Of a stretch of 64,000 bases of DNA, positions 1-64,000 are shown piece after piece. Positions within the stretch are counted from its first letter, which is position 1, and each line of letters starts with the position of its first letter. The stretch is from an uncultured Methanosarcinaceae archaeon (GTDB lineage Archaea > Halobacteriota > Methanosarcinia > Methanosarcinales > Methanosarcinaceae): assembly GCA_963727895.1 (NCBI GenBank), contig CAVSHT010000008.1, positions 64,001 through 128,000 of the forward strand. Reading direction: 5' to 3'. Position numbers and translations under genes: made by a program. The notes beneath the pieces are model-generated. The model was not told the origin of the DNA and made no database searches. It saw nothing but the letters and a program-made list of their open reading frames with translations.

Positions 1-486
1 TTCAATTTTTCCCAGAGTAATTTTCCAGTTTCCGTTCCTCTGCTGCCAAAAGAGCAGTTGATGAACTTTTTCCCAACTCTATCAACAGCAATCCAGATCC
101 AGCAATATTTTTTTTGTTACCGATGTAAGTGTGCATCTCATCCATTTCAACAATAGATATCTCATTTTCACTTTTTAGGTTCTCTAACTCCTGACCAAAT
201 TTCTTGATCCATTTTTGGACAGAGACGTGACTTACCCCTAAAACTCTTCCTATTGAGCGAAAGCCCAATCCTTCAAGATAGAGTTGTAAAGCCTGTCTTT
301 TAACAGAGGCGGAAAAAGCAGTTGATTTTAGCTCTACTGTATAGTTATATCCACAATCATGGCATTTGTAACGTTGACGCCCGCCAACTATACCATTATT
401 TTTGTGACTGGAACTATTACATTTTGGGCAGTTCATGAAGAAATATATGTTATAAGCATATATATCTATTTTTGTGTACCAATGCC
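1..486 (-). mobile_element. IS1-family element copy 1, runs off the window edge. InsA-like ORF 2..436 with an A8 frameshift site.
   Basis: Zn-ribbon CPKC...YKCHDC plus HTH. End repeat GGCATTGGTAC ends at 486. Near-identical to six other copies. Confidence 0.9.
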
Positions 487-882
487 TGATCTTTTATTTG
501 AATCTGCTTTTTAAGCTGTTTGATCCTTAGATAGTTAAAATAGGAACAATAATCTATAGTTATATGGACTTTCTAATTAACAAGTAGAATAAAATAAGGA
601 AGCAAAGCAAAAGAAATAAATGCAACAGTATTCCAACAATTATTTCAGAAGTTACATTATGGTCTTTTAAATACGGAATATTTTGCTTCAAACCGGAGAG
701 GAAATTCCCAAGAAAACCTGTCATAATTATACAATCATTTTCTCCGATATATAGAATTAGGTGCTCCAATTATATTCAGCTGGTATTATTTATTAGAATC
801 ACATTGATGTGTTAAGGGTAAACGAGGATCAAAGCCAAAGTTTACTGATGGTTCTTGTCTTAATCAAGATTGTATATTTTAT

Positions 883-1491
883 GGTTCCGTTGCAAAAAAT
901 ATCTGCTAAGGATATAATTAAAATAAAAATGAAATCAAAGATAGTGATATGCTATCTAATTCCTTTAAATGGAAGCACTTTGTTGGTGAAATTATTTTAT
1001 TGAATGTTAGATGGTACTTAAAATACCCACTTAGTTATAGAAATTTAAAGGAAATGATGGCAGAAAGAGGGATAATAGTCAACCATACAACCATTATGAG
1101 ATGGGTACATCAATATTCACCTGAAATCGAAAAGAAGGTCAGAAGGCATTTAAGACCAACAAACGATTCTTGGAGAGTTGATAAAACTTATATCAGAGTT
1201 AAAGGTGAATGGAAATATTTTTACCGAGCAGTTGACTCAAATGGAGATACAATTGATTTCATGTTAAGTGCAAAACGAGACCAAAAAGCAGCGAACAGAT
1301 TCTTCAAAAAAGCTTTGAATTCTAATCATAATCAAATTCCAAGAGTAATCACAGTTGATAAAAATCCAGCTTATCCACCTGCTATAAATAAACTGAAAAA
1401 TGATAAAATACTACCTATAAACGTAGGCATTCGACAAATCAAGTATTTGAATAACATTATAGAACAAGATCATAGATCCATTAAACGAATA
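883..1491 (+). mobile_element. IS6-family element, 3'-truncated by an IS1 copy. Transposase ORF from 949.
   Basis: IS6-type left IR GGTTCCGTTGCAAA at 883. IS6 motifs WYLKYPLSYRNL, WRVD(K)TYI, YRAVD, YLNNIIEQDHR. The reading frame runs into the IS1 end at 1492. Confidence 0.9.
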
Positions 1492-2231
1492 GGTATTGCT
1501 AACTAAACATAGTTAACTCTTTATTTCTGTATTTATCAATAGAATAACCGAGTACTTTAGCATTTCAAGACTTTTTTTATAACACTTTGTCTTTCTTCTC
1601 AATCTTGCTAGAAAGTGCCTCAATATGCTGTTATATCCCTCAACTGTAAATGTTTCTGCTTTTGACTGAGTATGGATCTTTTCTGGAAGAAACTCTGCAT
1701 ATGCTCTCCAGTGATCTGTCATCACTTCTCCAATCTCTTTTTTCTTCACTTTTTCCCAGAGTAGTTTTCCAGTTTCCGTTCCTCTGCTACCAAAAGAGCA
1801 GTTGATGAACTTTTTCCCAACTCTATCAACAGCAATCCAGATCCAGCAATATTTTTTTTTGTTACCGATGTAAGTGTGCATCTCATCCATTTCAACAATA
1901 GATATCTCACTTTCACTTTTTAGGTCCTCTAACTCCTGACCAAATTTCTTTATCCATCTTTGGACAGAAACATGACTCACCCCTAAAACTCTTCCTATTG
2001 AGCGAAAGCCCAATCCTTCAAGGTAAAGTTGTAAAGCCTGTTTTTTGACAGAGGTGGAAAAAGCAGTTGATTTTAGCTTTACTGTATAGTTATAGCCACA
2101 ATCAGAGCATTTGTACCGTTGACGCCCGCCAACTATACCATTCTTTTTGTGACTGGAACTATTACATTTTGGGCAGTTCATGAAGAAATATATGTTATAA
2201 GCATATATATCTATTTTTGTGTACCAATGCC
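1492..2231 (-). mobile_element. IS1-family element copy 2 (740 bp) with InsA-InsB fused in one frame (ATG 2181 to stop 1513)
   Basis: Ends GGTATTG and CCAATGCC. The slippery run is A9 instead of A8, giving NKKKYCWIWIAVD in frame. No flanking direct repeat. Confidence 0.9.
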
Positions 2232-2775
2232 ATATTTTTAATGGCTGAGTTCTTATAACATTATACTTCTTGCCTAATTGTGCCAGAATAATTTTACAAA
2301 TCAATATTTTTATGTATTATTGGAACACTTAATTTATGATAGATAAATTACTTGAATGGCATTCAAACTAATTATTGCATTTTAATGTATGTACAGATAT
2401 TATAACATATTTGGCTAATAACTCTGGTTAACAAGCGCCTAATGTTCTAATTTAAATGCGTTTTAAACATAGCCTAAGCAAATTTACCTGATATACTGGT
2501 TGATATCATTAATTAATATATGATTATAGTGATTATTTATTTAGCTACGATATCTATCAAAAATTCCCTCTCTGGAAGTCTCTGGTGATGAAATAAATAT
2601 ATTTTTTCATGAATTGCTTAAAAAGTGAAATGAAGTATACTTTCGCGATTTAGAAACATTTCTTTGAAATTTCCGATAACTAAAAATCTCTATATTTCCG
2701 GCTTCATATAATACCTGTTTACAGTGTATATTAAGCATTGGCTGGCATAATTTATCTCAAAGCTACATATTCTGG

Positions 2776-4011
2776 TTGTTAAAAATGGTTGTTGATACTG
2801 ATATTTGCGGTATAAGAATAGGAGATCGATACCCTTCACATGTAATGGGAATTCTTAATTTTAGTCCTGAATCTTTTTATGGAAATTCGGTCATAAATCC
2901 GGATTCCGTTCTTGAAGTAGCTCTAAAAATGATTGAGGATGGAGCAACTTTTCTAGATCTTGGAGCACGCTCAACCTGGTTACATTCTGAGCCTATTAGC
3001 AGGAAAGAAGAACTTCAACGTATTCTGCCGGTGCTTGAAGTACTTGATGGCAATGTAGATGCTGTGATCTCAGTAGACACGATGTTTTCTAAAATTGCAG
3101 AAGAAGCCCTTAAAAGGGGAGCTCAAATCATAAATGACGTTTCCGGTTTTACAGCAGATCCAGGAATGATTGAAGTAGTAGCCGATTATGGCTGTCCCGC
3201 TGTAGTCATGGCTTCAAATAAAGTTCCGGGAGATCCTATTGGGATGGACTCTGTTATTGATTCTCTTGATTCTATTATACAGGCTGCTGAAGCTGGCGGC
3301 ATAAATCCGGAAAAACTCATACTCGATCCTGCATTAGGTAGATGGACCGAAGAAAAGACTTCTATGTATGATTTTGAAACCCTTGATGATTTTGAACGCC
3401 TTAAAATCTTTGAAAAACCTTTGTTGGCAGCCCTTTCAAGAAAATCCTTCATAGGAGAGGTACTTGAAAAACCTGCAACAGAAAGGCTTTATGGTAGTCT
3501 GGCTGGAGCAGCTATTGCAGTCTACAAAGGTGCTCATATTATCCGTACGCATGATGTGCCGGAGACCTCTGATGTTGTAAAGCTTTCAGGAGCTATCAGG
3601 AGTCGGCCAAGTATAGTAAAAGAAGGCAGATATGAGGTTTCGATGGTAGAGGTGAAAACCCCACAGGACGCAGCCATTATAATGCGAAAACTTGGAGCAA
3701 CCAGAACAGGCTCACAAGTAATGCAGGAAAAAAGTGTCCATCTTATGCTGAAAATATGTAACCTAACTACCACTGAAGCTTTGATAATAAAACAAGAGAT
3801 TCTTGCTCGTGGAGGGGATGCAGCTTTGGCAAGGGATGCAGTTTCCCATGAAACAGAAAGTACTGATGTACTTGTAATGGGTACTCTACTGCAGCTTGGG
3901 CGACTTGTTAAGAAACTTGAAGGGCAAGCACGCTCTCTTCCACTAATTGCCGGAATGATCCATGAATGTATTGCTAACCGGAGCGGTCTTGAATATCGAT
4001 ATTTGAGGTAA
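2776..4011 (+). CDS. folP: Dihydropteroate synthase with a C-terminal extension (ATG at 2785 is the likely start)
   Basis: Motifs MGILNFSPESF, DLGARST, ISVDT, INDVSG, ILDP, SRKSFIG, IIRTHDV. Confidence 0.85.
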   Translation: MLKMVVDTDICGIRIGDRYPSHVMGILNFSPESFYGNSVINPDSVLEVALKMIEDGATFLDLGARSTWLHSEPISRKEELQRILPVLEVLDGNVDAVISVDTMFSKIAEEALKRGAQIINDVSGFTADPGMIEVVADYGCPAVVMASNKVPGDPIGMDSVIDSLDSIIQAAEAGGINPEKLILDPALGRWTEEKTSMYDFETLDDFERLKIFEKPLLAALSRKSFIGEVLEKPATERLYGSLAGAAIAVYKGAHIIRTHDVPETSDVVKLSGAIRSRPSIVKEGRYEVSMVEVKTPQDAAIIMRKLGATRTGSQVMQEKSVHLMLKICNLTTTEALIIKQEILARGGDAALARDAVSHETESTDVLVMGTLLQLGRLVKKLEGQARSLPLIAGMIHECIANRSGLEYRYLR

Positions 4012-4013
4012 TT

Positions 4014-4628
4014 ATGATTATAACTTCAGCAAAACCCCTTGAAGAAATCCTGTCCCTATTAAAAGATGAAGATGATATATTCATTGTTGGATGCAACGTA
4101 TGCGCTGCAAAACTGAAGACTGGCGGAGAACCCGAAGTGCTTGAGATGTTCAGGCAGCTTGAGAATAATGGAAAACATGTAGTAGGCTGGGCTCTTCCTA
4201 CTGCAGCTTGCAGTGTTCGATCCTTTGACTCCCTTGTAGAGAAAAATGAAAAGATAAAGGAGGCGCGTTGTATATTGGTTATGGGTTGTGGCAGTGGAGT
4301 TTCAATAGTTTCCAATGTAACGGATGTTCCGGTGTTTGGTTCGAATAATACACTTTCTTTGGGAGGTTCAAGCGAGGGAAAACTGCTTTTAGACCAGTGT
4401 GCAATGTGTGGAACTTGTACTATTGGTGAGTTCGGAGGGATATGCCCCAAGGCTCAGTGCCCTAAAGGACTCCTAAATGGACCTTGTGGAGGATCTATTG
4501 ACGGGATGTGTGAGGTCAACAAAGAAAATGAATGTGTATGGGTTCGGATATATGAAAGATTAAAAAAAATTAAGAAGCTTGATCTTCTTTATACAATTCA
4601 TGCTCCTCAGGAACACGACATCAAATGA
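4014..4628 (+). CDS. MTHFR C-terminal-domain / MetV-like Cys-rich protein
   Basis: CxxCGxC, GGICP..CPKGLLNGPCGG...CEV....CVW motifs. Directly upstream of metF. Confidence 0.8.
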   Translation: MIITSAKPLEEILSLLKDEDDIFIVGCNVCAAKLKTGGEPEVLEMFRQLENNGKHVVGWALPTAACSVRSFDSLVEKNEKIKEARCILVMGCGSGVSIVSNVTDVPVFGSNNTLSLGGSSEGKLLLDQCAMCGTCTIGEFGGICPKAQCPKGLLNGPCGGSIDGMCEVNKENECVWVRIYERLKKIKKLDLLYTIHAPQEHDIK

Positions 4629-4693
4629 CTTTACTCCTATTTTTATTTACTTTTTTAACTTATTGAACAAGAGATTTTTGGCTTTTATATAAT

Positions 4694-4821
4694 GAGCCTA
4701 TCCTAAAACTCAAAATTTGCTTATTAGGCATTCAATCATATATTCAACCAAGCTTTTGATTGTGAAAACAATTCCGAAAATTCCCAACAATTAAGAATAA
4801 AGTAGCTTTTGGGATAGGCTC
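4694..4821. mobile_element. MITE (128 bp), TIR GAGCCTATCC(T/C)AAAA, 3-bp TSD AAT
   Basis: Terminal inverted repeats, AAT on both sides, near-identical second copy at 39122-39251. Confidence 0.85.
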
Positions 4822-4965
4822 AATTATAAAAATTACTTAATTTTCGAGAGAGTCTTAGTTTTTTATATTGAGTTTATAGATATCTTTTTTAGCTGTAGTC
4901 CTCTTTATATATCTATCCTTCGGGAGCATGGCTTTAAATAATTTCATTCATAATATCCTTATTTA

Positions 4966-5844
4966 ATGCTTTTTAATTTTCGTGAAAAACTGAATTCCAA
5001 CAAATTTCTGGTTACTGCTGAAGTCTCCCCTCCGAAGGGCACAAGATTTTCAGTTCCTCTGGAAGATGCCCGCCAGCTCAAAGGCATTGCAGATGCTATA
5101 AACGTTACGGATAATCATTGCTCAATTATGCATATGAGTTCCCTGGCTTTTAGTAAGCTTCTGCTTGATGAAGGACATGAGCCTATTATGCAGCTTACAT
5201 GTCGGGATAGGAACAGGCTCGGACTTCAGTCAGATCTTCTGGGAGCTTATGCTTTAGGTATCCGAAATATCTGCTTGATGACAGGAGATTTTCCTTCTTG
5301 TGGGGATCATCCTGGTTCAAAGCCCGTATACGACCTTGACTCCGTACAGTTCCTGCAGCTTGTCCGAAAACTTGATTCAGGTATTAATTTTGCAGGAAGT
5401 AATCTGGATGGGAGTACTTCTTTCTGTACAGGCGCTGTTTCTGGTATCGATCCTAAAAAACCCCTGCAACTTATAAAACTTGAAAAGAAGGTCAGGTGTG
5501 GAGCTGATTTTATCCAGACGCAGGCGGTCTATGATGTGGGTATGTTTGAGGAGTTCATGGAAGCCATAAGCCATCTTGAAGTGCCTGTTATTGCAGGCTT
5601 GATTCCTCTTAAGTCTTTTAGTATGGCCGAATTTATGAATAAGAATATTTCGGGAATTAGTGTGCCTGAAGAAATTATGTTGCGCATAAAGCAGGCCTCT
5701 GATCCGATGGACGAAGGTCTTTCCATAGCTTCAGAGACTATAAAAGAGTTTATGAAACTCTCAAGAGGGGTTCATATTATGCCTGTAGGTTCTCACAAAA
5801 ATACCCCCAAACTACTTTCTATGGCTGGAATTTCCGAGAGTTAA
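4966..5844 (+). CDS. metF: Methylenetetrahydrofolate reductase
   Basis: Motifs AEVSPPKG, INVTDN, QLTCRDRNRLGLQSDLLGA, TGD, GADFIQTQ. Confidence 0.9.
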   Translation: MLFNFREKLNSNKFLVTAEVSPPKGTRFSVPLEDARQLKGIADAINVTDNHCSIMHMSSLAFSKLLLDEGHEPIMQLTCRDRNRLGLQSDLLGAYALGIRNICLMTGDFPSCGDHPGSKPVYDLDSVQFLQLVRKLDSGINFAGSNLDGSTSFCTGAVSGIDPKKPLQLIKLEKKVRCGADFIQTQAVYDVGMFEEFMEAISHLEVPVIAGLIPLKSFSMAEFMNKNISGISVPEEIMLRIKQASDPMDEGLSIASETIKEFMKLSRGVHIMPVGSHKNTPKLLSMAGISES

Positions 5845-6068
5845 TTTCGGTAGAGATTATAAAATACTCTCCATACCGAAAGATTTTTTCTCTTTATAAG
5901 GTTTTGAGCTCTTTTTTTCTTCCTGATCTTAATGAAGTTTGCAGATCTTCTAGCATCCTTTTTGAGTCTTTGGATACATTTATCAATATCTTATGGTATT
6001 TACAATTTGATTTTACATATATTTTTATTCAGCAAAATCTAATCATTGGCTTCTAAAGGCAGCAGAAT

Positions 6069-6863
6069 ATGAATTCCGAAAACACTTCCATCCAGATGTT
6101 TGGAGTCAAGACCCCTATAATCAGAGAAGGGGACGATATCATAAAGGTTCTAGAAATGGCTCTGGAGGAAGCAAATCTTGTCCCGATTGATGGGGATATT
6201 TTAGTACTTGCAGAATCTGCGGTTGGAACTGCGGAAAGAAGGATTGTCAAGCTTGAAAGCGTTTCTCCTGGTAAAAGAGCAAAGGTGCTTGGGGAACAAT
6301 ACGGGATTGATCCCAGGGAAATGGAACTTGTACTTAGGGAATGTGATGAAATTTTTGGAGGTGTGCCCGGAGCTGCTCTTACAATTACAAAAGGCGTTTT
6401 GGCTCCAAATGCTGGAATTGACGCTTCCAATGCTCCTGAAGGTTATGTAATCCTGCTTCCAGAAGACCCACGAAAAAGCTCGGAAAATATCCGGAAAGAA
6501 CTTGAACAGCATTATTCATGCAAGCTGGGGGTAATTATAGGGGATAGCAGGACTCAGCCCCTCAGGCTCGGGTGTTCGGGAATTGCGCTTGGAGTTTCAG
6601 GTTTTCTTCCTGTAGAGGATGCAAGAGGAACTAATGATATCTATGGGAAACCTCTTCGTATTACATATAAAGCTGTAGCAGATAACCTTGTATCTGCTGC
6701 CGAACTCCTTATGGGAGAGGCCGGAGAAAAAGTGCCCTGTGTACTAATTAGAGGAGCTCCTGTAAGTATGGTAAGCGAGTCTCCAGATATGCCGACAATT
6801 CCAATGGAAGAATGCATGTATTTCGGCAACGTAATTAGATGCCGGATCGGAAAAAATGAATGA
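6069..6863 (+). CDS. cofE: CofE-family gamma-glutamyl ligase (F420-0:L-glutamate ligase-like; possibly a folate glutamyl ligase)
   Basis: Motifs PIIREGDD, PNAGIDASN, LLPEDP, VIIGDS, RLG, D.RG..D.YG, ADNL..AA.LLMGE. Confidence 0.75.
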   Translation: MNSENTSIQMFGVKTPIIREGDDIIKVLEMALEEANLVPIDGDILVLAESAVGTAERRIVKLESVSPGKRAKVLGEQYGIDPREMELVLRECDEIFGGVPGAALTITKGVLAPNAGIDASNAPEGYVILLPEDPRKSSENIRKELEQHYSCKLGVIIGDSRTQPLRLGCSGIALGVSGFLPVEDARGTNDIYGKPLRITYKAVADNLVSAAELLMGEAGEKVPCVLIRGAPVSMVSESPDMPTIPMEECMYFGNVIRCRIGKNE

Positions 6864-6977
6864 TTTATGAATTTTATTGAAATTTACTATTATTTTCCTT
6901 TGTGAATACGTTTACAGTAAAACCATTAACTTGAGATAAGCATTATATATTCTCGAAGATAATATATACAACTAATT

Positions 6978-7065
6978 GAGTCCCGACCTGTATTTGGTAA
7001 ATCCATCTTTGAAGTCGCCTATCATCAGGATTGGGTTTCCGGATGCTCTGTCGTACGGCCTTTTT
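6978..7065 (+). ncRNA. Candidate small structured RNA
   Basis: GC-richer island between a TATA-like TTATATAT (~6943) and a T5 tract. Long imperfect hairpin 6978-7039 plus a second hairpin 7039-7058. Confidence 0.3.
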
Positions 7066-7157
7066 AGGCAATAAATGTACAATTTCTATATGCTTTCCGG
7101 AGTGGATTAAATAAAAAATAGAAACTCTTAAACGTTCCAAAATATAAAGGTGATCTT

Positions 7158-7424
7158 ATGAAACCAATTTTATTGGACTTTTCCGCAACATGGTGTGGAC
7201 CGTGCAGGATGCAAAAACCAATTCTCGAAGAGCTTGAGAAAAAATATGGGGATAAGGTGGATTTCAAGGTTGTCGATGTGGATGAAAACCAGGAAATGGC
7301 CTCCAAGTATGGCATACACGCAGTTCCAACGCTGATTATTCAGAAAGATGGGGCTGAAGTAAAACGTTTTATGGGTGTAACTCAAGGCAGTGTACTGGCA
7401 TCGGAACTCGATAAAATAATTTGA
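7158..7424 (+). CDS. trxA: Thioredoxin
   Basis: WCGPC active site, cis-Pro VPT motif, SD AGGTGA. Confidence 0.92.
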   Translation: MKPILLDFSATWCGPCRMQKPILEELEKKYGDKVDFKVVDVDENQEMASKYGIHAVPTLIIQKDGAEVKRFMGVTQGSVLASELDKII

Positions 7425-8011
7425 CCCTCTTTTTTCTGACAAAAAACGCCCGGGGTTCCTGAAACCTGGGGCTAATAATCTTTTTCCTATGGATTTTTTA
7501 AGCTTTATACCTAAAAATGGAAACCTTTTATATATCTGTATTTATTCATACTGTATGAAATTTATTTCTTACTTCTAATAGGCAAAAATTATAATTTCTT
7601 ACAAAAAAATTTGATAATTTTTTTAGATTCACTTTTTTTCATTGGTAACTCTTTGAATAAATTGTTTTTCTCACTCAAATTCATTTATTCATATGAATAA
7701 AGGCTTAATTATAAGGTATTCAGTTGAGAATAGTTGAAACCTCTCTAGAAATCATAATAATTATATCAGTTTCCTAAAAAAATTGTATTAGTCTAATTGG
7801 CAAAATGAATCAAAACAAAAGACGATTTGTAATAATCGTATCATATTCTTTTTACTTGTCTTCTTTTTTGATTAAAAAAATATTTTGTGAATATAAAATC
7901 CATAATACTATCTAAATAATGTTAGTTGAATGGGATAAATATTTATAGTCAGTATATCTTAATAGTATCGATGTAAAAACGTGTAAAAATTTAAAGTGAG
8001 ATGAGAAAAAC

Positions 8012-8419
8012 ATGAAAATTCGAGTAGTTAGTTCCAGAGAAGAAATCTTTACACTAAATCCGAATGAGCGCGTTGTTCACCTGGCCTTCAGGCCATCGAA
8101 CAAGGACGTGCTTGGACTAGTTGAAACATGTCCGAAGCTTGAGGTAATTCAGTTACCCAAATCCTATATGGCCACAGTTTCAAAATCCATAGAGATGTTC
8201 CTTCAGATGCAGAGAGTCCAGCTAATTGAAGGAGATGTTTGGGGTCATAGAAAAGACATCAACGAATACTACACCATTCCGTCCTCAGTTACTGAAAAGA
8301 TAAAGGAGATGAGAGCTGAAGGTAAATCCACTGAGGATATTGAAGCAAAAATCTCAAGGGAAAATATGCTTAACCCTGAAATGGTTGCTTATATCATAAC
8401 CAAGGAATCCCCTGCCTAA
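8012..8419 (+). CDS. DUF1699-family protein
   Basis: MKIRVVSSREEI...HLAFRPSNKD...EGDVWGHRKDINEYY, typical of this Methanosarcinales family. Confidence 0.8.
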   Translation: MKIRVVSSREEIFTLNPNERVVHLAFRPSNKDVLGLVETCPKLEVIQLPKSYMATVSKSIEMFLQMQRVQLIEGDVWGHRKDINEYYTIPSSVTEKIKEMRAEGKSTEDIEAKISRENMLNPEMVAYIITKESPA

Positions 8420-8738
8420 AATCAATCCAGGCAAGTGATTACAAGATTTTACTGGAGACTAGACTGTAAAAAGATGTTGAATCTTTCACGATCTAATCTC
8501 TAGCTTAAATCTTATATTTAGAGAAAGTTTATGGCTCAAAAAATGAGAAACTTTTAATTATATTTAAGATCCTCTTTTGTAAGGATTTCTTATTTTTATT
8601 AAGTTATTTTTCTACATTTCAGAGAGAGTGTTCTATTTTAGGATGAATTGAGGTATTTTTATACAAATTTACTTGTAGCAAATCTATAACTTTTCCCTAA
8701 CCTTATATACCTTAAGTATTATCTCCTCCAAGATTTGC

Positions 8739-9758
8739 GTGGTTTCTAAAAAACTGATTGATCTTGGTGTGCTGGCGCTCAGGCAGCGTAATTCCCGCGG
8801 AACTTTTAAACCGCACATTTCACTCCGGTTCAGAAATATTGAAGGGGATTTGCGTACCTTTTCCATTGATACTACCAGGACAGTTGGAAAACATCTCCAA
8901 CCAGATGCTTATCTTATTACCCATGCTCACTCTGACCATTATGGGAAATCGGCTATGCTCTCCCCCACTGCAGTTTGTTCTGAAAAAACTGCAGTGGCGC
9001 TTGAAATCAGGCATGATAGAAAATATGCGGGCAATATGTTCAAGCTTGGGGATGAAATCGAGATATGTGGAACAAAGATAAAGACTTTTCCTACGGAACA
9101 TACCGCAGGCGCGACTGCTTTTTACTGGGAAAACGATATAGGGACAAAGATTCTGGTTACAGGCGACGTTAAAGATGCAAGCAATCTTCCTCCCTGTGAT
9201 GTCCTTATTACTGAAGCAAACTATGGAGATCCGGATGATCCATCCTGTCATTTTGCAGATGACCTTGAAGGCATGGAATCTGCTCTTTTTGAAAACGGTG
9301 CGGTAGCTTTTGGAGCTTATGAATTTGGAAAGGCACAGCGTGCAGTTGAACTCATCAGAGGCTTTGGATACGACGGTGCTATCCGTATGGAAGCAAGAAC
9401 CCGAGAGCTTACACGTAGTATGCTTGAGAACGCTGGAGAACTGGCAGAACTTGATTCCAAAGAAAGTGATGGGGTTTTCATAGTTGCTCCCTGGGATCTT
9501 AATAAACTTCCCTGGAACATGAAAAAATACGTATTAAGCTGCCGTATGGATTACTCCTATCCAACGATTCGGATAAGTGATCACCTTGATGCTTGTGGAC
9601 TTGAAAATATGGTCAAGAAGCTTTCTCCTGAAGTCACGCTTGTCTATCATCCAAAAGGAAATAGGCCTGTAAAATTTTCAAAATATCTAAATTCAATAGG
9701 AATTGATTCGATATCCATAGATCAGATCGGTAATGTTTTAAGCAATGAATTTATTTAA
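8739..9758 (+). CDS. Metallo-beta-lactamase-fold hydrolase / nuclease
   Basis: THAHSDH, H..GA, TGD, LITEANYG, GKAQ and SDH motifs (beta-CASP-like). Confidence 0.8.
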   Translation: MVSKKLIDLGVLALRQRNSRGTFKPHISLRFRNIEGDLRTFSIDTTRTVGKHLQPDAYLITHAHSDHYGKSAMLSPTAVCSEKTAVALEIRHDRKYAGNMFKLGDEIEICGTKIKTFPTEHTAGATAFYWENDIGTKILVTGDVKDASNLPPCDVLITEANYGDPDDPSCHFADDLEGMESALFENGAVAFGAYEFGKAQRAVELIRGFGYDGAIRMEARTRELTRSMLENAGELAELDSKESDGVFIVAPWDLNKLPWNMKKYVLSCRMDYSYPTIRISDHLDACGLENMVKKLSPEVTLVYHPKGNRPVKFSKYLNSIGIDSISIDQIGNVLSNEFI

Positions 9759-10102
9759 AGGTGTAAAATTCAGTCTTATTATTTAATTTCTCAATTGATT
9801 CTATTAATTTTGAAATCAATTTCGATAAATCAATCCTATAAACATTATTTCAGTAACTAGTTCAATAATTAATTTCATTTATAGGCAAATGATCTTAATA
9901 GAGTAATAAGTATTTTAGAGCAATAAATATCAATAGCTTATTTCAATAATTAATTATAATTTTTTAAATATAATGATTTTAGTTTCATAGCTCAAATCTG
10001 CAAATTCAAACCTTATGTTTCAGGTCTAATTTAAATGATATTAGATCGTGAATCTAATTACATACCCGGGAATGTCAACTGCCATTCAGGAGAGTATACA
10101 GG

Positions 10103-10519
10103 TTGAGTAAACCAAATCCGAAGTTAAAGTCCAGAAAAGAAGAACCTGCAAAAACTACAGAGGCTGCTGTAGAAGGTTCCGTAGCGAAAGTTGAGACTCC
10201 AGAGAAGAAGAATCTGTTTAAAGAGAGGACACCTGAAGAAAAAAGGAAGGGTCATAGGGATGGAATTGTCAAAACAATAGTGGCTGGGGCCCTTGGTATC
10301 ATCGCAGGATTCTCATGTTTCAGCCTTTATGGGACAGGAGAAGATAGGATCTGGTATGTCATGCTTATGATCGTTATAGGGTTCACATATCTAATACAGA
10401 AGCTTATCTATCCTCAACTTAAAATTGATACAAAGGAGTTCAAACTCAAAGACTGGTTTTTTGTGGAGTTTATAGTCGTTGACTTCTTCCTTATTATCTG
10501 GACTCTCCTTCTGAATTAA
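10103..10519 (+). CDS. Small membrane protein with 3 TM helices (EMC6-like archaeal family)
   Basis: SD AGGAG, charged N-terminus, three hydrophobic segments, KDW motif. Confidence 0.65.
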   Translation: MSKPNPKLKSRKEEPAKTTEAAVEGSVAKVETPEKKNLFKERTPEEKRKGHRDGIVKTIVAGALGIIAGFSCFSLYGTGEDRIWYVMLMIVIGFTYLIQKLIYPQLKIDTKEFKLKDWFFVEFIVVDFFLIIWTLLLN

Positions 10520-10970
10520 GATATTGTTAAAAGCATCTTTCCTGAAATGCAAAAGCTTTCCTATAATTGAAGGTCTTTTATACAGGCCTTTTTGTTATAT
10601 TTCTTGACTCTATAAATTAGGTTCTGTAGAAATATCCTTAATTTTATGCAAATTATTTTTATAACCTTTTTGTTTATGTTATATAATATTATTTATTAGG
10701 AATCTTATCTAGGCCAAGTTTTTCTTTTACTTGGTCATAAGGGTCAATAAGCTATACAAAATTATGATAGTCTGCGCTTATACACTTATATTATAAAACA
10801 AGAACAAAAAATCGATATTGAGTACAAATACACTTGGAATATTTACAGGAATAAAGCTTCAGTCTAGAAAACTGAATGGTTTTAAAATTATTATTACAAA
10901 ATTTTTTAAAAAACTTTCGATAATGTATAAAATTGTAAAGTTTTTAAATAAATGTTGCGTATACGATAGT

Positions 10971-11096
10971 ATGGAATATCAGAACAATGATCTTTTTGAT
11001 AGTGATGGTCCAGCTTTGATTATTTTCATTAATGCTATTTCAGTGGCAGTAAGTCTCTTAGGGATACTTATCTGTATTAAGGTAACTAACCTCTAA
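10971..11096 (+). CDS. Possible 41-aa single-TM small protein
   Basis: ATG-started ORF with an acidic N-terminus and one hydrophobic helix. Confidence 0.3.
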   Translation: MEYQNNDLFDSDGPALIIFINAISVAVSLLGILICIKVTNL

Positions 11097-11199
11097 AAAA
11101 CTGGTAAAAACGACTACTTATTTTCATCAAATGATTGCACAATACCACAAATAAAAAAATAAAAAAACAGAGTTTATTATTTGCCTTTTTACTACTTCT

Positions 11200-11682
11200 T
11201 TATTCTCTGTCTTTCTTGATTTCTTGCGGCTTATTTTCAATCTTGCTGGGAGTTAGATATCTGCTAGCAAGCGGAGTCATTGGAAGATCTGCGTGAAGTA
11301 AGGAACAGATTCTTTCTCCCGCCAGTGTCCTTCCAGGAAGGTCAGGCATGATTTCAAGCCTTTTTCCTGAAGATGTCCTTTGACCTTCAAGTATGCACTC
11401 TGGAAGAGCAGTAAATCTAATTCCTGAAATCGAACTTGAAACAAGTCTTGGGGGAGTATCAGAACTCAGCCGGAGATTACCAGCAAAAAGTCTTAGATCC
11501 CTTTCAGGTGAGAGTCGTTTATTAAAATCAGGCATAAGACCTCTAAACTGATCAAGAATTGGATTTGAAAAAGTAGTGGATTCGTAGTTATGAGTAATCT
11601 TTTTGGCAAGTACCTTTTCACGGGCTGCGCGATCAGTTAAGTTAGAAGGTGAAGACGAATTTTCGGATTTGCTTCCATTCAT
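11200..11682 (-). CDS. Hypothetical protein
   Basis: ~160-codon ORF with coding-like composition. No recognised motif. Confidence 0.5.
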   Translation of the reverse strand: MNGSKSENSSSPSNLTDRAAREKVLAKKITHNYESTTFSNPILDQFRGLMPDFNKRLSPERDLRLFAGNLRLSSDTPPRLVSSSISGIRFTALPECILEGQRTSSGKRLEIMPDLPGRTLAGERICSLLHADLPMTPLASRYLTPSKIENKPQEIKKDRE

Positions 11683-11882
11683 AGCATAAAGATTGTCACG
11701 ATGATATATCAATTATGCGAGGACTTTTCCTGTTTTTTGTTGTTTTTGTTTTTTTCCAATATAATCAAAAATAATTTGATTTTTTATAAGTTATTTAGTC
11801 TATTGAATCTGTTTTAGTGTGTTCCTTATTGTAACAATTCTACGTAGTCCCCCACACTTATAAACAAATCAGGGCTTGAAAC

Positions 11883-12788
11883 TTAAACAACTCTCATAAG
11901 CAACTCAACAATTTTGTCAAATCCCATTTCTGTCGCAATATCCAGAGAAGTATTGCCATTTTCATCTTGAATATTCAGATCTGCACCACTTTTAATGAGC
12001 AACTCAACAATATCCTTATACCCTGTTTGTGCTGAAAACATCAAGGCAGTAAGCCCATGTTCGTCTTGAATATTGAGATTTGCCCTCTTTTCAATAAGCA
12101 ATTCTACAATATCTTTATATCCTCTATTTGCTGCATGAATCAAAGCTGTGTTACCGTTTTTATCCTGAACATCAAGATCAACACCGGCGATAACAAGTAA
12201 CTCTACGATATTCTGATTTCCTACTCTTGTTGCAGCATTCAAAGCTGTGTTACCATTTTTATCCTGAATGTTGAGGTCGGCACCACCTTTAATGAGCAAC
12301 TCAACAATTTCTCTATGTCCTCTTGAAGCTGCAGAAATCAAAGCTGTTTCGCCGTTTTGATCCTGGATGTTAAGATCTGTACCACTTTTAATAAGCAAGT
12401 CCGCAATATTTTTATATCCCACTTTTACCGCAAATTTTAGAGCTGTTTCGCCGTTCTGATCTTGAATATTGGAGTTAGCGCCACTTTTGAGGAGTGACTC
12501 TACAATATTCCTCTTTTCTATCTTTGCTGCAGAAATTAAAGCACTATCACCGTTTTCGTCCTGAACATCAAGATTAGCACCATTTTCAATAAGTAATTCT
12601 ATAATATCCTTATACTCTTTATTCACTGCATAGATCAGAGCAGTTTTGCCATATGTATCCTGAGAGTCAATATCTGCTTTACTGTTTCTCAAAAGTTTCT
12701 CTACTTTTTCTATCTGCCCTAATTTACATGCTTCTAAAAAGCCCTGAGTTTTATCTTTCCCAAATAAATTATCTATAAATCCCATCAA
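11883..12788 (-). CDS. Ankyrin-repeat protein (~8-9 repeats)
   Basis: Repeated QDxxGxTALxxAxxxGxxxIVELLIxxGADLN units. Confidence 0.93.
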
Positions 12789-13120
12789 TGTTTTCTCCTC
12801 AAATATCTAAATTTTTCTTATTTGACAGAATGCAGCTAACCTGGAAGTTCTGATTGAAGCATAAAACACAAAATACAATTTTTATTAATAAGTTCCGCAA
12901 GATGTATACAATTAATACTTATTCATTTTATCAATTGTTTTTTGTATCGGGAAATGGATATTTCAATAATCGGATTTAGTGGTGTCTAATGAAATACTGA
13001 ATATAAAGGTTTTATAAAGAAAACTCCAAAAAGACAATATCAATATAGATAAGTAAATTAAATGATAAAGGTAGGCAAATCCAAATAATTGTTTAAGTTT
13101 GATGCTACCGTTCCAAGTTT

Positions 13121-13168
13121 ATATGTTGATCAATGGATTACATAATATGTTGATCAATGGATTACATA
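13121..13168. repeat. Exact 24-bp tandem duplication ATATGTTGATCAATGGATTACATA x2
   Basis: Seen directly in the sequence. Confidence 0.9.
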
Positions 13169-13504
13169 TGTTCTGCTAGGCTTTCCTTCTATTTTATATA
13201 ATATTCTTTATACTAATATTACTATTTTATTATATGTTCATCGAATTATTATTGTTAGTCGCCACAAAGATGCTTAGTATTTTTACGTTATCTGAGTTTA
13301 TTCATTTTTAAAACAGTCTTAAATTTAAAATGTTCTTTTCTTATGAATAACTATTAATCACAATGGGACGACCTATTTTTCAAGTGTGTAATTTAATTGA
13401 AAGGTTTATATATAAAAAGCTTCAAGAAATGCTCATAATCCCGGGAATCAGAAAATTCATCGTAACACTTATACATGTCTTATGACATTTACTCGCAGGT
13501 TCAG

Positions 13505-14614
13505 ATGATGAAAGCAGTACTAGGCTTAGAAGACGGAACAGTTATTAGGGGCACCGGTTTTGGTGCTGAAGGCACAGCTTGCGGCGAACTTGTTTTTACT
13601 ACTCAATTCACAGGATATGAGGAAGCTTTGACAGATCCTTCTTACAAGGGTCAGATTTTAATGTTCACTAACCCCCTTATCGGAAACTATGGTGTAAGTG
13701 GGGAACGCGCCCAGTCCGATAATATGCATGCAGAAGGGCTTGTTGTCAGGGAAGCCTGCAAAAAACCCTATCATTATAAATCAACTCGTTCTATCCTCAA
13801 ATATTTAGAGGATGAAGGAAAGCCAGGAATTGAAGGCGTTGACACCCGGATGCTTACTATAGGAGCAAGGGAACACGGAACTATGAGAGCAGCTCTTATC
13901 ACAGGCAGTGACGACGGAGAAGAGGCTGTTGATGTAGCAAGAAACCTCCCACAAACCACAGATGAGGAACTTATCTCCCTTGTAACCTGTAAAGAACCGC
14001 GTTTTATTCCCGGAGCAGAAGGCGCCTGGAAAGGCACAAGCAAACGCAAACATGCAGTTGTAGTTGACCTTGGGATTAAGCGCAATATCATAAATAACCT
14101 GCAAAAACGAGGTATTGACCTTACACTGGTTCCTGCAACTACAAAGCCTTCGGAGATTGCAAGTTACGAACCGGATCTCCTTTTCATTTCAAACGGACCC
14201 GGAAACCCGGAAAAAGTAACGGATGCGATCAATGCAGTAAAGGCTTTTGCAGGCACGATTCCGGTTTGCGGGATATGTTTTGGGCACCAGATTATCTCCC
14301 TTGCTATGGGAGCAAGTACCTACAAGTTGAAATTCGGGCACAGGGGCGGAAACCAGCCAGTAAAAGACCTTATTGAAAACAAGATTTTCATAACCTCCCA
14401 GAACCACGGGTATGCCGTTGATTCAGGTTCCCTTGATGATACAGGGCTTTATGTGAAATACCTTAACGCAAACGACAAAACCGTAGAAGGAGTTTCTCAC
14501 AAAGATCTGGATATTTTCAGTGTTCAGTTCCATCCTGAAGCTCAGGCAGGGCCACTTGATACCGAGGAAATGTTCTTTGGCAAGGTTGTAAAGATCCTCG
14601 GAGGTGAGATTTAA
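13505..14614 (+). CDS. carA: Carbamoyl-phosphate synthase small subunit
   Basis: GELVFTT..TGY.E.LTDPSY.GQI, SNGPG, GICFGHQ, FGHRGGN, QFHPE motifs. Confidence 0.96.
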   Translation: MMKAVLGLEDGTVIRGTGFGAEGTACGELVFTTQFTGYEEALTDPSYKGQILMFTNPLIGNYGVSGERAQSDNMHAEGLVVREACKKPYHYKSTRSILKYLEDEGKPGIEGVDTRMLTIGAREHGTMRAALITGSDDGEEAVDVARNLPQTTDEELISLVTCKEPRFIPGAEGAWKGTSKRKHAVVVDLGIKRNIINNLQKRGIDLTLVPATTKPSEIASYEPDLLFISNGPGNPEKVTDAINAVKAFAGTIPVCGICFGHQIISLAMGASTYKLKFGHRGGNQPVKDLIENKIFITSQNHGYAVDSGSLDDTGLYVKYLNANDKTVEGVSHKDLDIFSVQFHPEAQAGPLDTEEMFFGKVVKILGGEI

Positions 14615-17600
14615 TGCCTAAACGCGAGGACATAAAGAAAGTTTTGCTTATTGGATCAGGACCAATTACTATTGGACAGGCTGCAGAATTCGATTTTTCA
14701 GGCAGTCAGGCTTGCAGGTCTTTAAAAGAAGAAGGGATTAAGGTTGTACTTGTAAACTCAAACCCTGCAACCATCATGACTGACCCTGAAATGGCCGACT
14801 CGGTATATATCGAACCCCTTGATGCCAAAATAGTGGAAAGGATTATTGAAAAAGAACGCCCTGACGGAATTATTGCAGGTATTGGTGGTCAAACCGGCCT
14901 TAATATTACCAGTGAACTTGCGGAAAAGGGCATTTTTGAGAAGTATGGAGTTCAAATCCTTGGAACTCCTGTTGAAGCAATTCAAAATACTGAAGACCGG
15001 GAACTCTTTAAAGAGACTATGCTCAGGATAGGGGAAAAGGTTCCCTTAAGTCGGGCAGTAAATACTTTAAAAGAAGCCGAAGACGTTGTTGAAGAACTTG
15101 GCCTTCCTCTTATAATCCGTCCGGCTTACACTCTTGGGGGCGCAGGAGGCGGAATTGCCCGCACAAAAGAAGAATTGCTTGAAATAACGGAGCGCGGGCT
15201 CAGGCGCAGTCGCATCAACCAAGTGCTCATTGAAGAAAGTGTTCTTGGCTGGGCAGAAGTAGAGTATGAGGTCATGAGAGATGCAAACGATACCTGTATT
15301 GTAATTTGTAACATGGAAAATATTGACCCTATGGGTGTGCATACAGGAGAATCAGCAGTTGTTGCTCCCTCCCAGACCTTAAGCGATGCCGAGCACCAGA
15401 TGCTCAGAAGTGCTTCAATCAAGATAATTCGGGCTCTGAAGATAGAAGGTGGATGTAATATACAGTACGCCTTAAAAGAAGGCGATTATCGTATTGTTGA
15501 GGTGAATCCAAGGGTTTCAAGGTCTTCAGCTCTTGCATCAAAGGCTACAGGCTACCCTATTGCCCGTGTAACTGCAAAAATTGCACTCGGGATGATGCTT
15601 GATGAAATTATAAATAATGTCACTAAGAGCACCCCAGCTTCTTTTGAACCTGCTCTGGACTATGTAATTACAAAGATCCCCAGGTGGCCTTTTGACAAGT
15701 TCACAACAGCAGATAAAACTCTTACAACAGCTATGAAAAGTACCGGAGAAGTCATGGCTATTGGCAGGACAATTGAAGAATCCTTGTTAAAAGCTTTCAA
15801 GTCACTGGATATTGACAATCAGCTAGGAAATAAACACTGGGAAGAACCTGAAACAAAAACTCTTCTTAAAACGCCTACAAGTGAACGTCTTTTTGTTATT
15901 TTTGATGCACTTGAGAAAGGTATGTCGGTAAAGGAAATTGCTGAACTTTCGAGCATTAACCCCTTCTTCATCTCAAAAATCAAAAGGATCGTGGATATGG
16001 AAAAGCGCATCAGAGCAGAAGAACTTACTCCTGAATTTCTGCATGAAGTAAAAAAGATGGGCTTTCCTGATACCCGCATTGCCGAGCTTACTGGTAAGAC
16101 CAGTCAGGAAATAAGTGACCTCAGACATACAGCCGGAATCCTTGCCACCTTCAAGATGGTAGATACCTGTGCAGCCGAGTTCGAAGCAGCTACTCCATAT
16201 TATTATTCTACCTACGAAGATACCTGCGAGACATACAGTACAGACAAGAAGAAGATTCTGATCCTTGGCGCAGGTCCGATCAGAATAGGGCAGGGAATTG
16301 AATTTGACTACTGTACCGTTCATGCAGTCACTGCGCTTAGGGAAGAAGGTATTGAGACTCATATCATTAATAACAATCCTGAAACTGTATCTACAGACTT
16401 TGATACCTCAGACAAGCTCTTTTTTGAACCTCTTACTCTTGAGTATGTTATGAATGTAATTGAGCGTGAGAGGCCTGATGGGATCCTGGTGCAGTTCGGA
16501 GGGCAGACCTCTGTGAACCTTGCAATTCCACTCAAGGAGGAATTAAAGCGCAGGACTGACCTTAATACTGTGATTATGGGTACAGATCCTGATGATATGG
16601 ATCTTGCCGAAGATAGGGAAAAATTCTATATTTTAATGCAGAAACTTGGCGTTCCACAACCTGAAGGTGGATATGCAACTTCCAAAGAGGAAGCAATTGA
16701 GGTTGCAAAGCGGATCGGTTTCCCCGTACTTGTTCGTCCTTCTTATGTTCTCGGCGGAAGAGCAATGGAAATCGTATACGATGAAATCGATCTTGAACGC
16801 TATATGAAAGAAGCAGTCAGGGTTTCTCACGAACACCCAATACTAATTGACGATTTCCTTGAGGAAGCCGCTGAAATTGATGTGGATGCAGTCTGCGACC
16901 AGAAAGACGTACTTATTGGCGCAATAATGGAACACATTGAGGAAGCGGGTGTTCACTCTGGAGATTCAGCATGTGTAATTCCACCCCAGACCCTCTCGCC
17001 TGAGGTTCTTGAACAGGTGAGGGATTATACCCGCAAAATAGCTCTTGCACTCAGGGTTAAGGGATTGATCAATATACAGATGGCAGAGAAAGATGGTAAA
17101 GTCTATGTTCTTGAAGCAAACCCGCGTTCAAGCAGGACAATTCCTTTTGTTTCAAAAGCTGTAGGAATCCAACTTGCAAAGATTGCAGCCAAAGTAATTG
17201 CAGGACACAGTTTAAAGAGCCTGGGTTATACGGACGAACCAAAACCCAAACATGTCTCAATTAAGGAAGTCCTCCTGCCTTTCGACAAATTACCTGGTGC
17301 TGATCCTGTCCTTGGTCCGGAGATGAAAAGTACTGGCGAGGTCATGGGTATTGATTACGATTTCGGAAGAGCATATTATAAAGCTGAGCTTGCAGCAGAC
17401 AATGTTTTACCTTTGACTGGAAAAGTTTTCCTTTCCATAAGGAATGCAGACAAAACCGAACTTATCGACGTTGCAAAGAAACTGCAGGCAGCAGGCCTTG
17501 AACTCATGGGTACACAGGGCACTGTAAATTATCTTGCACAGCACGGGGTCTTCATGGATGTAGTGAAAAAGGTTCATGACGGGAGCCCGAATGTCATAGA

Positions 17601-17838
17601 TATGATGCGCAGGGACGAGGTTGATCTTATCATCAATACTCCAACAAGCAAACAGTCTAGAAAGGATGGCTCAAGGATCAGGCGGGCAGCAGTAGACTTC
17701 AAGGTTCCATACATCACTACAATGCAGGCAGCAATTGCAGCAGCCGATGCTATTGAAACCATGAAAAAGGGACAGGACCTTACAATTAAATCCATCAACG
17801 AGTACCACAAGGAGATGGAGCAGGAAAACAAAGCTTAA
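14614..17838 (+). CDS. carB: Carbamoyl-phosphate synthase large subunit
   Basis: IGSGPI.IGQAAEFDFSG, duplicated ATP-grasp domains, C-terminal MGS domain. Translationally coupled to carA (TAATG). Confidence 0.97.
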   Translation: MPKREDIKKVLLIGSGPITIGQAAEFDFSGSQACRSLKEEGIKVVLVNSNPATIMTDPEMADSVYIEPLDAKIVERIIEKERPDGIIAGIGGQTGLNITSELAEKGIFEKYGVQILGTPVEAIQNTEDRELFKETMLRIGEKVPLSRAVNTLKEAEDVVEELGLPLIIRPAYTLGGAGGGIARTKEELLEITERGLRRSRINQVLIEESVLGWAEVEYEVMRDANDTCIVICNMENIDPMGVHTGESAVVAPSQTLSDAEHQMLRSASIKIIRALKIEGGCNIQYALKEGDYRIVEVNPRVSRSSALASKATGYPIARVTAKIALGMMLDEIINNVTKSTPASFEPALDYVITKIPRWPFDKFTTADKTLTTAMKSTGEVMAIGRTIEESLLKAFKSLDIDNQLGNKHWEEPETKTLLKTPTSERLFVIFDALEKGMSVKEIAELSSINPFFISKIKRIVDMEKRIRAEELTPEFLHEVKKMGFPDTRIAELTGKTSQEISDLRHTAGILATFKMVDTCAAEFEAATPYYYSTYEDTCETYSTDKKKILILGAGPIRIGQGIEFDYCTVHAVTALREEGIETHIINNNPETVSTDFDTSDKLFFEPLTLEYVMNVIERERPDGILVQFGGQTSVNLAIPLKEELKRRTDLNTVIMGTDPDDMDLAEDREKFYILMQKLGVPQPEGGYATSKEEAIEVAKRIGFPVLVRPSYVLGGRAMEIVYDEIDLERYMKEAVRVSHEHPILIDDFLEEAAEIDVDAVCDQKDVLIGAIMEHIEEAGVHSGDSACVIPPQTLSPEVLEQVRDYTRKIALALRVKGLINIQMAEKDGKVYVLEANPRSSRTIPFVSKAVGIQLAKIAAKVIAGHSLKSLGYTDEPKPKHVSIKEVLLPFDKLPGADPVLGPEMKSTGEVMGIDYDFGRAYYKAELAADNVLPLTGKVFLSIRNADKTELIDVAKKLQAAGLELMGTQGTVNYLAQHGVFMDVVKKVHDGSPNVIDMMRRDEVDLIINTPTSKQSRKDGSRIRRAAVDFKVPYITTMQAAIAAADAIETMKKGQDLTIKSINEYHKEMEQENKA

Positions 17839-17894
17839 CTGGCAACAACCTGGTAAAGACTGAACTGAAAAAAGCCTGAGTAAACACTGAACCG

Positions 17895-17920
17895 AAAAGA
17901 TGGCTTGTCTGTCATCTTTT
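17895..17920 (+). terminator. Hairpin plus T-tract after carB
   Basis: AAAAGATGGC-TTGTCT-GTCATCTTTT. Confidence 0.45.
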
Positions 17921-18078
17921 ATATTACATTTAGACTATTAATTCTATTCAGTTTTACTGTATGAATAAGAAAATATCTGTGTTATATCTTTTTCAAGTAT
18001 ATTTATCTCAAGTTACTTATTACGCTTATTTGTTTTAATCTATAGTTTTAATTCATAAGTTAAAGGGGTAATAAAAGC

Positions 18079-19266
18079 ATGGCAAAGAAAGTTGCACTTG
18101 CATATTCAGGAGGGCTTGACACCTCGGTGTGCATACCTATCCTTAAAGAAAAGTACGGATACGATGAAGTAATTACAATCTCGGTCGATGTAGGCCAGCC
18201 TGAAGAGGAAATCAAGAGAGCTGATATGAAAGCCGAGAAGATCAGCAACAAGCATTATACGATTGATGCAAAGGAAGAGTTCGTTAATGATTATATCCTC
18301 CCCCTGATCAAAGCCAATGGAAATTATGAAGGCTATGTGATGGGAACTTCAGTTGCTCGTCCGTTGATTGCCAAAAAAGTAGTTGAAGCTGCAAAAAAAG
18401 AAGGCGCAGTTGCCCTTGCACACGGGTGCACAGGAAAAGGCAATGATCAGCTCCGTTTCGAGGCTGTTTTCCGCCAGACTGATATGGACGTAATCGCCCC
18501 AATGCGGGAAATGAACCTGACCCGCGAGTGGGAAATCGACTACGCAAAAGAGCACGGAATCCCAGTGGAAGTCACAAAGTCCAAGCCCTGGAGCATTGAC
18601 GAAAATATCTGGAGCCGCAGCATCGAAGGCGGCAGACTTGAAGATCCATCTTTTGTCCCGCCGGAAGAGATCTTTGAGTGGACAACTTCGCCTGAAAAAG
18701 CTCCTGACCAGCCCAGGATTGTTGACATCGGTTTTGAAGCAGGCGTTCCAGTTTCCCTTGACGGCGAAAAAATGAGCGGCTACGCCCTTGTGAAGAAAAT
18801 GAATGAAATTGCAGGCGAAAACGGCGTCGGCAGAACCGACATGATTGAAGACCGTGTTCTCGGCTTAAAAGCCCGCGAGAACTATGAACACCCTGCTGCA
18901 ACCGTTCTCCTCGCAGCCCACGCCGACCTCGAAAAACTCGTTCTGACCCGCAGTGAACTCAAGTTCAAGAAGATCGTTGACGACCAGTGGTCCGAACTTG
19001 CCTATTATGGTCTTGTGGACGAACCGCTTTATGCTGACCTGAATGCTTTTATCGACAAGTCCCAGGAAAGGGTTACAGGTACAGTGAAAGTCAGGCTCTA
19101 CAAAGGCGCCCTTACGATCCTTGCCCGCAGCTCGCCGAATGCGCTCTATTCTGAAGATCTGGTTTCTTTTGACAGCCAGACCATTGACCAGAAGGATGCA
19201 GAAGGGTTTGCGAAGTATCACGGTTTCCAGGCGAGGATGTACAGGAAAGTGATGGATAAACAGTAA
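18079..19266 (+). CDS. argG: Argininosuccinate synthase
   Basis: [48 protein letters not shown] motifs. Confidence 0.97.
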
Positions 19267-19375
19267 ATTTGAAATTTTCTTTCATTTCCTGCCTGTTTTT
19301 TCAGTAGGCAGGACAATTATTCTCTTTTTTGACTTATTTCTGGCTATTTTTTGATATTCAATTATTTAATTTTTC

Positions 19376-20115
19376 GGCATTGTTACTTAACTATATTTAA
19401 TTATTTATTTCTTTATTTCATCAATAGAATAACCGAGTACTTTAGCATTTCAAGACTCTTCGTATAACACTTTGTCTTTCTTCTCAACCTTGCCAGAAAG
19501 TGCCTCAATATGCTGTTATATCTTTCAACAGTATACGTTTCTGCTTTTGATTGAGTATGGATCTTTTCTGGAAGAAACTCTGCATATGCCCTCCAGTGAT
19601 CGGTCATCACTTCTCCAATCTCTTTTTTCTTCACTTTTTCCCAGAGTAGTTTTCCAGTTTCCGTTCCTCTGCTACCAAAAGAGCAGTTGATAAACTTTTT
19701 CCCAACTCTATCAACAGCAATCCAGATCCAGAAATATTTTGTTTGTTACTTATGTAAGTGTGCATCTCATCCATTTCAACAATAGATATCTCATTTTCGC
19801 TTTTTAGAGCCTCCAACTCCTGACCAAATTTCTTTATCCATTTTTGGACAGAAACATGACTCACCCCTAAAAATCGTCCTATTGAGCGAAAGCCCAATCC
19901 TTCAAGATAGAGTTGTAAAGCCTGTCTTTTTACAGAGACGGAAAAAGCAGTTGATTTTAGCTCTACTATATAGTTATAGCCACAATCAGAGCATTTGTAC
20001 CGTTGACGCCCGCCAACTATACCATTCTTTTTGTGACTGGAACTATTACATTTTGGACAGTTCATGCAGAAATATACTTTCTAATAATATATAACTATGT
20101 TTAAGTATCAATGCC
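19376..20115 (-). mobile_element. IS1-family element copy 3 (740 bp)
   Basis: GGCATTG...CAATGCC ends. ORFs 19631..20065 and 19413..19634. Slippery run interrupted (AAACAAAA). No TSD. Confidence 0.9.
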
Positions 20116-20960
20116 AAAAATATCTTTAAAAGATACTCCAAAGTATACCGAAAAAATGATACAGGAATATATATCAAATAATCCAAAGATTTTAGGGCTT
20201 GGGGATTTAGAATTAAGAGGCAAAGAAAGATTACAACCTAGTACAGGAAGACTAGATCTTTTGTTCCAAGTTCCAGATTCAACTCAGAGATACGAAGTCG
20301 AAATCCAACTAGGAAAAACTGATGCATCCCATATAATAAGAACAATTGAATATTGGGATATTGAAAGAAAAAGGTACCCACAGTATGATCATTGTGCAGT
20401 AATCGTGACTGAAGACATAAAGAGTAGATTTTCAAATGTAATACAGCTTTTTAATGGAAACCTTCCAATAATTGTAATTCAAATGAATGCTTATGAAACT
20501 GGAGGGAAAATAGGATTAGGCTTTGCTAAAATTATAGACAAGAAGGAGGTAGGTCTTGTTGATGAAGACGAGGAAGTTATAGAAGCTATTGATAAAAGTT
20601 ATTGGGAAGCCAAAAGTTCAAAACAGACAGTTGAGTTAGCAAATAAATTACTCAACTTGATAACAGAAATAGATCCACTTTATAATATAAAATATAACAA
20701 ACATTATATTGGCTTAACAAAAGATGGAAAAACAAATAATTTTGTCAGTTTCAGGCATAGAAAAGATTTTTTATTTTGGCAATTAAGCTTGATCAAACAG
20801 ATGAAATAATGGATGAATTAAGCAAATCCAATTTGGAACTACTAGATTATGATGTAAAAAACATAATTACAGAATCATACTTAATGAAATGGGAATTGAA
20901 ACCAACAAGGAATTACTTAGTAAACTATTCAAAATGTCTTATGACGACTATAATTTTTAA
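20111..20960 (+). pseudogene. PD-(D/E)XK-like (NucS/DUF91-like) nuclease-domain protein. 5' end abuts IS1; frameshifted near 20770-20800 and ~20860.
   Basis: E..IQE, GRLDLL, YEVEIQLG motifs. The ATG lies inside the IS1 terminal repeat. The C-terminus continues in shifted frames. Confidence 0.6.
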
Positions 20961-21680
20961 TATTGTTGTTTCCTCTTTTCCATATAACTTAGGCAACCAT
21001 TCAATTTGAAAGAAAAATTACCATATAAATATATGCTTTTTTACCAGTATTAGACATATTTTCATAACTGACTAAGGGGTGTAAAGATCCAGAAAAAAAG
21101 TATCCAGTTATTATATTTCCATTTTAATCATAAAATATCTCCCCACAGGGAAAGATCAATTTTATCAAAAAAGCCCTGTGAAGGGCTCCTTTTAAACTCC
21201 TTTTGAATCTGCAATAATCGCGGGTTTTTTAGTTTATAGTGAGTTCATGTCTATTTATCTGAAATTTTAAATTGCCACGTACCTATCTCAGAATTAGGGT
21301 TTTATAACAGGTAATACCCATTTTACCAAAATTGTGAAAATAGCTAATATAATAATAAGCCATATTACCCAACTGGGTAAGTTTTCGGGTGTTTCAACCA
21401 TAATAATAGATATTTCAGAATCATATAAAAAGACGTATAGATAGATTACTCCAACTTACCTTTTTCGAATCAATTTTAAGTTACCTGGAAAGGATATGAA
21501 AAAATTTTCATCTCTTATTAAGCGATCCATTTTCTGGCTATTTTCTTTAGTTTATAATTAACTTGAAAAATTTCCTTAAATCAGACAAATATCTAAAAAC
21601 ATATTTAGTGGAGATTCCAGCAGACAGCCAGCAGGAAAAATATCTAAAAACTGAATTCAATATCAATGGACTTGAATTCT

Positions 21681-21914
21681 TCACAAGTCCTTTTCTCCAA
21701 GCCACTCTTCTCTTGAAATACGAGATTGTTTAAGAATCCTTGTTAGAAGATCAATCCCAATTGCACCCTTATGTGGATTGGGAATCGTTAAAACAAGATC
21801 TCCTTTTCTCATAAAAGGATGCTTTCCGCCAGAATAAGATCCTTCAAATCCCAGTTCTTGCAATCTTTTAACAAAGGTTCGCCAATCGACAGGGACCAGC
21901 TTAGACAATTGCAA
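21681..21914 (-). CDS. hicA: HicA-family toxin (mRNA interferase)
   Basis: LGF...GGKH.FM......TIPNPH....I...LL..IL motif. Overlaps hicB. Confidence 0.85.
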   Translation of the reverse strand: MQLSKLVPVDWRTFVKRLQELGFEGSYSGGKHPFMRKGDLVLTIPNPHKGAIGIDLLTRILKQSRISREEWLGEKDL

Positions 21915-22152
21915 TATCTCCTGGTTCTTTGATTACATAGTCCCCGATCCGTGGCAGAGGTAGTCCATTTCTCAATCTGATAACGATCCATTCATCAATG
22001 ACTTCTTCCAAGTTTCTACGACATTCTTCAAGTGTCTTGCCTGTAGCCCATACACCCTCAAGTTCGGGAACTTCTCCATAATAAGGTTCTTCGTCATCGA
22101 TTATTTCGTATTTTGCTCTTTCAAGAGCCGCGTGGATATACTGGATGAGCAT
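21901..22152 (-). CDS. hicB: HicB-family antitoxin (short, no DNA-binding domain)
   Basis: YYGEVPELEGVWATGKTLEECRRNLEE...W...L...LP motif. Confidence 0.85.
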   Translation of the reverse strand: MLIQYIHAALERAKYEIIDDEEPYYGEVPELEGVWATGKTLEECRRNLEEVIDEWIVIRLRNGLPLPRIGDYVIKEPGDIAIV

Positions 22153-22434
22153 AATTACACCTTTCCGAACTGATATATTTAGTTTTATACTGTTTAAATC
22201 TTATATAGGTTATGCGAATCGGGTTAGATCTGTAAGAATTACAGTCTTTAATTTCTCTTTTCTTGACAATTGTATTCGGGGAAAATTTCAGCAGACCATC
22301 GGCTGGAGAAATATATTAAAACTGAACGTGAAGAAAAGCTCACTTAAAAGTATATTCATAATTTATGTGAATTTTAAAAAAATAGAAAAAAAATAAGATA
22401 AGTGTTGATGCAAACTTAATTGCAGAAATAACAC

Positions 22435-22623
22435 TTAGTATCTTCTGTTTTCTCTGGGCGTCCTGTGGTTAGGAAGACAATCCCTGCAATAAACTGGTCT
22501 TTCTGGGTCAGGTTTGAAAGGCACTTCTGTCTCAACATTGCAGTCTGAACAGGTTGCTTTGTGCATTTCTCTTGGAGCGCCGAAATTAGAATTTCCTCTG
22601 AAGTTACTGTCATTAAAAGCCAT
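22435..22623 (-). CDS. CxxC-x17-CxxC zinc-ribbon small protein, copy A
   Basis: CSDC...EVPFKPDPERPVYCRDC, SD AGGTGA, RG/N-rich N-terminus. Confidence 0.9.
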   Translation of the reverse strand: MAFNDSNFRGNSNFGAPREMHKATCSDCNVETEVPFKPDPERPVYCRDCLPNHRTPRENRRY

Positions 22624-22675
22624 TTTTGTTTCACCTTTGTTTTTAGTTTTTGTTTTAGTTTTTATTAATTGTTTT

Positions 22676-22760
22676 AAAATAAGATTGTATAGAACTCTTT
22701 GATTAAAAACAAAAGTTGGTTTTTAATAACAGATTATTATACATCTCTTTATTTGTCAAT
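22676..22760 (-). promoter_or_regulatory. Conserved structured 5' leader, copy 1
   Basis: Long stem with apical AUUAAAAAC-CAACUUUU-GUUUUUAAU. Starts ~20-25 nt downstream of a TTTATATA box. Confidence 0.65.
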
Positions 22761-23192
22761 ATATATATAGCACTTAAACTATATAAATCTATTTATAAAC
22801 ATAGAGCACAATTTCTCAAATGAGAACAATTTCCAGATATAGTTTGCAGAAGAAGCAACAACCTATTTTCTGAGAACTCCTGAAAACAGAATTTGGTTAA
22901 CAGTTTTCCACTTTTGAAACAATCCTATAACAGAAAAAAATCAGTTTGATCTAAAAAAGCTGCCCTGCAAAGTGTCTCTCTTAAATCTACTAAAATAGCG
23001 GGTTTTTCAATTTCACTTTGATTCTTAAAAAACGTTTTCGGAGAGATTTCAGCATGCCGCCGGCAGAAAAATATATTTTAACTGAATCAAACGTGACAAA
23101 GAGTCCAGTTACAAAAGATATTCCACATTTGGTTTATTTTAAAAAATGGAAATGAAAAAAGTGTTGATGTAAACTTAGTTAACAAATAATAT

Positions 23193-23390
23193 TTAGTATC
23201 TATCTTGTCTGGGTTTTCTGTGTTTAGGAAGACATTCTCTACAGTAAACCGGTCTTTCCGGGTCAGGTTCAAAAGGTACTTCGGTTTCAACACCACAATC
23301 AGAACATTTTGTCTTGTGCATTTCCCTGGGAGCTCCAAAGCCTCCACGGTTGCTGTCTCTTCCTCTGCTTCCTCTGTCATTAAAGGCCAT
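23193..23390 (-). CDS. CxxC-x17-CxxC zinc-ribbon small protein, copy B
   Basis: CSDC...VPFEPDPERPVYCREC, SD AGGTGA. Confidence 0.9.
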   Translation of the reverse strand: MAFNDRGSRGRDSNRGGFGAPREMHKTKCSDCGVETEVPFEPDPERPVYCRECLPKHRKPRQDRY

Positions 23391-23428
23391 TTGTTTTCAC
23401 CTTTGGTTTTAGTTGTTAGTTGTTGCTG

Positions 23429-23513
23429 AAAAATAAGATTGTATACGACTCTTTGGTTAAAAACAAAAATTGGTTTTTAACGACAGATTGTCATACATCT
23501 CTTTATTTTCAAT
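23429..23513 (-). promoter_or_regulatory. Conserved structured 5' leader, copy 2
   Basis: GUUAAAAAC-CAAUUUUU-GUUUUUAAC. G-C replaces the A-U pair of copy 1. Confidence 0.65.
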
Positions 23514-24009
23514 ATCTATACATTGCATTTAAAATATATAAGTATTCCTATAATTATAAAAATATTTTCATTTAAATGAAAGAAAAATTTGTGATCAGGG
23601 TTTCTGGAGTAGATAAAATGCCTAAAATTCCAATTCCGGCTGATTATCCGATAAAGCAAAATTGTTGACCCTGCAAAATGTTATCTTTTAAACCTGCAAA
23701 AATTACGGGTTTTTTAGCTCTCTTTTCTTAGCAAATGTATAAGGGAAGATTTCAGAAGACCCGCGGCAGGAAAATTATCTCTAAATAGAAGAGGAAGTAA
23801 TAAACGAAATTTCAGCGTCCTTCTTTAGCAATTATAGACATTAAGTGCAAAATATATAAACAACTCATTGTCTATAGAACTTCTCCATGTCAACGCAGAC
23901 GCGTTCCTGCAGAAAAGTGAAATATATATTTCAGGCATCTTTTTTAGACGCCTTTATTTCAGATACCTATATAAAGCATCTTTATTCTGATACTTTTAGA
24001 TCAATAAAA

Positions 24010-24363
24010 TCAATACGTAATGTAGCCTTTTCGCTCAAGCCATTCGACCTGGGGTCTTGTGTATTTCCAGGTTACTTCGGCTTTGGAGTCTTGGACTTCC
24101 CAGGGATTGGCTATGACAACATCGCCTTCGTGAATCCACATTCTCTTCTTTTTAGAGCCCGGTATCCTTCCCATGCGGACAATTCCATCCATACACTGAA
24201 GTGTTACCCTTTTCGAGCCGAGTAAACATGCAACTGTTGCCAGGACTTCATTTCTATCCTTGCGGGGGATTCGTACCCTGGATACTTCCTGGGTACTTCC
24301 TGAGTTTACCGGTTTTGATGATCCTAATCTTCTTTTTCTGATAGTGCTTCTATAATTAGCCAG
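24010..24363 (-). CDS. eif1a: Translation initiation factor aIF-1A, paralogue 1, probable CTG start (117 aa)
   Basis: RVRIP...EVLATV..LLGSKRV..QCMDG..RMGRIPG..KKRMWI.EGD.V...PWE.QD.KA...WKYTR.Q..WL..KGY. SD GAGG 7 nt upstream of CTG GCT AAT. Confidence 0.92.
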
Positions 24364-24587
24364 GTTAATTCCTCGTTGGTATACTTTGATTAATTTTTGT
24401 AAAAGTTTGCTGTTGGGCAATTTGTACAGGTTCTCATTCTCGATATCGTTTTGTTCTTATTTTTCCTTGCCGCATGAGGGTGGAATAAATAAAGAAACAA
24501 AGAGAATAAACCAAAAAACAAAAAGAAAAGATGAATCAGGAGTTAATGTAAAATAATTACAAAATTAACGCCTAATACAGATTATCT

Positions 24588-24770
24588 TTAGAACTTCCTG
24601 TGGTTAGGAAGACAATCTCTGCAGTATACTGGCCTGCCTTCTGTGGGTTTGAACGGTACTTCGGTCTCAACACCGCAGTCAGAACAGGTCACTTTTGTCA
24701 TTTCCCTTGGTCCGCTGTTACCGCGGAAACCTCCGGAATTTCCCCTGAAATTTCTGTCATTAAAAGCCAT
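24588..24770 (-). CDS. CxxC-x17-CxxC zinc-ribbon small protein, copy C
   Basis: CSDC...VPFKPTEGRPVYCRDC, SD GGAGGTGA. Confidence 0.9.
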   Translation of the reverse strand: MAFNDRNFRGNSGGFRGNSGPREMTKVTCSDCGVETEVPFKPTEGRPVYCRDCLPNHRKF

Positions 24771-24809
24771 TTTCGTTTCACCTCCGCTCTAGCGGATAGT
24801 CAATAGTTT

Positions 24810-24890
24810 AAAAACAAGATTGTATAGACCCCTTGATTAAAAACGAAAATTGGTTTTTAATAACAGATTATACGTCTCTTTATTTTCAAT
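24810..24890 (-). promoter_or_regulatory. Conserved structured 5' leader, copy 3
   Basis: Same stem-loop as copies 1 and 2, with a TATA box at ~24911-24919. Confidence 0.65.
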
Positions 24891-24936
24891 ACATACACTA
24901 TACATTCAAATTATATAAATGCATCTATACAATATA

Positions 24937-26760
24937 TAGTCACCACTTTAAATAATGCGACATTTTATGTTTAAATGTATGTTTCTCCCAAAATTCATTC
25001 ATTTCTTCCTTTAATGCTTCAATATTTTTAAATGATTTTATTGACGTTAAGTTTTCTCTTGTCACTTTCCAACAGTATTTTGTTGGGTTTCTATCTGGAG
25101 TAGCTGGAGGGAAAAATATTATTTTCAACCAATGCTTATTATTTTGATAAAATTCCTTTGCCTTTGCTGATCTATGCCATGTAGCTCTGTCCAGTAAAAG
25201 AAATATCCTTATCCCTATATCTCTTTGAAACTTGATTAATGATTTTAAGTAAGAGTCTGTATTCTGTGTAATTCCTAAATCATACCAATAAAACTCTCCA
25301 TTTTCAGTGTAGAATCCCCCAATATTGATTTTTGCTTTTGAACCACTTGTAAATTTAATAGGTTTTGAGCCCTTTATTGCCCAACATCTGGATCTATTTG
25401 AATCCACACAAAAATTACTGGAATTGGTAATTAAAAATAGATATATGTGCTTATAACATATATTTCTTCATGAACTGCCCAAAATGTAATAGTTCCAGTC
25501 ACAAAAAGAATGGTATAGTTGGTGGTCGTCAAAGGTACAAATGCCATGATTGTGGATATAACTATACAGTAGAGCTAAAATCAACTGCTTTTTCCACTTA
25601 TGTAAAAAAACAGGCTTTACAACTTTACCTTGAAGGATTGGGCTTTCGTTCAATAGGAAGAGTTTTAGGGGTGAGTCATGTTTCTGTCCAAAGATGGATC
25701 AAGAAATTTGGTCAGGAGTTAGAGGACCTAAAAAGTGAAAATGAAATATCTATTGTTGAAATGGATGAAATGCACACTTACATCGGTAACAAACAAAATA
25801 TTGCTGGATCTGGATTGCTGTTGATAGAGTTGAGAAAAAGTTCATCAGCTGCTCTTTTGGCAGCAGAGGAACGGAAACTGGAAAATTACTCTGGGAAAAA
25901 TTGAAGAAAAAAGAGATTGGAGAAGTGATGACAGATCACTGGAGAGCATATGCAGAGTTTCTTCCTGAAACGATTCATACTCAATCCAAAGCAGAAACGT
26001 ATACTGTTGAAGGATATAACAGCATATTGAGGCACTTTCTGGCAAGGTTGAGAAGAAAGACAAAGTGTTATACGAAGAGTCTTGAAATGCTAAAGTACTC
26101 GGTTATTCTATTGATGAAATACAGAAATAAAGAACTAGATATATTTAGATAACAATACCAAATTACTTTCATCAGGGGTAACGAATAAATGATTAGGGTT
26201 TAGTAATCTGTTTTTTGGACTTCTCTTATGAATTATTTTTTAAGCACCTCATTTCTTCTTTTAGATTGAGGTCGACATGTGATTTTTCTCAACCCTAAAT
26301 TTTTTAAAATTTGTCTCATTCTTGATTTGGAATAAGATACTCCAAATTTTTCCTTGACAAATTGAACTGCATCTTTTGTTTGCCAACCACGAGAATAAAC
26401 ATCATCTGTTGGTATAGGTTCTAAAAATGCCTCTCTTAACTCAGATAATTGTTCTGCAGTTAAAAAAGACTTGATTCCTCGACCAGGTTTACATTTAAGA
26501 CTAAACAAACCGTCGGTTTCAGCTCGTTTTATCCAGCGATGAACAGTTGAACGGTGAACTGAAAAATCGTCGGCAACTTTAGCGGGACTCAAACCATTTT
26601 TGATCAATAATAAGGCTTGAAGTTTAATCTACACGTTTTTGTTACAGGAATTTATGATAGCTGTAGAAATATCAGAAGTTGTAAACATTTCCAAACTCAT
26701 ATATAAAATTATATACTCATTTCAGGTATAATAATGTTGCAGTAAATACAGAGGTGACTA
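24937..26760 (-). mobile_element. IS630-family element (TA TSD), interrupted by IS1 copy 4; transposase is a pseudogene
   Basis: TIR TAGTCACC...GGTGACTA flanked by TA. HTH ORF plus DDE ORF (DES, LDRATWH, PD.NP). In-frame TAG near 26630. Confidence 0.88.
25420..26159 (+). mobile_element. IS1-family element copy 4 (740 bp), nested in IS630, 8-bp TSD AAATTACT
   Basis: TSD at 25412-25419 and 26160-26167. The uninterrupted IS630 sequence is present in the second copy near 39760. Confidence 0.93.
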
Positions 26761-27173
26761 TAGTACACAACTTCTCAAAAAAGAGAATTTATTTAAAAAT
26801 AATTTATGGAGAAGATAACAGCTTATTTCCTGATAGCTCCTGAAAACAGAATTCAGTTAACAGGTTTACTGGAAAGCAGCTCTACAAAGGAAAAGATCAC
26901 TGCTATCAAAAAAGGCCCTTCAAAATGCTTCTTATAAACCTGCAAAAATCACGGGTTTTCAAGATTTCTTTTATTAACAACCATACTCGGGGAATATTCC
27001 GGCAAGTTGCCGGCAGAAAAATATATTAACTGAATTAAACGTGAAAAAGAGGTTATTTAAATAGTATTTCTGGATTAATGTAACCTTCAAAATAGTATTT
27101 CTAGGTTAATGTGATTTTTAAAAAAGTGAAAAAGAAATAAGTGTTGATGCAAACTTAATTGCAGAAATAACAC

Positions 27174-27362
27174 TTAGTATCTTCTGTTTTCTCTGGGAGT
27201 CCTGTGGTTAGGAAGACATTCTCTGCAGTAAACCGGTCTTTCTGGGTCAGGTTTAAAAGGCACTTCGGTTTCAACACCACAATCAGAACAGGTTGTCTTA
27301 TGCATTTCTCTTGGAGCACCGAAATTAGAATTTCCTCTGAAGTTTCTGTCATTAAAAGCCAT
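27174..27362 (-). CDS. CxxC-x17-CxxC zinc-ribbon small protein, copy A'
   Basis: Near-identical to copy A. Confidence 0.9.
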   Translation of the reverse strand: MAFNDRNFRGNSNFGAPREMHKTTCSDCGVETEVPFKPDPERPVYCRECLPNHRTPRENRRY

Positions 27363-27413
27363 TTTTGTTTCACCTTTGTTTTATTTTTTGTTTTAGTTTT
27401 TATTAATTGTTTT

Positions 27414-27498
27414 AAAATAAGATTGTATAGAACTTTCTGTTTAAAATCAAAAATTGGTTTTTAACAACAGATGATTATACGGATCTTTATTTATCAAC
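27414..27498 (-). promoter_or_regulatory. Conserved structured 5' leader, copy 4
   Basis: Same fold, with UCUGUU/AACAGA pairing in the middle stem. Confidence 0.6.
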
Positions 27499-27811
27499 AC
27501 ACGTACATGAATCTTAATATATATAAATTTTTCTATAAGGGGAGAACCTTCCTCAAATGAGAACCTATCTTAGATACAGAGCTTATAGAACAAATAAAAA
27601 TGCCCCTTATATTCTGATTCCAGATGATCATTGATAAAGCAAATCTGAAGGTACTGCAAACACTCTCCCAAAATTGTATATAGAACCTTGCTCACATCAA
27701 CATTAGATATATTCCTGCAGAAAAGTAAAATGATGGGTTTCAGGCATCTTTTTCAGACACCTCTATTTCAATTATTTATTATTATATTCGGCATTTTTAT
27801 AATTTAAAAAC

Positions 27812-28162
27812 TTATTTAATATAGCCTTTCCGTTCGAGCCATTCTATCTGGGGCCTTGTGTATTTCCAGGTTATTTCGGCTTTGGAGTCCTGAATTTCCC
27901 ACGGGTTAGCAATAACAATATCGCCTTCACGAATCCACATTTTTTTATGTTTAGAGCCTGGGATTCTACCCATTCGTACAACTCCGTCCATACACTGAAG
28001 TGTTACTCTTTTCGAACCGAGTAAACACGCAACCGTTGCCAGGACTTCATTTCTGTCCTTGCGAGGGATTCTTACTCTGGATACTTCAGGGGCATCTCCT
28101 GATCTTACGGGATTTGTCGACCCTAATCTTTTTTTTCGAATAGTGCTTCTGTAATTCGCCAG
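27812..28162 (-). CDS. eif1a: Translation initiation factor aIF-1A, paralogue 2, probable CTG start (116 aa). Absent from the ORF track.
   Basis: Hand translation: (M)[123 protein letters not shown] upstream of CTG. Confidence 0.9.
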
Positions 28163-28406
28163 GTTAATTTCTCCTTGAGGATCTTGATTTAATTTGGATC
28201 TTGATTTAATTTATATCTAACTTGAAAATTGAATAGTTCGCATCGATTATTGTTCTCTATATTGTTTTGTTCTTACTTTTTCTGCTTCGATAGTGAAAAT
28301 AAGTAGAGAAACAAAGAGAACAAACCAAAAAAAACAAAAAGAAAAGATGAATCAGGGATTAATGTAAAACTTAATTACAAATTAATAGCACCTGATGCAG
28401 ATTATC

Positions 28407-28589
28407 TTAGAATTTCCTGTGGTTAGGAAGACAGTCTCTGCAGTATACTGGCCTACCTTCGGTGGGTTTGAATGGTACTTCTGTCTCAACACCGCAGTCG
28501 GAACAGGTCACTTTTGTCATTTCCCTTGGTCCGCTGTTACCGCGGAAACCTCCGGAATTTCCCCTGAAATTTCTGTCATTAAAAGCCAT
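28407..28589 (-). CDS. CxxC-x17-CxxC zinc-ribbon small protein, copy C'
   Basis: Protein identical to copy C, with synonymous differences only. Confidence 0.9.
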   Translation of the reverse strand: MAFNDRNFRGNSGGFRGNSGPREMTKVTCSDCGVETEVPFKPTEGRPVYCRDCLPNHRKF

Positions 28590-28628
28590 TTTCGTTTCAC
28601 CTCCGCTCTAGCGGATAGTCAATAGTTT

Positions 28629-28710
28629 AAAAACAAGATTGTATATACCTTTAAATTAAAAAACAAAAATTGGTTTTTAATAACAGATTATACGTCTCTT
28701 TATTTTCAAT
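28629..28710 (-). promoter_or_regulatory. Conserved structured 5' leader, copy 5
   Basis: Same motif, with a TATA box at ~28731-28739. Confidence 0.6.
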
Positions 28711-28949
28711 AGATACCTTACACAGGCAAATTATATAAATGCATCTATACAAAGGAATATACTATTAAAGTGATAAGAAATTTTATTGTCAGTATTTATG
28801 GACGAAGTACTAAAGTCTAAACTTCTTATTTCGGTTGTTCATAGCTAAAGCAAAGTCAATTTTCTCTGAAAAGGGCTCCTTATAAATTCGCAAAAAGAAG
28901 CATAAACTAATACAAAAATTGAAATTTACAGATATTTTTACAAGTCAGG

Positions 28950-29650
28950 TCAGAGAACCAATTCACCCTTTATCCAAAGTTCATCAAATTTTGTCTTGAA
29001 TCGCTTTGCATATGATTCATCATATATTCTTGTCATACCGAGGTTTCTACTTATATTGAACTGGTCTTCAATATCTAGCAGGGTTATCTTAGAATCAATG
29101 ATTGCAAAATTGTATTCGGTTTCTATAATTTTTACTTCCATTATATCCTTAATATGGTGTTTAAATGACATATCTTCTATTAAATCAATAAGCTCTTTTA
29201 ATGATGGCAGTAATTGTGATCTCGGATCTAAAATTTTAACTTTTATGCCACGCTGTACTAAACTCAAATAAGCTTTGCAAAAGGTGGATATTGAAGCATC
29301 ATATAGCTCCGATCCTCCTGGCTTGTACTTAACATGGATTACAAAACATATTTCATGCTCGATTTTCTCAAAAGATGAAGTTACCATTAGATGAAGTTAC
29401 CATTTCTTTTAGTTCATTATTACGAAGCCTGTCAGGCCAGAAGACAGTTTCAACATTTTGTGGTAAATTGTCGTTGCAAAGTTCCCTTTCTATTTCATCA
29501 AATGTTTCTTTGAGCATTTTGAGTTCATTGAGTGTTTCTTCCTCTTTTCTTTTGTACATGAGTTTAAATGCGCTTTTAGGATCAACCGCCTGGTATCTCT
29601 TTGGTCGCAACGGTTGGATTTCGACAAGCTCATAGCTTTTGAGGACTTTG
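28950..29650 (-). pseudogene. TrmB-family transcriptional regulator, 5'-truncated and frameshifted
   Basis: LVEIQ..RPKRYQAVDP motif and a C-terminal FAIID...F..LW domain. A 16-bp duplication at 29373-29404 shifts the frame. Confidence 0.7.
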
Positions 29651-29857
29651 AAAATTCGATTTTTTAATCATCCAGGTGTGTTTGGGAGAGATTTCAGCAA
29701 GCTGCTGGCAATGAAATATTTTTTAACTGTGTTGAATTGAAAATAAAATTCAAATTTCCATCCTTAGTAATTATAAATACCACTATAGCAGACTAATATG
29801 CGGGTTACTATAAAAAGCATTGAAAAATAATTATTTTGAATAGGTTGGTGTAATACT

Positions 29858-30919
29858 ATGAAAGGATTCGCAATGCTTGAAATTGGAAAAGTAGGCTGGA
29901 TTTATGCTGAAAAACCTTCCGCAGGACCATATGATGCAATCGTGAGGCCTATTGCGGTCGCACCGTGTACATCAGATGTTCATACTGTCTGGGAAGGTGC
30001 GCTTGGAAACCGCAAAAACATGATTTTAGGACACGAAGCTGTAGGTGTTATCGAAGAAATCGGGTCAGAGGTTAAAGACTTCAAACAAGGCGATAAAGTA
30101 ATTGTCCCTGCAATTACACCTGACTGGCGATCTATGGAGTCACAGGATGGAATGCCTATGCACTCAAATGGAATGCTTTCTGGATGGAAGTTTTCAAACT
30201 TCAAAAGTGGGGTCTTTGCAGAATATTTCCATGTAAATGATGCAGACATGAATTTAGCTCTACTTCCAAAAGGAATGCCCCTCGAACAGGCTGTCATGCT
30301 ATCAGATATGGCAACTACCGGAATACAGGGTGCAGAAATGGCAAATATTAAAACGGGCTCCACAGTTGCAGTCATAGGAATTGGTCCTGTTGGTCTAATG
30401 GCAGTGGCAGGTGCATCTATTCTTGGTGCAGGTAGGCTCATTGTAGTAGGAAGTCGGAAAGTCTGTGTTGATCTCGCTCTGGAATACGGAGCATCTGAAA
30501 TTATTGATTACAGAAAAGGTGGGCTTGTTGAACAGATTCTTGAAAAGACGAATGGAAAAGGTGTGGACTCTGTAATCATAGCAGGAGGAAATGAAAACAC
30601 AATTTCTGATGCAGTCAAAATTGTAAAACCCGGAGGCACGGTTTCAAACGTCAACTACTTCGGAACCGGAGATATACTGCCTATTCCACGTATAGAATGG
30701 GGATCTGGTATGTCTCACAAAGACATACGTGGGGGCTTGACAACCGGAGGTCGCCTGAGAATGGAAAGAATGGCAGACTTATGTACCTACGGAAGAATAA
30801 AACCAGAAAAAATGGCCACCCATGTGTTCAAAGGATTTGACAACGTGGAAAAGGCTCTTATGCTCATGAAAGAAAAACCGAGAGACCTGATCAAACCTGT
30901 TGTTCTTCTGGATGAATAA
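29858..30919 (+). CDS. adh: Zn-dependent, NADP-dependent secondary (isopropanol-type) alcohol dehydrogenase
   Basis: PCTSD.H, GHE, GWKFSN, DM.TTG, GIGPVG, VGSR (NADP-specifying), GGRLRME, DLIKPVV. Matches the Thermoanaerobacter/Clostridium secondary ADH type. Confidence 0.88.
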   Translation: MKGFAMLEIGKVGWIYAEKPSAGPYDAIVRPIAVAPCTSDVHTVWEGALGNRKNMILGHEAVGVIEEIGSEVKDFKQGDKVIVPAITPDWRSMESQDGMPMHSNGMLSGWKFSNFKSGVFAEYFHVNDADMNLALLPKGMPLEQAVMLSDMATTGIQGAEMANIKTGSTVAVIGIGPVGLMAVAGASILGAGRLIVVGSRKVCVDLALEYGASEIIDYRKGGLVEQILEKTNGKGVDSVIIAGGNENTISDAVKIVKPGGTVSNVNYFGTGDILPIPRIEWGSGMSHKDIRGGLTTGGRLRMERMADLCTYGRIKPEKMATHVFKGFDNVEKALMLMKEKPRDLIKPVVLLDE

Positions 30920-31134
30920 ACGAGTTAATACCCTCTCTCTAAACTCTTTACAAAACCCAGAGTTTTGAGAAAGGGGCATTTTCGCTTTAGGATTGTCAAT
31001 GGCAGATAAGAATTCGATATTTTTGGCGGTTAAGAATTCTCCAATTCTCAAACCTTGAATCTCAAATTATGGATTTTTTTGAATCTCAGAGCATCAGAAA
31101 TTTTTTTCATAATAGGAAGTCGAATGATTCTTTT

Positions 31135-31374
31135 TTATATTTCAGAATTCTTTTTTCCCTTAATCCAATTGTAAATAATATACAAAGATTCTAGCGCCAG
31201 CAGTGCTAAAGCCATATAAATAAGCAAGTTCTCCCATTTACTTTGTCTAGTTAAAACAGCAATGTTTTCATTCTTTTTTCTCAGCTTCCAACCGTTAAGA
31301 ACTTTGTATTCTATTTCTTTCTGTAATTCTTCTTTTGGAACGCGCATTATAATAACATTTGACATAAATTCCAT
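31135..31374 (-). CDS. Small hypothetical membrane protein
   Basis: 79-aa ORF with a C-terminal TM helix. Confidence 0.45.
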   Translation of the reverse strand: MEFMSNVIIMRVPKEELQKEIEYKVLNGWKLRKKNENIAVLTRQSKWENLLIYMALALLALESLYIIYNWIKGKKNSEI

Positions 31375-31554
31375 TCCTTTTCCTGAATTAAAACAATCGG
31401 ACAGGTTCGTAATATTTATTGTGTAGTTTATTGTTTAATGTTTTTGAAAATAAAGTTGATGTAAAGCTTGTCCAATATTATATTTTCGCTTAATTTGGAC
31501 TCTGAAAAAAAGATTTTAGATTTCATTTTTATTAATTACTTTTATAAACTCACC

Positions 31555-32049
31555 TTAAAACTTCAAACCATCATCAGTTAATGTAATATCGTAGTTTCCA
31601 ACAAAAAAAGTATCATGTACGTTTACACCGTTTATGGTTTGTCTTGGTGTATCGTCTATTTCTACCTCACTATCAGTTATATGGATTTTCTTGCCACCTA
31701 CATAAAAAATTCCGCTTATTGCAACATAACCGTCTTCTGTAATTTTAGCATTGAAAACAACATCACCGTTTTCTCTTTTTATTAATGTGAGGCCATTTTC
31801 TTTTTCAATTTCTCCTTGCACATCAAATTTTTCGTTTATTTGAGTAAATTCATTTCTATCGATTTTTGCTATTATTTCTGAATTATGATCCCGGATCTCT
31901 GTTGTCAGAATCAGATTTCCATCGCAGTTTTCCAGAGTAAATAATTGCGTCTTGTCTTCAGTGTTTTTGTCTGTCTGATATGACACTGTATATATCTGAT
32001 CTGCGTACACGTTCGATCCCATAATTAGCATATAATCGTCGTGAGTCAT
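31555..32049 (-). CDS. Hypothetical acidic beta-rich protein
   Basis: 164-aa ORF with SD GAGG and an upstream TATA. Confidence 0.65.
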   Translation of the reverse strand: MTHDDYMLIMGSNVYADQIYTVSYQTDKNTEDKTQLFTLENCDGNLILTTEIRDHNSEIIAKIDRNEFTQINEKFDVQGEIEKENGLTLIKRENGDVVFNAKITEDGYVAISGIFYVGGKKIHITDSEVEIDDTPRQTINGVNVHDTFFVGNYDITLTDDGLKF

Positions 32050-32645
32050 GTGGTTTCAGCCTCTGATTTTATGCATCTAATTTACCAGTATGATTATATA
32101 AAATGCTTCTTAATCAGTTTTTGTTGTGAAATTGTACTTAAAAATAATGGTATTGTTATCTAAACATAGTTAACTCTTTATTTCTTTATTTCATCAATAG
32201 AATAACCGAGTACTTTAGCATTTCAAGACTCTTCGTATAACACTTTGTCTTTCTTCTCAACCTTGCCAGAAAGTGCCTCAATATGCTGTTATATCCCTCA
32301 ACAGTATACGTTTCTGCTTTGGATTGAGTATGAATCGTTTCAGGAAGAAACTCTGCATATGCCCTCCAGTGATCTGTCATCACTTCTCCAATGTCTTTTT
32401 TCTTCACTTTTTCCCAGAGTAGTTTTCCAGTTTCCGTTCCTCTGCTGCCAAAAGAGCAGTTGATGAACTTTTTCCCAACTCTATCAACAGCAATCCAGAT
32501 CCAGCAATATTTTGTTTGTTACCGATGTAAGTGTGCATTTCATCCATTTCAACAATAGATATTTCATTTTCACTTTTTAGAGCCTCCAACTCTTGACCAA
32601 ATTTCTTGATCCATTTTTGGACAGAAACGTGACTTACCCCTAAAA

Positions 32646-34173
32646 CGCACATGCTTTTCTTCGAATAACAAGCACAACTAATGAAAGTACTCTCCGTTCT
32701 TTTTTTGGACTATTAAGCCCTCATTACCTTGGGCAGTAAGGTTGTCTCGATTTTGGTTTTTCAAAACCGTCCTAAAACTAATCAGTGAATTGCCATCGAA
32801 GGCTCAAGTGTGACTTTGATCACGGATGCTAAATTGGCCTTTTAGGCAATTCCACTGCCCAAATAAATTTGGTGATCTAATTTGATTGAAGTCATAAACA
32901 AAGCTTGTGGTTTAGACATTCACAAACTCTTTTTCATTGCTACAATTTTCAGTAGATCTGGTGAAAAACAACAGCAACGTTTCAACAGAGATGATGAAGG
33001 AATTTTAGCCCTTAAAAATTGGGTAATATCAGAAAAATGTGATGTTGTTGCATGTGAATCAACCAGCTACTTTTGGGTTCCGATTCATGATTCATTGGTA
33101 AAGCATCTAACTGTGATAGTTGGAAATGCGCGAGATATGAAGGTATTTACCCATAAAAAACAGATAAGATTGACTCAGAAGTCATTGCACAACTTGCACT
33201 TAATAATATGATTCAGCCATCAAGAGTTTTTCCAAAGGATCATATAGATTTTAGATCATATGTTCGACTTCGGTTAACACTTGTACAAAAAAGAACAGAT
33301 TTAAAAAATAAAGCTCACTCAATTCTTGCATCTGAAATTCAATTCTTGCATCTGAAATGCTACACCTGAATAATGTGCTGACAGACGTTTTTGGCAAGAA
33401 TGGCAGAATGATCTTATTAGGAATCTCTTCAGGTAAGAGTGTTGATCAGATTATTGCAAGCCTCTCTCCAAATGTTCGGAAAAAAGCTGCTCAGATAAGA
33501 GAAATTCTTGATCGAGAAATTTCTCAAAGTGCTGCATTCAGACTTCAGATCTGTCTGAAACTCATAAAAAGTCTTGATGATGAACTCGAAGCTTTAGAAA
33601 CAGAAATTTTCAATTATGCTTCTCGAAATCATAAGCGAGAAATGGAGATTTTAATGTCAGTTCCAGGTATAGGGGAACTTGGTGCGGCAATTTTACTTGC
33701 TGAAATAGGCAACTTTAAGGATTTTTCTTCTGGAAATAAGCTTGCTTCTTGGCTTGGTCTAGTTCCTAATGTGTATCAATCTGCAGATAAATACTATAAC
33801 GGCAGAATCACAAAGAGGGGATCAAAAGTAGCAAAGTGGATTCTGACACAGATTGCTTAAGCAGCAGCAAGAAAGAAGAATAGCAGGTTAAAAGAGTTTT
33901 TTAACAGAAAAAAGAAGTCGATTGGACATGCAAAAGCAATTATTGCCTTAGCAAGGAAAATTGCAACGATACTATGGCATCTTATTACAAACGATGAGAT
34001 GGACGAAGATGAAACCGGATATCAAAAGAGAAATCCAAAAGAGAAAGATTATTGAGACTGAGATTTTTTAGGTTGATGAACTGATTAAAATAATTAGTGG
34101 AATATTTGCGATTATGGGGAAAAAGGATCAAGAGAGCACGTGAGGATAATCTCCTCATGTACTTTCATGCTAA
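32646..34173 (+). mobile_element. IS110-family element; transposase (32882-~34070) is a pseudogene
   Basis: DEDD N-domain (CGLDIHK, ACESTS) and Tnp20 C-domain (SVPGIG, AEIG, LASWLGLVP..YQSA, GRITKRG). No TSD; AA core at both junctions. Frameshifts include a 20-bp duplication at 33319-33358, and there is a stop at 33858. Confidence 0.9.
32729..32862 (+). ncRNA. Putative IS110 bridge RNA core (target-binding and donor-binding loops)
   Basis: Closing stem TTGGGCAGT/ACTGCCCAA. Two internal stem-loops whose loop segments match the target and donor junctions. Confidence 0.65.
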
Positions 34174-34416
34174 ATCATCCTATTGAGCGAAAGCCCAATC
34201 CTTCAAGATAGAGTTGTAAAGCCTGTCTTTTTACAGAAGCGGAAAAAGCAGTTGATTTTAGCTCTACTGTATAGTTATATCCACAATCATGGCATTTGTA
34301 GCGTTGACGCCCACCAACTATACCATTCTTTTTGTAATTAGAACTATTGCATCTGGGGCAGTTCATGAAGAAATATATGTTATAAGCATATATATCTATT
34401 TTTTAGTACCAATACC

Positions 34417-34451
34417 AAATAAAGAACTGGATATATTTAAGTAACAATGCC
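34417..34451 (+). mobile_element. Orphan IS1 right-end fragment abutting copy 5
   Basis: AAATAAAGAACTGGATATATTTAAGTAACAATGCC matches the right end of copy 4 (~26125-26159). Confidence 0.8.
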
Positions 34452-34953
34452 AAATAATAAAATGTCATAGTCTATAAAAATCAAGAAGAGTCTTCTCACT
34501 TGATAAATAAAGTATATTAAAATAGCTGTTTTCCTCAAGATCTTTTGTCCTGCCCAAAAGCTATTTACTTAATAGGCTCTCTATTTTTGCTACAATGGTT
34601 CTAAAACGCAGGAGAAGAATTATTAAAGAAAACCCAGTTATCTAGCCTAAATACCTGGTAATAAATACAAAAAAATCTTGACAATGCAAACTTGAAATAT
34701 GAGAAGGGGGAGTTTGTAACAATTGTTGAGGCATTGAGATTCGACTTCGTTTTCCGATATCTTTGACTACGTTTAGATTTTATGGAAAGCAGGAAGATTA
34801 ATTTATAAATTACTAAGGTAGCTGAATCAAAATATAATTAGATTTTACAATATAAGATTTTTATTGTGTGTCTAGTCATAATAAAAACCTGATCTAAAAG
34901 ACTGATAGAATTAACAGGCTTATGGACGGGAAAATTACAGATGAGGAAAAAAG

Positions 34954-35409
34954 ATGGAGTATGTAAAAGGAAGAATTGGTAGGGTATTTACCGTCAGGAT
35001 TGATCATGGCGATGATTTGATTCTAGAACTTATAAAACTTGCTGAATTGGAACATATTGAATCTGCCATTTTTATGCTGCTTGGAGCATTAAAGGAAGCA
35101 ACGCTTGTAGCAGGTCCAAAAAAAAATATAGTTCCTCCAGAACCTGTATGGTTTGGCTTTAATGATGCTCATGAAATCCTGGGAATAGGAAATATATTCT
35201 TAAAGGACGGAAAACCAATGGTTCACCTGCATGCGGGAGCAGGCAGGGGGGACGATGTAAAAGTGGGATGTTTAAGAGGAGAAAGTGAAGTTTTTATGGT
35301 AGTTGAGGCTTTCGTCCTTGAACTGGATGGCATCTCTGCCAGAAGAATTGAAGATAAGGAGCAGGGCTTTGCTCCTGTACGTTTTGGTCAAGCTTCTAAC
35401 ATAGAATGA
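34954..35409 (+). CDS. PPC/DUF296-domain protein
   Basis: RIDHGDDL, LGAL, HEILGIGNI, VHLHA, GCL motifs. Confidence 0.85.
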   Translation: MEYVKGRIGRVFTVRIDHGDDLILELIKLAELEHIESAIFMLLGALKEATLVAGPKKNIVPPEPVWFGFNDAHEILGIGNIFLKDGKPMVHLHAGAGRGDDVKVGCLRGESEVFMVVEAFVLELDGISARRIEDKEQGFAPVRFGQASNIE

Positions 35410-35501
35410 CAATTCTTCAAGTAAAACAAGCTCTATATAGTATCTCGAAAAGTTGGGTATAACAAGGAAAATTAATATTCAATCCTACATTTTGCTCAAA
35501 A

Positions 35502-35891
35502 TTAGTTTTGTAACATTGTATCTATTTCCCGAAGCCTTTTTAGTGCAATTAATTTTTCCTTGTTATCTTTTAAGAAATTTTCTTCAAGGATCTTTACAAT
35601 TTGTGGGAAGGGTACTGTTAACTGATAATACTTCACAGGTCTGCCTTTTCCTTTATTCTTTTTTTCAGACCTTTCATCCACCCAGCCTCTATCTTTCAGG
35701 GGACGCATGGCTACACTCACTTCCGGTTGCCTCAGTCCTGATACAAGTTCGATGTGAAGGGACCTAAGCTCACTGCAATCTTTAAGGCATACGATTGCGG
35801 TAGCCTCTGTCCTTGGGAGTCCTAGGCTTTGGAGCATATCAATGATTGAATACTCTTTTTCGGTTAAATTAACGGGAGAATCGTCGGTCAT
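35502..35891 (-). CDS. Winged-HTH transcriptional regulator (TrmB/ArsR-like)
   Basis: LGL...EA, IE...GLRQPEVSVAM..L...GWV, GKGRP...Y motifs. Confidence 0.8.
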   Translation of the reverse strand: MTDDSPVNLTEKEYSIIDMLQSLGLPRTEATAIVCLKDCSELRSLHIELVSGLRQPEVSVAMRPLKDRGWVDERSEKKNKGKGRPVKYYQLTVPFPQIVKILEENFLKDNKEKLIALKRLREIDTMLQN

Positions 35892-36473
35892 CGAGGAAGA
35901 ATAATACTTTCAGGTTTATATATTTTATGTAGATAAAATTGTTTTATTAAATAAATTGAGTATAGTTACAGAGTAAAATAGCTATCGGACCCTAAGAAAT
36001 CCTTTTTTTGGAATGTTTTAATATAAAAACTAATATTTGTAAATCTTCGGAAAAAAACAGGTTTTGTGATCCTGACCAAAACCTTTAAAGCTAGTGTTTG
36101 CAGGAAATGAATACTTCTGAATTAGAAAACCTACTAGATAAGGGTTAAAAATAAGAAAAGCTCCTTTAAACACTGGAAGTATGATATTCCTGAATTTACA
36201 GGAATACAAATATCGCTATCTAATGAAAAAGTATTTCTGGATTCGGAATTTCAATATAACTCTTTATGTGTTAATTAAAGGTTCTTATGAGAAAATAGCG
36301 TAAAACTTAATTAAAATTATTCTCGTTAACCGAATAAAGAATTAAATACAATTTTGACATCTAACGGTTAGGTTAAAGTCAAGTTTCAAACTAAGGTTTA
36401 AGTCTCAGATTAAGCTTAAGCTTCAAATAACAGAATATATCTATAGATAGATCAAGATAAAAAGGGTGAAATG

Positions 36474-37760
36474 ATGTCGTATATCGGTCTACAGCAGGAT
36501 TCTGGAGAATACAAAATCCAAAAGATACATGCTCGGGAGATTCTGGATTCAAGAGGAAATCCCACTATTGAAGTTGATGTGTTTACACCAAAGGGATTTG
36601 GCAGAGCCAGTGTTCCTTCTGGGGCTTCCACTGGTACAAATGAAGCCCTTGAACTGCAGGATGCAGACCCCAATAGATATGAAGGAAAAGGAGCTCTTAC
36701 TGCAGTAAAGAATGTGAACACTATTATCCAGAAAGAATTACTGGGGCTTGATGTACGAAACCAGCGGGAAATCGATGAGCTAATGATTGAGCTCGATGAG
36801 ACTGATAACAAATCAAACCTTGGAGCAAACGCAATCCTTGGAGTATCAATGGGTGTTGCAAAAGCAGCTGCAGATTCCCTTAATATTCCACTCTACCGGT
36901 ATTTTGGAGGTTCAAATGCTTTTACTTTACCGGTACCCACAATGAATGTCCTTAATGGAGGCAAGCACGCGGGCAATGAGCTTGCAATTCAGGAATTTAT
37001 GATTCAGCCCAAAGGGGCAGAAACCTTTTATGAAGCTCTCCAGATTGGGGCAGAAATTTATCATACTCTTGGTAAAATCCTTGAAAAGAAATACGGTAGG
37101 TCCTCAACTAATGTGGGCTATGAAGGAGGATATGCCCCAAAAATGAGTGAATCAACCGAAGCCCTTGATGCCCTTGTCCAGGCTATTGAGGAAGCAGGCT
37201 ATACTGATACCGAGGTCACAATCGGGCTTGATGCTGCAGCTTCTGAGTTTTACGAAGACGAAACCTACACAATTGACGGAAAGAAACTCACTTCTTCGGA
37301 ATTGATGGATTACTATGTAGAACTTGTGAATTCCTATCCTATCCTTTCAATTGAAGACCCCTTCTATGAAGAAGCCTTTGAGGACTTCGAAGCCCTGACC
37401 AATGAATTATGGGATACAATTATTGTAGGAGATGATCTCTTTGTTACAAATATTGAGAGGCTATCAAAAGGTGTTGACATGGGAGCAGCAAATGCACTCT
37501 TACTAAAGGTCAACCAGATTGGAACCCTTTCTGAAGCTTTTGACGCTGCAAACATGGCTTCAAGAAACGGCTATACTGTAATAGTAAGCCACCGCTCTGC
37601 CGAAACCGAAGACACAACAATCGCGGACATCGCAGTAGCTATCGGAGCAGAAATGATCAAGACCGGAGCTCCGGCCCGTGGAGAAAGAACTGCAAAGTAT
37701 AATCAGCTTCTCAGAATAGAAGAAGATCTTGGTGAAGTCGCACATTACGTGCAGCTTTAA
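36474..37760 (+). CDS. eno: Enolase
   Basis: [69 protein letters not shown]. Confidence 0.97.
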
Positions 37761-37984
37761 CCTTTTTTATTTTCGTTATTAATCTCTTTTTTGTTTTTTC
37801 TTTTCTTAATTTTTGTAATATACTCTTTTGTAATGAATACTAAAATCAATAGTTTATTTACCAAGATTAATTGAAGATTTATAAATCGATAAATTGACAA
37901 ATTGTTTACACATTAGTTTACAAATTTATATTCAACAAACAGATATATGAATTAATTATTGTAATGGGTGTAAGAGGCGCTTTT

Positions 37985-38629
37985 ATGATTGAAATGAAGT
38001 TACACGGTACATACAACATCTATTATGCCATTATAGGAATGAGGAACCCTATGAATTCCTGGCATCTTATGGACAGTAGCAAGCCCGATGAGGCCGGAAA
38101 CTGCAAGCTAGGAGAAAAGGACCTGAACCTGGCCCAGCGCCTGACCCTTGCAGGAAATGAACATGGCAAGTTTTTAAGGTTCATTACTGTCTGTTTTGAC
38201 CTTACAGCTCCTCTCTACTGGTGGAAGGAATTTGACACCTACAAGTTTGCAGAAAAGAACTCCACTTCAACGATGCATAAGCTAACCAGCAGAGAACTTG
38301 TTCCTCAAGATTTTTCTTTTGATACCCTGACAGATTACAGGAGTGAACAGATCCGGCATCTTAATGACCTTATCAAAGACTACAAATCCCATGAAGAAGA
38401 CAGCAAAGAAGAAAATGCTTATCGGAAAGCAATTTTCAGGGAACTTGTGCAGGATCTGCCAAGCGCATTTCTGCAGAAAAGGACAATTATAACCAATTAC
38501 GCTGAACTTCGAAATATTTACTTCCAGCGCCGCAATCACAAGCTTGATGAGTGGAAAGAGTTCTGCACCTGGATAAAAGAGACGTTACCGTATGCAGAAG
38601 AGTTAATTTGCTTAGAAAATAAGGGATAA
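37985..38629 (+). CDS. Divergent ThyX-like (FAD-dependent thymidylate synthase fold) protein
   Basis: EH.KFLR, APLYWWKEFDTYK, NSTSTMH, LP..F.Q.R....NY..L.NIY.QRR.H motifs. The canonical RHRx7S motif is altered. Confidence 0.6.
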   Translation: MIEMKLHGTYNIYYAIIGMRNPMNSWHLMDSSKPDEAGNCKLGEKDLNLAQRLTLAGNEHGKFLRFITVCFDLTAPLYWWKEFDTYKFAEKNSTSTMHKLTSRELVPQDFSFDTLTDYRSEQIRHLNDLIKDYKSHEEDSKEENAYRKAIFRELVQDLPSAFLQKRTIITNYAELRNIYFQRRNHKLDEWKEFCTWIKETLPYAEELICLENKG

Positions 38630-39121
38630 AACTAAAAATATTTTTAAAACAACCCTGCTGGAAATCAAATTGCGTGCGGCCATCTCATCCAAAAAGATGA
38701 GATACGCTTTGAGCCGCACTCTCAGTTTCAGGGGTCCGAAATTTTCAATTATTCTTTGATCAGGTTTTACTGATTTAGAAGATTTGGATTCTGCTTTCGG
38801 TTTTTTATGATTCCTTGACATAATGTTTAATTATGTTAGCTGTTACATTTTCAACTGATTAATAGAATTTGCCACTTGACCATAGACTTCCACTCTAATA
38901 TCGTTTTTTATAATTCAGGATGAAGCTTGAAAAGTCTGTAAGAACTTCCTTCTTTCAGTATTGAATATTGAATAACTTGCGATAAGGAATTACCTGGATG
39001 AAATTCTACGAATAAGTGAACATAATCATCTACAATTTCCAGAGCATGAATCTTGTAGCCTTGCTCATTGCAAATGTTGTTGAAGTTCAATTCACAATCC
39101 TTTTTTATTCGCTTATTGTAG

Positions 39122-39251
39122 GAGCCTATCCTAAAACTCAAAATTTGCTTATTAGGCATTCAATTTCATATATTCAACCAAGATTTTGATTGTGAAAACA
39201 ATTCCGACAATTCCCAACAATTAAGAATAAAGTAGCTTTTGGGATAGGCTC
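39122..39251. mobile_element. MITE, same family as 4694-4821, TSD TAG
   Basis: TIR GAGCCTATCC. TAG on both sides. Confidence 0.88.
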
Positions 39252-39285
39252 TAGATATATTGTATCGATACTTTGGCACCACCTA

Positions 39286-40360
39286 TAATCACCACTTTAA
39301 ATAATGCGACATTTTATGTTTAAATGTATGTTTCTCCCAAAATTCATTCATTTCTCCCTTTAATGCTTCAATATTTTTAAATGATTTTATTGACGTTAAG
39401 TTTTCTCCTGTCACTTTCCAACAGTATTCTACTGGGTTCCTATCTGGAGTAGCTGGAGGGAAAAATATTATTTTCAACCAATGCTTATTATTTTGATAAA
39501 ATTCCTTTGTCTTTGCTGATCTATGCCATGTAGCTCTGTCCAGTAAAAGAAATATCCTTGCCCCTATATCTCTTTGAAACTTGATTAATGATTTTAAGTA
39601 AGAGTCTGTATTCTGTGTAATTCCTAAATCATACCAATAAAATTCTCCATTTTCAGTGTAGAATCCCCAATATTGATTTTTTCTTTTGAACCACTTGTAA
39701 ATTTAATAGGTTTTGAGCCCTTTATTGCCCAATATCTTGATCTATTTGAATCCACACAAAAATTACTTTCATCATGGGTAACGAATAAATGGTTAGGGTT
39801 TAGTAATCTGTTTTTTGGACTTCTCTTATGAACTATTTTTTAAGCACCTCATTTCTTCTTTTAGATTGAGGTCGACATGTGATTTTTCTCAACCCTAAAT
39901 TTTTTAAAATTTGTCTCATTCTTGATTTGGAATAAGATACTCCAAATTTTTCCTTGACAAATTGAACTGCATCTTTTGTTTGCCAACCACGAGAATAAAC
40001 ATCATCTGTTGGTATAGGTTCTAAAAATGCCTCTCTTAACTCAGATAATTGTTCTGCAGTTAAAAAAGACTTGATTCTTCGACCAGGTTTATATTTAAGG
40101 CTAAACAAACCGTCGGTTTCAGCTCGTTTTATCCAGCGATGAACAGTTGAATGGTGAACTGAAAAATCGTCGGCAACTTTAGCGGGACTCAAACCATTTT
40201 TGACCAATAATAAGGCTTGAAGTTTAATCTGCTCGTTTTTGTTACAGGAATTTATGATAGCTGTAGAAATATCAAAAGTTGTAAACATTTCCAAACTCAT
40301 ATATAAAATTATATACTAATTTCAGGTATAATAATGTTGCAGTAAATACAGAGGTGACTA
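39286..40360 (-). mobile_element. IS630-family element copy 2 (TA TSD); DDE ORF frameshifted near 39665
   Basis: TIRs TAATCACC/GGTGACTA. Near-identical to 24937-26760 without the IS1. Confidence 0.9.
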
Positions 40361-40985
40361 TATGTCCAGAGTGCCAAAAAGCTCATTTTACAAAAAAGTA
40401 ATGATTTAGAGAATTAAAGAGAGAAAAGAAGAGACGAGGGTTCGCCTTGTTCCCAACCTAAAGGTCGGAATATTCGCGATGCTCTGCGCTTCCATTGTAA
40501 TAAATAAGGTAGTATAACTTATTCAATACATTAAACTCGAGCTTTAAGGCATGGAATTCAAAAGATAGTTAAAATCAAAAGAGATCTTAGTTTCTATTTG
40601 ATATCAAGATAGTACAAGAAATCTAAATGTGTAAAAAGTATTGATCAAAAACTAATTTTTGCCTTAATATTTTGCTTTCACCATAAAGATTTGTGTGTAA
40701 TCTTCTAAATCTTGACGATATTATGGTAGTTAGTATTGACTGAAAAATACGTGGGAACTTTAAAGATCGTTTTGAAACACAAATTTATAGGAGAAAATAC
40801 ATATAATTTAACATATCAAATATTCAAAAGAGCTTTCTTGTTTTTTGAAGCGATGTGATAATTTTTCAACAAAAATTGTAGTTCCAAAAAATATTAATAT
40901 TAACTTAAGTCGGGATAAAAATAGGAAACTTTACTTATTAAAGAGAATTTTATAAAGTTTATTGAGGCATAAAGAGTGAAAAAAC

Positions 40986-41294
40986 ATGACTAAAAAACAA
41001 TTAGCAATTGCTTGTACTCTCTTATTCATAATAGCTCATATGTTCAGACGATGGAAAAAGATGCAAAAATCTCTTGTATGGAAAGGGTTTCTAATTGAAT
41101 CTATGTGGGTAGATGGCTATAGAGACCTATCACTTTTCGAGAAATTTGTTTTTTGGGTGGATTATCCGTTCTCGTATGTTAAATTTTTATGGGTTGTCAT
41201 ATGGGATTATATTGATAGACTATTTTTTAGAAATTCAAGGATAGGATTCACTAAAACAAGAGTTGAATACCGAAAGTCCTACAAAATAGAATAA
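40986..41294 (+). CDS. Hypothetical membrane-associated protein
   Basis: 102-aa ORF, SD-like GAGTGA, aromatic/hydrophobic composition. Confidence 0.5.
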   Translation: MTKKQLAIACTLLFIIAHMFRRWKKMQKSLVWKGFLIESMWVDGYRDLSLFEKFVFWVDYPFSYVKFLWVVIWDYIDRLFFRNSRIGFTKTRVEYRKSYKIE

Positions 41295-41592
41295 TATGAA
41301 AAGTTACTTGTTATGTTGAAAAACTCTTATTGTTCTTGATAATCTTTTGAATATATATTATATTGGAATTTCTGCATATTTCAATCTACATACGTTCTTT
41401 AGGCGTAGAGCCTTAATTCAATTATCTTAACTAAGTTATAGTTATAGTTCTATGAAAAAAGTTTTGTGAAAAAACGGAAACATTAACACGTTTTGACATC
41501 GTCTTATAACTTTGATATTAAATCTGTTTTTCAATGGGTTTGAAAGTGGAAAACTATTAAAAATCATGGCAACAACTTAAAGCAGAAAGGTA

Positions 41593-42798
41593 ATGGAAAT
41601 GCTTTACAGAAAAATGCCAACGAACGGTGACGAACTTTCAATACTCGGATTTGGGTGTATGCGTCTTCCAGTGAAAGAAGACGGCACAATAGATGAAGAA
41701 AGAGCTACCAAGCAAGTTCGCTATGCAATTGATCATGGAGTAAATTACATAGATACTGCATGGCCGTATCATATGGGAGAAAGCGAGCCTTTCCTTGGAA
41801 AAGCCCTTGCCGAGGGATACAGAGAAAAGGTTAAAATCGCCACGAAACTTCCATCCTGGACAATACAAAAAGCAGATGATATGGACCGAATCTTGAATGC
41901 CCAGCTTGAGAGACTAAGGACAGATCATATAGATTATTATATGGTACATGGGCTTGTAGGGATTTTGTGGGATAAAATGGAAAAGCTTGATATCCTGAAC
42001 TTTCTTGACAGAGCAAAGGCTGATGGACGAATTATAAATGCAGGTTTTTCCTTTCATGGATCGGTTGAGGATTTCAAGCGGATTGTTGATGCATATCCCT
42101 GGGCTTTCTGCCAGATACAGTATAATTTTCTGGATGAAAAACATCAAGCAGGAACTGAAGGGCTTGAGTATGCCGCTTCAAAAGGACTTGGCGTAATTAT
42201 AATGGAGCCTCTGCGCGGAGGGAAGCTTACAAACCCCGTGCCTCCAGAGGTACAGCATATCTGGAACGAAGCAGAAGTAAAACGAACCCCTGCAGAGTGG
42301 GCCCTTCGCTGGGTGTGGAACCGACCTGAGGTTACAGTTGTACTTTCAGGAATGAATGAAGAATCACAGGTAGAAGAGAACCTGAAAATTGCAGATGAAG
42401 CCTACCCAAATTCCCTGACTGAAACCGAACTGCAACTTGTCAAAAAAGTGGAAAAAAAGTACAGGGAACTTATGAAGACAGGTTGTACTGGTTGCAGATA
42501 CTGTTTACCCTGTCCTTCGGGCGTGGATATCCCTGGCTGTTTTGAAATCTACGATAATTACTACCTGTCAGGCAATGAAAAAGAAGCGAAACTGATGTAT
42601 GCAGCAAAACCCGGAGGAATTATTAGAGGTGACGTCCCTGCATATGCATCCCAATGTGTGCAGTGCAGACAGTGCGTTGAGAAATGCCCACAACATCTTG
42701 ATATCCCTTCCCTGCTTGAAGCTGTGAAAGAGAAATTTGAGGGAAAAGACCTGAAAGGATGGAAAGTTATGGCAAAAAAAGCTTTTAGGAAAGAATAA
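41593..42798 (+). CDS. Aldo/keto reductase with a C-terminal 4Fe-4S dicluster domain
   Basis: LGFGCMRLP, YIDTAWPYH, IATKLP, GFSFH, MEPLRGG, CTGCRYCLPCP, CVQCRQCVEKCPQ. Confidence 0.92.
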   Translation: MEMLYRKMPTNGDELSILGFGCMRLPVKEDGTIDEERATKQVRYAIDHGVNYIDTAWPYHMGESEPFLGKALAEGYREKVKIATKLPSWTIQKADDMDRILNAQLERLRTDHIDYYMVHGLVGILWDKMEKLDILNFLDRAKADGRIINAGFSFHGSVEDFKRIVDAYPWAFCQIQYNFLDEKHQAGTEGLEYAASKGLGVIIMEPLRGGKLTNPVPPEVQHIWNEAEVKRTPAEWALRWVWNRPEVTVVLSGMNEESQVEENLKIADEAYPNSLTETELQLVKKVEKKYRELMKTGCTGCRYCLPCPSGVDIPGCFEIYDNYYLSGNEKEAKLMYAAKPGGIIRGDVPAYASQCVQCRQCVEKCPQHLDIPSLLEAVKEKFEGKDLKGWKVMAKKAFRKE

Positions 42799-42924
42799 AG
42801 ATCAGATGATAAAGCACTGATCTTTTTAGCTTTTTAAAGCTTCAGCTTTTATAAACCTTGTCTATGTGTGTTTTTATTAATTTTGTACTGGTTAACTTAT
42901 ATATACATTTTTATTTTTTTTCGT

Positions 42925-43491
42925 TTAGAGTTCCTTGCCTATCGAAAAAGCTTTTCCAATACTGCATCCAACTCCATAATAGTTTCTATTCCCTGGGCTG
43001 TATATCACAGGTTTAATTTTCTCAATATCAGGGTTTCCATTTTCATCAAGTACAGATTCATCGGCTTTAATGTCCACGATTTCCCCTACAAATAATGTAT
43101 GAAGCCCGATTTCAAGAGTATGAAGGAGTTTGCATTCGAGGACAAATGGAAATTCTCCTACATATGGAGCAGGCACAAGCTCACTTCTTACCGGTGTCAG
43201 ACAGGCGGTCTCAAACTTATCTTCTTCCTTTCCGCTTGCAATGCCGAAATGATCCACCTGCTTTACGTAATCTTCTGATGGGATACTGACAGTAAATGCC
43301 TTGTTTTCCATGATACATGCGTAAGTATAAGTCACTTTTCTTAAGGATACGCTGACACATGGAGGATTTGAACAGCAAATTCCTCCCCAGGCTACTGTCA
43401 TGGCATTTGGCTTTCCATTCATGTCATAGGCTCCAACAACCCATGCTGGCGTTGGAAATGTAAGTGGCTTTGCTCCTATTGATTGTTTCAT
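42925..43491 (-). CDS. Flavin reductase-like protein (flavoredoxin)
   Basis: [20 protein letters not shown]...[17 protein letters not shown] motifs. Confidence 0.88.
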
Positions 43492-43530
43492 ACCAGTGCT
43501 TTTGTTTTAGATAAGATATAAATCTATTAT

Positions 43531-44325
43531 TTAGTTTTGATTGGCGGGAAGAGATCCATTTGGTATATCCAATAATTTAGTCTTAGTGAATTGGGTATCT
43601 TTCTCGAAAAAACTAAAATGGGGTTTATCAGAATAACCATGTACCCACATATAGAATTCAATACCAAAGACTGAAGGTCTAAATAAAATTCCGGGAACGG
43701 TTGCTACTTGACAATGTAATTCTTTAAGGTCATTTTCTCCGGTTACTGTAGCTACTTCAATCAAACCTAACCTAGTAAGTCCCCATATAGTATTTGAAAG
43801 CATTAGATCGAATTCATTTTTTTCCTGAATATCCATAGATTGCATGTATACATCAAATGGTAGAAACACTTCCGTTTTCCTTCTATCTTGAGAATAATTA
43901 AGATTAAAATTGTTGTCATTAAATAATTCTTATAGAATTGTATAAAATATGTAATGAGTTCGTATTTGATAAGATGACATTGATTCTAGTAGTGATAAAT
44001 AAATTAGACCTCTATCATCCCTCGAGCTACAATTACGCGAAGAAGCTAACACTCCTCCAAAATACTCAAGAGTTAACTCGTCCTCACAAAAAACACCATC
44101 ATCAAAAATACGTTTTAAGATTCTAGGACTTACCTGCCCAGGTGATTCAATTTTGGAACCAAGAATTGTTGTAGCATGAATAAAAATATGTTCAATGTTT
44201 TTGCAGGATTTCTCAACAAGGTTCTTTGTCTCATTTCCGAGATAATCTGCTGTAGGACCAAGTAATTTAAAAATTAGATCCTTTCCACCAATTAAAACTA
44301 AGCCAGTACCTATACTTATACTCAT
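43531..44325 (-). pseudogene. Hypothetical protein (DUF4393/Abi-alpha-like N-terminus) broken by one in-frame TAA at 43930-43932
   Basis: The two ORFs share a frame across a single stop. The family guess rests on the P.IL..I...ED.L...F..VLA..S pattern only. Confidence 0.55.
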
Positions 44326-44522
44326 AACAATCGTTAAAAATTAAAAGTTTACACAATAATTAAATCTTTCCATTTTTGTAAGCCTCCAAAGAAGACAAAA
44401 TCTAGACACCAGACTTCAAGTGTTAATGAACCATTTGAGAAAACAAAGAAATTGCCTTCATTGTAGGTATTGTCCCGATAGAAATATTTTATTTTGCGGA
44501 TATTGCTTTATTCTGGATTTTT

Positions 44523-44662
44523 GGTTCTGTAGAAATCCTGAATATTCAGGCAAAAATCAAAGTTAACAAGAATTCAAAAAATATTATTATATTATTAATT
44601 ATTGGATATATTCGTCGGTTTCAACCTACTAATGGCTAATTTGATATAGTTTCTACAGAGCC
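44523..44662. mobile_element. IS6-type MITE (140 bp), 8-bp TSD GGATTTTT
   Basis: TIR GGTTCTGTAGAAA / TTTCTACAGAGCC with an exact 8-bp direct repeat on both sides. Confidence 0.88.
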
Positions 44663-45038
44663 GGATTTTTTGTTAGTTTTTTACAGTCTTTTCGATGAAA
44701 AAAACCAACAAAAAATGAAAAAATTTATTTCGCTATCGTTTTCGATCAAAAGAGTTTCATTTTTGAGCATTTTCACTTACGTGATATTTGAAGGAAAAAG
44801 CATTTTTTCGATAAAGTTTTAGTCACCATTTTTACTTAATTTCCGGTTTTTTTCGCTGGATATCTGACAGTTTCACAATATGAAGTCAATTAAAAAATTA
44901 TTATTATTTTTTATAGTTGCCGTTATATAATATGTTGGCTATAAGATATATACAGGAGTATTAACTTCTTATTTTCCTTCCCATAAAAAATGATAAGAGA
45001 GGATTTTCGGGAAGGGAAAAATCACCGGGGGTTTTAGA

Positions 45039-45386
45039 TTGCGACATGTAAACAAATATGGTAAGCTATTGCTTAGTGCATACATTATGAAAAAACTTAA
45101 GTCAGGTGGGGCTCCAAAGGGCAGGAGAAATATGGGTAAATATATTAAGCTGGCTGTTGGGGCTTATCTTCTTGATAGATTCAAGGCAGGAAAAGTTGAA
45201 AAAGAGATCGAAGCCGAAATAAAACCTGAAGAAATGATAATGGGTAAAGCAGTAGAAGCTGAAACAGGTAAGAGATCCTCAATGGGAATCGGTAAAATGA
45301 TTCTAGGAGCTCTTACAGGCGCGACACTTGTATATGCTCTTAAAAAGCGTGCTGCTAAAAAAAGGTCTAAAATCGACGTAGAATGA
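45039..45386 (+). CDS. Hypothetical basic small protein
   Basis: 115-aa ORF with internal repeat GKxxxLxxxAY and a hydrophobic C-terminal segment. Confidence 0.55.
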   Translation: MRHVNKYGKLLLSAYIMKKLKSGGAPKGRRNMGKYIKLAVGAYLLDRFKAGKVEKEIEAEIKPEEMIMGKAVEAETGKRSSMGIGKMILGALTGATLVYALKKRAAKKRSKIDVE

Positions 45387-45391
45387 ACTTA

Positions 45392-45466
45392 GATACATTG
45401 AATTGATACATTGAATTGATACACTGAATTGATACACTGAATTGATACACTGAATTGATACACTGA
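45392..45466. repeat. 13-bp tandem repeat GATACAYTGAATT x5.8
   Basis: Seen directly in the sequence. Confidence 0.95.
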
Positions 45467-45560
45467 CTTTGGCATTTTCAGGTAAAATAAGTTCGTCTAC
45501 ATACAAGTTATTTTTAAATTGTTTTAATTGTTTTTATTGATATTTTAAAGGGAGTTTTTT

Positions 45561-46292
45561 TTATTTATCTCCCAATTTATCAATAAGTTCACTACTTCCC
45601 TTACTATCGTGGACTATAAAAGTGAATTTACCATCCTTCAAATTCATTTTTGCAAATTCAAAACCTTTTTTTAATCTCTGGAAGTCTTCAAAGTTTTCAT
45701 AAGTCTTAAGCGTGTCCTCAAGCTCCGAAATATATCTTAAGAGAAGATTATCTGCTAGTTTTCGGCTGTCTTCTATAGAGATTGGGGACCCTAGACCTTC
45801 ACACTCACAGGTCTGTAGTCGGAGCTCTTCGATATAAAAAGGATAAGTACTGCATAGCATCGGCCGCACCGGATAAATTCTACATTTGTGCGTATTTCTT
45901 TCAAGGAAAATGCAATCTCCGCTTCTTTTCCTTCTGAGTATCCATCCAAAAGTATGAATCTTGCCCTCAGAATCGATAAACTCTTTAAGAGATTCAAGAA
46001 GCTCAAAAGAGAGATATTCTTTGTTTTTCTCTGATGAATTAGATGAAGTTTCAGGATATTTTTCTTCATTTTCAAAGACATCATTTTGGGTAGAAGAGTC
46101 AAGCACAAAAGGCCTTACAATTTCAAGTTTTGATAAGCCTGTAGATTCCTGGATATTTTCGATGTCTGAAGGGATCACTGCTACTCTATTGTCCCCAAAA
46201 GCTTGCCTACAGCATTTTCCACATTGACGACAGAAAAAACCGATTTTTTGGATTTCAACTGCTAGTTTTTCATAATCAAGTTTGCGAGCCAT
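45561..46292 (-). CDS. YkgJ-family (CxxCxxCC) cysteine-cluster protein
   Basis: FFCRQCGKCC, C.FL....C.IY..RP..C..YPF, CEGLG. Confidence 0.85.
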   Translation of the reverse strand: MARKLDYEKLAVEIQKIGFFCRQCGKCCRQAFGDNRVAVIPSDIENIQESTGLSKLEIVRPFVLDSSTQNDVFENEEKYPETSSNSSEKNKEYLSFELLESLKEFIDSEGKIHTFGWILRRKRSGDCIFLERNTHKCRIYPVRPMLCSTYPFYIEELRLQTCECEGLGSPISIEDSRKLADNLLLRYISELEDTLKTYENFEDFQRLKKGFEFAKMNLKDGKFTFIVHDSKGSSELIDKLGDK

Positions 46293-46539
46293 TTCTATTT
46301 CTTTTTTGAGATAGGCAATAAGAAGTAGCTGATAGGTTGTTTTTCTGGATGCCTGTTTATTGCCTATGATGGGAGCTTCCATGCAAAGACTCGTGTCCTG
46401 CTGGTACATCAAATTAACGCAAGTAAAACTTGATGTGATTAATACTCGTAAATCTGATTCTGAAAAATATATACCTGGCTAAAAATGGATCTTAATAAGA
46501 AACTATATATCAGGGAACCTGATTTAAACTTTAGTTTAT

Positions 46540-47043
46540 ATGTGGCAGACATTACTCAAAAAATTTGAAAAATATCCTGCACAGGCAAAAGTGCTTAAGT
46601 TGATTTTTGAACGTGGATTTCAAGTTAACGAAGAAGGGAAGGTTACCTCTGGAAGTATTGAGATTGCTCATACTCAGCTTGCAAAGGAAGCTGATGTTGA
46701 CCGGCGTGTGGTTGATGCAACTACAAAGACCATTATTTCAGACGAACTTTTAAGTAGAATTTTCAAAAATGTTCATTCGATTCCTTTTCTTAGAGACGTA
46801 GCCCCTTCACTTGGCCTTGGAGTAATCATTATTATCCCTGAAGATGCAGCTCACGTAGGCATTATTGCAGAAGTTGCAAGCCTGATTTCTGAAAGCAATG
46901 TGAGTATACGCCAGGCTGTCTCGGATGATCCCTATCTTACTGACGATCCAAGACTCACGATAATTACCGATAAAAAAGTGCCTGGGGAGCTCGTGGATAA
47001 GATTCTAGAATTACCATCGGTCAAAGGAGTAAGCATTTATTGA
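46540..47043 (+). CDS. ACT-domain amino-acid metabolism regulator-like protein
   Basis: N-terminal HTH (VDRRVV) and C-terminal ACT (GIIAEV...SIRQ...DP). Confidence 0.8.
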   Translation: MWQTLLKKFEKYPAQAKVLKLIFERGFQVNEEGKVTSGSIEIAHTQLAKEADVDRRVVDATTKTIISDELLSRIFKNVHSIPFLRDVAPSLGLGVIIIIPEDAAHVGIIAEVASLISESNVSIRQAVSDDPYLTDDPRLTIITDKKVPGELVDKILELPSVKGVSIY

Positions 47044-47281
47044 ACCTTCTTCTGTGTCATGGGCTAAGATTCAATAAAATAATATAAAATAAAGTAAAAT
47101 CTGAATAATTAACTATAACTCCACTTGAAAGGCCGCTTTTCCTATTTAACCAGACTTTTCCGTGAACATTAGCCTATTTTCTGCCATATTGGTTCTAAAG
47201 TATGCAATGACATATAGTATATTAAGACAGCTTTACGCAGAGATTCCAAACAAGAAATAAGAATTTTTTTTATAAATATTT

Positions 47282-47453
47282 ACATATTTGAAGGAATTCT
47301 TTCTTCCAGAACCATTGAAAATTATAATTAATATATATTATGATTCAGTCTCCCGATTATCCTGTTATAGTAAAAAGTCATGAGAACTGAATCATAATAT
47401 ATATTAATTATAATTTTCAATGGTTCTGGAAGAAAGAATTCCTTCAAATATGT
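47282..47453. repeat. Perfect 68-bp inverted repeat with a 36-bp spacer
   Basis: 47282-47349 is the exact reverse complement of 47386-47453. Confidence 0.95.
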
Positions 47454-47528
47454 GTAAAATCACAAATCCAAAGGTTTTTAAGCAGATCTTAGTTAATCCT
47501 AGAAAAATTCAGCTGGAGAAGACGCATC

Positions 47529-48083
47529 ATGCAAGAAAAAATAAAAGAAATTGCAGATAGAATACATGAATTGCGTGAATTATCGGATTTCACTGTCAAA
47601 GACATGGCAGAATATTTACAAGTATCCGATGAAACCTATGAAAATTATGAAAATGGAATTGAAGACATTCCAGCAAGTATACTTTTCGAAATTGCACACA
47701 AACTGCGCGTAGATATGGCTACACTCCTGACAGGAGAAGAGCCCCGCATGAATATCTTTACAGTCACACGAGATGGAAAAGGGGTCAGTGTCGAGAGAAG
47801 AAAGCAGTATAAGTACCAGAACCTGGCTGAAAACTTCATTCATAAAAAGGCTGAATTTTTTATAGTCTCAGTAGAACCCAAACCTGACGAGACAAAACCT
47901 GAAACCAATTCACATCCAGGGCAAGAATTTGATTATGTACTTGAAGGAAGTCTGAAGGTCTATATCCACAACAATGTGATTGTCTTGAAAAAAGGAGATT
48001 CCATTTATTTTGATTCCACTTATGAACATGCTATGGAAGCTCTGGAAGGAGAAACAGCCAAGTTTCTGGCAGTTATAATATAA
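47529..48083 (+). CDS. XRE-family HTH regulator with a cupin domain
   Basis: HTH (RI.ELRE, YENG..DIP) plus cupin ([18 protein letters not shown]...H). Confidence 0.9.
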
Positions 48084-48316
48084 TTCATTAATTTGACTTT
48101 GTTTTGGTAGATTCCATTTAAGTAGATAGTTTATCAACTCGATACAATGAATTCAATTTAAGAGAATTTGGTCTCAAACTCGATAAGAAATCCGATATCC
48201 AGGATAGGCTTGAAAAATATCCAAGATAAAGCTTGAAAATCTTGAAATTTAAATGAGTTCATGAAGCCTTCAAAATATAGAAGCTATAGAAATAAGTAGA
48301 TAAAACGGGTGTCTAA

Positions 48317-49996
48317 ATGACTTCTTTGCTCAATAAATTTGTTTATAAAACTGATTTTGAATCCTATGAAGATTTTGAGAAAAACTTCAAAATCCTTGTT
48401 CCTGAAAACTTCAACTTTGCCTATGATGTGGTAGGTGCCTATGCAAGAGATTCCCCTGAAAAGATCGCAATGATCTGGTGTAACGACAACGGGAAAGAAA
48501 AAATCTTTACTTTTAAAGACCTGAAGTACTACAGCGACAAAACCGCAAATTTCTTTGCAAAGCATGGAATTGGCAAGGGTGACTATGTAATGCTCACCTT
48601 AAAGAGCCGATATGAATTTTGGTACTGTATCATTGCGCTTCATAAATTGGGAGCCATTGCTGTACCTGCAACCCACATGCTCAAGACAAGAGATATTATA
48701 TATAGGATCAAAAAAGCCGGGCTGAAGATGATCGTCTGCATATCGGAAAACGGTGTTCCCGAACAGATTGACGAAGCACACTCCGAATGCGGAAATATCG
48801 AACTCAAAAAAGCAGTTGTTGGAGGAAAAGCCCGAGAAGGCTGGATTGATTTCAGGAAAGAACTCGAAGAATCCTCTCCTGATTTTGAACGCCCTTCAGG
48901 TGAAGCTGCTACGAAAAATAGTGATATATCTCTCGTGTATTTCTCTTCAGGGACTGCCAGCTTCCCGAAAATGGTTGAACACGACTATACTTATCCCCTA
49001 GGACATATTCTTACCGCAAAATACTGGCAGAATGTAGAAGATGACGGGCTGCATTATACAGTTGCCGACAGCGGCTGGGGAAAGTGCGTATGGGGAAAAC
49101 TCTATGGGCAATGGATTGCAGGTTGTGCGGTCTTTGTCTATGACTACGACAGATTTGAAGCCAGAAACATGCTTGATAAAGCCGCTAAATACGGAGTTAC
49201 AACTTTCTGTGCCCCGCCAACAATTTACCGATTTCTGATTAAAGAAGGTCTCTCAAAATCCGATTTTAGTACCCTGAAATATGCAGTAGTTGCAGGTGAA
49301 CCTCTTAATCCTGAAGTATATAATCGATTCCTTGAATTTACAGGAATAAAACTCATGGAAGGATTCGGGCAGACTGAAACTGTTGTAAGTATCGCAACTT
49401 ATCCATGGATGGAACCAAAACCCGGATCTATTGGAAGACCATCTCCTGGGTATAAAATTGAATTGATGGACAAAGACGGTAGGCTCTGTGAAGTAGGAGA
49501 AGAAGGAGAACTCGTAATCAACACAAAGGAAGGAAAACCTGTAGGACTCTTTGCCCACTATGGAAATGATCCAAAGAAAACTGAGGAAGCTTGGCATGAC
49601 GGCTATTATCATACAGGAGATATGGCCTGGATGGATGAAGATGGCTACCTATGGTTTGTGGGAAGAGCTGACGATATCATAAAAACTTCAGGATATAAAG
49701 TAGGACCTTTTGAAGTGGAAAGTGCTCTTATCCAGCATCCTGCAGTGCTCGAGTGTGCAATTACAGGTGCTCCTGACCCTGTAAGAGGTCAGATTATCAA
49801 GGCAACCGTTGTGCTCACAAAAGGATACAAACCTGAAGATTCACTTAAGAAAGAGCTTCAGGAACACGTAAAAAAAGTTACTGCTCCCTACAAGTATCCG
49901 CGTATTATAGAGTTTGTGGAAGAGCTTCCAAAGACAATTAGCGGAAAAATCCGCAGGGTTGAGATCAGGGATAAAGATCAAAACGAACTAAACTAA
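48317..49996 (+). CDS. AMP-forming acyl-CoA synthetase (short/branched-chain)
   Basis: YFSSGT...[39 protein letters not shown]. Confidence 0.92.
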
Positions 49997-50047
49997 AGAT
50001 ACTAGCTGGAAGTCCATAATAAGATAAATAGAGAAAATAATAGAGCC

Positions 50048-50090
50048 TGTTATGATCCGGAAATAGACAACTTGCGGATCATAACAAAAA
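50048..50090 (+). terminator. Strong hairpin after the acyl-CoA synthetase gene
   Basis: TGTTATGATCCG ... CGGATCATAACA, a 12-bp perfect stem. Confidence 0.5.
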
Positions 50091-50384
50091 GGAAAAGAAA
50101 GAAATAAGTACCTTAAACCTTCTGAAATGTTTATTTTAAGAAGATTTGGTTCAAAATTGACTTTATAGTTTTATTTGATTTTCTTTTAACTAATAACCAT
50201 ACGTTTTACAATGCAAGAAACGTATGGAAACCTAAAGCTCTTCTTTCTGGCATGCAAAAGGTTGAAAAAACAGAGACTGCAAAGGTCGAAAGAGAACGAC
50301 CCCAGATTTTTCCAAATCCAGTAATGTACCTGAAAACCAGGAAGAGTACAAGGGTAAATTGAAAAGTAAAATGTGAGGATTCAT

Positions 50385-50633
50385 ATGTCAAACAATGATA
50401 AAAAAGAACCTTATCCTGTTATTAATACTCTGGAGTGCAAGGCCTGCGGACGCTGCCTTCTTGCCTGTCCCAAAGGTGTACTTTTTATGAGTGAAGACCT
50501 GAATGCACGAGGCTACCATTATGTGGAATATAAAGGAGAAGGTTGCTCAGGCTGTGCAAGCTGCTATTATACCTGTCCGGAACCGCTTGCAATCGAAATT
50601 CATATTCCTCTAAAAACTCAGGAAGCAATTTAA
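50385..50633 (+). CDS. vorC: 2-ketoisovalerate:ferredoxin oxidoreductase ferredoxin subunit
   Basis: Two CxxCxxCxxxCP motifs, upstream of vorB. Confidence 0.85.
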
Positions 50634-50654
50634 CTCAGAAAAGGAGGAAAAACT

Positions 50655-51710
50655 ATGACAACACAACTCATAAAAGGTAATTCTGCAATAATTGTCGGTG
50701 CACTCTATGCTGGATGTGACTGCTTCTTTGGATATCCAATAACTCCGGCAAGTGAGATTCTTCACGATGCATCCAAATATTTGCCGAAAATAGGCAGGAA
50801 ATTCGTCCAGGCTGAGTCTGAAGAGGCGGCGATTAACATGGTCTATGGAGGAGCAGCTGCAGGGCACAGAGTCATGACATCATCTTCAGGTCCTGGAATT
50901 AGCCTGATGCAGGAAGGAATTTCCTACCTTGCTGGCTCCGAACTTCCCTGCGTGGTTGTTGATATAATGAGAGCAGGTCCTGGGCTGGGAAACATAGGGC
51001 CGGAGCAGGCAGATTACAGTCAGGTAGTAAAAGGTGGAGGGCATGGGAACTACAAAAATATCGTGCTTGCCCCAAATTCAGTGCAGGAAATGTGCGATTT
51101 TACCATGAAAGCTTTTGAGCTTGCTTTCAAGTACAGGAATCCAGCTGTGGTGCTTGCAGATGGTGTTCTCGGACAGATGATTGAGTCACTAGAATTCCCA
51201 AAGCAAGCTATTGTCCCTGAGATTGATACTACCTGGGCAGTTAACGGTACAGCTGAAACCAGACCTAACCTGATAACCTCTATTTTTCTGGACTTCAATG
51301 AGCTAGAAATGTTCAATGAAAAACTGCAAGCAAAGTATGAGCTCATAAAGAAGAATGAAGTAGATTATGAGGAGTACCTGACTGATGATGCTTCAATTAT
51401 CCTTGTTTCATATGGGATAAGCAGTCGTATATGCAGGTCAGCTGTAGATTTTGCCAGGAAAGAAGGTATCAAAGTAGGGCTTTTTAGACCAAAGACACTG
51501 TTCCCATTCCCTGCAGCACAGTTGAAATCTCTGGCAGACAGAGGCTGTTCATTTATTTCTGTAGAAATGAGCAATGGACAGATGATAGATGATGTCAGGC
51601 TTGCAATCAATTGTTCACAGCCTGTAGAGCTTGTAAATCGTATGGGAGGGAATTTAATAGCCCTCGATAAGATCATGGACAAAATAAGGAAAATGGCAGG
51701 AGAGGCATGA
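50655..51710 (+). CDS. vorB: 2-ketoisovalerate:ferredoxin oxidoreductase alpha-type subunit
   Basis: [36 protein letters not shown]. Confidence 0.9.
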
Positions 51711-53158
51711 AAATGGCAGCGGAAATCATTAATGGAGAAAAAGTAATAAGAAGGCCAAAAGCCCTGTATTCAGACTATCCTCGTAAAGGCTCAGTAGCCT
51801 CGACAGCTACTCACTACTGCCCTGGATGTGGACATGGGGTTCTGCATAAACTTATTGCCGAAGCAATTGATGATCTTGGGATTCAGGATCGAACTGTTAT
51901 GATCAGCCCTGTTGGCTGCGCCGTCTTTGCTTACTATTATTTTGATACAGGCAATATCCAGGTTGCTCACGGACGTGCGCCTGCGGTTGGGACAGGAGTT
52001 TCAAGGGCAGAAGAAAATGCTGTAGTTATTTCATATCAGGGAGATGGAGACCTTGCTTCTATAGGTCTAAATGAAACTCTACAGGCTGCAAACAGGGGTG
52101 AAAAGCTTGCAGTATTTTTCGTAAACAATACTGTTTACGGAATGACAGGGGGACAGATGGCACCTACAACACTTGTGGGTGAAAAGACCACGACATGTCC
52201 AGATGGTCGAGATCCCCGCTTTGCAGGTTATCCTCTCCATCTGTGCGAGCTGCTAAATAACCTTAAGACTCCGGTTTTTATTGAAAGGGTTTCAGTCTCA
52301 GATATTTCCCATATAAGAAAAGCTAGAAAGGCTGTAAGAAAGGCACTTGAGATCCAGCATGATGGAAAAGGATATGCTTTTGTTGAAGTCCTTGCAGCCT
52401 GTCCGACTAACCTTAAGATGGATGCGGAGAAAGCTATCAATTTCATAAATGAGGAGATGGAAACGGAATTCCCTCTCCAGAATTTTAGGGATAAATCTCA
52501 AGAAGTTGAGCCCCTGCACCGTGGAGTTAGTGACTTTACAACTAAAACCCTTGAACAGCTTTACGGAATTGAAACAGATTCAGGAGAAAAACCCTCCCGA
52601 AAAGACTTTGTACCGATCCAGGCCAAGATTGCAGGTTTCGGAGGGCAGGGTGTCCTGAGTATGGGTATTATCCTTGCGCAGGCCGGAGTAAAGGCAAACC
52701 TCAATGCTTCCTGGTTCCCGTCCTATGGTCCTGAACAGAGGGGAGGAACATCAAACTGTTCGGTCGTTATTTCAGGCCAGGCAATTGGATCCCCTACAGT
52801 TTACACTCCGGATATCCTGATAGCTATGAACCGCCCTTCCCTTGAAAAGTTTGAAGGAGTAGTCCGAGAAAGAGGACTTATTCTCTATGATTCGTCCATT
52901 GGCGAAGTAGAGACACCTGCGCACGTTAAAGTCGTTGCAGTTCCTGCAACCGAAAAAGCCAAAGAAGCAGGTTCAGAGAAAGCAGCCAATTCTTTCATGC
53001 TTGGAGTCTTGATGGGCCTTAAAGCAACAGGCCTGGAAGAGGAAGTATTCAAGGAAGCCCTTACTGAGAACTTTGCAGGAAAACCCAAAGTTATAGAGTT
53101 TAACCAGATGGTTCTTGATGCAGGAGCTCAGTGGGCAAGAGAAAACGTTAAGTTCTAA
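51707..53158 (+). CDS. vorA: 2-ketoisovalerate:ferredoxin oxidoreductase beta-gamma fusion subunit
   Basis: [11 protein letters not shown] motif GDGD...NN..YGMTGGQ, gamma domain [18 protein letters not shown]. Confidence 0.9.
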
Positions 53159-53477
53159 GGACCTTAGGGTCTGAAGATATATAGATTAAAGAGTTTGAAA
53201 TTTGAAGAATTTATGATTTGAGATAAGTTTAGAGAACACTTATTTTTTATAAAATAGGTGGAGATATTTTATCTCTACCTGCTTGTTTTTTCAATGACTT
53301 TTCATTGACTTTTAAGTGATTTTTCAGTATTTTCAAGTAACTTTGCCCTTTTAATTGCTGAAATTCCGGCTCTGTAGAAATGGTTATTTAATGCAAATTA
53401 TTTCTATCACTTTTTTGTTTATATTATACACTAACAGTTTAATTTTTATTTCCTTCACTTGATTGTAGTATTTTCTT

Positions 53478-53615
53478 GGGCAGTGTAACATAAGTTATGC
53501 AAAATTACAAATTTCAAGAAGTTTTTGAGTCACAAATTCCATATTAGAAGATCAATTTTTTATACTGTATACAAAAACTTAACTTAGACTTTACAGCAAA
53601 TTCGCGACACTGCCC
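53478..53615. mobile_element. Probable MITE bounded by GGGCAGTGT/ACACTGCCC
   Basis: 9-10-bp terminal inverted repeat around ~120 bp of AT-rich DNA. No clear TSD. Confidence 0.45.
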
Positions 53616-53898
53616 ACTTTTTCATGACCCGAAACTCGATTGATCCTTCCATATTAGCGATTCAGAGGAGCAATTTTGAGTATTAGGATCAGATTCACTA
53701 CTTAGTTATAATCATTTGAAAACTGAAAAAGTTTTTATTTTCTAAACTCAAAATATGGAAATATTATTTCAAAAATATTATATTTAGAAAATGAAATGAG
53801 TAAATCCACAGAAGCAAAAGTTCCGTATGTTGGATCAAATATCGACAGTTAAAGGTTTAATGCTATTATTTTTCAGCTCAAACGCATAAATATTATTT

Positions 53899-54640
53899 GG
53901 CATTGTTACTTAACTATATTTAATTATTTATTTCTGTATTTCATCAATAGAATAACCGAGTACTTTAGCATTTCAAGACTCTTCGTATAACACTTTGTCT
54001 CTTTCTTCTCAATCTTGCCAGAAAGTGCCTCAATATGCTGTTATATCCTTCAACGGTATACGTTTCTGCTTTTGATTGAGTATGGATCTTTTTTGGAATA
54101 AACTCTGCATATGCTCTCCAGTGATAGGTCATCACTTCTCCAATCTCTTTTTTCTTCACTTTTTCCCAGAGTAGTTTTCCAGTTTCCGTTCCTCTGCTAT
54201 CAAAAGAGCAGTTGATGAACTTTTTCCCAACTCTATCAATAGCAATCCAGATCCAGCAATATTTTTTTTGTTACCGATGTAAGTGTGCATCTCATCCATT
54301 TCAACAATAGATATCTCACTTTCACTTTTTAGGTCCTCTAACTCCTGACCAAATTTCTTTATCCATCTTTGGACAGAAACATGACTAACCCCTAAAACTC
54401 TTCCTATTGAACGAAAGCCCAATCCTTCAAGGTAAAGTTGTAAAGCCTGTTTTTTAACAGAGGCGGAAAAAGCAGTTGATTTTAGCTCTACTGTATAGTT
54501 ATATCCACAATCATGGCATTTGTAGCGTTGACGCCCGCCAACTATACCGTTCTTTTTGTGACTGGAACTATTGCATTTTGGGCAGTTCATGAAGAAATAT
54601 ATGTTATAAGCACATATATCTATTTTTGTTTACCAATGCC
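53899..54640 (-). mobile_element. IS1-family element copy 6 (742 bp; 2-bp insertion frameshifts the InsB C-terminus)
   Basis: GGCATTG...CAATGCC ends. No TSD. Confidence 0.9.
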
Positions 54641-54642
54641 AA

Positions 54643-55020
54643 ATTACAATTGATTTAGTCACTATTATCATCCTTTATATACTGCTACTGGCGCTACTTG
54701 CAGGAGTAATAAATCTCCTCCTGAATGTCAAATCAATTCTATTCGGGACTATTGGAAGCGGTTTAGGTCAGATAGTATCTAGTGTTCTCACAATTTTTGT
54801 TCTCATTGATCTTTTCAAGACTTTTGCTGATTTTCGTGAACATGAAGAAATCAAAATTGCATATGTAACCGATGCTACGATTTTAATAGTTATGCGTGAA
54901 ATCGCAGCAGGGGTATATGCCCAAAGATTTGATTATCAATTTATTTTAGGCTTATCGATGTTGTTGTTAATACTGGGTATAATAAAGGCTCTATCTGTAA
55001 AATATCCATCCAAACAATGA
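54643..55020 (+). pseudogene. PsiE-family membrane protein, 5'-truncated by IS1
   Basis: Hand translation: ITIDLVTIIILYILLLALLAG...VLTIFVLIDLFKTF.DF.EHEEI...YVTDATILIVMREI...KYPSKQ*. No start codon after the IS end. Confidence 0.7.
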
Positions 55021-55026
55021 TCTATT

Positions 55027-55155
55027 CACTGTTCCAAAACTCAAAATTTGCTTCTTCAATTCCTTCATATAAAGTGATCAATAAAGCATCAGATCGTGAG
55101 AACATCCTGAATAATCCTTATGGTTGAGAATGAAGTGGAGTTTTGGGGTGAGCTC
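55027..55155. mobile_element. Degenerate MITE related to the 4694/39122 family
   Basis: Shares AAAACTCAAAATTTGCTT at the left and GAGTTTTGGG..GAGCTC at the right; similar length. Confidence 0.55.
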
Positions 55156-55339
55156 TTTAATAATTTCTATCATAAAGAAAATAGTGGCGTAAAAATACCC
55201 AGTTGTTGCAGTGATAGTCTTGATCGCAACTTTATTTTCATCAGGTATTAGTAAATACTATACAACTTAGGTAAATAAGTTTGATGAGAATAAATTATGA
55301 AAAATATTATTTTAGAGAATAGATATCCGGAAAGTAGGA

Positions 55340-55612
55340 TCAACTGTACTCCATCTTTTTAGGAATATGCTCCACACAGATTTCCTTGACTGTTGTCACT
55401 TTCATCATATTTGTTTCGTTATCAGGTTCACCAGTAACTTCAACAAATTTACGGCAGAAAAATTCAAGGTAATAGTCTAGTTCCCATGGACCTCTATCCT
55501 CATACTTTAGCAGAAACTCCCTGTCCCAGGTCTGAAGATAATAATCTGGACCTTCACTTTTGCTTCCGATCCGTCCATATTTTACATAAACGAGTCCTTC
55601 AAAAATTTCCAT
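55340..55612 (-). CDS. Hypothetical protein (90 aa)
   Basis: Strong SD AGGAGG and a compact ORF. Confidence 0.7.
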   Translation of the reverse strand: MEIFEGLVYVKYGRIGSKSEGPDYYLQTWDREFLLKYEDRGPWELDYYLEFFCRKFVEVTGEPDNETNMMKVTTVKEICVEHIPKKMEYS

Positions 55613-55962
55613 ACAGTGTTCCTCCTTTTGAGATAAAATTCCAACTTAAAGAATAAATTATTCTAACAGGTAAATATTACCATATTATAACAATTATTTT
55701 TCAGTATTAATAAGGATGCAAGTATTACCCCATTATATCATGTATAAAACTCCTCAATGATTATGAATCTACAAAATAATTTCAGGATACAACAACATAT
55801 AAAAAAGAGTCTCACAAACACGAAAGAGTACAAAGGACAAATTGACATTGAGGTTTTGACCCAACTTAGAGCATGTCTTGAAATTAAACTTGGTTATTTA
55901 TAGTTTCATTGCAATATATAAATTCTGAAATTTCTCTTAATCCATAACAGGAGGGGTATTAA

Positions 55963-56148
55963 ATTATACATTTATGGGAGTATGATTCTCGCAGGATTGA
56001 TGGTGTTAACACACCACAACAAATGATCGACCTTGAAAGAATAGGAAACGAAGGCTGGGAACTGGTTTTGATCAAGAATGATATTGATGAAGAAGGAAAG
56101 GCAACTGCTATTTTCAAACGGGCAAAGCTCGAGACGATATCTTTATAA
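55963..56148 (+). CDS. DUF4177-like small protein, apparent ATT start (or start-codon-lost pseudogene)
   Basis: WEY....L..IG.EGWELV.......FKR pattern. SD GGAGGGG precedes ATT ATA CAT TTA TGG GAG TAT. Confidence 0.6.
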   Translation: MIHLWEYDSRRIDGVNTPQQMIDLERIGNEGWELVLIKNDIDEEGKATAIFKRAKLETISL

Positions 56149-56283
56149 CTTTCTTTTTATTTTTAATTACTTTTTGTGCAATCCACATTGAATTAAGCAT
56201 TTTGTCCTTTTCTATATGGAGATAAACTGGATAAGACCGGCTCTCTGATTTTACATGCCTTAAAGGCTTTGATCATTGAGGAT

Positions 56284-58520
56284 TTATGACTCTGGTACTT
56301 CAAAAAGGGCAGGATACTTCTTTTTTAGGGTTATGAGAAGCTCGTTGTCTAATTTTGCATTATGAAGTGTTTTCACTGTAGAAAGCTGGTCAAGTGACAA
56401 ATGCTGAGCTCCTTCAAGGTCAGCTCCTTCAAGGTTAGCCCCTTGAAGGTTAGCTCCTTTAAGGTTAGCCTCTTTAAAGTTAGCTCCTATAAGGTAAGTC
56501 CATTTAAGGTTAGCCCCTTCAAGATTAGCTCCTTGAAAGTTAGCCTCTATAAGGTAAGCCCCTTCAAGGTTAGCCTCTATAAGGTAAGCCCCTTCAAGGT
56601 TAGCTTCTACAAGGTAAGCCCTTTCAAGTTTAGCCCTTTCAAGTTTAGCTCCTCTAAGTTTAGCCCCTTTAAGATTAGCTTCTATAAGGTTAGTCTCTTC
56701 AAGGTTAGCCTCTATAAGGTAAGCCCTTTCAAGTTTAGCCCTTTCAAGTTTAGCTCCTCTAAGTTTAGCTCCTTTAAGATTAGCTTCTTCAAGGTTAGCC
56801 CCTTCAAGGTTAGCCTCTATAAGGTAAGCCCTTTCAAGTTTAGCCCTTTCAAGTTTAGCTCCTCCAAGTTTGGCCCCTTCAAGGTTAGCTCCTTCAAGGT
56901 TAGCCTCTATAAGGTAAGCCCTTTCAAGTTTAACTCCTCCAAGTTTAGCCCCTTGAAGGTTAGCCCCTTCAAGTTTAGCCTCTTGAAGGTCAGCTCCATA
57001 AAGGTTAGCCCCCTGAAGGTTAGCCCCTTGAAGGTCAGCTCCATAAAGATCAGCTCCTTGAAGGTTAGCCCCTTGAAGATTAGCCAAATAAAGTTTAGCC
57101 AAATGAAGTCTAGCCAATTGAAGGGTAGCCTTTTCAATGTTAGCTCCTTGAAGGTTAGTCCCTTGAAGGTTAGCCTCTGTAAGATCAGCATAAAAAATAT
57201 CAGCTCCTCGAAGGTTAGCCTCTTGAAGATTAGCTCCTCGAAAGTTAGCCTTTTCAAGTTTAGCTCTTTGAAGGTTAGCTCCTTGAAGGTTAGTCCCTAT
57301 AAGGTCAGCTCCTTGAAGGTTAGCTCCTTGAAGGTTAGCTCCTCGAAGGTTAGCTCCTTGAAGATTAGTCCCTTAAGGTTAGCCCCTTGAAGGTTAGCCT
57401 CTTCAAGGTTAGCTCCTTGAAGGTTAGCTCCTTGAAGGTTAGCCTCTTGAAGATTAGCCTCTATAAGGTCAGCTCCTTGAAGGTTAGCTCCTCTGAAGGT
57501 CTTTTCTCTCTGGAATATCCATTTACAATTATCGGCTTTGAACTAAAATAAGCATTACTATGCCAGGAAGATATCTTCTGCTCTTCAGGATTTAGTTTTT
57601 AAAATTGTGTATATTTATAATATGGATCCATTGGTCATCGGTTAAGGAATTTTCTTGCTTGAAAGCTATCGATTTGCACTAGAATCCTGCCTTAAATCTT
57701 GGCTTATTTACATGAAATCGACACTCTGTTCCAGCTTATGATCTATTAACATATTTAACAAATGTAAAAGAAATTGACGCAATTTGTCACGATTCCTCAC
57801 TTAACCGAAGATGCATGAATATGGATCTATAAGAACCTGCAAGAACGCCAGCTATGTTTTACTCTATGACGTTGCTATCCTGCATGGATCTTTCAGTGTG
57901 AAATTTTTTTTCAGTTATTTCTGATATCTATATTTTGCAGAATATGAGGCATACTGCCCTCACTCAGAAGGAAAGAAGACTATTAAAGAAAATAAGCATC
58001 ATTAACAAGGGTAAAAATAGAAACAAAGCCTATATCCACTATGGATAACAAAAAACTTGCGAGTATGTGCACAGTTCCACCAACATTAAGAGAACTGTTG
58101 AAGAAACAAAAGGAACTAGAAATGCAAGAAAAGGAAAAATATTTCAAATCTTAATTAACAAAAAATACATCCGAATTTCAGTAGAAAAAACTGCAATTTC
58201 TACTGAGAAAAGACTAGGACTCACGCATTTGAGGAACAAAATCAGGTACATTCGGAGTTATTACTCCTTTATTATGTTAGACAGCTGGCGGTTTAATGCT
58301 ATCGATATCTCTTTCAACCGGGTAAGTCTACACTATAATTCAAATTCTATAATCATGGAAAACAGTAATGGGCACGGAAAAATTCAATCTAGACCCTCTA
58401 ACCACGAAAAATACGGAAAGCACAGAAAGATTATGCCAGTCTTCCTTTTATTCCTTGTTTTCTGCACTTTTAATGGTTTACCTTTTCGTTTGAATTATAG
58501 CCCATCGCTGAATTAAGTAC
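56284..58520 (-). pseudogene. Pentapeptide-repeat protein with a putative N-terminal membrane region; multiply frameshifted
   Basis: A(N/K/Y)L(E/Q/I)(G/E/R) repeats from ~57490 to ~56400 across several frames. The upstream limit is approximate. Confidence 0.7.
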
Positions 58521-58629
58521 ACCCTTAAACACCATTAGTATCATAGAACTAGGTTTATAAAACGTACTTAATTTATGAGTGTATTATAATCAACAATTAC
58601 GGACACAACCTTTTTTATCCTTACTTCTT

Positions 58630-59720
58630 TTACGCTACTGTAAACCTGATAGTGAATTCCGTCCCATTGTCTCTTTTCAATTCAAGTTCGCCTTCTAACT
58701 GGTCTACAAGAGTGGTTACCAGTTGTATACCAAGACTATCGAGATTTTCCAGATCAATATCTTCAGACATCCCTAGCCCATTATCTGATATTGTAAGACT
58801 AAAATCGGCACCTTGTGTATCGTCATTATTGCCTTCTGTTCTATTGTCTTTATATTTTTTTGATTCTTCCCTATAAAGTCTGATTCGAATTCTCCCGTTA
58901 TCTCTTCCATTTAATGCGTGTTTGAGAGAATTTGAGACAAGTTCGTTAACAATTATTCCTAGTGGGATTGCAGTATCCTTGTCAAGGAAAATGTTTTCTT
59001 CCAGATTCATATTTAAGCCGGTACTGGCATTTCCAAGCCTGTATGTCTGGAAAAGATTCTTAGCGAGTTCCTTAACATAAGATGAAAAGTTTAGTGTATC
59101 GAGCCCTCCACCTTGTACAGTTCCTCATGGATAAGAGCCATGGATACCACTCTGTCCTGACTTTTCCTGAAGGCTTCCAGGACTTCCGAATCCTTTACAT
59201 ATTCCCTACTGTTAAATTTCTCAGCCTGAAGATCTAGCAGAGAGGAAATTACCTGCAGGTTATTTCTTGATCCTGTGATGGATTTCCTGTTTACGGGCAG
59301 TTTCGATATTCTCAAGAAACTTTTCGGTCTCTTTCCTTTAGGCAACATCATAAATTGTACCCTGGTAGAATTCCGTATTTCCATTCTTTCTCTGAATTTT
59401 CTGGTAAATTTCATTAACTCATCTGATTCTTCCGTCCCTGTGTTTTATACGAAATTCGATTTCTTCATAAACGGCGGATGGAGAACTTTGAATCTTTTCC
59501 TCTCCTTTGAGAACGAGAGGTAGGTCATCCGGATAGATAATGTCTTTCCACTTAATCCGGGACATAAATTCCTCTTCGCTATACCCGGTGATTTCTTCAA
59601 CAGCCCCATGCAGAAATACAGGAACAAAGTTTTCATCCACCTGGAAAGCGATCCTATGAATAACCATAAATTTGCTCTGCACCTTTATTCCAGCTAGTAA
59701 TGATGCCATCAAGGGATTTG
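58630..59720 (-). pseudogene. PAS + HisKA_2 + HATPase sensor histidine kinase, fragmented
   Basis: NNLQVISSLL, SMALIHE.LY, PLG.IVNELVSNSLKHA, ISDNG.G, LG..LV..LV.QL.G motifs in shifted frames. Confidence 0.85.
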
Positions 59721-59870
59721 GTTAATGGCATCGTTTGAATATTCCACGATACTTGCTAAATTCAGTCTATTTTCTTCTGCCATTTTACGCCTGGAACTTT
59801 CTATTTGCTCCCATTTCCTTCCCTTTTGATCAAAGCAAATCGATGAGCAATCACGTCAATGATTCTTTGA

Positions 59871-61031
59871 TGGTCCATTTATATTTGATTGATATTATAT
59901 ATTTGAAAATCATATATTTATACTATGGGTAAAAGAGGTCCAAAACCACGATTTATTGACGTTGCTTGTCCAAACAAAAACTGCAAACTCTATGGTCTTA
60001 CTAACCAAGGCAATGTTGTTGGAAATGGAACTTACATAAGTCGTGGAGAAAAAACAAGAAGATATCTTTGCCGCCATTGCAGTAAAGTATTTAACGATCA
60101 TACAGACACTTTTTATCATAATCTTCGGAAAGCTGAGAAAACTATTGATTTAGCTTTAAAAATGTCTATGAAAGGTATGAGCATTGAAGCCATTGCCGAT
60201 GTTTTAGAGGTAGAATCTGCCAGTCTAAAACGATGGTTAGCTCGTGCAGCTAACCAAGGCAATGAAGTAAATGACAGCATGATGAAAAACATGGATGTAC
60301 CCAAGATAGAAATGGATGAACCATGGGTAACAATTCAAAAAAAAAGTTCCTAAAATAAAAGATTATGAAGATGATGGACTATGGATGTGGATAGCTTTTG
60401 CACCAGGTTGTAGGCTAATACTTGACTTTGTAATCGAACCAAGAAAACAGTATGTTGCGGATAAGTTAATTGAGTCAGTTAAAAAACATCTTTCTGATAA
60501 AATCCCTTTTTTGTCACACATGGGTTGAACTTTTATAGAGAAGCTCTTTTGAAACATTTTGGAGTTTTGATTGAGTTTCCAAGGACTGGGAAAAGAGGAA
60601 GACCAAAGAAACCAAAAATTTTTCCCTCTGATGATTTGAAATATGCACAGGTAGTCAAAATAAGAATAAATGGGTTACTTAAGAAAGTAGAGAAGAAGAC
60701 TATCTTTGGAAAAGACATTGAACAAAGCGAAATCTCAACAACTTTACTTGAAAGACAAAACCTGACTTTTAGGCAGGATAACAACAGAGTTTCAAGAAAA
60801 ACAATAGGATTTTCAAAAGCGAAAGAATGGTTAGAGTATCAAATGAGGTTATATTGTACCCATTTTAACTTATGTAGAGGTCATAGAGGATTAAAGTACA
60901 AAGATGAAAGAGGGGTTGAATGTAAAAATACACCTGCAAGAGAGGCAGGAATTGTGGACTCAATATGGACTTTAAAGGAACTGCTAACATTCAGGTGTTT
61001 TAAAACATCAATCAAATAAAGATTAACCATC
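59871..61031 (+). mobile_element. Second IS1-like element type (Zn-ribbon/HTH ORF 59925..60353, A9 shift site, DDE part with an extra frameshift near 60515)
   Basis: ACPNKNC...YLCRHC, EMDE, W.W.A, LERQN...RQ...R..RKT.GFSK. Subterminal IR TATTTGATTGAT/ATCAATCAAATA. Confidence 0.8.
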
Positions 61032-61145
61032 AATTTTTTTGTATATGAAATAATTCAAAAAAGCCAAATCAAGTTTGTATAAATGTATACTTGAAAGACT
61101 TTTTTTTCTTTTTAACTAAAATAATCAATTATTATTCTGTAGATT

Positions 61146-61385
61146 TCAAGTTAAAAGTAGATCAAGTTAAAAGTAGATCAAGTTAAAAGTAGATCAAGTT
61201 AAAAGTAGATCAAGTTAAAAGTAGATCAAGTTAAAAGTAGATCAAGTTAAAAGTAGATCAAGTTAAAAGTAGATCAAGTTAAAAGTAGATCAAGTTAAAA
61301 GTAGATCAAGTTAAAAGTAGATCAAGTTAAAAGTAGATCAAGTTAAAAGTAGATCAAGTTAAAAGTAGATCAAGTTAAAAGTAGA
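61146..61385. repeat. Perfect 16-bp tandem repeat TCAAGTTAAAAGTAGA x15
   Basis: 240 bp, no spacers, no variant units. Confidence 0.97.
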
Positions 61386-61579
61386 TAGAAATATTTCACT
61401 AACAAATTAAAGGCGTAATTAGTTAAGCGGATAACTATAGTTTTCACTTACAAAAAATAGCATCCGCTACTCATTTAATAGCTTCATTTCAGGCAGTTAC
61501 CAAGGTCACACAAGAAATTCTGATAGTAACTCCTATCGGATTAGTTGTGTATATAGGATTTATCAATGATTTTATGAGT

Positions 61580-61807
61580 TTAAACGATTCTACCAGGCTC
61601 TTCTATAATTTTATAGCCAGCTTTAAGCAAGGTCATCTGTATGACATATGCATCAGTTTTCCTGCTATCATATACTACATTTACGGTTTTTTCAAGAATG
61701 TTGATGTTTACTCTGGAAATCCCGTCAATGGAGTTAATGAGCTTTGTGATCACATCCTTGCAGTACCGGCACACAAGATCGTCTACTATAAATGTTGTTT
61801 CCCCTAT
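61580..61807 (-). CDS. Heavy-metal-associated (HMA) domain protein, apparent ATA start
   Basis: V.DLVCRYC...I...I..IDGI..V.I......V.V.YD......I...L..AGY. SD GGGGTGA precedes ATA GGG GAA. Confidence 0.75.
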   Translation of the reverse strand: MGETTFIVDDLVCRYCKDVITKLINSIDGISRVNINILEKTVNVVYDSRKTDAYVIQMTLLKAGYKIIEEPGRIV

Positions 61808-61922
61808 GAATTCACCCCCGTATCACACCTGTCATTTTCAAACAAGCGTTTATCTATATAGTAAAAATTTGTATTTTTAGTATATAATTAATTCTTTTAA
61901 AGCTCTATCAGAAGTTAACATA

Positions 61923-62129
61923 TTATATAGGCTCATATCCGCTTTCCCTAATTGCATCCTTAACCTTTTCAATATTTGCCTTTCCTTCCTCATAATCAAC
62001 AGTTACCTGTTTAGTCTGAAGGTTTACGTCAGCTCTCTGTACACCTTCCACAGCTTCAACTGCTTTTTTAACTCTTAACTGGCAATGCATACATGACATG
62101 CCTTCAACTTTTATTATTTCTTGATTCAT
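61923..62129 (-). CDS. copZ: Copper chaperone (HMA domain)
   Basis: VEGMSCMHC...V..A...VEGV...V.L....V.V.Y......I..AI..SGY. Confidence 0.9.
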   Translation of the reverse strand: MNQEIIKVEGMSCMHCQLRVKKAVEAVEGVQRADVNLQTKQVTVDYEEGKANIEKVKDAIRESGYEPI

Positions 62130-62610
62130 CTTTTCAATCTCCATACTATTTTATTTAATAATAAACATAATAATTGCTGGAATACTGCAAGATTGAATAA
62201 GAATATATTCGGCTTACCACAAATTCTTTGCGTAACCTAGATAATGAAGCTGTCCATGAGCAGATCTCTAATAAAGATCTATCTGTGAGCAGAGACCTTT
62301 TTCAAAGATCGTTTGCCTTGCCCCAGTACTCATTTCCTCTAAAAGAACTATTTATTGCAGCCTCATTGACTTCTTTTTCCAACCCATTTCCCGACTTGGA
62401 TCAGGGAGTATTTCTAATCGTTTTTAACGCTAAAGGTTCCCCCAATAAAAGCAAGGTTGTTTATCTAATTTCAAAACAATTACTGAATTGAGCAAGATGT
62501 CAGTAGGTATCTAGAGATTTTGGGCAATATATGACTTTTTGAAATAGTATTTTTGGCCACAAAAAGAAAGACAGAACTTGACTTTAAGACTGGATAATAA
62601 TAATTTAGTA

Positions 62611-63351
62611 GGAATTGATACTTAAACATAGTTATATACTATTAGAAAGTATATTTCTTCATGAACTGCCCCAAATGCAATAGTTCCAGTCACAAAAAGA
62701 ACGGTATAGTTGGCGGGCGTCAACGCTACAAATGCTCTGATTGTGGCTATAACTATACAGTAGAGCTAAAATCAACTGCTTTTTCCGCCTCTGTTAAAAA
62801 ACAGGCTTTACAACTTTACCTTGAAGGATTGGGCTTTCGTTCAATAGGAAGAGTTTTAGGGGTTAGTCATGTTTCTGTCCAAAGATGGATAAAGAAATTT
62901 GGTCAGGAGTTAGAGGACCTAAAAAGTGAAAGTGAGATATCTATTGTTGAAATGGATGAGATGCACACTTACATCGGTAACAAAAAAAATATTGCTGGAT
63001 CTGGATTGCTGTTGATAGAGTTGGGAAAAAGTTCATCAACTGCTCTTTTGGTAGTAGAGGAACGGAAACTGGAAAACTACTCTGGGAAAAATTGAAGAAA
63101 AAAGAGATTGGAGAAGTGATGACCTATCACTGGAGGGCATATGCAGAGTTTCTTCCAGAAACTATTCATACTCAATCAAAAGCAGAAACATTTACAGTTG
63201 AGGGATATAACAGCATATTGAGGCACTTTCTGGCAAGATTGAGAAGAAAGAGACAAAGTGTTATACGAAGATATTGAAATGCTAAAGTACTCGGTTATTC
63301 TATTGATGAAATATAGAAATAAATAACTAGATATATTTAATTACCAATGCC
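62611..63351 (+). mobile_element. IS1-family element copy 7
   Basis: GGAATTG...CAATGCC ends. Same 2-bp InsB insertion as copy 6. No TSD. Confidence 0.9.
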
Positions 63352-63597
63352 GAATTTCAAGAAAAACAATAGGTTTTTCACAGAAAATTAAAGGACTATA
63401 CAATCAAATGAGACTTTACTGTACTTATTTTAACTTTTACAGATATCATAAGGGATTAAGAAGCGAAAAGGAAAAGGGAATTTTGGGAAAGAGAGCACCT
63501 GCAGAAGAATGTAGAATTACTAAAAAGAAATGGAAATTTACAGAGTTGTTAAACTACAGGAGTCTCAAAAACGTCAACTAATTAACTATGGAGCACC
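63352..63597 (+). pseudogene. 3' remnant of an IS1-like transposase (59925 type), truncated by IS1 copy 7
   Basis: RISRKTIGFS....YNQMRLYCTYFNF, homologous to 60787-60870. Confidence 0.75.
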
Positions 63598-63646
63598 TAA
63601 TGGAGTATTCTATTATAACTGTTAATCCGGTCTTTTTGGATAGCTC

Positions 63647-64000
63647 TTAAATTATAAGTAGTCCATTTTGCCAGTCATTGATTATTCTGGTAGCAGCTCT
63701 TGTTTCGTCTACTTCGCCTTTTTTCTGCAGGAAATTGCACTGTTTGCCTATCAGTTCAAGCACATCATAGGAAGTCTCGTTTTCGATTATGATATGATAA
63801 AAAGATTCAAGGATTGCTTTATTCTCAGCAAGCATTTTTTCAATTATCTTCAGGGCTACGCCGATCTTGTCCTTAAGGTGAGTTGTATCCTTTATCCCAA
63901 GCAGGCCCTGAAGATATTCATCGTTTTCGTCACAGGGAATCACTCCAGGTGTATCTATGAACATAATGTGTGAGCCTGCATCCACATGCTGGACTCCTTT
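63647..64000 (-). CDS. RbgA/YlqF-family GTPase, C-terminal part (runs off the window edge)
   Basis: KGVQHV...IDTPGVIP, KKGEVD..RAA..II.DWQ.G. Confidence 0.8.
   Translation of the reverse strand, partial: KGVQHVDAGSHIMFIDTPGVIPCDENDEYLQGLLGIKDTTHLKDKIGVALKIIEKMLAENKAILESFYHIIIENETSYDVLELIGKQCNFLQKKGEVDETRAATRIINDWQNGLLII

Follow-up and report, generated by a model that had tools for sequence, protein, structure and literature searches.

In this study, a 64,000-nt stretch of DNA from an uncultured Methanosarcinaceae archaeon (hereafter, the window) was found to carry five small genes of the CxxC-x17-CxxC family (TIGR04272/PF23477) interspersed with two paralogues of the gene for translation initiation factor aIF-1A. 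Judging from sequence comparison, the pairing of CxxC genes with extra aIF-1A copies arose at least three times in archaea. The likeliest reading, to which we give about an even chance, is that these are old, selectively maintained cassettes in which an abundant zinc protein and an extra aIF-1A act on RNA or the 30S subunit and limit their own expression.

Organization of the locus

As the preliminary description of this DNA had it, the minus strand carries five intact CxxC ORFs together with a pair of aIF-1A paralogues, arranged as C'-aIF1A'-A'-[IS630 interrupted by IS1]-C-aIF1A-B-A (Table 1). In profile searches, all five CxxC ORFs matched TIGR04272 with 68.3-73.5 bits (cut-off 36) and PF23477 with 63-69 bits (cut-off 27). 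aIF-1A paralogue 1 scored 161.7 bits against NF003085 (cut-off 92) and 120.1 bits against TIGR00523 (cut-off 102.9).

Table 1. Features of the CxxC/aIF-1A array and of the inserted elements (positions in the window)
Feature	Position	Strand	Evidence
CxxC gene A, 62 aa	22435..22623	-	TIGR04272 68.3 bits, PF23477 64.1 bits; ORF list
Promoter and leader of A	22624..22786	-	TATA box 22780-22786; conserved box 22719-22735; Shine-Dalgarno 22629-22637
CxxC gene B, 65 aa	23193..23390	-	TIGR04272 68.6 bits; RNA-library contigs
Promoter and leader of B	23391..23541	-	TATA box 23535-23541; conserved box 23473-23489; Shine-Dalgarno 23395-23403
aIF-1A paralogue 1, 117 codons from CTG 24361-24363 (putative start)	24010..24363	-	NF003085, TIGR00523
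C/aIF-1A spacer	24364..24587	-	Oligo-T tract 24513-24529; RNA contigs cross the spacer
CxxC gene C, 60 aa, C-terminal HRKF	24588..24770	-	TIGR04272 73.5 bits; protein identical to C'
Promoter and (predicted) structured leader of C	24771..24918	-	TATA box 24912-24918; conserved box 24853-24869
IS630-family element, split by IS1	24935..26762	-	Partial matches to NF033545 and NF033558; inverted repeats; empty site in L092
IS1-family element inside IS630	~25470-26152	+	Profile search
CxxC gene A', 62 aa	27174..27362	-	TIGR04272 71.2 bits
Promoter and leader of A'	27363..27526	-	TATA box 27520-27526; Shine-Dalgarno 27368-27376
aIF-1A paralogue 2, 116 codons from CTG 28160-28162 (putative start)	27812..28162	-	Profile match; start context
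C'/aIF-1A' spacer	28163..28406	-	Oligo-T tract 28327-28345; repeats D7, D10
CxxC gene C', 60 aa	28407..28589	-	TIGR04272 73.5 bits
Promoter and leader of C'	28590..28738	-	TATA box 28732-28738; conserved box 28673-28689

The IS630 element entered next to the promoter of C, some 15 nt upstream of its TATA box; the two halves of the element occupy 24940-25407 and 26233-26607, and its inverted repeats 24935-24964 and 26733-26762. The empty site is preserved in a close relative, Methanosarcina sp. UBA5 (locus L092), in which positions 5623/5630 join window positions 26765/24932. Gene order in the window differs from that in strain UBA5. The earlier statement that seven intact genes stand among decayed neighbours holds in part: the CxxC genes are intact, and so are the aIF-1A genes provided that translation begins at CTG; of the neighbours, IS630 is interrupted by IS1, whereas HicA/HicB and an alcohol dehydrogenase are whole.

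Promoters and leaders of the CxxC genes

A promoter of its own, the same leader and a strong Shine-Dalgarno site had been ascribed to each small gene, and this was borne out in the five genes of the array and in two more on contig C5, which make up all 7 CxxC genes of the genome. In each, a TTATATA box is followed by a conserved leader some 115 nt long, and the Shine-Dalgarno site reads (A/G)AGGTGAAA. The leader is predicted to fold into four helices, one of them over the ribosome-binding site: hairpins at 24783-24796 in C and 28602-28615 in C' overlap the Shine-Dalgarno sites at 24776-24784 and 28595-28603, respectively, and the leader of A is without such a hairpin. In the leader alignment, 97.5% of cells pair, compared with 45-57% with slid partners, five pairs show changes on both sides, and a covariation score of 0.168 was obtained (shuffles 0.103; 0/500 reach 0.168), figures to be read with the fold having been derived from and tested on one AU-rich alignment in which covariation reflects few independent events.

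No Rfam family matched the leader, in which it differs from the leaders of ribosomal-protein operons. The two are alike in having a conserved structured leader over the Shine-Dalgarno site of a gene for an abundant and probably RNA-binding protein; binding of the CxxC proteins to their own leaders is putative.

Cold-shock genes of the E. coli cspA type have a long regulatory 5' UTR, are induced by cold and encode small, abundant nucleic-acid-binding proteins. The array resembles them in its small abundant proteins, its several paralogues, its long leaders of predicted structure and its OB-fold partner (aIF-1A is the homologue of IF1), and differs in having a zinc treble clef and no cold-shock domain. 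A cold-shock analogue, as also raised in the preliminary description, would have the extra aIF-1A copies serve as Csp-like OB-fold RNA chaperones or antiterminators and the RGG zinc proteins as co-chaperones, with cold induction of both working by way of the long structured leader, as in cspA. Several observations are consistent with this: bacterial IF1 has RNA-chaperone activity, the leaders are long, conserved and apparently structured, and a cold-shock domain was found neither in this genome (84% complete) nor in the M. acetivorans control. However, the residues conserved in aIF-1A are almost all retained by the paralogues (mean column identity 73%, 40 invariant columns), neighbours of the Csp or DEAD-box type were absent at the 7 DPANN loci scanned, a literature search yielded no temperature or stress expression data, and the M. 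mazei proteins of the family are, according to the available text of one report, abundant under standard growth conditions (PMC12704099). We consider a cold-shock role possible but unlikely.

The CxxC protein family

The CxxC proteins consist of a disordered N-terminal tail with RG/RGG motifs, the CxxC-x17-CxxC domain and a basic C-terminal tail; in the protein of gene A, the N-terminal tail likewise contains RG. Although the preliminary description spoke of a zinc-ribbon family, Pfam assigns the domain to the treble clefs, not to the classical zinc ribbons. Nor does the phrase "largely uncharacterised" fit the family any longer, since zinc binding and high abundance have been reported in M. 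mazei. The available text of that report names A00070, A00184, A01980 and five more small proteins of the family, describes them as abundant and as having the initiator Met removed, gives zinc binding for two as measured by ICP-MS, and records A00070 intact by top-down mass spectrometry (PMC12704099). A00070 has 60 aa and is a near-identical orthologue of C.

The family occurs in 24/24 congeners searched, at 2-16 copies per genome. Among 87 longer representatives, no informative domain fusion was found: PF23477 repeats were the sole above-cut-off Pfam match in 86, and the remaining one additionally carries PF13451. Searches of the PDB by fold and by sequence turned up no solved relative.

The M. 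mazei authors, in the text available, favour a role in transcription for these proteins, pointing to a CxxC spacing shared with TFIIB/Brf and to the annotation of one paralogue as a subunit of RNA polymerase (PMC12704099). The zinc proteins would then behave as the zinc ribbon of TFIIB or a small RNA polymerase subunit does, with the polymerase or the promoter as their target, and their adjacency to aIF-1A would be incidental. This appears improbable: the spacing motif is generic, the CxxC genes matched none of the TFIIB, TFS and Rpo families in Pfam or NCBIfam and none by fold or profile in the PDB, aminoacyl-tRNA synthetase genes adjoin 3 of the 7 DPANN CxxC loci scanned, and the linkage to aIF-1A arose repeatedly.

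We also give a small chance to zinc buffering or storage, in which many copies of a tiny, abundant zinc binder would serve metal homeostasis. The zinc binding by ICP-MS, the copy number in the genus and a ZIP zinc transporter next to locus L120 agree with it; against it, each domain holds one zinc ion, non-cysteine positions (PREM, VPF-P, RPVYC) and the RG-rich tails are strongly conserved, the CxxC genes are linked to aIF-1A, and the ZIP neighbour was seen at 1 of 52 loci scanned.

Linkage to aIF-1A and selection

The CxxC genes are linked to extra aIF-1A copies throughout the genus, in agreement with the earlier suggestion that the cluster is widespread there. Of the 64 extra aIF-1A copies in 24 congeneric genomes (G000-G024), at least 56 have a listed CxxC match no more than 1.5 kb away, and at least 52 have it upstream in the same orientation, with 447-1187 nt from start to start; by comparison, 1 of 22 housekeeping-type aIF-1A genes is within 1.5 kb of a CxxC gene among the matches listed. 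For at least 99 CxxC genes (131 matches listed), the distance to an aIF-1A gene is 3 kb or less. These counts are lower bounds, 49 further CxxC matches being outside those listed. The 7 CxxC genes of this genome all adjoin three of its four aIF-1A genes, and the fourth has the canonical Rio-kinase and KH-protein neighbours.

Across archaea, aIF-1A was present in 16 of 78 CxxC loci (within 1.5 kb in 15), including 1 of Methanocellaceae and 6 of Methanoregula; 62 loci, among them most of those outside the three lineages, were without it. In family f15, a CxxC gene is immediately upstream of an aIF-1A copy in 5/5 genomes. Other families of the order have a single, non-adjacent aIF-1A gene, for example at about 8 kb (G027) or 10 kb (G036). 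The linked copies form separate, well-supported clades (SH-aLRT 100 for Methanosarcina and 99 for Methanoregula), and starred branches of the aIF-1A tree force at least three changes of the linkage label. Since linkage in Methanosarcina, Methanocellaceae and Methanoregula falls on separate aIF-1A clades, at least three origins are indicated.

Genes C and C' encode the same protein. Of their 183 bases, 7 differ, each a synonymous third-position change, and the probability of 7/7 synonymous changes is ~2e-5 (S=38, N=142). The dN/dS among paralogues, far from a value near 1, was 0-0.22 over 10 CxxC pairs (0.07 for A and A') and 0.10 for the two aIF-1A genes, which upholds the purifying selection proposed earlier. 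The dS values were 0.21 (C/C'), 0.47 (A/A') and 0.78 (aIF-1A pair). The layout of a duplicated [C-aIF1A-A/B] unit stands, but the duplication is old, not recent, and predates the species.

That the genes have no joint function, their neighbourhood having come from tandem duplication in a recombination-prone cluster, is very improbable: repeated leaders favour unequal crossing-over, gene order differs in UBA5 and an insertion element lies inside the array, but linkage originated independently in three lineages with the same-strand upstream arrangement given above, and every member is under purifying selection.

Probable transcription across C and aIF-1A

Metatranscriptome contigs run from the C coding sequence into the aIF-1A coding sequence in 4/4 runs, crossing the spacer at 24236-24711 (X1, X2), 24236-24675 (X3) and 24251-24675 (X4), although such contigs are insufficient to prove one transcript, as RNA libraries may contain DNA. 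Contigs at the leader of C end with adapter letters at 24870-24878 in 3/4 runs, and contigs over B extend from 23213/23241 to 23485/23513, also in 3/4. aIF-1A is probably co-transcribed with gene C, and the oligo-T tract in the spacer is probably a leaky archaeal terminator. Together with the repeated linkage, these contigs lend real support to a tie between the CxxC genes and translation.

Putative start codon of the aIF-1A paralogues

A conserved AUG, GUG or UUG start is absent from the aIF-1A genes, in which CUG comes after a strong Shine-Dalgarno site. In paralogue 1, GAGGA lies 6 nt 5' of the CTG; in paralogue 2, GGAGA precedes it, the OB-fold core has no canonical start codon upstream, and no ATG, GTG or TTG occurs from the upstream stop down to residue 59, counted from the C-terminus. 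In 87 distinct upstream regions scanned by script, the putative start was CTG in 62 and TTG in 9, and CTG was read by eye in two more loci (L077 and L087). CTT, CTC and CTA were not found at this position in the 87 regions, so the conserved feature is NTG, not merely a leucine codon. Several loci have a stop codon 3-4 codons upstream of the CTG, and one Methanosarcina locus (L103) has TTA in its place. Within the phylum, the pattern is shared by the non-halophilic members.

Two initiation-factor genes with weak starts, bacterial infC (AUU) and eukaryotic eIF1 (poor context), are described in the available text as autoregulated (PMC4705826). The likeness lies in an initiation-factor gene with a sub-optimal start signal conserved over wide taxa, and extends to AUU, AUC or AUA at the start position of the CxxC-linked Methanoregula paralogues. 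Unlike those cases, the factor is aIF-1A, a homologue of IF1/eIF1A and not the fidelity factor (aIF1 of this genome has an ordinary ATG start), the codon is mostly CUG, and feedback is putative.

Proposed mechanism

In the cassette reading, each CxxC gene would give a very abundant zinc-binding protein from its own TATA promoter with a structured leader. Transcription of a C-type gene probably reads through the leaky oligo-U tract into the downstream aIF-1A paralogue, which would be translated from its strong Shine-Dalgarno site and weak CUG start. We infer that the zinc protein and the OB-fold paralogue are partners whose target is RNA at the small ribosomal subunit or close to it, where the pair would tune initiation or serve as RNA chaperones. 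Expression may limit itself in two places. In the leader, the Shine-Dalgarno site is partly covered by one predicted helix, and transcription could end early at two U-tracts; in aIF-1A, the near-cognate start would tie synthesis of the factor to the stringency of start selection.

The available text of the M. mazei report mentions no aIF-1A neighbours, shared leader or RNA link, with 0 occurrences of "initiation factor" (PMC12704099). The linkage of extra aIF-1A, the conserved leader, the C-to-aIF-1A contigs and the non-AUG aIF-1A start are new here. The pairing of the two genes in three separate methanogen groups hints at an undescribed layer of translation control.

Organization of the array and its insertion elements

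The features of the CxxC/aIF-1A array are listed in the table below. CxxC denotes the genes for small zinc proteins carrying two CxxC motifs, and aIF-1A the two paralogous genes for the initiation factor. When the insertion elements were removed, the gene order read C'-aIF1A'-A'-C-aIF1A-B-A, as stated in the preliminary description of this region.

Features of the array in window coordinates
Feature	Position	Strand	Basis or remark
HicA toxin and HicB/UPF0150 antitoxin	21681-22152	-	intact pair, directly downstream of the array
CxxC gene A	22435-22623	-	ORF, TIGR04272 and PF23477
CxxC gene B	23193-23390	-	ORF, TIGR04272 and PF23477
aIF-1A copy 1	gene end 24010, CTG 24361-24363	-	profile match
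CxxC gene C	24588-24770	-	ORF, TIGR04272 and PF23477
IS630-family element split by an IS1-family element	24935-26762, between A' and C		30-nt inverted repeats
CxxC gene A'	27174-27362	-	ORF, TIGR04272 and PF23477
aIF-1A copy 2	gene end 27812, CTG 28160-28162	-	profile match
CxxC gene C'	28407-28589	-	ORF, TIGR04272 and PF23477

The IS630 element showed the features of its family, namely a DDE transposase, terminal inverted repeats and a TA target site, and TA flanks were present. Because the gene is split, neither half reached the 100-bit cut-off (90.9 and 86.2 bits). The near relative Methanosarcina sp. UBA5, identified by a 98%-identical protein match, has the empty site (positions 5623/5630 of its locus L092, equivalent to 26765/24932 in the window). 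The element had entered at a TA some 15 nt upstream of C's TATA box, which it left in place.

The order in UBA5 differs from that in the window (L092 6797-8180 compared with 22434-23685): aIF-1A and A are not separated by B, and A is followed by a B-like gene. Given this difference in the position of B, the array is still in flux, and the comparison suggests unequal crossing-over between the repeated leaders, the conserved 5' regions of about 115 nt that precede the CxxC genes. Repeated segments of 30-50 nt (D6, D9, D12, D13 and D15) were also observed at 22857-23103, 23684-23780 and 26817-27051, in the spacers that follow B, aIF-1A and A'.

Of the 183 bases of C, 7 are changed in C', every change being synonymous. 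Pairwise dN/dS ranged from 0 to 0.22 over the ten comparisons among CxxC genes and was 0.10 between the two aIF-1A genes, which indicates purifying selection on all of them. The dS values for the parts of the duplicated unit were 0.21 (C/C'), 0.47 (A/A') and 0.78 (aIF-1A); as these are unequal, threefold apart at the extremes, and the same double unit is present in other Methanosarcina species, the duplication is old and a recent duplication of the unit was rejected. Including the leader, C and C' are 94% identical over 271 nt, a near-identity that speaks for gene conversion, for very strong constraint or for the two together.

Linkage of CxxC genes with aIF-1A

The main new fact is the linkage of CxxC genes with aIF-1A. 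The genome to which the window belongs has 7 CxxC and 4 aIF-1A genes, and all 7 CxxC genes adjoin 3 of the aIF-1A genes, five in the window and two on contig C5. The fourth aIF-1A gene, on contig C15, has the canonical Rio kinase and KH protein as neighbours and is the housekeeping copy; this context is absent at both window copies, which are found between CxxC genes instead. The second cassette (C5:241679-243560) consists of a CxxC gene on the plus strand followed, on the minus strand, by an aIF-1A paralogue and another CxxC gene. The leader is the same, and in other species this cassette corresponds to a separate orthologue group (MSFND type).

The suggestion that the cluster might be widespread in the genus was borne out by a synteny survey, in which the CxxC family was found in 24 of 24 other congeneric genomes, at 2-16 copies each, and linked to extra aIF-1A genes. 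Among the matches listed for the window's genome and these congeners (G000-G024), at least 56 of 64 paralogue-type aIF-1A genes (below 72 bits) had a CxxC gene within 1.5 kb and at least 52 had one upstream on the same strand, 447-1187 nt from start to start, compared with at least 1 of 22 housekeeping-type genes on either measure; these counts are lower bounds, with 49 weaker CxxC matches outside them. The single housekeeping-type match with a CxxC neighbour is probably a paralogue.

In other families of the order, aIF-1A was mostly single-copy and not adjacent to CxxC genes. In the family designated f15, a CxxC gene lay directly upstream of an aIF-1A copy in 5 of 5 genomes. Across the archaea, aIF-1A was present in 16 of 78 CxxC loci, within 1.5 kb in 15 of those 16; the linked loci included one from Methanocellaceae (CxxC then aIF-1A) and six from Methanoregula (aIF-1A then CxxC). 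Neighbours of the CxxC genes outside the three linked lineages were variable. Aminoacyl-tRNA synthetase genes (ProRS, Trp/TyrRS and GluRS) adjoined CxxC genes in 3 of 7 DPANN loci, from Woesearchaeota and Nanoarchaeota (L114, L133 and L168), and none of the seven had a CxxC gene beside CspA and a DEAD-box helicase.

In a quick maximum-likelihood tree, built from a short alignment of 83 aIF-1A sequences and 89 columns, the linked copies of Methanosarcina formed a clade (SH-aLRT 100) nested within that of the genus, those of Methanoregula formed another (SH-aLRT 99), and those of Methanocellaceae grouped within their own family. At least 3 label changes were forced by well-supported branches. 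The placement of the linked copies in separate clades indicates that the same gene pair was re-created independently, and this recurrence, read from gene order and phylogeny, is the strongest sign of joint action by the two proteins.

Properties of the CxxC proteins

All five CxxC genes of the window scored above the family cut-offs, with 68.3-73.5 bits for TIGR04272 (cut-off 36) and 63.4-69.4 bits for PF23477 (zf_Tbcl_2; cut-off 27), the latter being described as a "probable treble clef zinc finger". Direct reading of the five translations placed the two CxxC motifs exactly 17 residues apart in each. Conservation extends well beyond the cysteines (PREM, VPF-P and RPVYC), and RGG-rich N-tails are present in most orthologues. 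In M. mazei, eight abundant paralogues are reported (PMC12704099); binding of one zinc ion by the members A00184 and A01980 is described there by ICP-MS, A00070, the orthologue of C, was detected intact with 269 PSMs and with Met removed, and a role in transcription is suggested by the authors.

The family comprises 3826 clusters at 50% identity (E ≤ 0.001), ranging over methanogens, DPANN, Bathyarchaeota, Hadarchaeota and Thermoplasmatota, with 1-5 copies of the domain per member and PF13451 additionally present in longer bacterial forms. The 94 longer homologues contained PF23477, with PF13451 in about half and PF24445 in four. In 86 of 87 representatives scanned, PF23477 was the sole match above the Pfam cut-off, and the remaining one also had PF13451; no informative domain fusion, including to a helicase or Csp, was seen in either set. 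A third Methanosarcina type (MAFNDRGKPF...), found at L018, L019 and L020 in three genomes (G004, G022 and G019, respectively), has a different upstream region lacking the common leader.

The AlphaFold model of C had a mean pLDDT of 72, with a confident core (79-88) and a disordered N-tail. Foldseek comparison of this model with the PDB gave nothing at E ≤ 0.001, the hits being generic PHD, LIM and MCM zinc fingers, and a profile search of PDB sequences with C gave weak LIM-finger matches (E 0.02). Prediction of a complex between the aIF-1A paralogue and the C protein scored 0.00, which weighs neither way.

Start codon of the aIF-1A genes

The aIF-1A family (PF01176) acts at the A site of the 30S subunit during initiation, and the two window copies would do likewise. 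Copy 1 scored 161.7 bits for NF003085 (cut-off 92) and 120.1 bits for TIGR00523 (cut-off 102.9); copy 2 scored 111 bits for NF003085, as a 59-aa fragment starting at an ATG. The core is conserved, with 40 invariant columns. No conserved ATG, GTG or TTG was found ahead of this core in the four aIF-1A genes of the genome, and copy 2 has none at all. All four instead have GAGGA, GGAGA or GAGGT, then 6 nt, then CTG, a layout that is kept while the sequence upstream of it varies.

Other Methanosarcina loci showed the same Shine-Dalgarno/CTG layout in 18 of 18 full-length paralogue copies read. It recurred across six families of the order, where 19 of 20 genes of the housekeeping or single-copy kind had it, and in the majority of the phylum's non-halophile families that were sampled (including L008-L091), with some TTG and a spacing of 5-7 nt. 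A script applied to 87 distinct aIF-1A upstream regions, all from this phylum, picked CTG in 62, TTG in 9, ATG in 4 (two of which, L077 and L087, are CTG by eye), ATT in 3, ATA in 1 and no start in 8. GC-rich, haloarchaeon-like loci had ATG and lacked a Shine-Dalgarno site. The CxxC-linked paralogues of Methanoregula (L115, L119, L121, L122, L126 and L127) had an apparent ATT, ATC or ATA 8 nt after GGAG. Several loci have a stop codon three or four codons ahead of the start. CTT, CTC and CTA were absent from the start position in the regions surveyed; therefore, the conserved feature is NTG and not a leucine codon. One locus of Methanosarcina sp. fen_51 (L103, about 4500-4590) has TTA, all other Methanosarcina paralogues having CTG or TTG; a misassembly, a dead copy or another start may account for it.

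NCBI annotates these proteins as MANYRS... (from CTG) or MRK... (from ATH), an inconsistency of N-termini that is due to the conserved non-AUG start. The aIF1 gene of the same genome has a normal ATG, and ATG is reported to start 79% of long genes in M. mazei (PMC11456600). A genome-wide count of NTG after a Shine-Dalgarno site, as a control for CTG, was swamped by internal Leu codons. Literature searches on aIF-1A and non-AUG or CUG starts returned no report of a non-AUG start on an aIF-1A gene. Known parallels are infC, whose start is AUU, and eIF1, whose start context is poor; discrimination against AUU has been reported for aIF1 (PMC4705826). What aIF-1A shares with autoregulation of the infC/eIF1 type is that the gene for the factor itself keeps a non-optimal start signal, and the Methanoregula paralogues share the start codon class (AUH) of bacterial infC.

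Promoter, leader and transcripts

Four upstream parts are common to all seven CxxC genes: a TTATATA box, an almost invariant box of about 17 nt, two U-tracts and a Shine-Dalgarno site, (A/G)AGGTGAAA. RNAalifold, run on 22 C-type leaders from several species, predicted four helices. The outer one is long and AU-rich and the inner one has 5 bp; the other two are hairpins, an invariant one of 8 bp and one of 6 bp with a 3' arm that would cover the first bases of the Shine-Dalgarno site. This last hairpin is absent from leaders of the A and B types. In the alignment, 97.5% of cells could pair, compared with 45-57% for slid partners; five pairs had changes on both sides (a number reached by 28 of 500 shuffles), one pair being U-A to A-U in 9 of 21 distinct rows, and the covariation score was reached by 0 of 500 shuffles, figures to be read knowing that the fold was derived from the alignment also used to test it, that the RNA is AU-rich and that the changes stem from few events. 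No Rfam family matched the leader in a search of 21500-29500, the one hit being a chance-level miRNA match.

Ahead of aIF-1A no obvious TATA box was found, and C is followed by an oligo-T tract at 24513-24529. Contigs from four digester metatranscriptome runs, 95-99% alike to the window, ran from the C coding sequence through the spacer into the aIF-1A coding sequence in 4 of 4 runs, and in 3 of 4 runs contig ends with adapter letters fell at 24870-24878, 34-48 nt downstream of the TATA box. These ends and spans fit a leader of about 115 nt with read-through into aIF-1A, and are also compatible with separate transcripts or library DNA. RNA-library contigs also covered 23612-24009, downstream of aIF-1A. 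The contigs gave no cover at 22300-22477 and 23012-23189, and gene A was thinly covered, in one run; neither observation counts as evidence. A scan for bacterial promoters and terminators, which is not applicable to archaea, found 0 terminators.

Possible functions and significance

The best-supported reading, with function drawn from gene context, is a two-part module that would act on RNA or the 30S subunit and would consist of an RGG zinc protein and an aIF-1A paralogue. The module may control its own expression by way of the leader and of the weak aIF-1A start codon. A cold-shock version of this module, close to the RNA-chaperone and cold-shock analogue of the preliminary description, is possible: no Csp was found in the host genome (84% complete; 0 matches to the cold-shock domain PF00313), which leaves room for it. 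The cold-shock domain protein that marks a CspA-type system was thus not found there either. Literature searches on aIF-1A of Methanosarcina or methanogens and cold shock or low temperature returned nothing relevant.

A broader and rather doubtful extension of the two-part module is that methanogens set start-codon stringency via aIF-1A. Near-cognate starts (CUG, UUG or AUH) with a very strong Shine-Dalgarno site on all aIF-1A genes would provide feedback like that of infC and eIF1, and duplicated copies, repeatedly paired with an RGG zinc-finger initiation cofactor, would form alternative initiation complexes under the control of the leader, a new RNA.

Few small proteins of Methanosarcina are detected as confidently as those of the CxxC-x17-CxxC type, and the pairing with aIF-1A is the first concrete, testable lead to their function; being repeated, it points to translation or RNA handling. 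In archaea, a start other than AUG that is conserved on aIF-1A, as seen in the sampled non-halophilic families of this phylum, would parallel the feedback loops of infC and eIF1. M. mazei and M. acetivorans are genetically tractable and have existing Ribo-seq, so both ideas are testable there.

Follow-up and report, generated by a model that had tools for sequence, protein, structure and literature searches.

The cspA mRNA carries a long leader whose alternative folds expose or hide the start, and the coding start itself joins the pairing. In translational riboswitches and in RNA thermometers of the ROSE and fourU types, mutually exclusive helices set access to the initiation region. The metastable hairpins of hok mRNA and the leader of the MS2 maturation gene, which belong to bacterial plasmid and phage systems, act through kinetic control, the ompA stem-loop hp1 is a 5'-terminal stabiliser, and ribosomal proteins and L7Ae have autoregulatory leaders that are bound by their own product. 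To our knowledge the archaeal cis-regulatory RNAs described so far are very few, and in the literature searched no natural switch that masks its start codon through an internal antisense segment is described in methanogens. The cspA mRNA of E. coli is identified as a cold thermosensor in the available text of PMC6386945.

We analysed a 64,000-nt stretch of DNA from an uncultured Methanosarcinaceae archaeon, here called the window, in which an earlier note had placed five copies of a conserved leader in front of five zinc-finger genes. All five copies were found at those positions, each on the minus strand. We divided each into three segments: X takes in the 5' arm of the leader hairpin and the apical loop and extends a few bases into the 3' arm; the 3' arm itself is Y; and Z is the gene's own initiation region from about -9 to +18, which holds the last base of the SD, the AUG and codons 2-6. 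In each copy X is a nearly perfect complement of Z of the same gene, and Y mimics Z. Because half of the hairpin is thus an antisense of its own start region, the element would have two folds, which exclude each other since X:Y frees the start and X:Z masks it. The leader looks like an undescribed on/off translation switch in archaea. The earlier note's reading as a cis-acting RNA is well supported; the antisense copy of the start region, which is the main feature, had escaped it. For the role of the RNA it had named a thermosensor, a stability element and an autoregulatory site, with no preference among the three. The features in the window are as follows.

22780..22787, minus strand: TATA box of copy 1, TTTATATA, ending 19 nt 5' of the leader
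22675..22760, minus strand: leader hairpin, copy 1
22705..22733, minus strand: segment X, copy 1 (5' arm and loop; antisense to the start region)
22606..22632, minus strand: segment Z, copy 1 (-9 to +18: 3' edge of the SD, AUG at 22621-22623, codons 2-6)
22435..22623, minus strand: CxxC-x17-CxxC gene 1, 62 aa
23535..23542, minus strand: TATA box of copy 2, 21 nt 5' of the leader
23429..23513, minus strand: leader hairpin, copy 2 (one RNA contig ends exactly at 23513)
23459..23487, minus strand: segment X, copy 2
23373..23399, minus strand: segment Z, copy 2 (AUG at 23388-23390)
23193..23390, minus strand: CxxC-x17-CxxC gene 2, 65 aa
24912..24919, minus strand: TATA box of copy 3, 21 nt 5' of the leader
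24810..24890, minus strand: leader hairpin, copy 3
24839..24867, minus strand: segment X, copy 3
24829..24844, minus strand: segment Y, copy 3 (3' arm; mimics the CDS start)
24753..24779, minus strand: segment Z, copy 3 (AUG at 24768-24770)
24778-24785, minus strand: SD of copy 3, GGAGGTGA
24588..24770, minus strand: CxxC-x17-CxxC gene 3, 60 aa
27520..27527, minus strand: TATA box of copy 4, 21 nt 5' of the leader
27413..27498, minus strand: leader hairpin, copy 4
27443..27471, minus strand: segment X, copy 4
27345..27371, minus strand: segment Z, copy 4 (AUG at 27360-27362)
27174..27362, minus strand: CxxC-x17-CxxC gene 4, 62 aa
28732..28739, minus strand: TATA box of copy 5, 21 nt 5' of the leader
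28629..28710, minus strand: leader hairpin, copy 5
28659..28687, minus strand: segment X, copy 5
28572..28598, minus strand: segment Z, copy 5 (AUG at 28587-28589)
28407..28589, minus strand: CxxC-x17-CxxC gene 5, 60 aa

The window copies are all tandem paralogues, and copies 3 and 5 are almost identical, flanks included. The TATA-type box that had been noticed some 20-25 nt upstream is a TATA 8-mer that ends 19 nt from the leader in copy 1 and 21 nt from it in the other four. Of the 49 copies scored by pattern in the various genomes, 42 have the 21-nt spacing, a further 13 falling outside the pattern. The position of the transcription start is deduced from the usual archaeal TATA spacing, and the hairpin would begin about 2 nt from this predicted 5' end and ends about 20 nt 5' of the SD.

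Like cspA, the locus has a long 5' leader before a gene for a small abundant protein (nucleic-acid-binding in the case of cspA). Two folds of leader plus coding start, one exposing and one hiding the start, are likewise predicted here, the coding start takes part in the pairing by prediction, and a kinetically favoured fold could persist in the cold. The differences from cspA are the archaeal host, the absence of any sequence or Rfam relation, the much shorter UTR (~120 nt) and the three-segment design of antisense, mimic and target; on its own, moreover, equilibrium folding here does not yield an open start in the cold. The locus would share with sequestor/anti-sequestor platforms the use of mutually exclusive helices to decide whether the initiation region is free. 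It would resemble hok and MS2 insofar as a co-transcriptional 5' hairpin competes with a long-range pairing of greater stability; the latter closes the start, so that translation is confined to a time window. Here, however, the element lies in a chromosomal multigene family with 2-14 copies per genome. As in ompA hp1, the hairpin is predicted to start only a few bases from the 5' end; unlike hp1, it has a fixed sequence, one half of which is antisense to the start region. Two known classes were rejected. A riboswitch has an aptamer with a multi-helix junction or pseudoknot, and this leader is a single, unbranched, AU-rich hairpin (0 branch points in our covariance model) with no aptamer-like domain; in fourU and ROSE thermometers a hairpin hides the SD, and here the hairpin lies ~20 nt before the SD and X:Z takes in only its last base.

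The leader is transcribed together with the CDS. Metatranscriptome contigs join CDS and leader for copy 2 (23241-23513, 23213-23499 and 23213-23485) and for copy 3 (24682-24870 and 24682-24873); these contigs come from related strains 95-99% alike and give no strand, exact ends or levels. None extends to the TATA box, and one stops at base 1 of the leader. For copy 3, adapter-joined ends fall 12-20 nt inside the leader (24870-24878).

A covariance model search found the leader in 42/151 Methanosarcinaceae genomes and in 3/16 genera, namely Methanosarcina and two sister genera. With nhmmer the five window copies gave E-values of 1e-16 to 1e-21, beyond chance level, and three further copies were found in the same genome on another contig; the leader precedes all 7 CxxC genes of this genome and one decayed copy. 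Among 72 leaders sampled from roughly 270 model matches, 63 stand before an intact CxxC ORF, 5 before remnants and 4 are cut by the end of the locus or a run of N, most of these loci having been retrieved through the leader itself. The linkage noted for the five zinc-finger genes therefore extends to every CxxC gene examined. Three genomes (L009, L010 and L016) keep remnants that consist of the leader alone, with no CDS behind it.

The leader is also well conserved. Over 62 copies (1891 pairs) mean pairwise identity is 84% in the leader, 74% in the spacer before the SD, as the earlier note had sensed, 54% at four-fold sites of the CDS core and 56% in the upstream 60 nt; for the 1207 pairs with a four-fold identity of only 44%, the leader stands at 83% and the upstream 60 nt at 54%. 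This comparison indicates strong purifying selection on the leader. Its stems, bulges and internal loops hardly vary over 66 distinct copies from three genera, and X:Z does not explain why the basal stems change so little. The loop CCAAUUUU, taken in the earlier note to be conserved, is so within this genome and varies across the genus (ACCAA, ACUAA, ACUCG, ACUCA, ACUAG and others). Rfam 15 gave 0 matches at the gathering score in the 64-kb window, and at E <= 0.1 there were 0 matches in 13 loci (39,687 bases) with Methanosarcina-type and long leaders, so the Rfam search that the earlier note had called for returned no family. Co-transcription with the CDS, purifying selection, linkage to the gene and the lack of an Rfam match together give good support to its proposal of an unrecognised cis-acting RNA, and that the leader is a cis-acting RNA element absent from Rfam is well supported.

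The downstream proteins are 60-65 aa long with a CxxC-x17-CxxC pattern (TIGR04272/PF23477) and an RG-rich N-terminus adjoining the zinc ribbon. Against TIGR04272/PF23477, window genes 1-4 scored 68.3-73.5 bits (cut-off 36) and 63.4-69.4 bits (cut-off 27); four genes were submitted, the protein of gene 5 being the same as that of gene 3. In the available text of PMC12704099 these proteins are reported to bind zinc, to be without known function, and to be very abundant, among the most readily detected small proteins of Methanosarcina; a role in transcription is speculated there. The word 'cold' has 0 occurrences in that text, and the search turned up no expression data.

Folding bears out the long bulged hairpin that the earlier note described, and the hairpin is AU-rich: the MFE of 8 copies ranged from -12.3 to -24.2 kcal/mol (z -1.85 to -6.13), and UCUGUU pairs with AACAGA in copy 4 as proposed. 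Hairpin cells are paired in 97.2% of 1906 cases, as against 39-55% with slid partners. The covariation claimed for the hairpin does not stand. Both sides change in only 2/29 hairpin pairs (4 cells), and shuffles reach this in 181/500 and 33/500; the A-U to G-C double change of the apical stem is present in the window but gives no significant covariation in the larger alignment, in which this pair is AU in 42 of 66 distinct copies, GU in 10, GC in 3 and unpaired in 11. In these alignments, then, the hairpin is backed by conserved complementarity and not by covariation.

The complementarity of X to Z covers 26-28 contiguous bases, including co-varying variable positions. X:Z cells are paired in 96.1% of 1414 cases over 26 pairs (46-57% when slid), and the RNAalifold consensus of 62 sequences is the X:Z helix. 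Over 40 distinct combinations the computed X:Z duplex averages -22.3 kcal/mol (-17.9 to -26.8), where shuffled X gives -7.3 +/- 2.4; in a direct comparison the X:Y duplex reaches -8.0 and X:Z -22.1 kcal/mol. When X and Z were permuted among copies the mean was -21.2 +/- 0.26, and the cognate mean was beaten in 0/5000 permutations, a test that overstates independence because the copies are related paralogues. Base-by-base covariation is thin, with both-side changes in only 1/26 X:Z pairs (score 0.079 vs 0.072; reached in 4/500 shuffles). Position 30 of X (A/G) faces the synonymous third base of an Asn codon as AU in 34 copies, GU in 15, GC in 5 and unpaired in 1. The loop follows codon 2 as ACCAA/GCU (33), ACUCG/GGU (4) and ACU(U)CA/AGU (2), among them one perfect 12-bp match, and does not follow it in ACUAA/GCU (8) and ACUCA/GCU (2); four MFND copies keep CCA and have lost the UGG partner. 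X:Z would explain why the internal loop GUU and the loop CC, unpaired in the hairpin, are conserved. G-U cells exceed A-C cells in X:Z (173 vs 22) and in the hairpin (79 vs 20), an excess that speaks for the sense RNA. In the whole genome, matches to the start 18-mer at <=3 mismatches lie at 7 CxxC starts, 4 antisense-of-X sites and 8 scattered places. Since X:Z spans about -9 to +17, it reaches only the last SD base, by a U:G pair at -9. The computations show that every copy can form either pairing and that both are conserved throughout; X:Z is predicted to be best with a copy's own gene.

At 37 °C the MFE of the full UTR contains X:Z in 4/5 window copies. Over 59 copies the predicted MFE has at least 15 X:Z pairs in 34, 37, 46 and 51 at 15, 25, 37 and 45 °C, and 13/59 lack X:Z at 37 °C, window copy 2 among them. 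The predicted cost of opening -12..+12 at 37 °C rises from 5.0 to 7.5 kcal/mol with X. At 10 °C the equilibrium cost of opening the start region is 12.1 kcal/mol, i.e. the start is less open in the cold, so that a cold-ON response would have to be kinetic.

We favour, with somewhat more confidence than doubt, a reading in which the leader is the 5'-terminal part of the mRNA and forms a two-state X/Y/Z RNA switch of each CxxC-x17-CxxC gene. Such a bistable switch would act on translation and probably also on stability. In the ON state, which would arise first since transcription reaches X and Y ahead of Z, X would pair with Y and the basal stems would close from about 2 nt behind the 5' end, leaving the start region open to the ribosome and the 5' end buried. 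In the OFF state X would pair with Z over about 26 bp, masking the AUG and releasing Y, and the first ~25 bases would be single-stranded and exposed to 5'-end-dependent decay; the two states would in this way govern translation and stability. The balance may be set by temperature, through a cspA-like cold-trapped ON form, and/or by protein, if the RG-rich zinc protein or another factor binds the invariant hairpin or speeds refolding. The protein route would yield family-wide feedback.

The same hairpin could be a plain 5'-terminal stabiliser that buries the 5' end against 5'-end-dependent decay, the match of X to the start being a functionless relic of leader origin. We consider this unlikely. 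The hairpin's place about 2 nt from the predicted 5' end, the 21-nt TATA spacing (42/49), the contig end at base 1, the abundance of the proteins reported in the available text of PMC12704099 and the hairpin-type MFE of 13/59 copies at 37 °C would suit it; a stabiliser needs a stem and not a fixed sequence, yet the loop bases, although unpaired, either stay the same or track the start region, X is a better match to Z than to Y by the duplex energies above, and cognate X:Z beats permuted pairs in 5000/5000 permutations. That the CxxC protein or another factor represses or activates on the invariant hairpin alone, X:Z playing no part, is quite improbable: it would leave the loop/codon-2 and Asn-codon co-variation unexplained, and no RNA-binding or helicase fusions were found among 94 longer relatives, nor any significant PDB relative (best E 0.067), even if near-invariant stems, bulges and internal loops look as if one trans-factor reads all paralogues and the RG-rich N-terminus beside the zinc ribbon would suit a binding role.

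A U run (U4-U6) closes the hairpin in nearly all copies, leader-only remnants persist in L009, L010 and L016, and X matches the start of all 7 paralogues, as would be expected of an attenuator or small-RNA gene in which transcription ends after a ~90-nt RNA, with regulated read-through or action in trans on paralogue starts. We give this little credence, since the U run is not a free tail but is paired as the 3' arm of the basal stem, the remnant leaders have UCUGCU, a change that makes X:Z weaker, and contigs pass the U run into the CDS (3/4 runs for copy 3, 3 runs for copy 2), though contigs cannot show partial termination and short RNAs would be lost from these metatranscriptome libraries. 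X, Y and Z, as three near-copies of one 13-15-bp word in inverted and direct orientation, might instead be half-sites for a regulator blocking transcription just past its start, and a transcription role for the proteins is speculated in the available text of PMC12704099; but the strand-specific G-U excess is meaningless in duplex DNA, the complementarity extends over 26-28 contiguous bases with co-varying positions, and a site at +25 to +140 lies away from the TATA box and the start, so that such a DNA operator is very improbable. A leader without function, merely carried along by recent duplication or gene conversion, would be at home among tandem paralogues of which copies 3 and 5 are nearly identical with their flanks; retention across three genera and 83% identity at 44% four-fold identity (upstream 60 nt 54%) make it scarcely credible.

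The two-state switch can be taken further, tentatively and with more doubt than belief, to the first archaeal protein-coding mRNA with antisense and decoy copies of its own start, a bistable timer or thermosensor acting family-wide and tied to initiation control under stress. As long as the co-transcriptional hairpin stands, the mRNA would be translatable, with a protected 5' end; a change of pairing to the start codon, faster when warm or with the zinc protein as RNA annealer, would then shut translation and expose the 5' end to decay. The switch would be family-wide since the 2-14 paralogues of a genome all have X and Z in common. Remnants that are leader only, or leaders ended prematurely, could be antisense small RNAs acting in trans, and the conserved neighbourhood with extra aIF-1A genes would provide the link to initiation control under stress.

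The leader is kept as strictly as the protein, which suggests that the dosage of CxxC proteins is tightly controlled. It offers a direct experimental handle on the timing of their production, its three-segment design yields sharp and cheap predictions for reporter mutants, and it could serve as a compact regulatory part in Methanosarcina genetics.

In other Methanosarcinaceae genera a conserved leader of ~330 nt precedes TIGR04272 genes after a TATA box. At four times the length of the Methanosarcina leader, it was found neither by the covariance model of the short leader (R1) nor in this genome by nhmmer, and the antisense match to its own start is not above chance (z -1.0 to +2.0, 27 loci). 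The presence of this much longer, unrelated leader in sister genera suggests that the CxxC gene family as a whole is subject to heavy 5'-UTR control. The ~330-nt leader has a helix formed over a long range; its 5' strand, AAGAG..CGUAUAGAUU, is similar to the 5' strand at the base of the Methanosarcina leader.

Five genes of 60-65 aa each lie on the (-) strand between 22.4 and 28.8 kb of the window (C8:64001-128000 of the source genome, which is 3.67 Mb in size with ~36% G+C). The four submitted gene products match the TIGR04272 'CxxC-x17-CxxC domain' model at 68-74 bits (cut-off 36) and PF23477 at 63-69 bits (cut-off 27), and the product of gene 5 is identical to that of gene 3. An earlier note on this DNA had described a conserved ~85-nt leader ahead of all five genes, and the element is indeed present at each of them, with 79% mean column identity in the alignment. 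It begins 19 or 21 nt after the end of the TATA 8-mer in every window copy, and a Shine-Dalgarno sequence lies downstream of it (GGAGGUGA or AAGGUGA). A second contig of the source genome, C5, carries two further CxxC genes and one decayed copy, again with the leader ahead of each. The leader matched no family in an Rfam search (gathering score and E <= 0.1).

Sequence identity was compared across 62 copies (1891 pairs). The leader has a mean pairwise identity of 84%, as does the protein core (84%), while the spacer to the ATG has 74%, the 60 nt upstream 56%, and the four-fold sites of the CDS core 54%. Among the 1207 pairs in which the four-fold sites are <60% identical (mean 44%), leader identity is still 83%. 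The leader is a real, strongly selected and previously undescribed 5'-leader family of archaeal mRNAs.

Every copy folds as a single long bulged AU-rich hairpin, as had been proposed, with an MFE of -12.3 to -24.2 kcal/mol and z of -1.85 to -6.13 in eight copies. Across 66 distinct copies, 97.2% of the cells of a 29-pair hairpin structure are paired, compared with 39-55% when the partners are slid. The covariation that the earlier note had claimed for this hairpin did not hold up: both-side changes occur in just two pairs and four cells, and shuffles equal that in 181/500 and 33/500. The pair it had singled out as compensatory is AU in 42 copies, GU in 10, GC in 3 and unpaired in 11, and the apical loop, described as conserved, varies genus-wide. 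What supports the hairpin is conserved complementarity, not covariation. The lower-stem base that varies between A, C and U is the predicted bulge. G-U cells outnumber A-C cells by 79 to 20, which hints weakly at the sense RNA as the relevant strand. An upstream ORF was considered and rejected; its 10-codon frame would start from a UUG at the leader 5' end, but 22 of the 66 distinct copies read UUA at that point, and in others a 1-nt insertion puts the frame out of register.

Folding of the full UTR together with the first 11 codons gave a different result in four of the five window copies, in which the 5' arm of the hairpin pairs with the start region of the gene instead. The pairing segment, X, reads UCUGUUAUUAAAAACCAAUUUU(C/U)GUUUU. 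It takes in the 5' side of both upper stems together with the loop, and extends into the beginning of the 3' arm. Its complement, Z, is GAAACGAAAAUGGCUUUUAAUGACAGA, from -9 to +17 of the gene. In window copy 3 the X:Z duplex comprises 26 pairs, interrupted by a single A-C mismatch and a single bulged A. The 3' arm of the hairpin, Y, is GUUUUUAAUCAAAGAG, similar to the CDS start GCUUUUAAUGACAGA. Taken over 55 distinct sequences, the 26 X:Z pairs give 1414 cells, of which 96.1% are paired (46-57% when slid), and the X:Z covariation score is 0.079 versus 0.072, with 4/500 shuffles attaining it. The duplex energy of X with its own Z averages -22.3 kcal/mol and that of shuffled X -7.3 +/- 2.4, and cognate pairings were stronger than permuted ones in 5000 of 5000 permutations. 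Compared as duplexes, X:Z has a mean of -22.1 and X:Y of -8.0 kcal/mol. The RNAalifold consensus of a 62-sequence alignment is the X:Z helix and not the hairpin.

This pairing also explains the invariant GUU of the internal loop and the CC of the apical loop, since in X:Z the GUU pairs with GAC and the CC with the GG of AUGG. The loop tends to vary together with the coding start across copies. Where the gene has an AGU (Ser) codon the loop is ACU(U)CA and the match is perfect over 12 bp (AAAACUCAUUUU/AAAAUGAGUUUU); copies with GGU (Gly) have ACUCG, and in the copy with GUU (Val) the A-C mismatch becomes A-U. Position 30 of X (A/G) changes in step with the synonymous third base (U/C) of the Asn codon, the pair being AU in 34, GU in 15, GC in 5 and unpaired in 1, and over the whole helix G-U cells exceed A-C cells by 173 to 22. 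A genome-wide scan with the 18-mer from the AUG, allowing <=3 mismatches, found seven CxxC starts, four antisense-of-X sites and eight scattered places. There are exceptions: the loops ACUAA (8 copies) and ACUCA (2 copies) are found with GCU, CCA is retained in four copies that have no Ala codon, and the MFE structure at 37 C does not contain X:Z in 13 of 59 copies. On this modelling, the leader sequence is best explained by its carrying, within itself, an antisense copy of the gene's start region.

Contigs from four metatranscriptome runs were 95-100% like the window; they can give neither strand nor level. Copy 2 is covered by contigs at 23241-23513, 23213-23499 and 23213-23485, the first of which stops at leader base 1, and copy 3 by contigs at 24682-24870, 24682-24873 and 24797-24874; copy 1 and most of the intergenic parts have no contig cover. 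Since the contigs span leader and CDS and none from the four runs reaches the TATA box, both are carried on one RNA, with its 5' end at or just inside the leader start. In three runs an Illumina adapter was joined to copy 3 at 24870, 24873 and 24878, which is 12-20 nt into the leader and 3-11 nt before X; these inner ends may simply lack their terminal bases, as is usual, or an exonuclease may have trimmed the 5' end as far as the X:Z helix. Contig depth cannot rank the leader against the CDS and so is uninformative on attenuation. The TATA-to-leader gap is 21 nt in 42 of 49 scored copies. Given the distance usual in archaea between TATA box and transcription start, this fixed gap would place initiation on either the A or the G of AUUGA, 1-3 nt ahead of the first base pair.

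From the folding predictions there appear to be two conserved, mutually exclusive pairings, X:Y and X:Z. They should be unable to coexist, as the basal stems enclose X but not Z, and a 26-bp helix could not be threaded through a linker of 0-3 nt. On balance the leader is probably a two-state translational switch, a reading we hold with moderate confidence. If the hairpin formed first, the start would be open and the 5' end buried; if X then paired with Z, the AUG would be closed and ~25 A-rich bases at the 5' end freed. The number of copies with a predicted MFE in the X:Z state rises with temperature, from 34 to 37, 46 and 51 of 59 at 15, 25, 37 and 45 C. The presence of X adds ~2.5 kcal/mol to the cost of opening the -12 to +12 region (7.5 versus 5.0 at 37 C, and 12.1 versus 9.8 at 10 C). 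Because opening costs more at equilibrium in the cold, a cold-ON response would need to be kinetic; the cold response of the cspA mRNA is of this kind. The basal stems are near-invariant and the leader is near-invariant across paralogues, which, judged from sequence, suggests a shared trans-factor acting on it. The encoded RG-rich zinc protein itself would be the obvious candidate, with RNA binding putative.

A covariance model trained on the eight source-genome copies (R1) matched 42 of 151 sampled genomes of the family, with 1-13 matches per genome, in a survey run with stricter filters that may miss weak matches. By genus, 33 of 34, 2 of 2 and 6 of 6 genomes matched in three genera and none in the remaining 13. 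With filters off, the sole match of R1 among 30 loci assigned to other genera was L077, which is a locus of the genus Methanosarcina, and the next best had E 0.38. The CxxC protein family is broader than the leader: 115 of 151 genomes have it, in 11 of 16 genera.

Among the extracted loci nhmmer found 72 leaders, 63 of them ahead of an intact CxxC ORF; in four cases the leader is truncated by the end of the locus or by an N run, and another five stood ahead of deletion remnants or decayed genes. In the reverse direction, all 63 CxxC ORFs with sufficient upstream sequence carry the leader. Most loci were retrieved via the leader, and the unbiased figures for linkage are therefore the 8/8 of the source genome and the similar leader and protein counts per genome. 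The distance from the end of the R1 model to the ATG is 29-38 nt (54 copies), save for window copies 1 and 4 (44-45 nt). In three genomes (L009 891-996, L010 2170-2275 and L016 2053-2158) the leader persists where the gene has been deleted to its last codons (..CRECFPKHR*), and these gene-less leaders have one change in X (UCUGCU).

A search for fused forms of the protein returned 94 longer relatives (106-205 aa) carrying just PF23477, with or without PF13451 and PF24445. By sequence the best PDB match had E 0.067, and Protein Atlas matches were confined to the family itself. According to PMC12704099, M. mazei has eight such proteins, of which two bind zinc (ICP-MS); these proteins were detected at highest confidence and their function is given as not known, and the words 'UTR', 'leader' and 'cold' are absent from the main text. 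PMC11456600 describes a highly translated sORF_06 with four cysteines, a possible member of the CxxC family, and in PMC5378194 long 5' UTRs are reported to be frequent in Methanolobus and M. mazei. The leader is undescribed in the full-text literature searched, to which most subscription journals do not belong.

Members of this protein family from other genera carry a longer, RG-rich N-terminus. At about 340 nt ahead of each TIGR04272 gene, the loci of these genera (L048-L076) have a different conserved leader of ~330 nt, which follows a TATA box. All three groups share its near-invariant 5' domain (ACAGUUAACUUACUUG ... CUUCUUUUAGGUUAAUUG), and it contains long-range helices with some compensatory changes, e.g. 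a pair that is UA in 9 and CG in 17 and another that is GC in 11 and AU in 12. It had no matches in Rfam and none by nhmmer in the source genome, and its antisense match to its own start regions was not above shuffles. This longer leader may itself be a large structured RNA that has yet to be described.

Three of the four aIF-1A copies in the source genome adjoin CxxC genes, an arrangement that recurs in 22 other loci examined. Listed below are the extra aIF-1A genes beside CxxC genes:

Window 24010-24420, (-) strand, aIF-1A gene beside a CxxC gene
Window 27812-28170, (-) strand, aIF-1A gene beside a CxxC gene
L001 (an extracted locus) 1715-2005, (-) strand, aIF-1A gene beside a CxxC gene

A metatranscriptome contig at 24236-24711 connects CxxC gene 3 to the aIF-1A gene that lies downstream of it. 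Neither window copy of aIF-1A has an ATG before a conserved in-frame stretch (12 residues and then R/K) 3' of GAGG, so they may use a non-canonical start or have an extended N-terminus.

A ~105-nt repeat also occurs in the cluster:

Window 21597-21663, (+) strand, ~105-nt repeat
Window 22244-22347, (+) strand, ~105-nt repeat
Window 23005-23113, (+) strand, ~105-nt repeat
Window 23709-23810, (+) strand, ~105-nt repeat
Window 26955-27059, (+) strand, ~105-nt repeat
Window 29655-29759, (+) strand, ~105-nt repeat

Its layout is TTCGGGGAA.ATTTCAGC..palindrome..GGCAGAAAAATATATT.AACTG; the central palindrome has compensating changes between copies, with a TATA-like box after it. The repeat lies 80-200 nt 3' of four (-) genes (CxxC genes 1, 2 and 4 and one aIF-1A gene) in opposite orientation. 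All six source-genome copies are in the CxxC cluster, and other genomes have similar copies in their own CxxC clusters. Possible roles for the repeat are those of a 3' element or of an antisense promoter.

The interval between copies 3 and 4 (24940-26700) holds what appears to be an IS630-type-like transposase split in two (24940-25407 and 26233-26607, (-) strand). Judging by translations, the insert that splits it is probably IS1-like, with a zinc-finger InsA-like ORF at 25470-25904 and a second frame at 25901-26152. At 21681-22152, (-) strand, are two overlapping small ORFs of 77 and 83 aa, which we take, by the look of their sequences, to resemble a HicA/HicB-type toxin-antitoxin pair.

Follow-up and report, generated by a model that had tools for sequence, protein, structure and literature searches.

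The window analysed here, a 64,000-nucleotide stretch of DNA from an uncultured Methanosarcinaceae archaeon, carries two genes for aIF-1A, the archaeal homologue of eIF1A and bacterial IF1, and both lie on its minus strand. Read from the CTG codon that we propose as the start, copy 1 (24010..24363) encodes 117 amino acids plus a stop and matches Pfam PF01176 (eIF-1a) with an E value of 6.1e-18 (64.7 bits against a cut-off of 30.2), with profile positions 1–64 falling on residues 38–100. Copy 2, read in the same way (27812..28162), encodes 116 amino acids plus a stop and matches the same family with an E value of 8.4e-19 (67.4 bits, cut-off again 30.2). They are two of the four aIF-1A genes that we found in this genome as PF01176 matches. 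Upstream of each copy, also on the minus strand, there is a gene for a 60-amino-acid treble-clef zinc-finger protein; the one upstream of copy 1 is at 24588..24770 (Pfam PF23477, E 2e-19), and the one upstream of copy 2, at 28407..28589, is nearly identical to it.

On the minus strand, copy 1 reads as a Shine-Dalgarno (SD) core GAGG (24374–24371) that is complementary to the 3' end of 16S rRNA, then AATTAAC, which places the core 7 nt ahead of the proposed start, then CTG (24363–24361) and GCT AAT TAT AGA. Copy 2 reads as an SD sequence AAGGAG (28176–28171) 8 nt ahead of its proposed start, then AAATTAAC, CTG (28162–28160) and GCG AAT TAC AGA. These letters agree with the preliminary description of this DNA, and its statement that no in-frame ATG precedes the OB fold holds for both copies when the sequence is read through. 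In copy 2, in-frame ATG, GTG and TTG are all absent from the upstream TAA to a Met codon within the OB fold, and therefore the list of open reading frames holds just a 59-amino-acid fragment (27812–27991), so that the gene had rightly been reported as missed. A canonical in-frame start upstream of the conserved domain is also absent in the L003 and L004-type genes. The earlier picture of the start site needs one correction in copy 1, where an in-frame TTG (24418..24420) lies 19 codons upstream of the CTG; the open-reading-frame track starts the gene there, giving 136 amino acids, although this TTG lacks an SD and neither copy 2 nor the relatives share it.

The two copies form a tandem segmental duplication that is interrupted by IS fragments, and they align with a mean column identity of 90% over 845 columns. 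Similarity had been described as beginning at the SD and CTG; we found that approximately 100 nt directly upstream of the SD have indeed diverged, but that near-identity resumes farther upstream and continues through the zinc-finger gene. The broken duplication, together with the missing canonical start of copy 2, could be read to mean that one or both copies are decaying pseudogenes that have lost their start codon. Against this, both reading frames are intact, the differences between the copies are mostly synonymous, copy 1 is covered by contigs from RNA libraries, and the same CTG is found in single-copy genomes of other genera (L053/L054, L065–L067). We give the pseudogene reading almost no credence; both window genes are intact aIF-1A genes.

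In all four RNA-library runs, a contig bridges the CTG, extends more than 300 nt upstream of it and carries no variant at the CTG, and in all four the contigs link the zinc-finger gene (24588–24770) to the 5' part of aIF-1A; these data are assembled contigs and are silent on transcript start, strand and level. Separately, in three runs contigs end and are followed by adapter letters at 24870–24878, which no more than hints that an RNA may end upstream of the zinc-finger gene. When we folded 100 nt around each start, we found no special RNA structure around the CTG beyond that of shuffled sequences (z = 0.73 and –0.05).

Long-standing selective maintenance of an SD-positioned CTG in aIF-1A

The survey took in 208 distinct copies of aIF-1A, drawn from genomes in the same phylum and from named relatives, the latter being Methanosarcinaceae records only. 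For each copy, the start was picked as the codon with the best SD energy among in-frame ATG, GTG, TTG, CTG, ATT, ATC and ATA, scored with an anti-SD motif that was verified to be the true 3' end of the 16S rRNA in this genome. The pick was CTG in 161 copies, TTG in 18, ATT in 8, ATG in only 6, GTG in 6, ATC in 4, ATA in 3 and no codon in 2, and some of the non-CTG picks are near-ties in which CTG comes second by 0.3–1.5 kcal/mol (L023, L029, L099, L149). The SD core and the codon are separated by 7 nt in 159 of 177 copies. At the 33 loci of the genus and four further families of its order (L001–L033), we found CTG at 31 and TTG at 2, and in this genome all four paralogues, both window copies included, have an SD core 6–8 nt ahead of an in-frame CTG. 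The conservation of the codon in orthologues, which had been put forward as a check within Methanosarcinaceae, therefore reaches beyond that family and is wider than was first seen. The SD-positioned CTG is an old trait of aIF-1A that selection has maintained, kept in the four paralogues of this genome, in the whole class and in numerous further families of the phylum that use an SD.

The CTG is also dispensable at aIF-1A, as some genera and families use ATG or GTG. It is replaced by one of these codons, with an SD that is weak or absent, in two genera of Methanosarcinaceae with single-copy genomes (g14 and g21) and in four haloarchaea-like families (f15, f25, f26, f27); haloarchaeal rows have no SD, and therefore their SD-energy picks carry no meaning.

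Among the 125 distinct copies that share the same N-terminus, the start position is CTG in 103, TTG in 15, ATG in 4 and TTA in 2, with one misregistered row; L041, L183 and genus g21 have ATG as the homologous codon. Together with the SD and CTG of all four paralogues, this exceeds what chance would give. One alignment excluded four references, two of which contain a stop, and one row. An NTG codon is present at this position in 122 of the 125 copies, and in a comparison of 120 copies it is present in 118, whereas at conserved Leu columns inside the same genes 168 of 563 codons (30%) are NTG. Directly after the CTG, codon 2 is Ala in 125/125 copies through four synonymous codons, and variation at codons 3, 4 and 6 is nearly confined to the third base; synonymous changes right after the CTG had also been noticed between the two window copies. 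An entropy profile shows three-base periodicity that starts right after the CTG, with none upstream of –12.

These data bear on where translation begins. A start at codon 8, which is ATC in copy 1 (24340..24342) and ATT, ATC or ATG more generally, would leave CTG-ANYRS as an untranslated leader. This is how NCBI annotates several Methanosarcina, Methanosalsum and Methanohalobium records, as proteins of 106–110 amino acids that begin with MRK; L126 and L034 are annotated from ATT, and L037, L048, L052 and L056 from ATG. Codon 8 is indeed ATG in 34 of the 125 copies and ATT, ATA or ATC in 52, but it is AAA, GTT or GTA in at least 31, its equivalent is absent from other families, and the SD is 28 nt away from it. 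Moreover, codons 2–6 vary at the third base without altering the conserved amino acids and are therefore translated, which makes a codon-8 start very unlikely. Copies with ATG at codon 8 may also give rise to a shorter second isoform of aIF-1A.

Translation could instead begin upstream, with the CTG read as an ordinary Leu codon, either at an ATT two codons before the CTG, which is present in 89 of the 125 copies, or, for copy 1 alone, at the TTG (24420) picked by the open-reading-frame track. The two copies in which TTA, a codon unable to start, replaces the CTG (L120 and L125) are in line with such an arrangement; both come from MAGs, and they may be decaying paralogues or errors. The ATT, however, lies 0–2 nt from the SD core, too near to be served by it, and in other copies and families (L012, L035) its position is occupied by GTT, GAT or GGT or falls out of frame. 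An in-frame stop is found within 6 codons upstream of the CTG in 47/125 copies, at codon –1 in 1/125, and immediately ahead of the CTG in L086. The restriction to NTG in 98% of copies, as compared to 30% at internal Leu codons, also argues against an ordinary Leu, and the TTG of copy 1 is the SD-less, unconserved codon described above. An upstream start is very unlikely indeed.

Taken together, the SD spacing, the in-frame stops, the onset of codon periodicity, the restriction of variation to NTG and the swaps to ATG and TTG strongly support the CTG as the start in both copies by comparison among genomes, and CTG is, on this evidence, very probably the start codon of aIF-1A. NCBI already annotates aIF-1A from this CTG in two Methanolobus records.

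Other genes with CTG starts in Methanosarcina

The aIF-1A genes are not the only ones with this start. In this genome, the genes for MsrB, KsgA, Yip1 and a DUF790 protein require a CTG start to retain their Pfam domains, and an excerpt of a Ribo-seq report on M. mazei gives CTG as the start of 5% of new sORFs (PMC11456600). CUG is thus usable as a start codon in Methanosarcina, and since aIF-1A is not the sole CTG-start gene there, the codon alone is no mark of a regulatory loop. MsrB, KsgA/Dim1 and the M. mazei sORFs are rare cases that resemble aIF-1A in three respects: they come from the same group of organisms, their CTG is SD-positioned, and a canonical alternative is lacking (PMC11456600).

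They differ from aIF-1A in how far the codon is conserved. For MsrB, we found CTG at 4/4 Methanosarcina loci and at 0/26 loci of other genera; for KsgA, the 30 loci have CTG in 4, TTG in 23 and GTG in 3. Outside the genus neither gene has CTG; TTG, GTG or ATG takes its place there. In contrast, the CTG of aIF-1A is kept across genera and families, class-wide and in other classes of the phylum.

An energy-based scan of the whole genome found a small excess of CTG, with 23/986 (2.3%) as compared to 1.2–2.0% for CTT, CTC, CTA and TTA. A scan that required an exact GGAGG was too noisy to use (CTG 29, like other Leu codons) and missed the aIF-1A genes, which carry GAGGA, AGGAG or AGAGG as their SD.

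Proposed stringency feedback or a fixed low output

The preliminary description suggested that aIF-1A is autoregulated through how stringently start codons are chosen. In such a mechanism, the strong, exactly spaced SD would load the 30S subunit efficiently, and the rate limit would then be the codon–anticodon check on the near-cognate codon, watched by aIF-1 with aIF-1A bound beside it. High start-codon stringency would bring aIF-1A output down and low stringency would bring it up, and the result would be negative feedback or cross-control, akin to that of infC with its AUU and of eIF1 with its poor context. We put the probability of this whole statement, an SD-positioned CTG start with stringency-sensing feedback, at roughly 0.4.

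In bacteria, the AUU start of infC leads to negative autocontrol, since IF3 itself rejects such codons. The likeness to aIF-1A is that of an initiation-factor gene with a conserved non-canonical start behind a normal ribosome-binding site. The differences are that aIF-1A is homologous to IF1 and not to IF3, that the codon is CUG and not AUU, that the domain of life is another one, and that infC has autocontrol whereas for aIF-1A we infer it. Eukaryotic eIF1A has elements that act on stringency in both directions and have a role in fidelity, so that a loop at aIF-1A could have either sign. The basic N-terminal tail added by the CUG start could be an element that acts on codon recognition.

In eukaryotes, excerpts of published work describe eIF1 as repressing its own poor-context start (PMC3326321) and eIF5, with poor-context uORFs, as a factor whose synthesis is tied to the stringency that it sets (PMC6237735). 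The likeness we propose is that the synthesis of a factor in start-site selection would be coupled to the stringency set by that factor. The eukaryotic cases depend on AUG context in a scanning system, whereas aIF-1A has a near-cognate codon behind an SD. A further difference is that aIF-1, the archaeal homologue of eIF1 and a known fidelity factor, has an ordinary ATG start in this genome, and the unusual start is on its partner aIF-1A. Start-codon discrimination in archaea is ascribed to aIF-1 in the available portions of the literature, including its rejection of AUU in Sulfolobus (PMC4705826). In those same portions we found no statement that aIF-1A discriminates start codons, and the literature searched contained no effect of aIF-1A dose on archaeal stringency and no paper on CTG-start autoregulation of aIF-1A.

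Like stringency-autoregulated factor genes, aIF-1A has a suboptimal start site that is conserved on its own mRNA. All of the evidence for the CTG start is equally compatible with a static attenuator, in which the CTG is the true start and fixes a low translation rate for a gene with abundant mRNA, and no factor level is sensed. The lineages that switched to ATG look as if they compensate to hold output constant, as their SD energy averages –4.2 kcal/mol (n=7) as compared to –8.4 kcal/mol for CTG copies (n=165), in a set of related rows whose CTG members had been chosen for their best SD. TTG is tolerated in 15–18 copies, and the housekeeping genes for MsrB and KsgA use CTG with no obvious regulatory logic. 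On the other hand, a weak SD, a GTG or a TTG are among the many routes to low output, and drift among such solutions would be expected, as is seen for MsrB and KsgA between genera. In aIF-1A, the codon is instead the weakest of the NTG set, it is paired with a strong SD at 7-nt spacing, and this pairing persists across classes and in every paralogue. Such a combination makes codon recognition the rate-limiting step, while the ordinary Methanosarcina genes with CTG starts switch codon between genera. Even so, the phylum-wide pairing of weak codon and strong SD and the weak SDs of ATG copies are explained equally well by feedback and by a static requirement for low output. We regard the static account as plausible, at somewhat less than even odds. 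That stringency-sensing feedback is the reason for the CTG start is, by analogy with the known systems, plausible with the odds somewhat against it. Extended to the phylum, the proposal that SD-using Halobacteriota set the level of aIF-1A by a conserved CUG loop that reads start-codon stringency is likewise plausible with the odds against it.

If the CTG start is true, it matters for annotation, as records at present begin aIF-1A at three different places, at the CTG, at codon 8 (ATT or ATG) or at TTGs farther upstream, and a standard open-reading-frame call misses copy 2. CUG would then be a working and selected archaeal start codon that is held on a core initiation factor phylum-wide; reviews of archaeal initiation, in the excerpts available, list only AUG, GUG and UUG (PMC7531240). 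If the feedback is true, regulation of initiation fidelity in archaea would be directly testable in genetically tractable Methanosarcina. The CUG loop would then be the third independently built case, after infC and eIF1, of an initiation factor that polices its own near-cognate start, and the first in Archaea and on the IF1/eIF1A lineage.

The aIF-1A genes and their 5′ ends

We found two aIF-1A genes on the minus strand of the window, copy 1 from 24363 to 24010 and copy 2 from 28162 to 27812, and both match the Pfam eIF-1a family (PF01176) with scores well over the cut-off. In copy 1, the sequence reads GAGG, 7 nt, CTG and then GCT AAT TAT AGA; in copy 2 it reads AAGGAG, 8 nt, CTG and then GCG AAT TAC AGA. 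The source genome (G000; 3.67 Mb in 19 contigs, assigned to Methanosarcina from its closest named proteins and database records) carries four aIF-1A genes, and a Shine-Dalgarno (SD) site followed by CTG is present in all four, so the SD-positioned CTG that the preliminary description had read in the two window copies is borne out and extends to every paralogue. Its remark that the ORF track misses copy 2 also holds: from the upstream TAA down to a Met that lies midway through the OB fold, copy 2 has no in-frame ATG, GTG or TTG, and because no canonical start precedes that Met, a standard ORF list gives only a 59-aa fragment. For copy 1, the ORF list chose an in-frame TTG at 24420, 19 codons upstream of the CTG, which has no SD and is absent from copy 2.

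Each copy lies within a minus-strand repeat unit in which a 60-aa zinc-finger gene is followed by aIF-1A and then by a zinc-finger gene of 62–65 aa. The four treble-clef zinc-finger genes (PF23477; 60–65 aa) are at 23193–23390, 24588–24770, 27174–27362 and 28407–28589 on the minus strand, and the N-termini of their products are rich in Gly and Arg. The two units are parted by insertion-sequence fragments at 24940–26607 (a DDE_3 fragment, IS1-type HTH and DDE_Tnp_IS1 pieces, and an HTH_33/HTH_32 ORF). Other Methanosarcina genomes commonly have aIF-1A copies in tandem, at a distance of about 1.7–2.2 kb from each other. RNA-library contigs join the zinc-finger gene at 24588–24770 to copy 1, and in three runs contigs end with adapter letters at 24870–24878, a hint of an RNA end about 100 nt 5′ of the ATG of that gene.

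CTG as the probable start codon of aIF-1A

To score SD pairing, we used an 11-base anti-SD motif identical to the 3′ end of the G000 16S rRNA. When we picked the codon with the strongest SD pairing among in-frame ATG, GTG, TTG, CTG, ATT, ATC and ATA 5′ of the OB fold in 208 distinct copies from relatives, the pick was CTG in 161, TTG in 18, ATT in 8, ATG in 6, GTG in 6, ATC in 4 and ATA in 3, with none in 2. In 159 of 177 copies, the GAGG-like core and the codon were 7 nt apart.

Among 125 distinct xANYRS copies, codon 1 (the proposed start) is CTG in 103, TTG in 15, ATG in 4 and TTA in 2, with one misregistered row. In an earlier version of this set, codon 1 is NTG in 118 of 120 copies, whereas five conserved internal leucine columns have CTG or TTG in only 168 of 563 codons (30%); codon 1 is therefore not evolving as a leucine codon. 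Codon 2 is Ala in all 125 copies and uses GCT, GCA, GCG and GCC; variation at codons 3, 4 and 6 is nearly confined to the third base, and codon 5 swaps among AGA, AGG and CGA. Periodicity was looked for 5′ of the SD in the aIF-1A alignment and none was found. In 47 of the 125 copies there is an in-frame stop within six codons 5′ of codon 1, often the TGA of TGAGGT, and in one locus (L086) TAA lies immediately 5′ of the CTG. The two TTA copies (L120 and L125, from MAGs) are the only rows that contradict the CTG reading; they occur in multi-paralogue genomes and could be paralogues in decay, or else errors of assembly.

Public annotations of the family place the start in three ways, at CTG, at an ATT at codon 8 or at an ATG at codon 8 (for example, loci L126, L034, L166, L169, L037, L048, L052 and L056), and JGI aIF-1A proteins start with a literal L. 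NCBI annotates ATT at codon 8 in Methanosarcina sp. T3 and one MAG, and ATG at codon 8 in Methanosalsum and Methanohalobium. Codon 8 cannot be the general start: at least 31 of the 125 copies have AAA, GTT or GTA there, other families lack any matching codon, and the SD is 28 nt away. In the 34 of these copies that have ATG at codon 8, a shorter isoform may be made as well. An ATT two codons 5′ of the CTG was rejected: it abuts the SD and elsewhere is GTT, GAT, GGT or out of frame.

In all four RNA-library runs from anaerobic digesters, we found a contig that spans the CTG and extends over 300 nt 5′ of it, into the zinc-finger gene, with no variant at the CTG in any of the four; contigs give no transcript start, and these are compatible evidence only. 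These independent lines of evidence agree, and by comparative standards they make CTG as the aIF-1A start codon close to certain.

Spread among relatives and other CTG-start genes

Conservation of the CTG within Methanosarcinaceae, raised in the preliminary description, is extensive. At loci L001–L033 (genus and order), the start is CTG in 31 and TTG in 2. Of the sixteen genera in the family, all have CTG but g14 and g21, where the start is ATG. ATG is at the homologous codon in loci L041 and L183 and in g21 (ATG GCA AAT TTT). Two more families of the class read TGA GGT GAT AAG CTG. Beyond the class but within the phylum (Halobacteriota), we looked at 20 representatives of 15 other families: SD and CTG are clear in f10, f11, f12, f16, f22, f24 and f32; TTG is found in one f10 row, f17 and f20; and the start is ambiguous in f9, f13, f19, f21, f30 and f33. 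Family f18 has GGAGGTG then CTG, with an ATG five codons 5′ of the CTG. Eight copies from four haloarchaea-like families have an ATG or GTG start and no SD.

Four other G000 genes appear to begin at an SD-positioned CTG, since their first canonical start would truncate the Pfam domain: MsrB (L204; C9:357974, plus strand), where that start is 90 codons into a 132-codon frame, KsgA/Dim1 (L205; C4:218481, minus), a Yip1-domain gene (L206; C12:163227, plus) and a DUF790 gene (L207; C5:419970, minus). KsgA modifies the 3′ end of 16S rRNA, adjoining the anti-SD. CUG is thus usable as a start in Methanosarcina, and in a Ribo-seq study of M. mazei, the figure given for CTG is 5% of the starts of new small ORFs (PMC11456600). 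When we scanned G000, CTG codons without an upstream canonical start and with an SD of –8 kcal/mol or lower came to 23 of 986 (2.3%). The remaining Leu codons gave 1.2–2.0% and ATG gave 11.7%; the genome-wide excess of CTG is thus small. A repeated element, probably a mobile-element gene, has four near-identical copies with an internal GGAGGAGGAC-CTG (C3:45802, C4:166035, C6:23823 and C12:449074). The aIF-1 (SUI1) gene of G000 (L203; C12:356055–356270, minus) starts at ATG, with GGAGG 12 nt upstream as compared to 7 nt at aIF-1A.

In the MsrB control, all 4 Methanosarcina loci have CTG and none of the 26 loci from other genera does; these have GTG, TTG or ATG. Of the 30 loci in the KsgA control, 23 have TTG and 3 have GTG, and the 4 with CTG all belong to Methanosarcina. 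Thus, ordinary genes switch start codon among genera, whereas aIF-1A holds CTG, the weakest NTG, across classes and in every paralogue; we give this contrast as counts with no P value because related genomes are not independent samples.

Why the CUG may be kept

The comparison across genomes shows a conserved, SD-positioned putative CUG start on aIF-1A. A strong SD at a fixed distance together with a near-cognate codon would place the rate limit at codon–anticodon acceptance. Archaeal aIF-1 is described as controlling this step, rejecting AUU (PMC4705826) and destabilising complexes on non-AUG mRNA (PMC6237735). aIF-1A is bound to the same 30S complex as aIF-1, and if extra aIF-1A shifted this complex towards proofreading, initiation at its own CUG would drop, giving a negative loop. 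Such a loop, proposed in the preliminary description, would be of like form to those of bacterial infC and eukaryotic eIF1, which act on their own poor starts. eIF1 and eIF1A reportedly open the 40S subunit jointly. As the reason for the CUG, this stringency-sensing loop is a reasonable and testable hypothesis, to which we give a probability of roughly 0.35–0.4; the plain ATG of aIF-1 in G000 counts against it. That the CUG merely limits aIF-1A output, as a static attenuator, is a similarly tentative explanation: ATG-bearing aIF-1A copies have weak SDs (mean –4.2 versus –8.4 kcal/mol), which fits a need for limited output equally well. Folding found no RNA structure around the aIF-1A start.

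In the literature searched, which lay largely outside the subscription journals, we found neither a CUG start nor autoregulation reported for aIF-1A, and a review of archaeal initiation, in its statement on start codons, names only AUG, GUG and UUG (PMC7531240). NCBI already annotates CTG as the start in two or more RefSeq entries for Methanolobus (Methanolobus psychrotolerans and Methanolobus sp. ZRKC2), so the bare CTG call is not new. What the literature searched does not contain is how widely the codon is conserved in the phylum, how aIF-1A differs in this from other genes that start at CTG, and the regulatory interpretation. aIF-1A may be filed with the initiation-factor genes that have a deliberately poor start.

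Follow-up and report, generated by a model that had tools for sequence, protein, structure and literature searches.

Covarying target and end guides in the left end of an archaeal ISMac14-like insertion sequence, a probable bridge RNA of the IS110 family

The element, its host IS1 copy and the empty site

The window analysed here, that is, the whole stretch of 64,000 nucleotides, carries on its plus strand, at 32646..34171, an ISMac14-like insertion sequence of 1526 bp that belongs to the IS110 family. It has the dinucleotide AA on both sides (32644-45 and 34172-73), and the flanks of the other copies in the same genome diverge exactly there. On the left, this AA is followed by CGCAC, which starts at 32646; on the right, CATGCT runs up to 34171 and is followed by AA and then by ATCATCC. 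The first 236 nt of the element (32646..32881, plus strand) contain no reading frame and form the non-coding left end in which the candidate RNA gene is located. The first codon of the transposase is found at 32882, and the right end of the element lies about 30 bp past the stop codon of the full-length transposase.

The element is inserted in an IS1-family element that lies on the minus strand (32148..34419, boundaries by BLAST) and that measures about 744 bp without the insertion. This host IS1 is split at 32645/34172, and Pfam matches place its InsA zinc ribbon at 34175-34366 and its DDE_Tnp_IS1 domain at 32186-32407. The uninterrupted target site, CCCTAAAAATCGTCC, can be found in another IS1 copy at 19865..19879 on the plus strand, where it is the sole match within the window, 0.03 being expected by chance. 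A first-pass annotation of this DNA had pointed to an intact empty target in an IS1 copy at about 19865-19879, and this site is indeed there and unique within the window; all the strings that it named were likewise re-located in the sequence at their coordinates.

The recombinase gene and its decay

The gene at 32882..34143 (plus strand) is that of a DEDD/serine recombinase (DEDD_Tnp_IS110 and Transposase_20, matched by Pfam on pieces), and it is broken. The first-pass annotation had already called it so, and the lesions are now listed: one base is deleted in an A run, 20 bp are duplicated in tandem, two bases are deleted at another place, and there is a TAA at codon 320 and a TAG at codon 391. 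The window copy holds domain pieces only, and its match to PF01548 falls below the cut-off (25.2 vs 29). The best local frame carries both Pfam domains, with 63.5 and 91.8 bits for cut-offs of 29 and 21.3, which assigns the element to the IS110 family. Its nearest named relative is an ISMac14-family transposase, with 81% identity to this frame, and the element therefore belongs to the same lineage as the Methanosarcina ISfinder entries ISMac14, ISMba20, ISMba7 and ISMma5. In the accessible parts of the sources, these four entries are listed in a residue-conservation table and in an identity matrix, where they share 80-90% mutual identity and, among the rows listed, at most about 29% with other ISfinder entries; no description of their RNA was found there.

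The genome from which the window comes is assembled in 19 contigs (3.67 Mb, 84% complete). We surveyed the lesions of its 22 near-full-length copies by aligning them to an intact relative of 414 aa, the length that intact relatives such as L034 have. All 22 are defective, and none is unblemished within this 84%-complete assembly. A tandem duplication is found at one and the same site in 18 of them (20 bp in 17, 60 bp in one). Among the copies without it, C9:87743-89251 has a single lesion, a TAG at codon 65, and C4:394533-393025 (protein P0001) is the sole local frame free of frameshifts and early stops, with a TAG at codon 391 and a tyrosine where the third acidic residue is expected (KTY for KTD). 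The other two duplication-free copies carry a TAA at codon 235 in one case and three 1-base insertions in the other. The KTDxxD motif is kept in relatives L031-L035, L058-L060, L064 and L066, and S241 of IS621 is the residue to which the catalytic serine aligns. The defective form is present at many sites, so its spread suggests that an intact copy helps it in trans or did so formerly.

Copies in the genome and target preference

About two dozen copies of the element were detected by BLAST in its own genome, with 93-100% identity (28 matched pieces, 24 junction rows). Among the 22 readable left junctions, the final sequence is CTAAAA in 20 and CTACAA in 2, and the longer CCTAAAA is found in 18. 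The first-pass annotation had proposed the flanks of other genomic copies as a check, and the 20 junctions that end in CTAAAA do so as the corresponding segment of its loop 1. The right junctions start with AAAT, AAAAT or AAAC, and seven right flanks outside IS1 begin with AAA, mostly AAAT. Ten copies are flanked by IS1 on either side and three by other DNA on either side, and 7-8 have IS1 on one side only, which indicates that some of the junctions arose by later recombination. Insertion is also specific in orientation, since the copies whose left flank is of the full IS1 type are all in the same one (13/13).

The IS1-family element (744 bp) is itself present in roughly 230-250 genomic copies according to BLAST, which allows occupied and empty sites to be compared. 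The sites that fit the guide in their right half, CCTAAAA(A)T(C/T)..., are occupied in 13 cases and empty in 62, and the non-fitting CTC-type sites (CCTAAAACTC...) are occupied in 3 and empty in 125; this corresponds to an odds ratio of 8.7 (p = 2e-4), with counts that are not fully independent because IS1 itself could have moved the composite.

The predicted fold of the left end

The predicted core of the bridge RNA spans 134 nt, at 32729..32862 on the plus strand. It is delimited by an outer stem, P1, made of TTGGGCAGT (32729-37) and ACTGCCCAA (32854-62). That the left end is closed by a stem from 32729 to 32862 was one of the initial proposals, and it is supported by the position of the strands, by single-sequence folds and by covariation in 15 relatives. 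P1 encloses two stem-loops, each of them with an internal loop between its proximal stem and its distal hairpin. The first one, assigned to target binding, lies at 32740..32783, with its proximal stem at 32740-43/32780-83 and its distal hairpin formed by GGTTTT (32755-60) and AAAACC (32763-68). The second one, assigned to donor binding, lies at 32787..32852 and comprises three stems, at 32787-94/32845-52 (GAATTGCC and GGCAATTC), at 32799-803/32837-41 (AAGGC and GCCTT) and at 32809-13/32820-24. Both are read on the plus strand.

When the single sequence is folded, P1 and the donor stem-loop are obtained, yet the fold is no better than those of shuffles (z = -1.0, -1.7), and we therefore aligned this region in 15 relatives. 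Their protein identity goes from 80% down to 37%, and the set covers Methanosarcina, Methanospirillum, Methanoculleus and Methanoperedens as well as short contigs that were binned elsewhere. In this alignment, the model of six helices is paired in 89.5% of 545 cells, and 18 of its 37 pairs have changed on both sides. None of 500 shuffles reaches the observed pairing, and partners that are slid along the sequence pair in 29-48% of cells. The target proximal stem covaries from GGUU/AAYC to AGCC/GGCU and GGCC/GGCC, the target distal stem has four pairs changed on both sides, and the three donor helices (4 to 6) covary too, their cells being paired at 86 to 100%.

The alignment also speaks for one of the two strands. 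It contains 39 G-U cells vs 21 A-C cells, an asymmetry that favours the transposase strand as the RNA strand, and a U-G pair stays unchanged in 15/15 sequences. The guides described below have their 3' ends at the core on a plus-strand RNA only.

Guide segments and their DNA partners

Three segments located in the internal loops correspond to DNA at the junctions of the element. In the target loop, the 5' guide CTCGATTTT (32746..32754, plus strand) is complementary to the top strand of AA and the right flank (AAAATCGAG). The 3' guide of the same loop (32771..32778, plus strand) starts with CCTAAAA at 32771-77, which is identical to the left flank with its AA, and continues with a C that is the first base of the element. 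In the donor loop, the 3' guide ATGCTAAAT (32826..32834, plus strand) is identical to the right end ATGCT, followed by AA and by the two bases that open the right flank. The first-pass annotation had recognised the three of them as CGATTTT (32748-54), CCTAAAA (32771-77) and ATGCTAA (32826-32). As the guides are A-rich, a single element taken alone carries little information, and it is the comparison of relatives that bears out these readings.

We scored the match between guides and partners in 14 families against shuffles of the guides among these families, a test that overstates independence because the 14 families are relatives, and obtained 90.4 of 98 for the left flank (61.1 +/- 4.0 shuffled; 0/20000 shuffles reach it), 48.3 of 84 for the right flank, counting six bases beyond the A run (30.0 +/- 3.9 shuffled; reached by 1/20000), and 118 of 126 for the right end (96.9 +/- 3.6 shuffled; reached by 0/20000). 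Where guide and partner have changed jointly, each of them carries real substitutions. On the left, the 3' guide of loop 1 repeats the last seven bases before the element, whether these are CAGAAAA, AGAAAAA, TACGAAA or TGTAAAA. On the right, the correspondence is less strict, with examples such as L035 (10/11), L034 and L036 (8/9), L106 (9/11) and L113 (8/9); in L106, the right side reads ACATAGG and then AATGTGGGT, to be compared with the guide complement AATGTGGGTAG. The donor guide matches its own right end perfectly in 13 of the 14 families and follows the right-end variants ATGCT, ATGTT, ATGCC, ATGG, ATAG and ATAGG, with about five independent joint changes. The one exception is L041, whose right end is duplicated.

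A second set was gathered with a covariance model built from the alignment, and it consists of 25 loci that differ in their guide pairs. In these, the left-flank guide was found 40-100 nt upstream of the RNA, exactly in 10/25 loci and with at most one mismatch in 19/25, and these matches directly precede the left-end motif C...CATGA; in the other 6/25, there are 2 mismatches to the left flank. Non-cognate guides give 4.0% exact matches and 33.2% with at most one mismatch (582 pairs), and 0/5000 shuffles reach the observed level. Concerning the right ends, the first 8 bases of the donor guide are matched exactly in 5/19 loci and with at most one mismatch in 11/19, the right end of the remaining 8/19 being beyond the fetched stretch or the copy being damaged.

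These results bear on two other ways of explaining the left end. It could be the leader of the transposase mRNA, which would control translation, with guide-like matches that would have arisen by chance in A/T-rich DNA. The structure does end about 20 nt ahead of the start codon, and the single-sequence fold, being no better than shuffles, would suit such a leader; but the three guide-partner covariations, each of them reached by at most 1/20000 shuffles, and the agreement of the second set leave this explanation disfavoured and barely credible. It could also be that the matches operate at the DNA level, as single-stranded DNA guides similar to those of IS200/IS605 or as sites for a protein, and that there is no RNA. 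Complementarity alone cannot separate RNA from DNA, and it is the nature of the enzyme and of the pairs that makes this very improbable: RNA guides have been demonstrated experimentally for the IS110 family, to which the recombinase belongs (PMC11208160 and PMC11187229, in their accessible parts), and the excess of G-U over A-C cells as well as the invariant U-G pair are expected of RNA, as are the guide variants of the local copies, in which C-to-T changes keep a U-G pair.

We thus retain the reading in which the ISMac14-like left end encodes a bridge RNA, or seek RNA, of about 135 nt that is read on the transposase strand, and we consider it very probable. The initial reading of the locus as an archaeal IS110 with a two-loop bridge RNA agrees with the family domains, the fold and the three guide covariations; the RNA nature itself is predicted from what is known of the family, from the fold and from the polarity of the guides.

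The core dinucleotide

The A runs at the junctions complicate the placement of the core. In the own genome there are four A's at the left junction and three or four at the right one, and the commonest fitting empty site has five; given such runs, the AA core is not uniquely placeable from this genome. Relatives with fewer A's allow one to place it. In L066, the guides are CTACGAAA and AAAGTAATC, and the junctions read ...ACGAAA/element and element/AAGTATT. In the L106/L110 type, the guides are (T/G)(G/C)GGAAA and AATGTGGG, and the left junction has three A's where the right one has two. In both cases the overlap is exactly AA, and the AA core proposed at the outset is in this way fixed by L066, L106 and L110.

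Some bases beyond the 3' guides also fit the other partner: the C that follows CCTAAAA is the first base of the element, the AT that follows ATGCTAA is the start of the right flank, and the GT of L066 behaves likewise. These may recall the handshake guides of IS621, a likeness that is only a suggestion because those positions hardly vary.

Recognition of the left end

A fourth guide, for the left end, had been proposed, as a weaker one, in GTGTG (32808-12), which is complementary to CGCAC with one wobble. This candidate was rejected. GTGTG belongs to the distal stem of the donor loop, of which it forms the 5' strand, and this stem covaries (UGUGA/UCACG becomes UGCGA/UCGCG, UGUGG/CCACG or UGCGU/ACGCG); moreover, GTGTG does not track the changes of the left end across relatives. 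The 5' side of the donor loop itself, TCAAG (32804..32808, plus strand), is only 5 nt long, reads TGAAC in Methanospirillum, and has no partner that could be found. It is not complementary to AA and CGCAC, and it does not covary with left-end position 3 (3/11 complementary). When the 5' donor loop and all the columns of the left end were compared to left-end positions 1-8, neither complementarity nor covariation was seen. Thus, with the 5' donor loop unpaired with the left end and GTGTG engaged in a stem, we found no RNA guide for this end, and the covariation between loops and DNA across homologues that the first-pass annotation had called for holds for three of the four proposed guides.

The ends of the element do share repeats. 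The internal left-end repeat ATGAAAGTAC (32681..32690, plus strand), read from the sequence, is an inverted copy of the subterminal right-end repeat GTACTTTCAT (34159..34168, plus strand), so that a 10-bp copy of the repeat lies 35 bp inside the left end. The internal repeat has changed in step with the right end in Methanospirillum (ATGAAAAAC/GTTTTTCAT) and in Methanoperedens, where 15/16 bases match. There is also in relatives an outer repeat of 7 bp, CATGAAA, set back by 4 bp at the left end and by 2 bp at the right end, which has shrunk to CATG in the window copy. We infer that the left end would be recognised by the protein through these inverted repeats.

One could go further and suppose a seek RNA that reads the target only. 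The second stem-loop would then be a scaffold for protein binding or a part of a longer precursor, and the protein would read both ends through the inverted repeats. This idea draws on the accessible part of Siddiquee et al. (PMC11187229), in which a short seekRNA with target matches alone is sufficient, on the 5-nt length and missing partner of the 5' side of loop 2, and on the covariation of the terminal repeats. Against this, the 3' side of loop 2 tracks six right-end variants in 13/14 families, which is hard to explain without pairing, and we hold a target-only RNA to be improbable. The bridge RNA with guides for the target and for the right end is the reading that we follow below.

Relation to known bridge and seek RNAs

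IS621, as described in the accessible parts of PMC11208160 and PMC11208158, is the first term of comparison. As in IS621, the RNA gene is in the left end, upstream of the DEDD/serine recombinase gene and co-oriented with it, and the RNA has two stem-loops, of which one receives the target and the other the element in an internal loop. Other shared features are the guides, which include the core dinucleotide and have their 3' ends at the core, and the G-containing linker that follows each distal stem. The differences are several. The core is AA here and CT in IS621; the long contiguous guides are here on the 3' sides; one outer stem holds both loops here, unlike in IS621; and three of the four guides are supported here, none being found for the left end. 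A further difference is one that the first-pass annotation does not mention: the order of the guides is reversed relative to the element and its transposase gene, the LTG of IS621 being at A50-U58 and its RTG at G77-G80. Seen from the RNA, the canonical geometry is rotated by 180 degrees, and the departure concerns the element end to which each donor guide is matched, with the genes as the reference. Of the 414-aa protein, only the C-terminal domain aligns to IS621 (E = 3.7e-9) and to ISCro4 in PDB.

The second term of comparison is provided by the seekRNAs of Siddiquee et al. (PMC11187229, in its accessible part). The IS1111-type elements ISEc11, ISPa11 and ISKpn4 have the top-strand match before the bottom-strand one and their non-coding region downstream, and ISEc21, of the IS110 type, has the bottom-then-top order and its non-coding region upstream. 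In the present element the top-strand match (32746-54) is 5' of the bottom-strand match (32771-77), as in the IS1111 seekRNAs, and it shares with this type the specific target and the orientation-specific insertion. Its inverted repeats near the ends may correspond to the subterminal ones of 7-17 bp in the IS1111 group. Unlike the IS1111 type, the present element has its RNA upstream and a protein of 414 aa, as compared to a downstream RNA and 330-350 aa. In a tblastn comparison with IS4321-family genes, no more than 18% of the protein is aligned (E = 9e-5). With ISEc21, the element shares the upstream non-coding region and a target that is a conserved site inside the transposase gene of another insertion sequence, of the IS3 family for ISEc21 and of the IS1 family here; the order of the matches sets the two apart, as ISEc21 has its bottom-strand match 5' of the top-strand one.

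The combination may correspond to a third layout of bridge RNA, in which the RNA gene is upstream as in IS110, the order of the guides is IS1111-like, the RNA has three guides only, and the protein reads the left end through the duplicated subterminal repeat. We put this forward tentatively, as a possibility that is less likely to hold than to fail. If it holds, the account of the IS110/IS1111 split in which the RNA moved between the ends would be incomplete, and the archaeal recombinases would represent a compact AA-core system whose donor side is wired differently. The same layout was not seen at the ends that were read of a Caballeronia relative (33% identity).

Proposed mechanism and its significance

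In the mechanism that we propose, loop 1 would select the insertion site and loop 2 would hold the element. The recombinase, with its DEDD RuvC-like domain and its catalytic serine, would join on the RNA the target and the circularised element, and strands would be exchanged at AA. The chemistry is probably that of IS621, since the 3' ends of the guides are at the core in both systems. The ends of the RNA, the circular intermediate, the steps of the strand exchange and the mode of recognition of the left end are what we infer in this scheme.

The bridge and seek RNAs have so far been worked out in bacterial elements, and we present here an archaeal lineage with a readable RNA that is supported by covariation. 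Vaysset et al. counted 662 archaeal IS110 recombinases, and Durrant et al. predicted RNAs with covariance models for 85.7% of the IS110 entries of ISfinder (PMC11208160), both figures being taken from the accessible parts of these works. In the accessible literature, we found neither an archaeal bridge RNA nor the present layout described, and a prediction for ISMac14 may exist in the supplements of PMC11208160. The lineage is of interest because it offers dozens of natural reprogrammings, for both target guides and for the end guide, and because it uncouples the position of the RNA gene from the order of the guides, which are linked in the two described groups. As one of the ends has no visible guide, it also makes the recognition of their own ends by these recombinases directly testable. 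Lastly, it adds an AA-core system to the candidate tools.

Transcripts, circles and distribution

A search of Rfam release 15 with E values up to 10 returned two chance-level matches only, neither of them in the left end. A scan for sigma-70 promoters and terminators, with a model that does not apply to archaea, gave nothing above shuffles. A conserved T-rich, TATA-like block was noted by eye at about 32700-32717. In the contigs of the RNA libraries X15, X16 and X18, the non-coding region of related copies is covered, in a form from which strand, ends and level are unreadable and for which DNA is a possible source. No circle junction was seen among the Logan contigs of public runs; a joint of 32646 to 34180 in run X15 was considered as a candidate and rejected, as it is a variant of IS1 without the insertion.

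The RNA family is widely distributed in its archaeal class. The covariance-model search detected it in 57 of the 151 genomes sampled from this class and in 13 of 27 genera; counted by family, the positive genomes are 18/67, 37/74, 1/4, 0/2 and 0/3. Genome G093 alone has 18 matches to the RNA model. The genome from which the window comes contributes 24 strong matches and one weak match.

Spread of a defective form, and abundance of IS1-family copies

The IS110-family element (32646-34171, plus strand) lies within a genome that is rich in its host sequence. The 3.67-Mb assembly holds roughly 230-250 copies of the ~744-bp IS1-family element, which make up about 5% of the genome, and seven of them are found in the window, at 1-483, 1488-2232, 19376-20118, 25419-26160, 32148-34419 (the copy that holds the insertion), 53898-54644 and 62604-63323.

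In 18 of the 22 copies of the IS110 element aligned from this genome, the recombinase frame is disrupted by a tandem duplication at one and the same site (about 33320-33360 in the window copy), which measures 20 bp in 17 copies and 60 bp in the remaining one. As so many copies share this duplication, a defective form has itself spread to many locations. The gene also carries in-frame TAG codons at two recurrent positions, with the open frame continuing behind each: codon 65 in the copy at C9:87743-89251 (C-numbers denote contigs of the same assembly), and codon 391 in the window copy (34052-54) and six others. In the genus Methanosarcina, TAG is known to be read as pyrrolysine.

Seven or eight copies of the IS110 element are flanked by IS1 sequence on just one side (for instance C11:266262-264735, C3:101625-103145 and C9:235776-234248, set against C11:229057-230585, C4:394533-393025 and C5:291645-290078). 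These look like the products of reciprocal exchange between copies, or of half-site events, that followed the insertion.

Variation around the bridge RNA and at the element ends

Upstream of the predicted RNA core, at 32700-32717, a run of T and then a TATA-like block are conserved (related elements read TTTTTTG..TATTAA); they lie 12-30 nt before the outer stem and may constitute an internal archaeal promoter for the bridge RNA. In Methanospirillum and second-family elements, the left end opens with ~30 bases that fold into a perfect hairpin (CATGAGGC...GCCTCATG; locus L060, 1267-1300, and the left ends of L106 and L099), which, if transcription starts at a circle junction, might be the counterpart of the 5' stem-loop of the IS621 RNA.

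Three genomes (L102:1501-1746, L111:1477-1724 and L114:1483-1725) have, in place of the target loop's distal hairpin, an insert of ~90-100 nt with a long stem of its own; expansion is therefore tolerated at this position. The flanks of L110 and L106, which belong to the second family of the archaeal class, point to a target of the CTACCTGCGG-AA-ATGTGGGTAG type, an imperfect palindrome reminiscent of the REP-like sequences that bacterial IS110 elements target.

The right end is partly duplicated in the related locus L041 (2760-2830), where CATGTC-AAATG is followed ~20 nt on by CATGCT-AAATG, and the donor guide of this element fits only the second copy. Finally, L104 holds a head-to-tail pair of related elements (minus-strand matches 1-145 and 1501-1655), in which the left end of the next element directly adjoins the right end of the preceding one.
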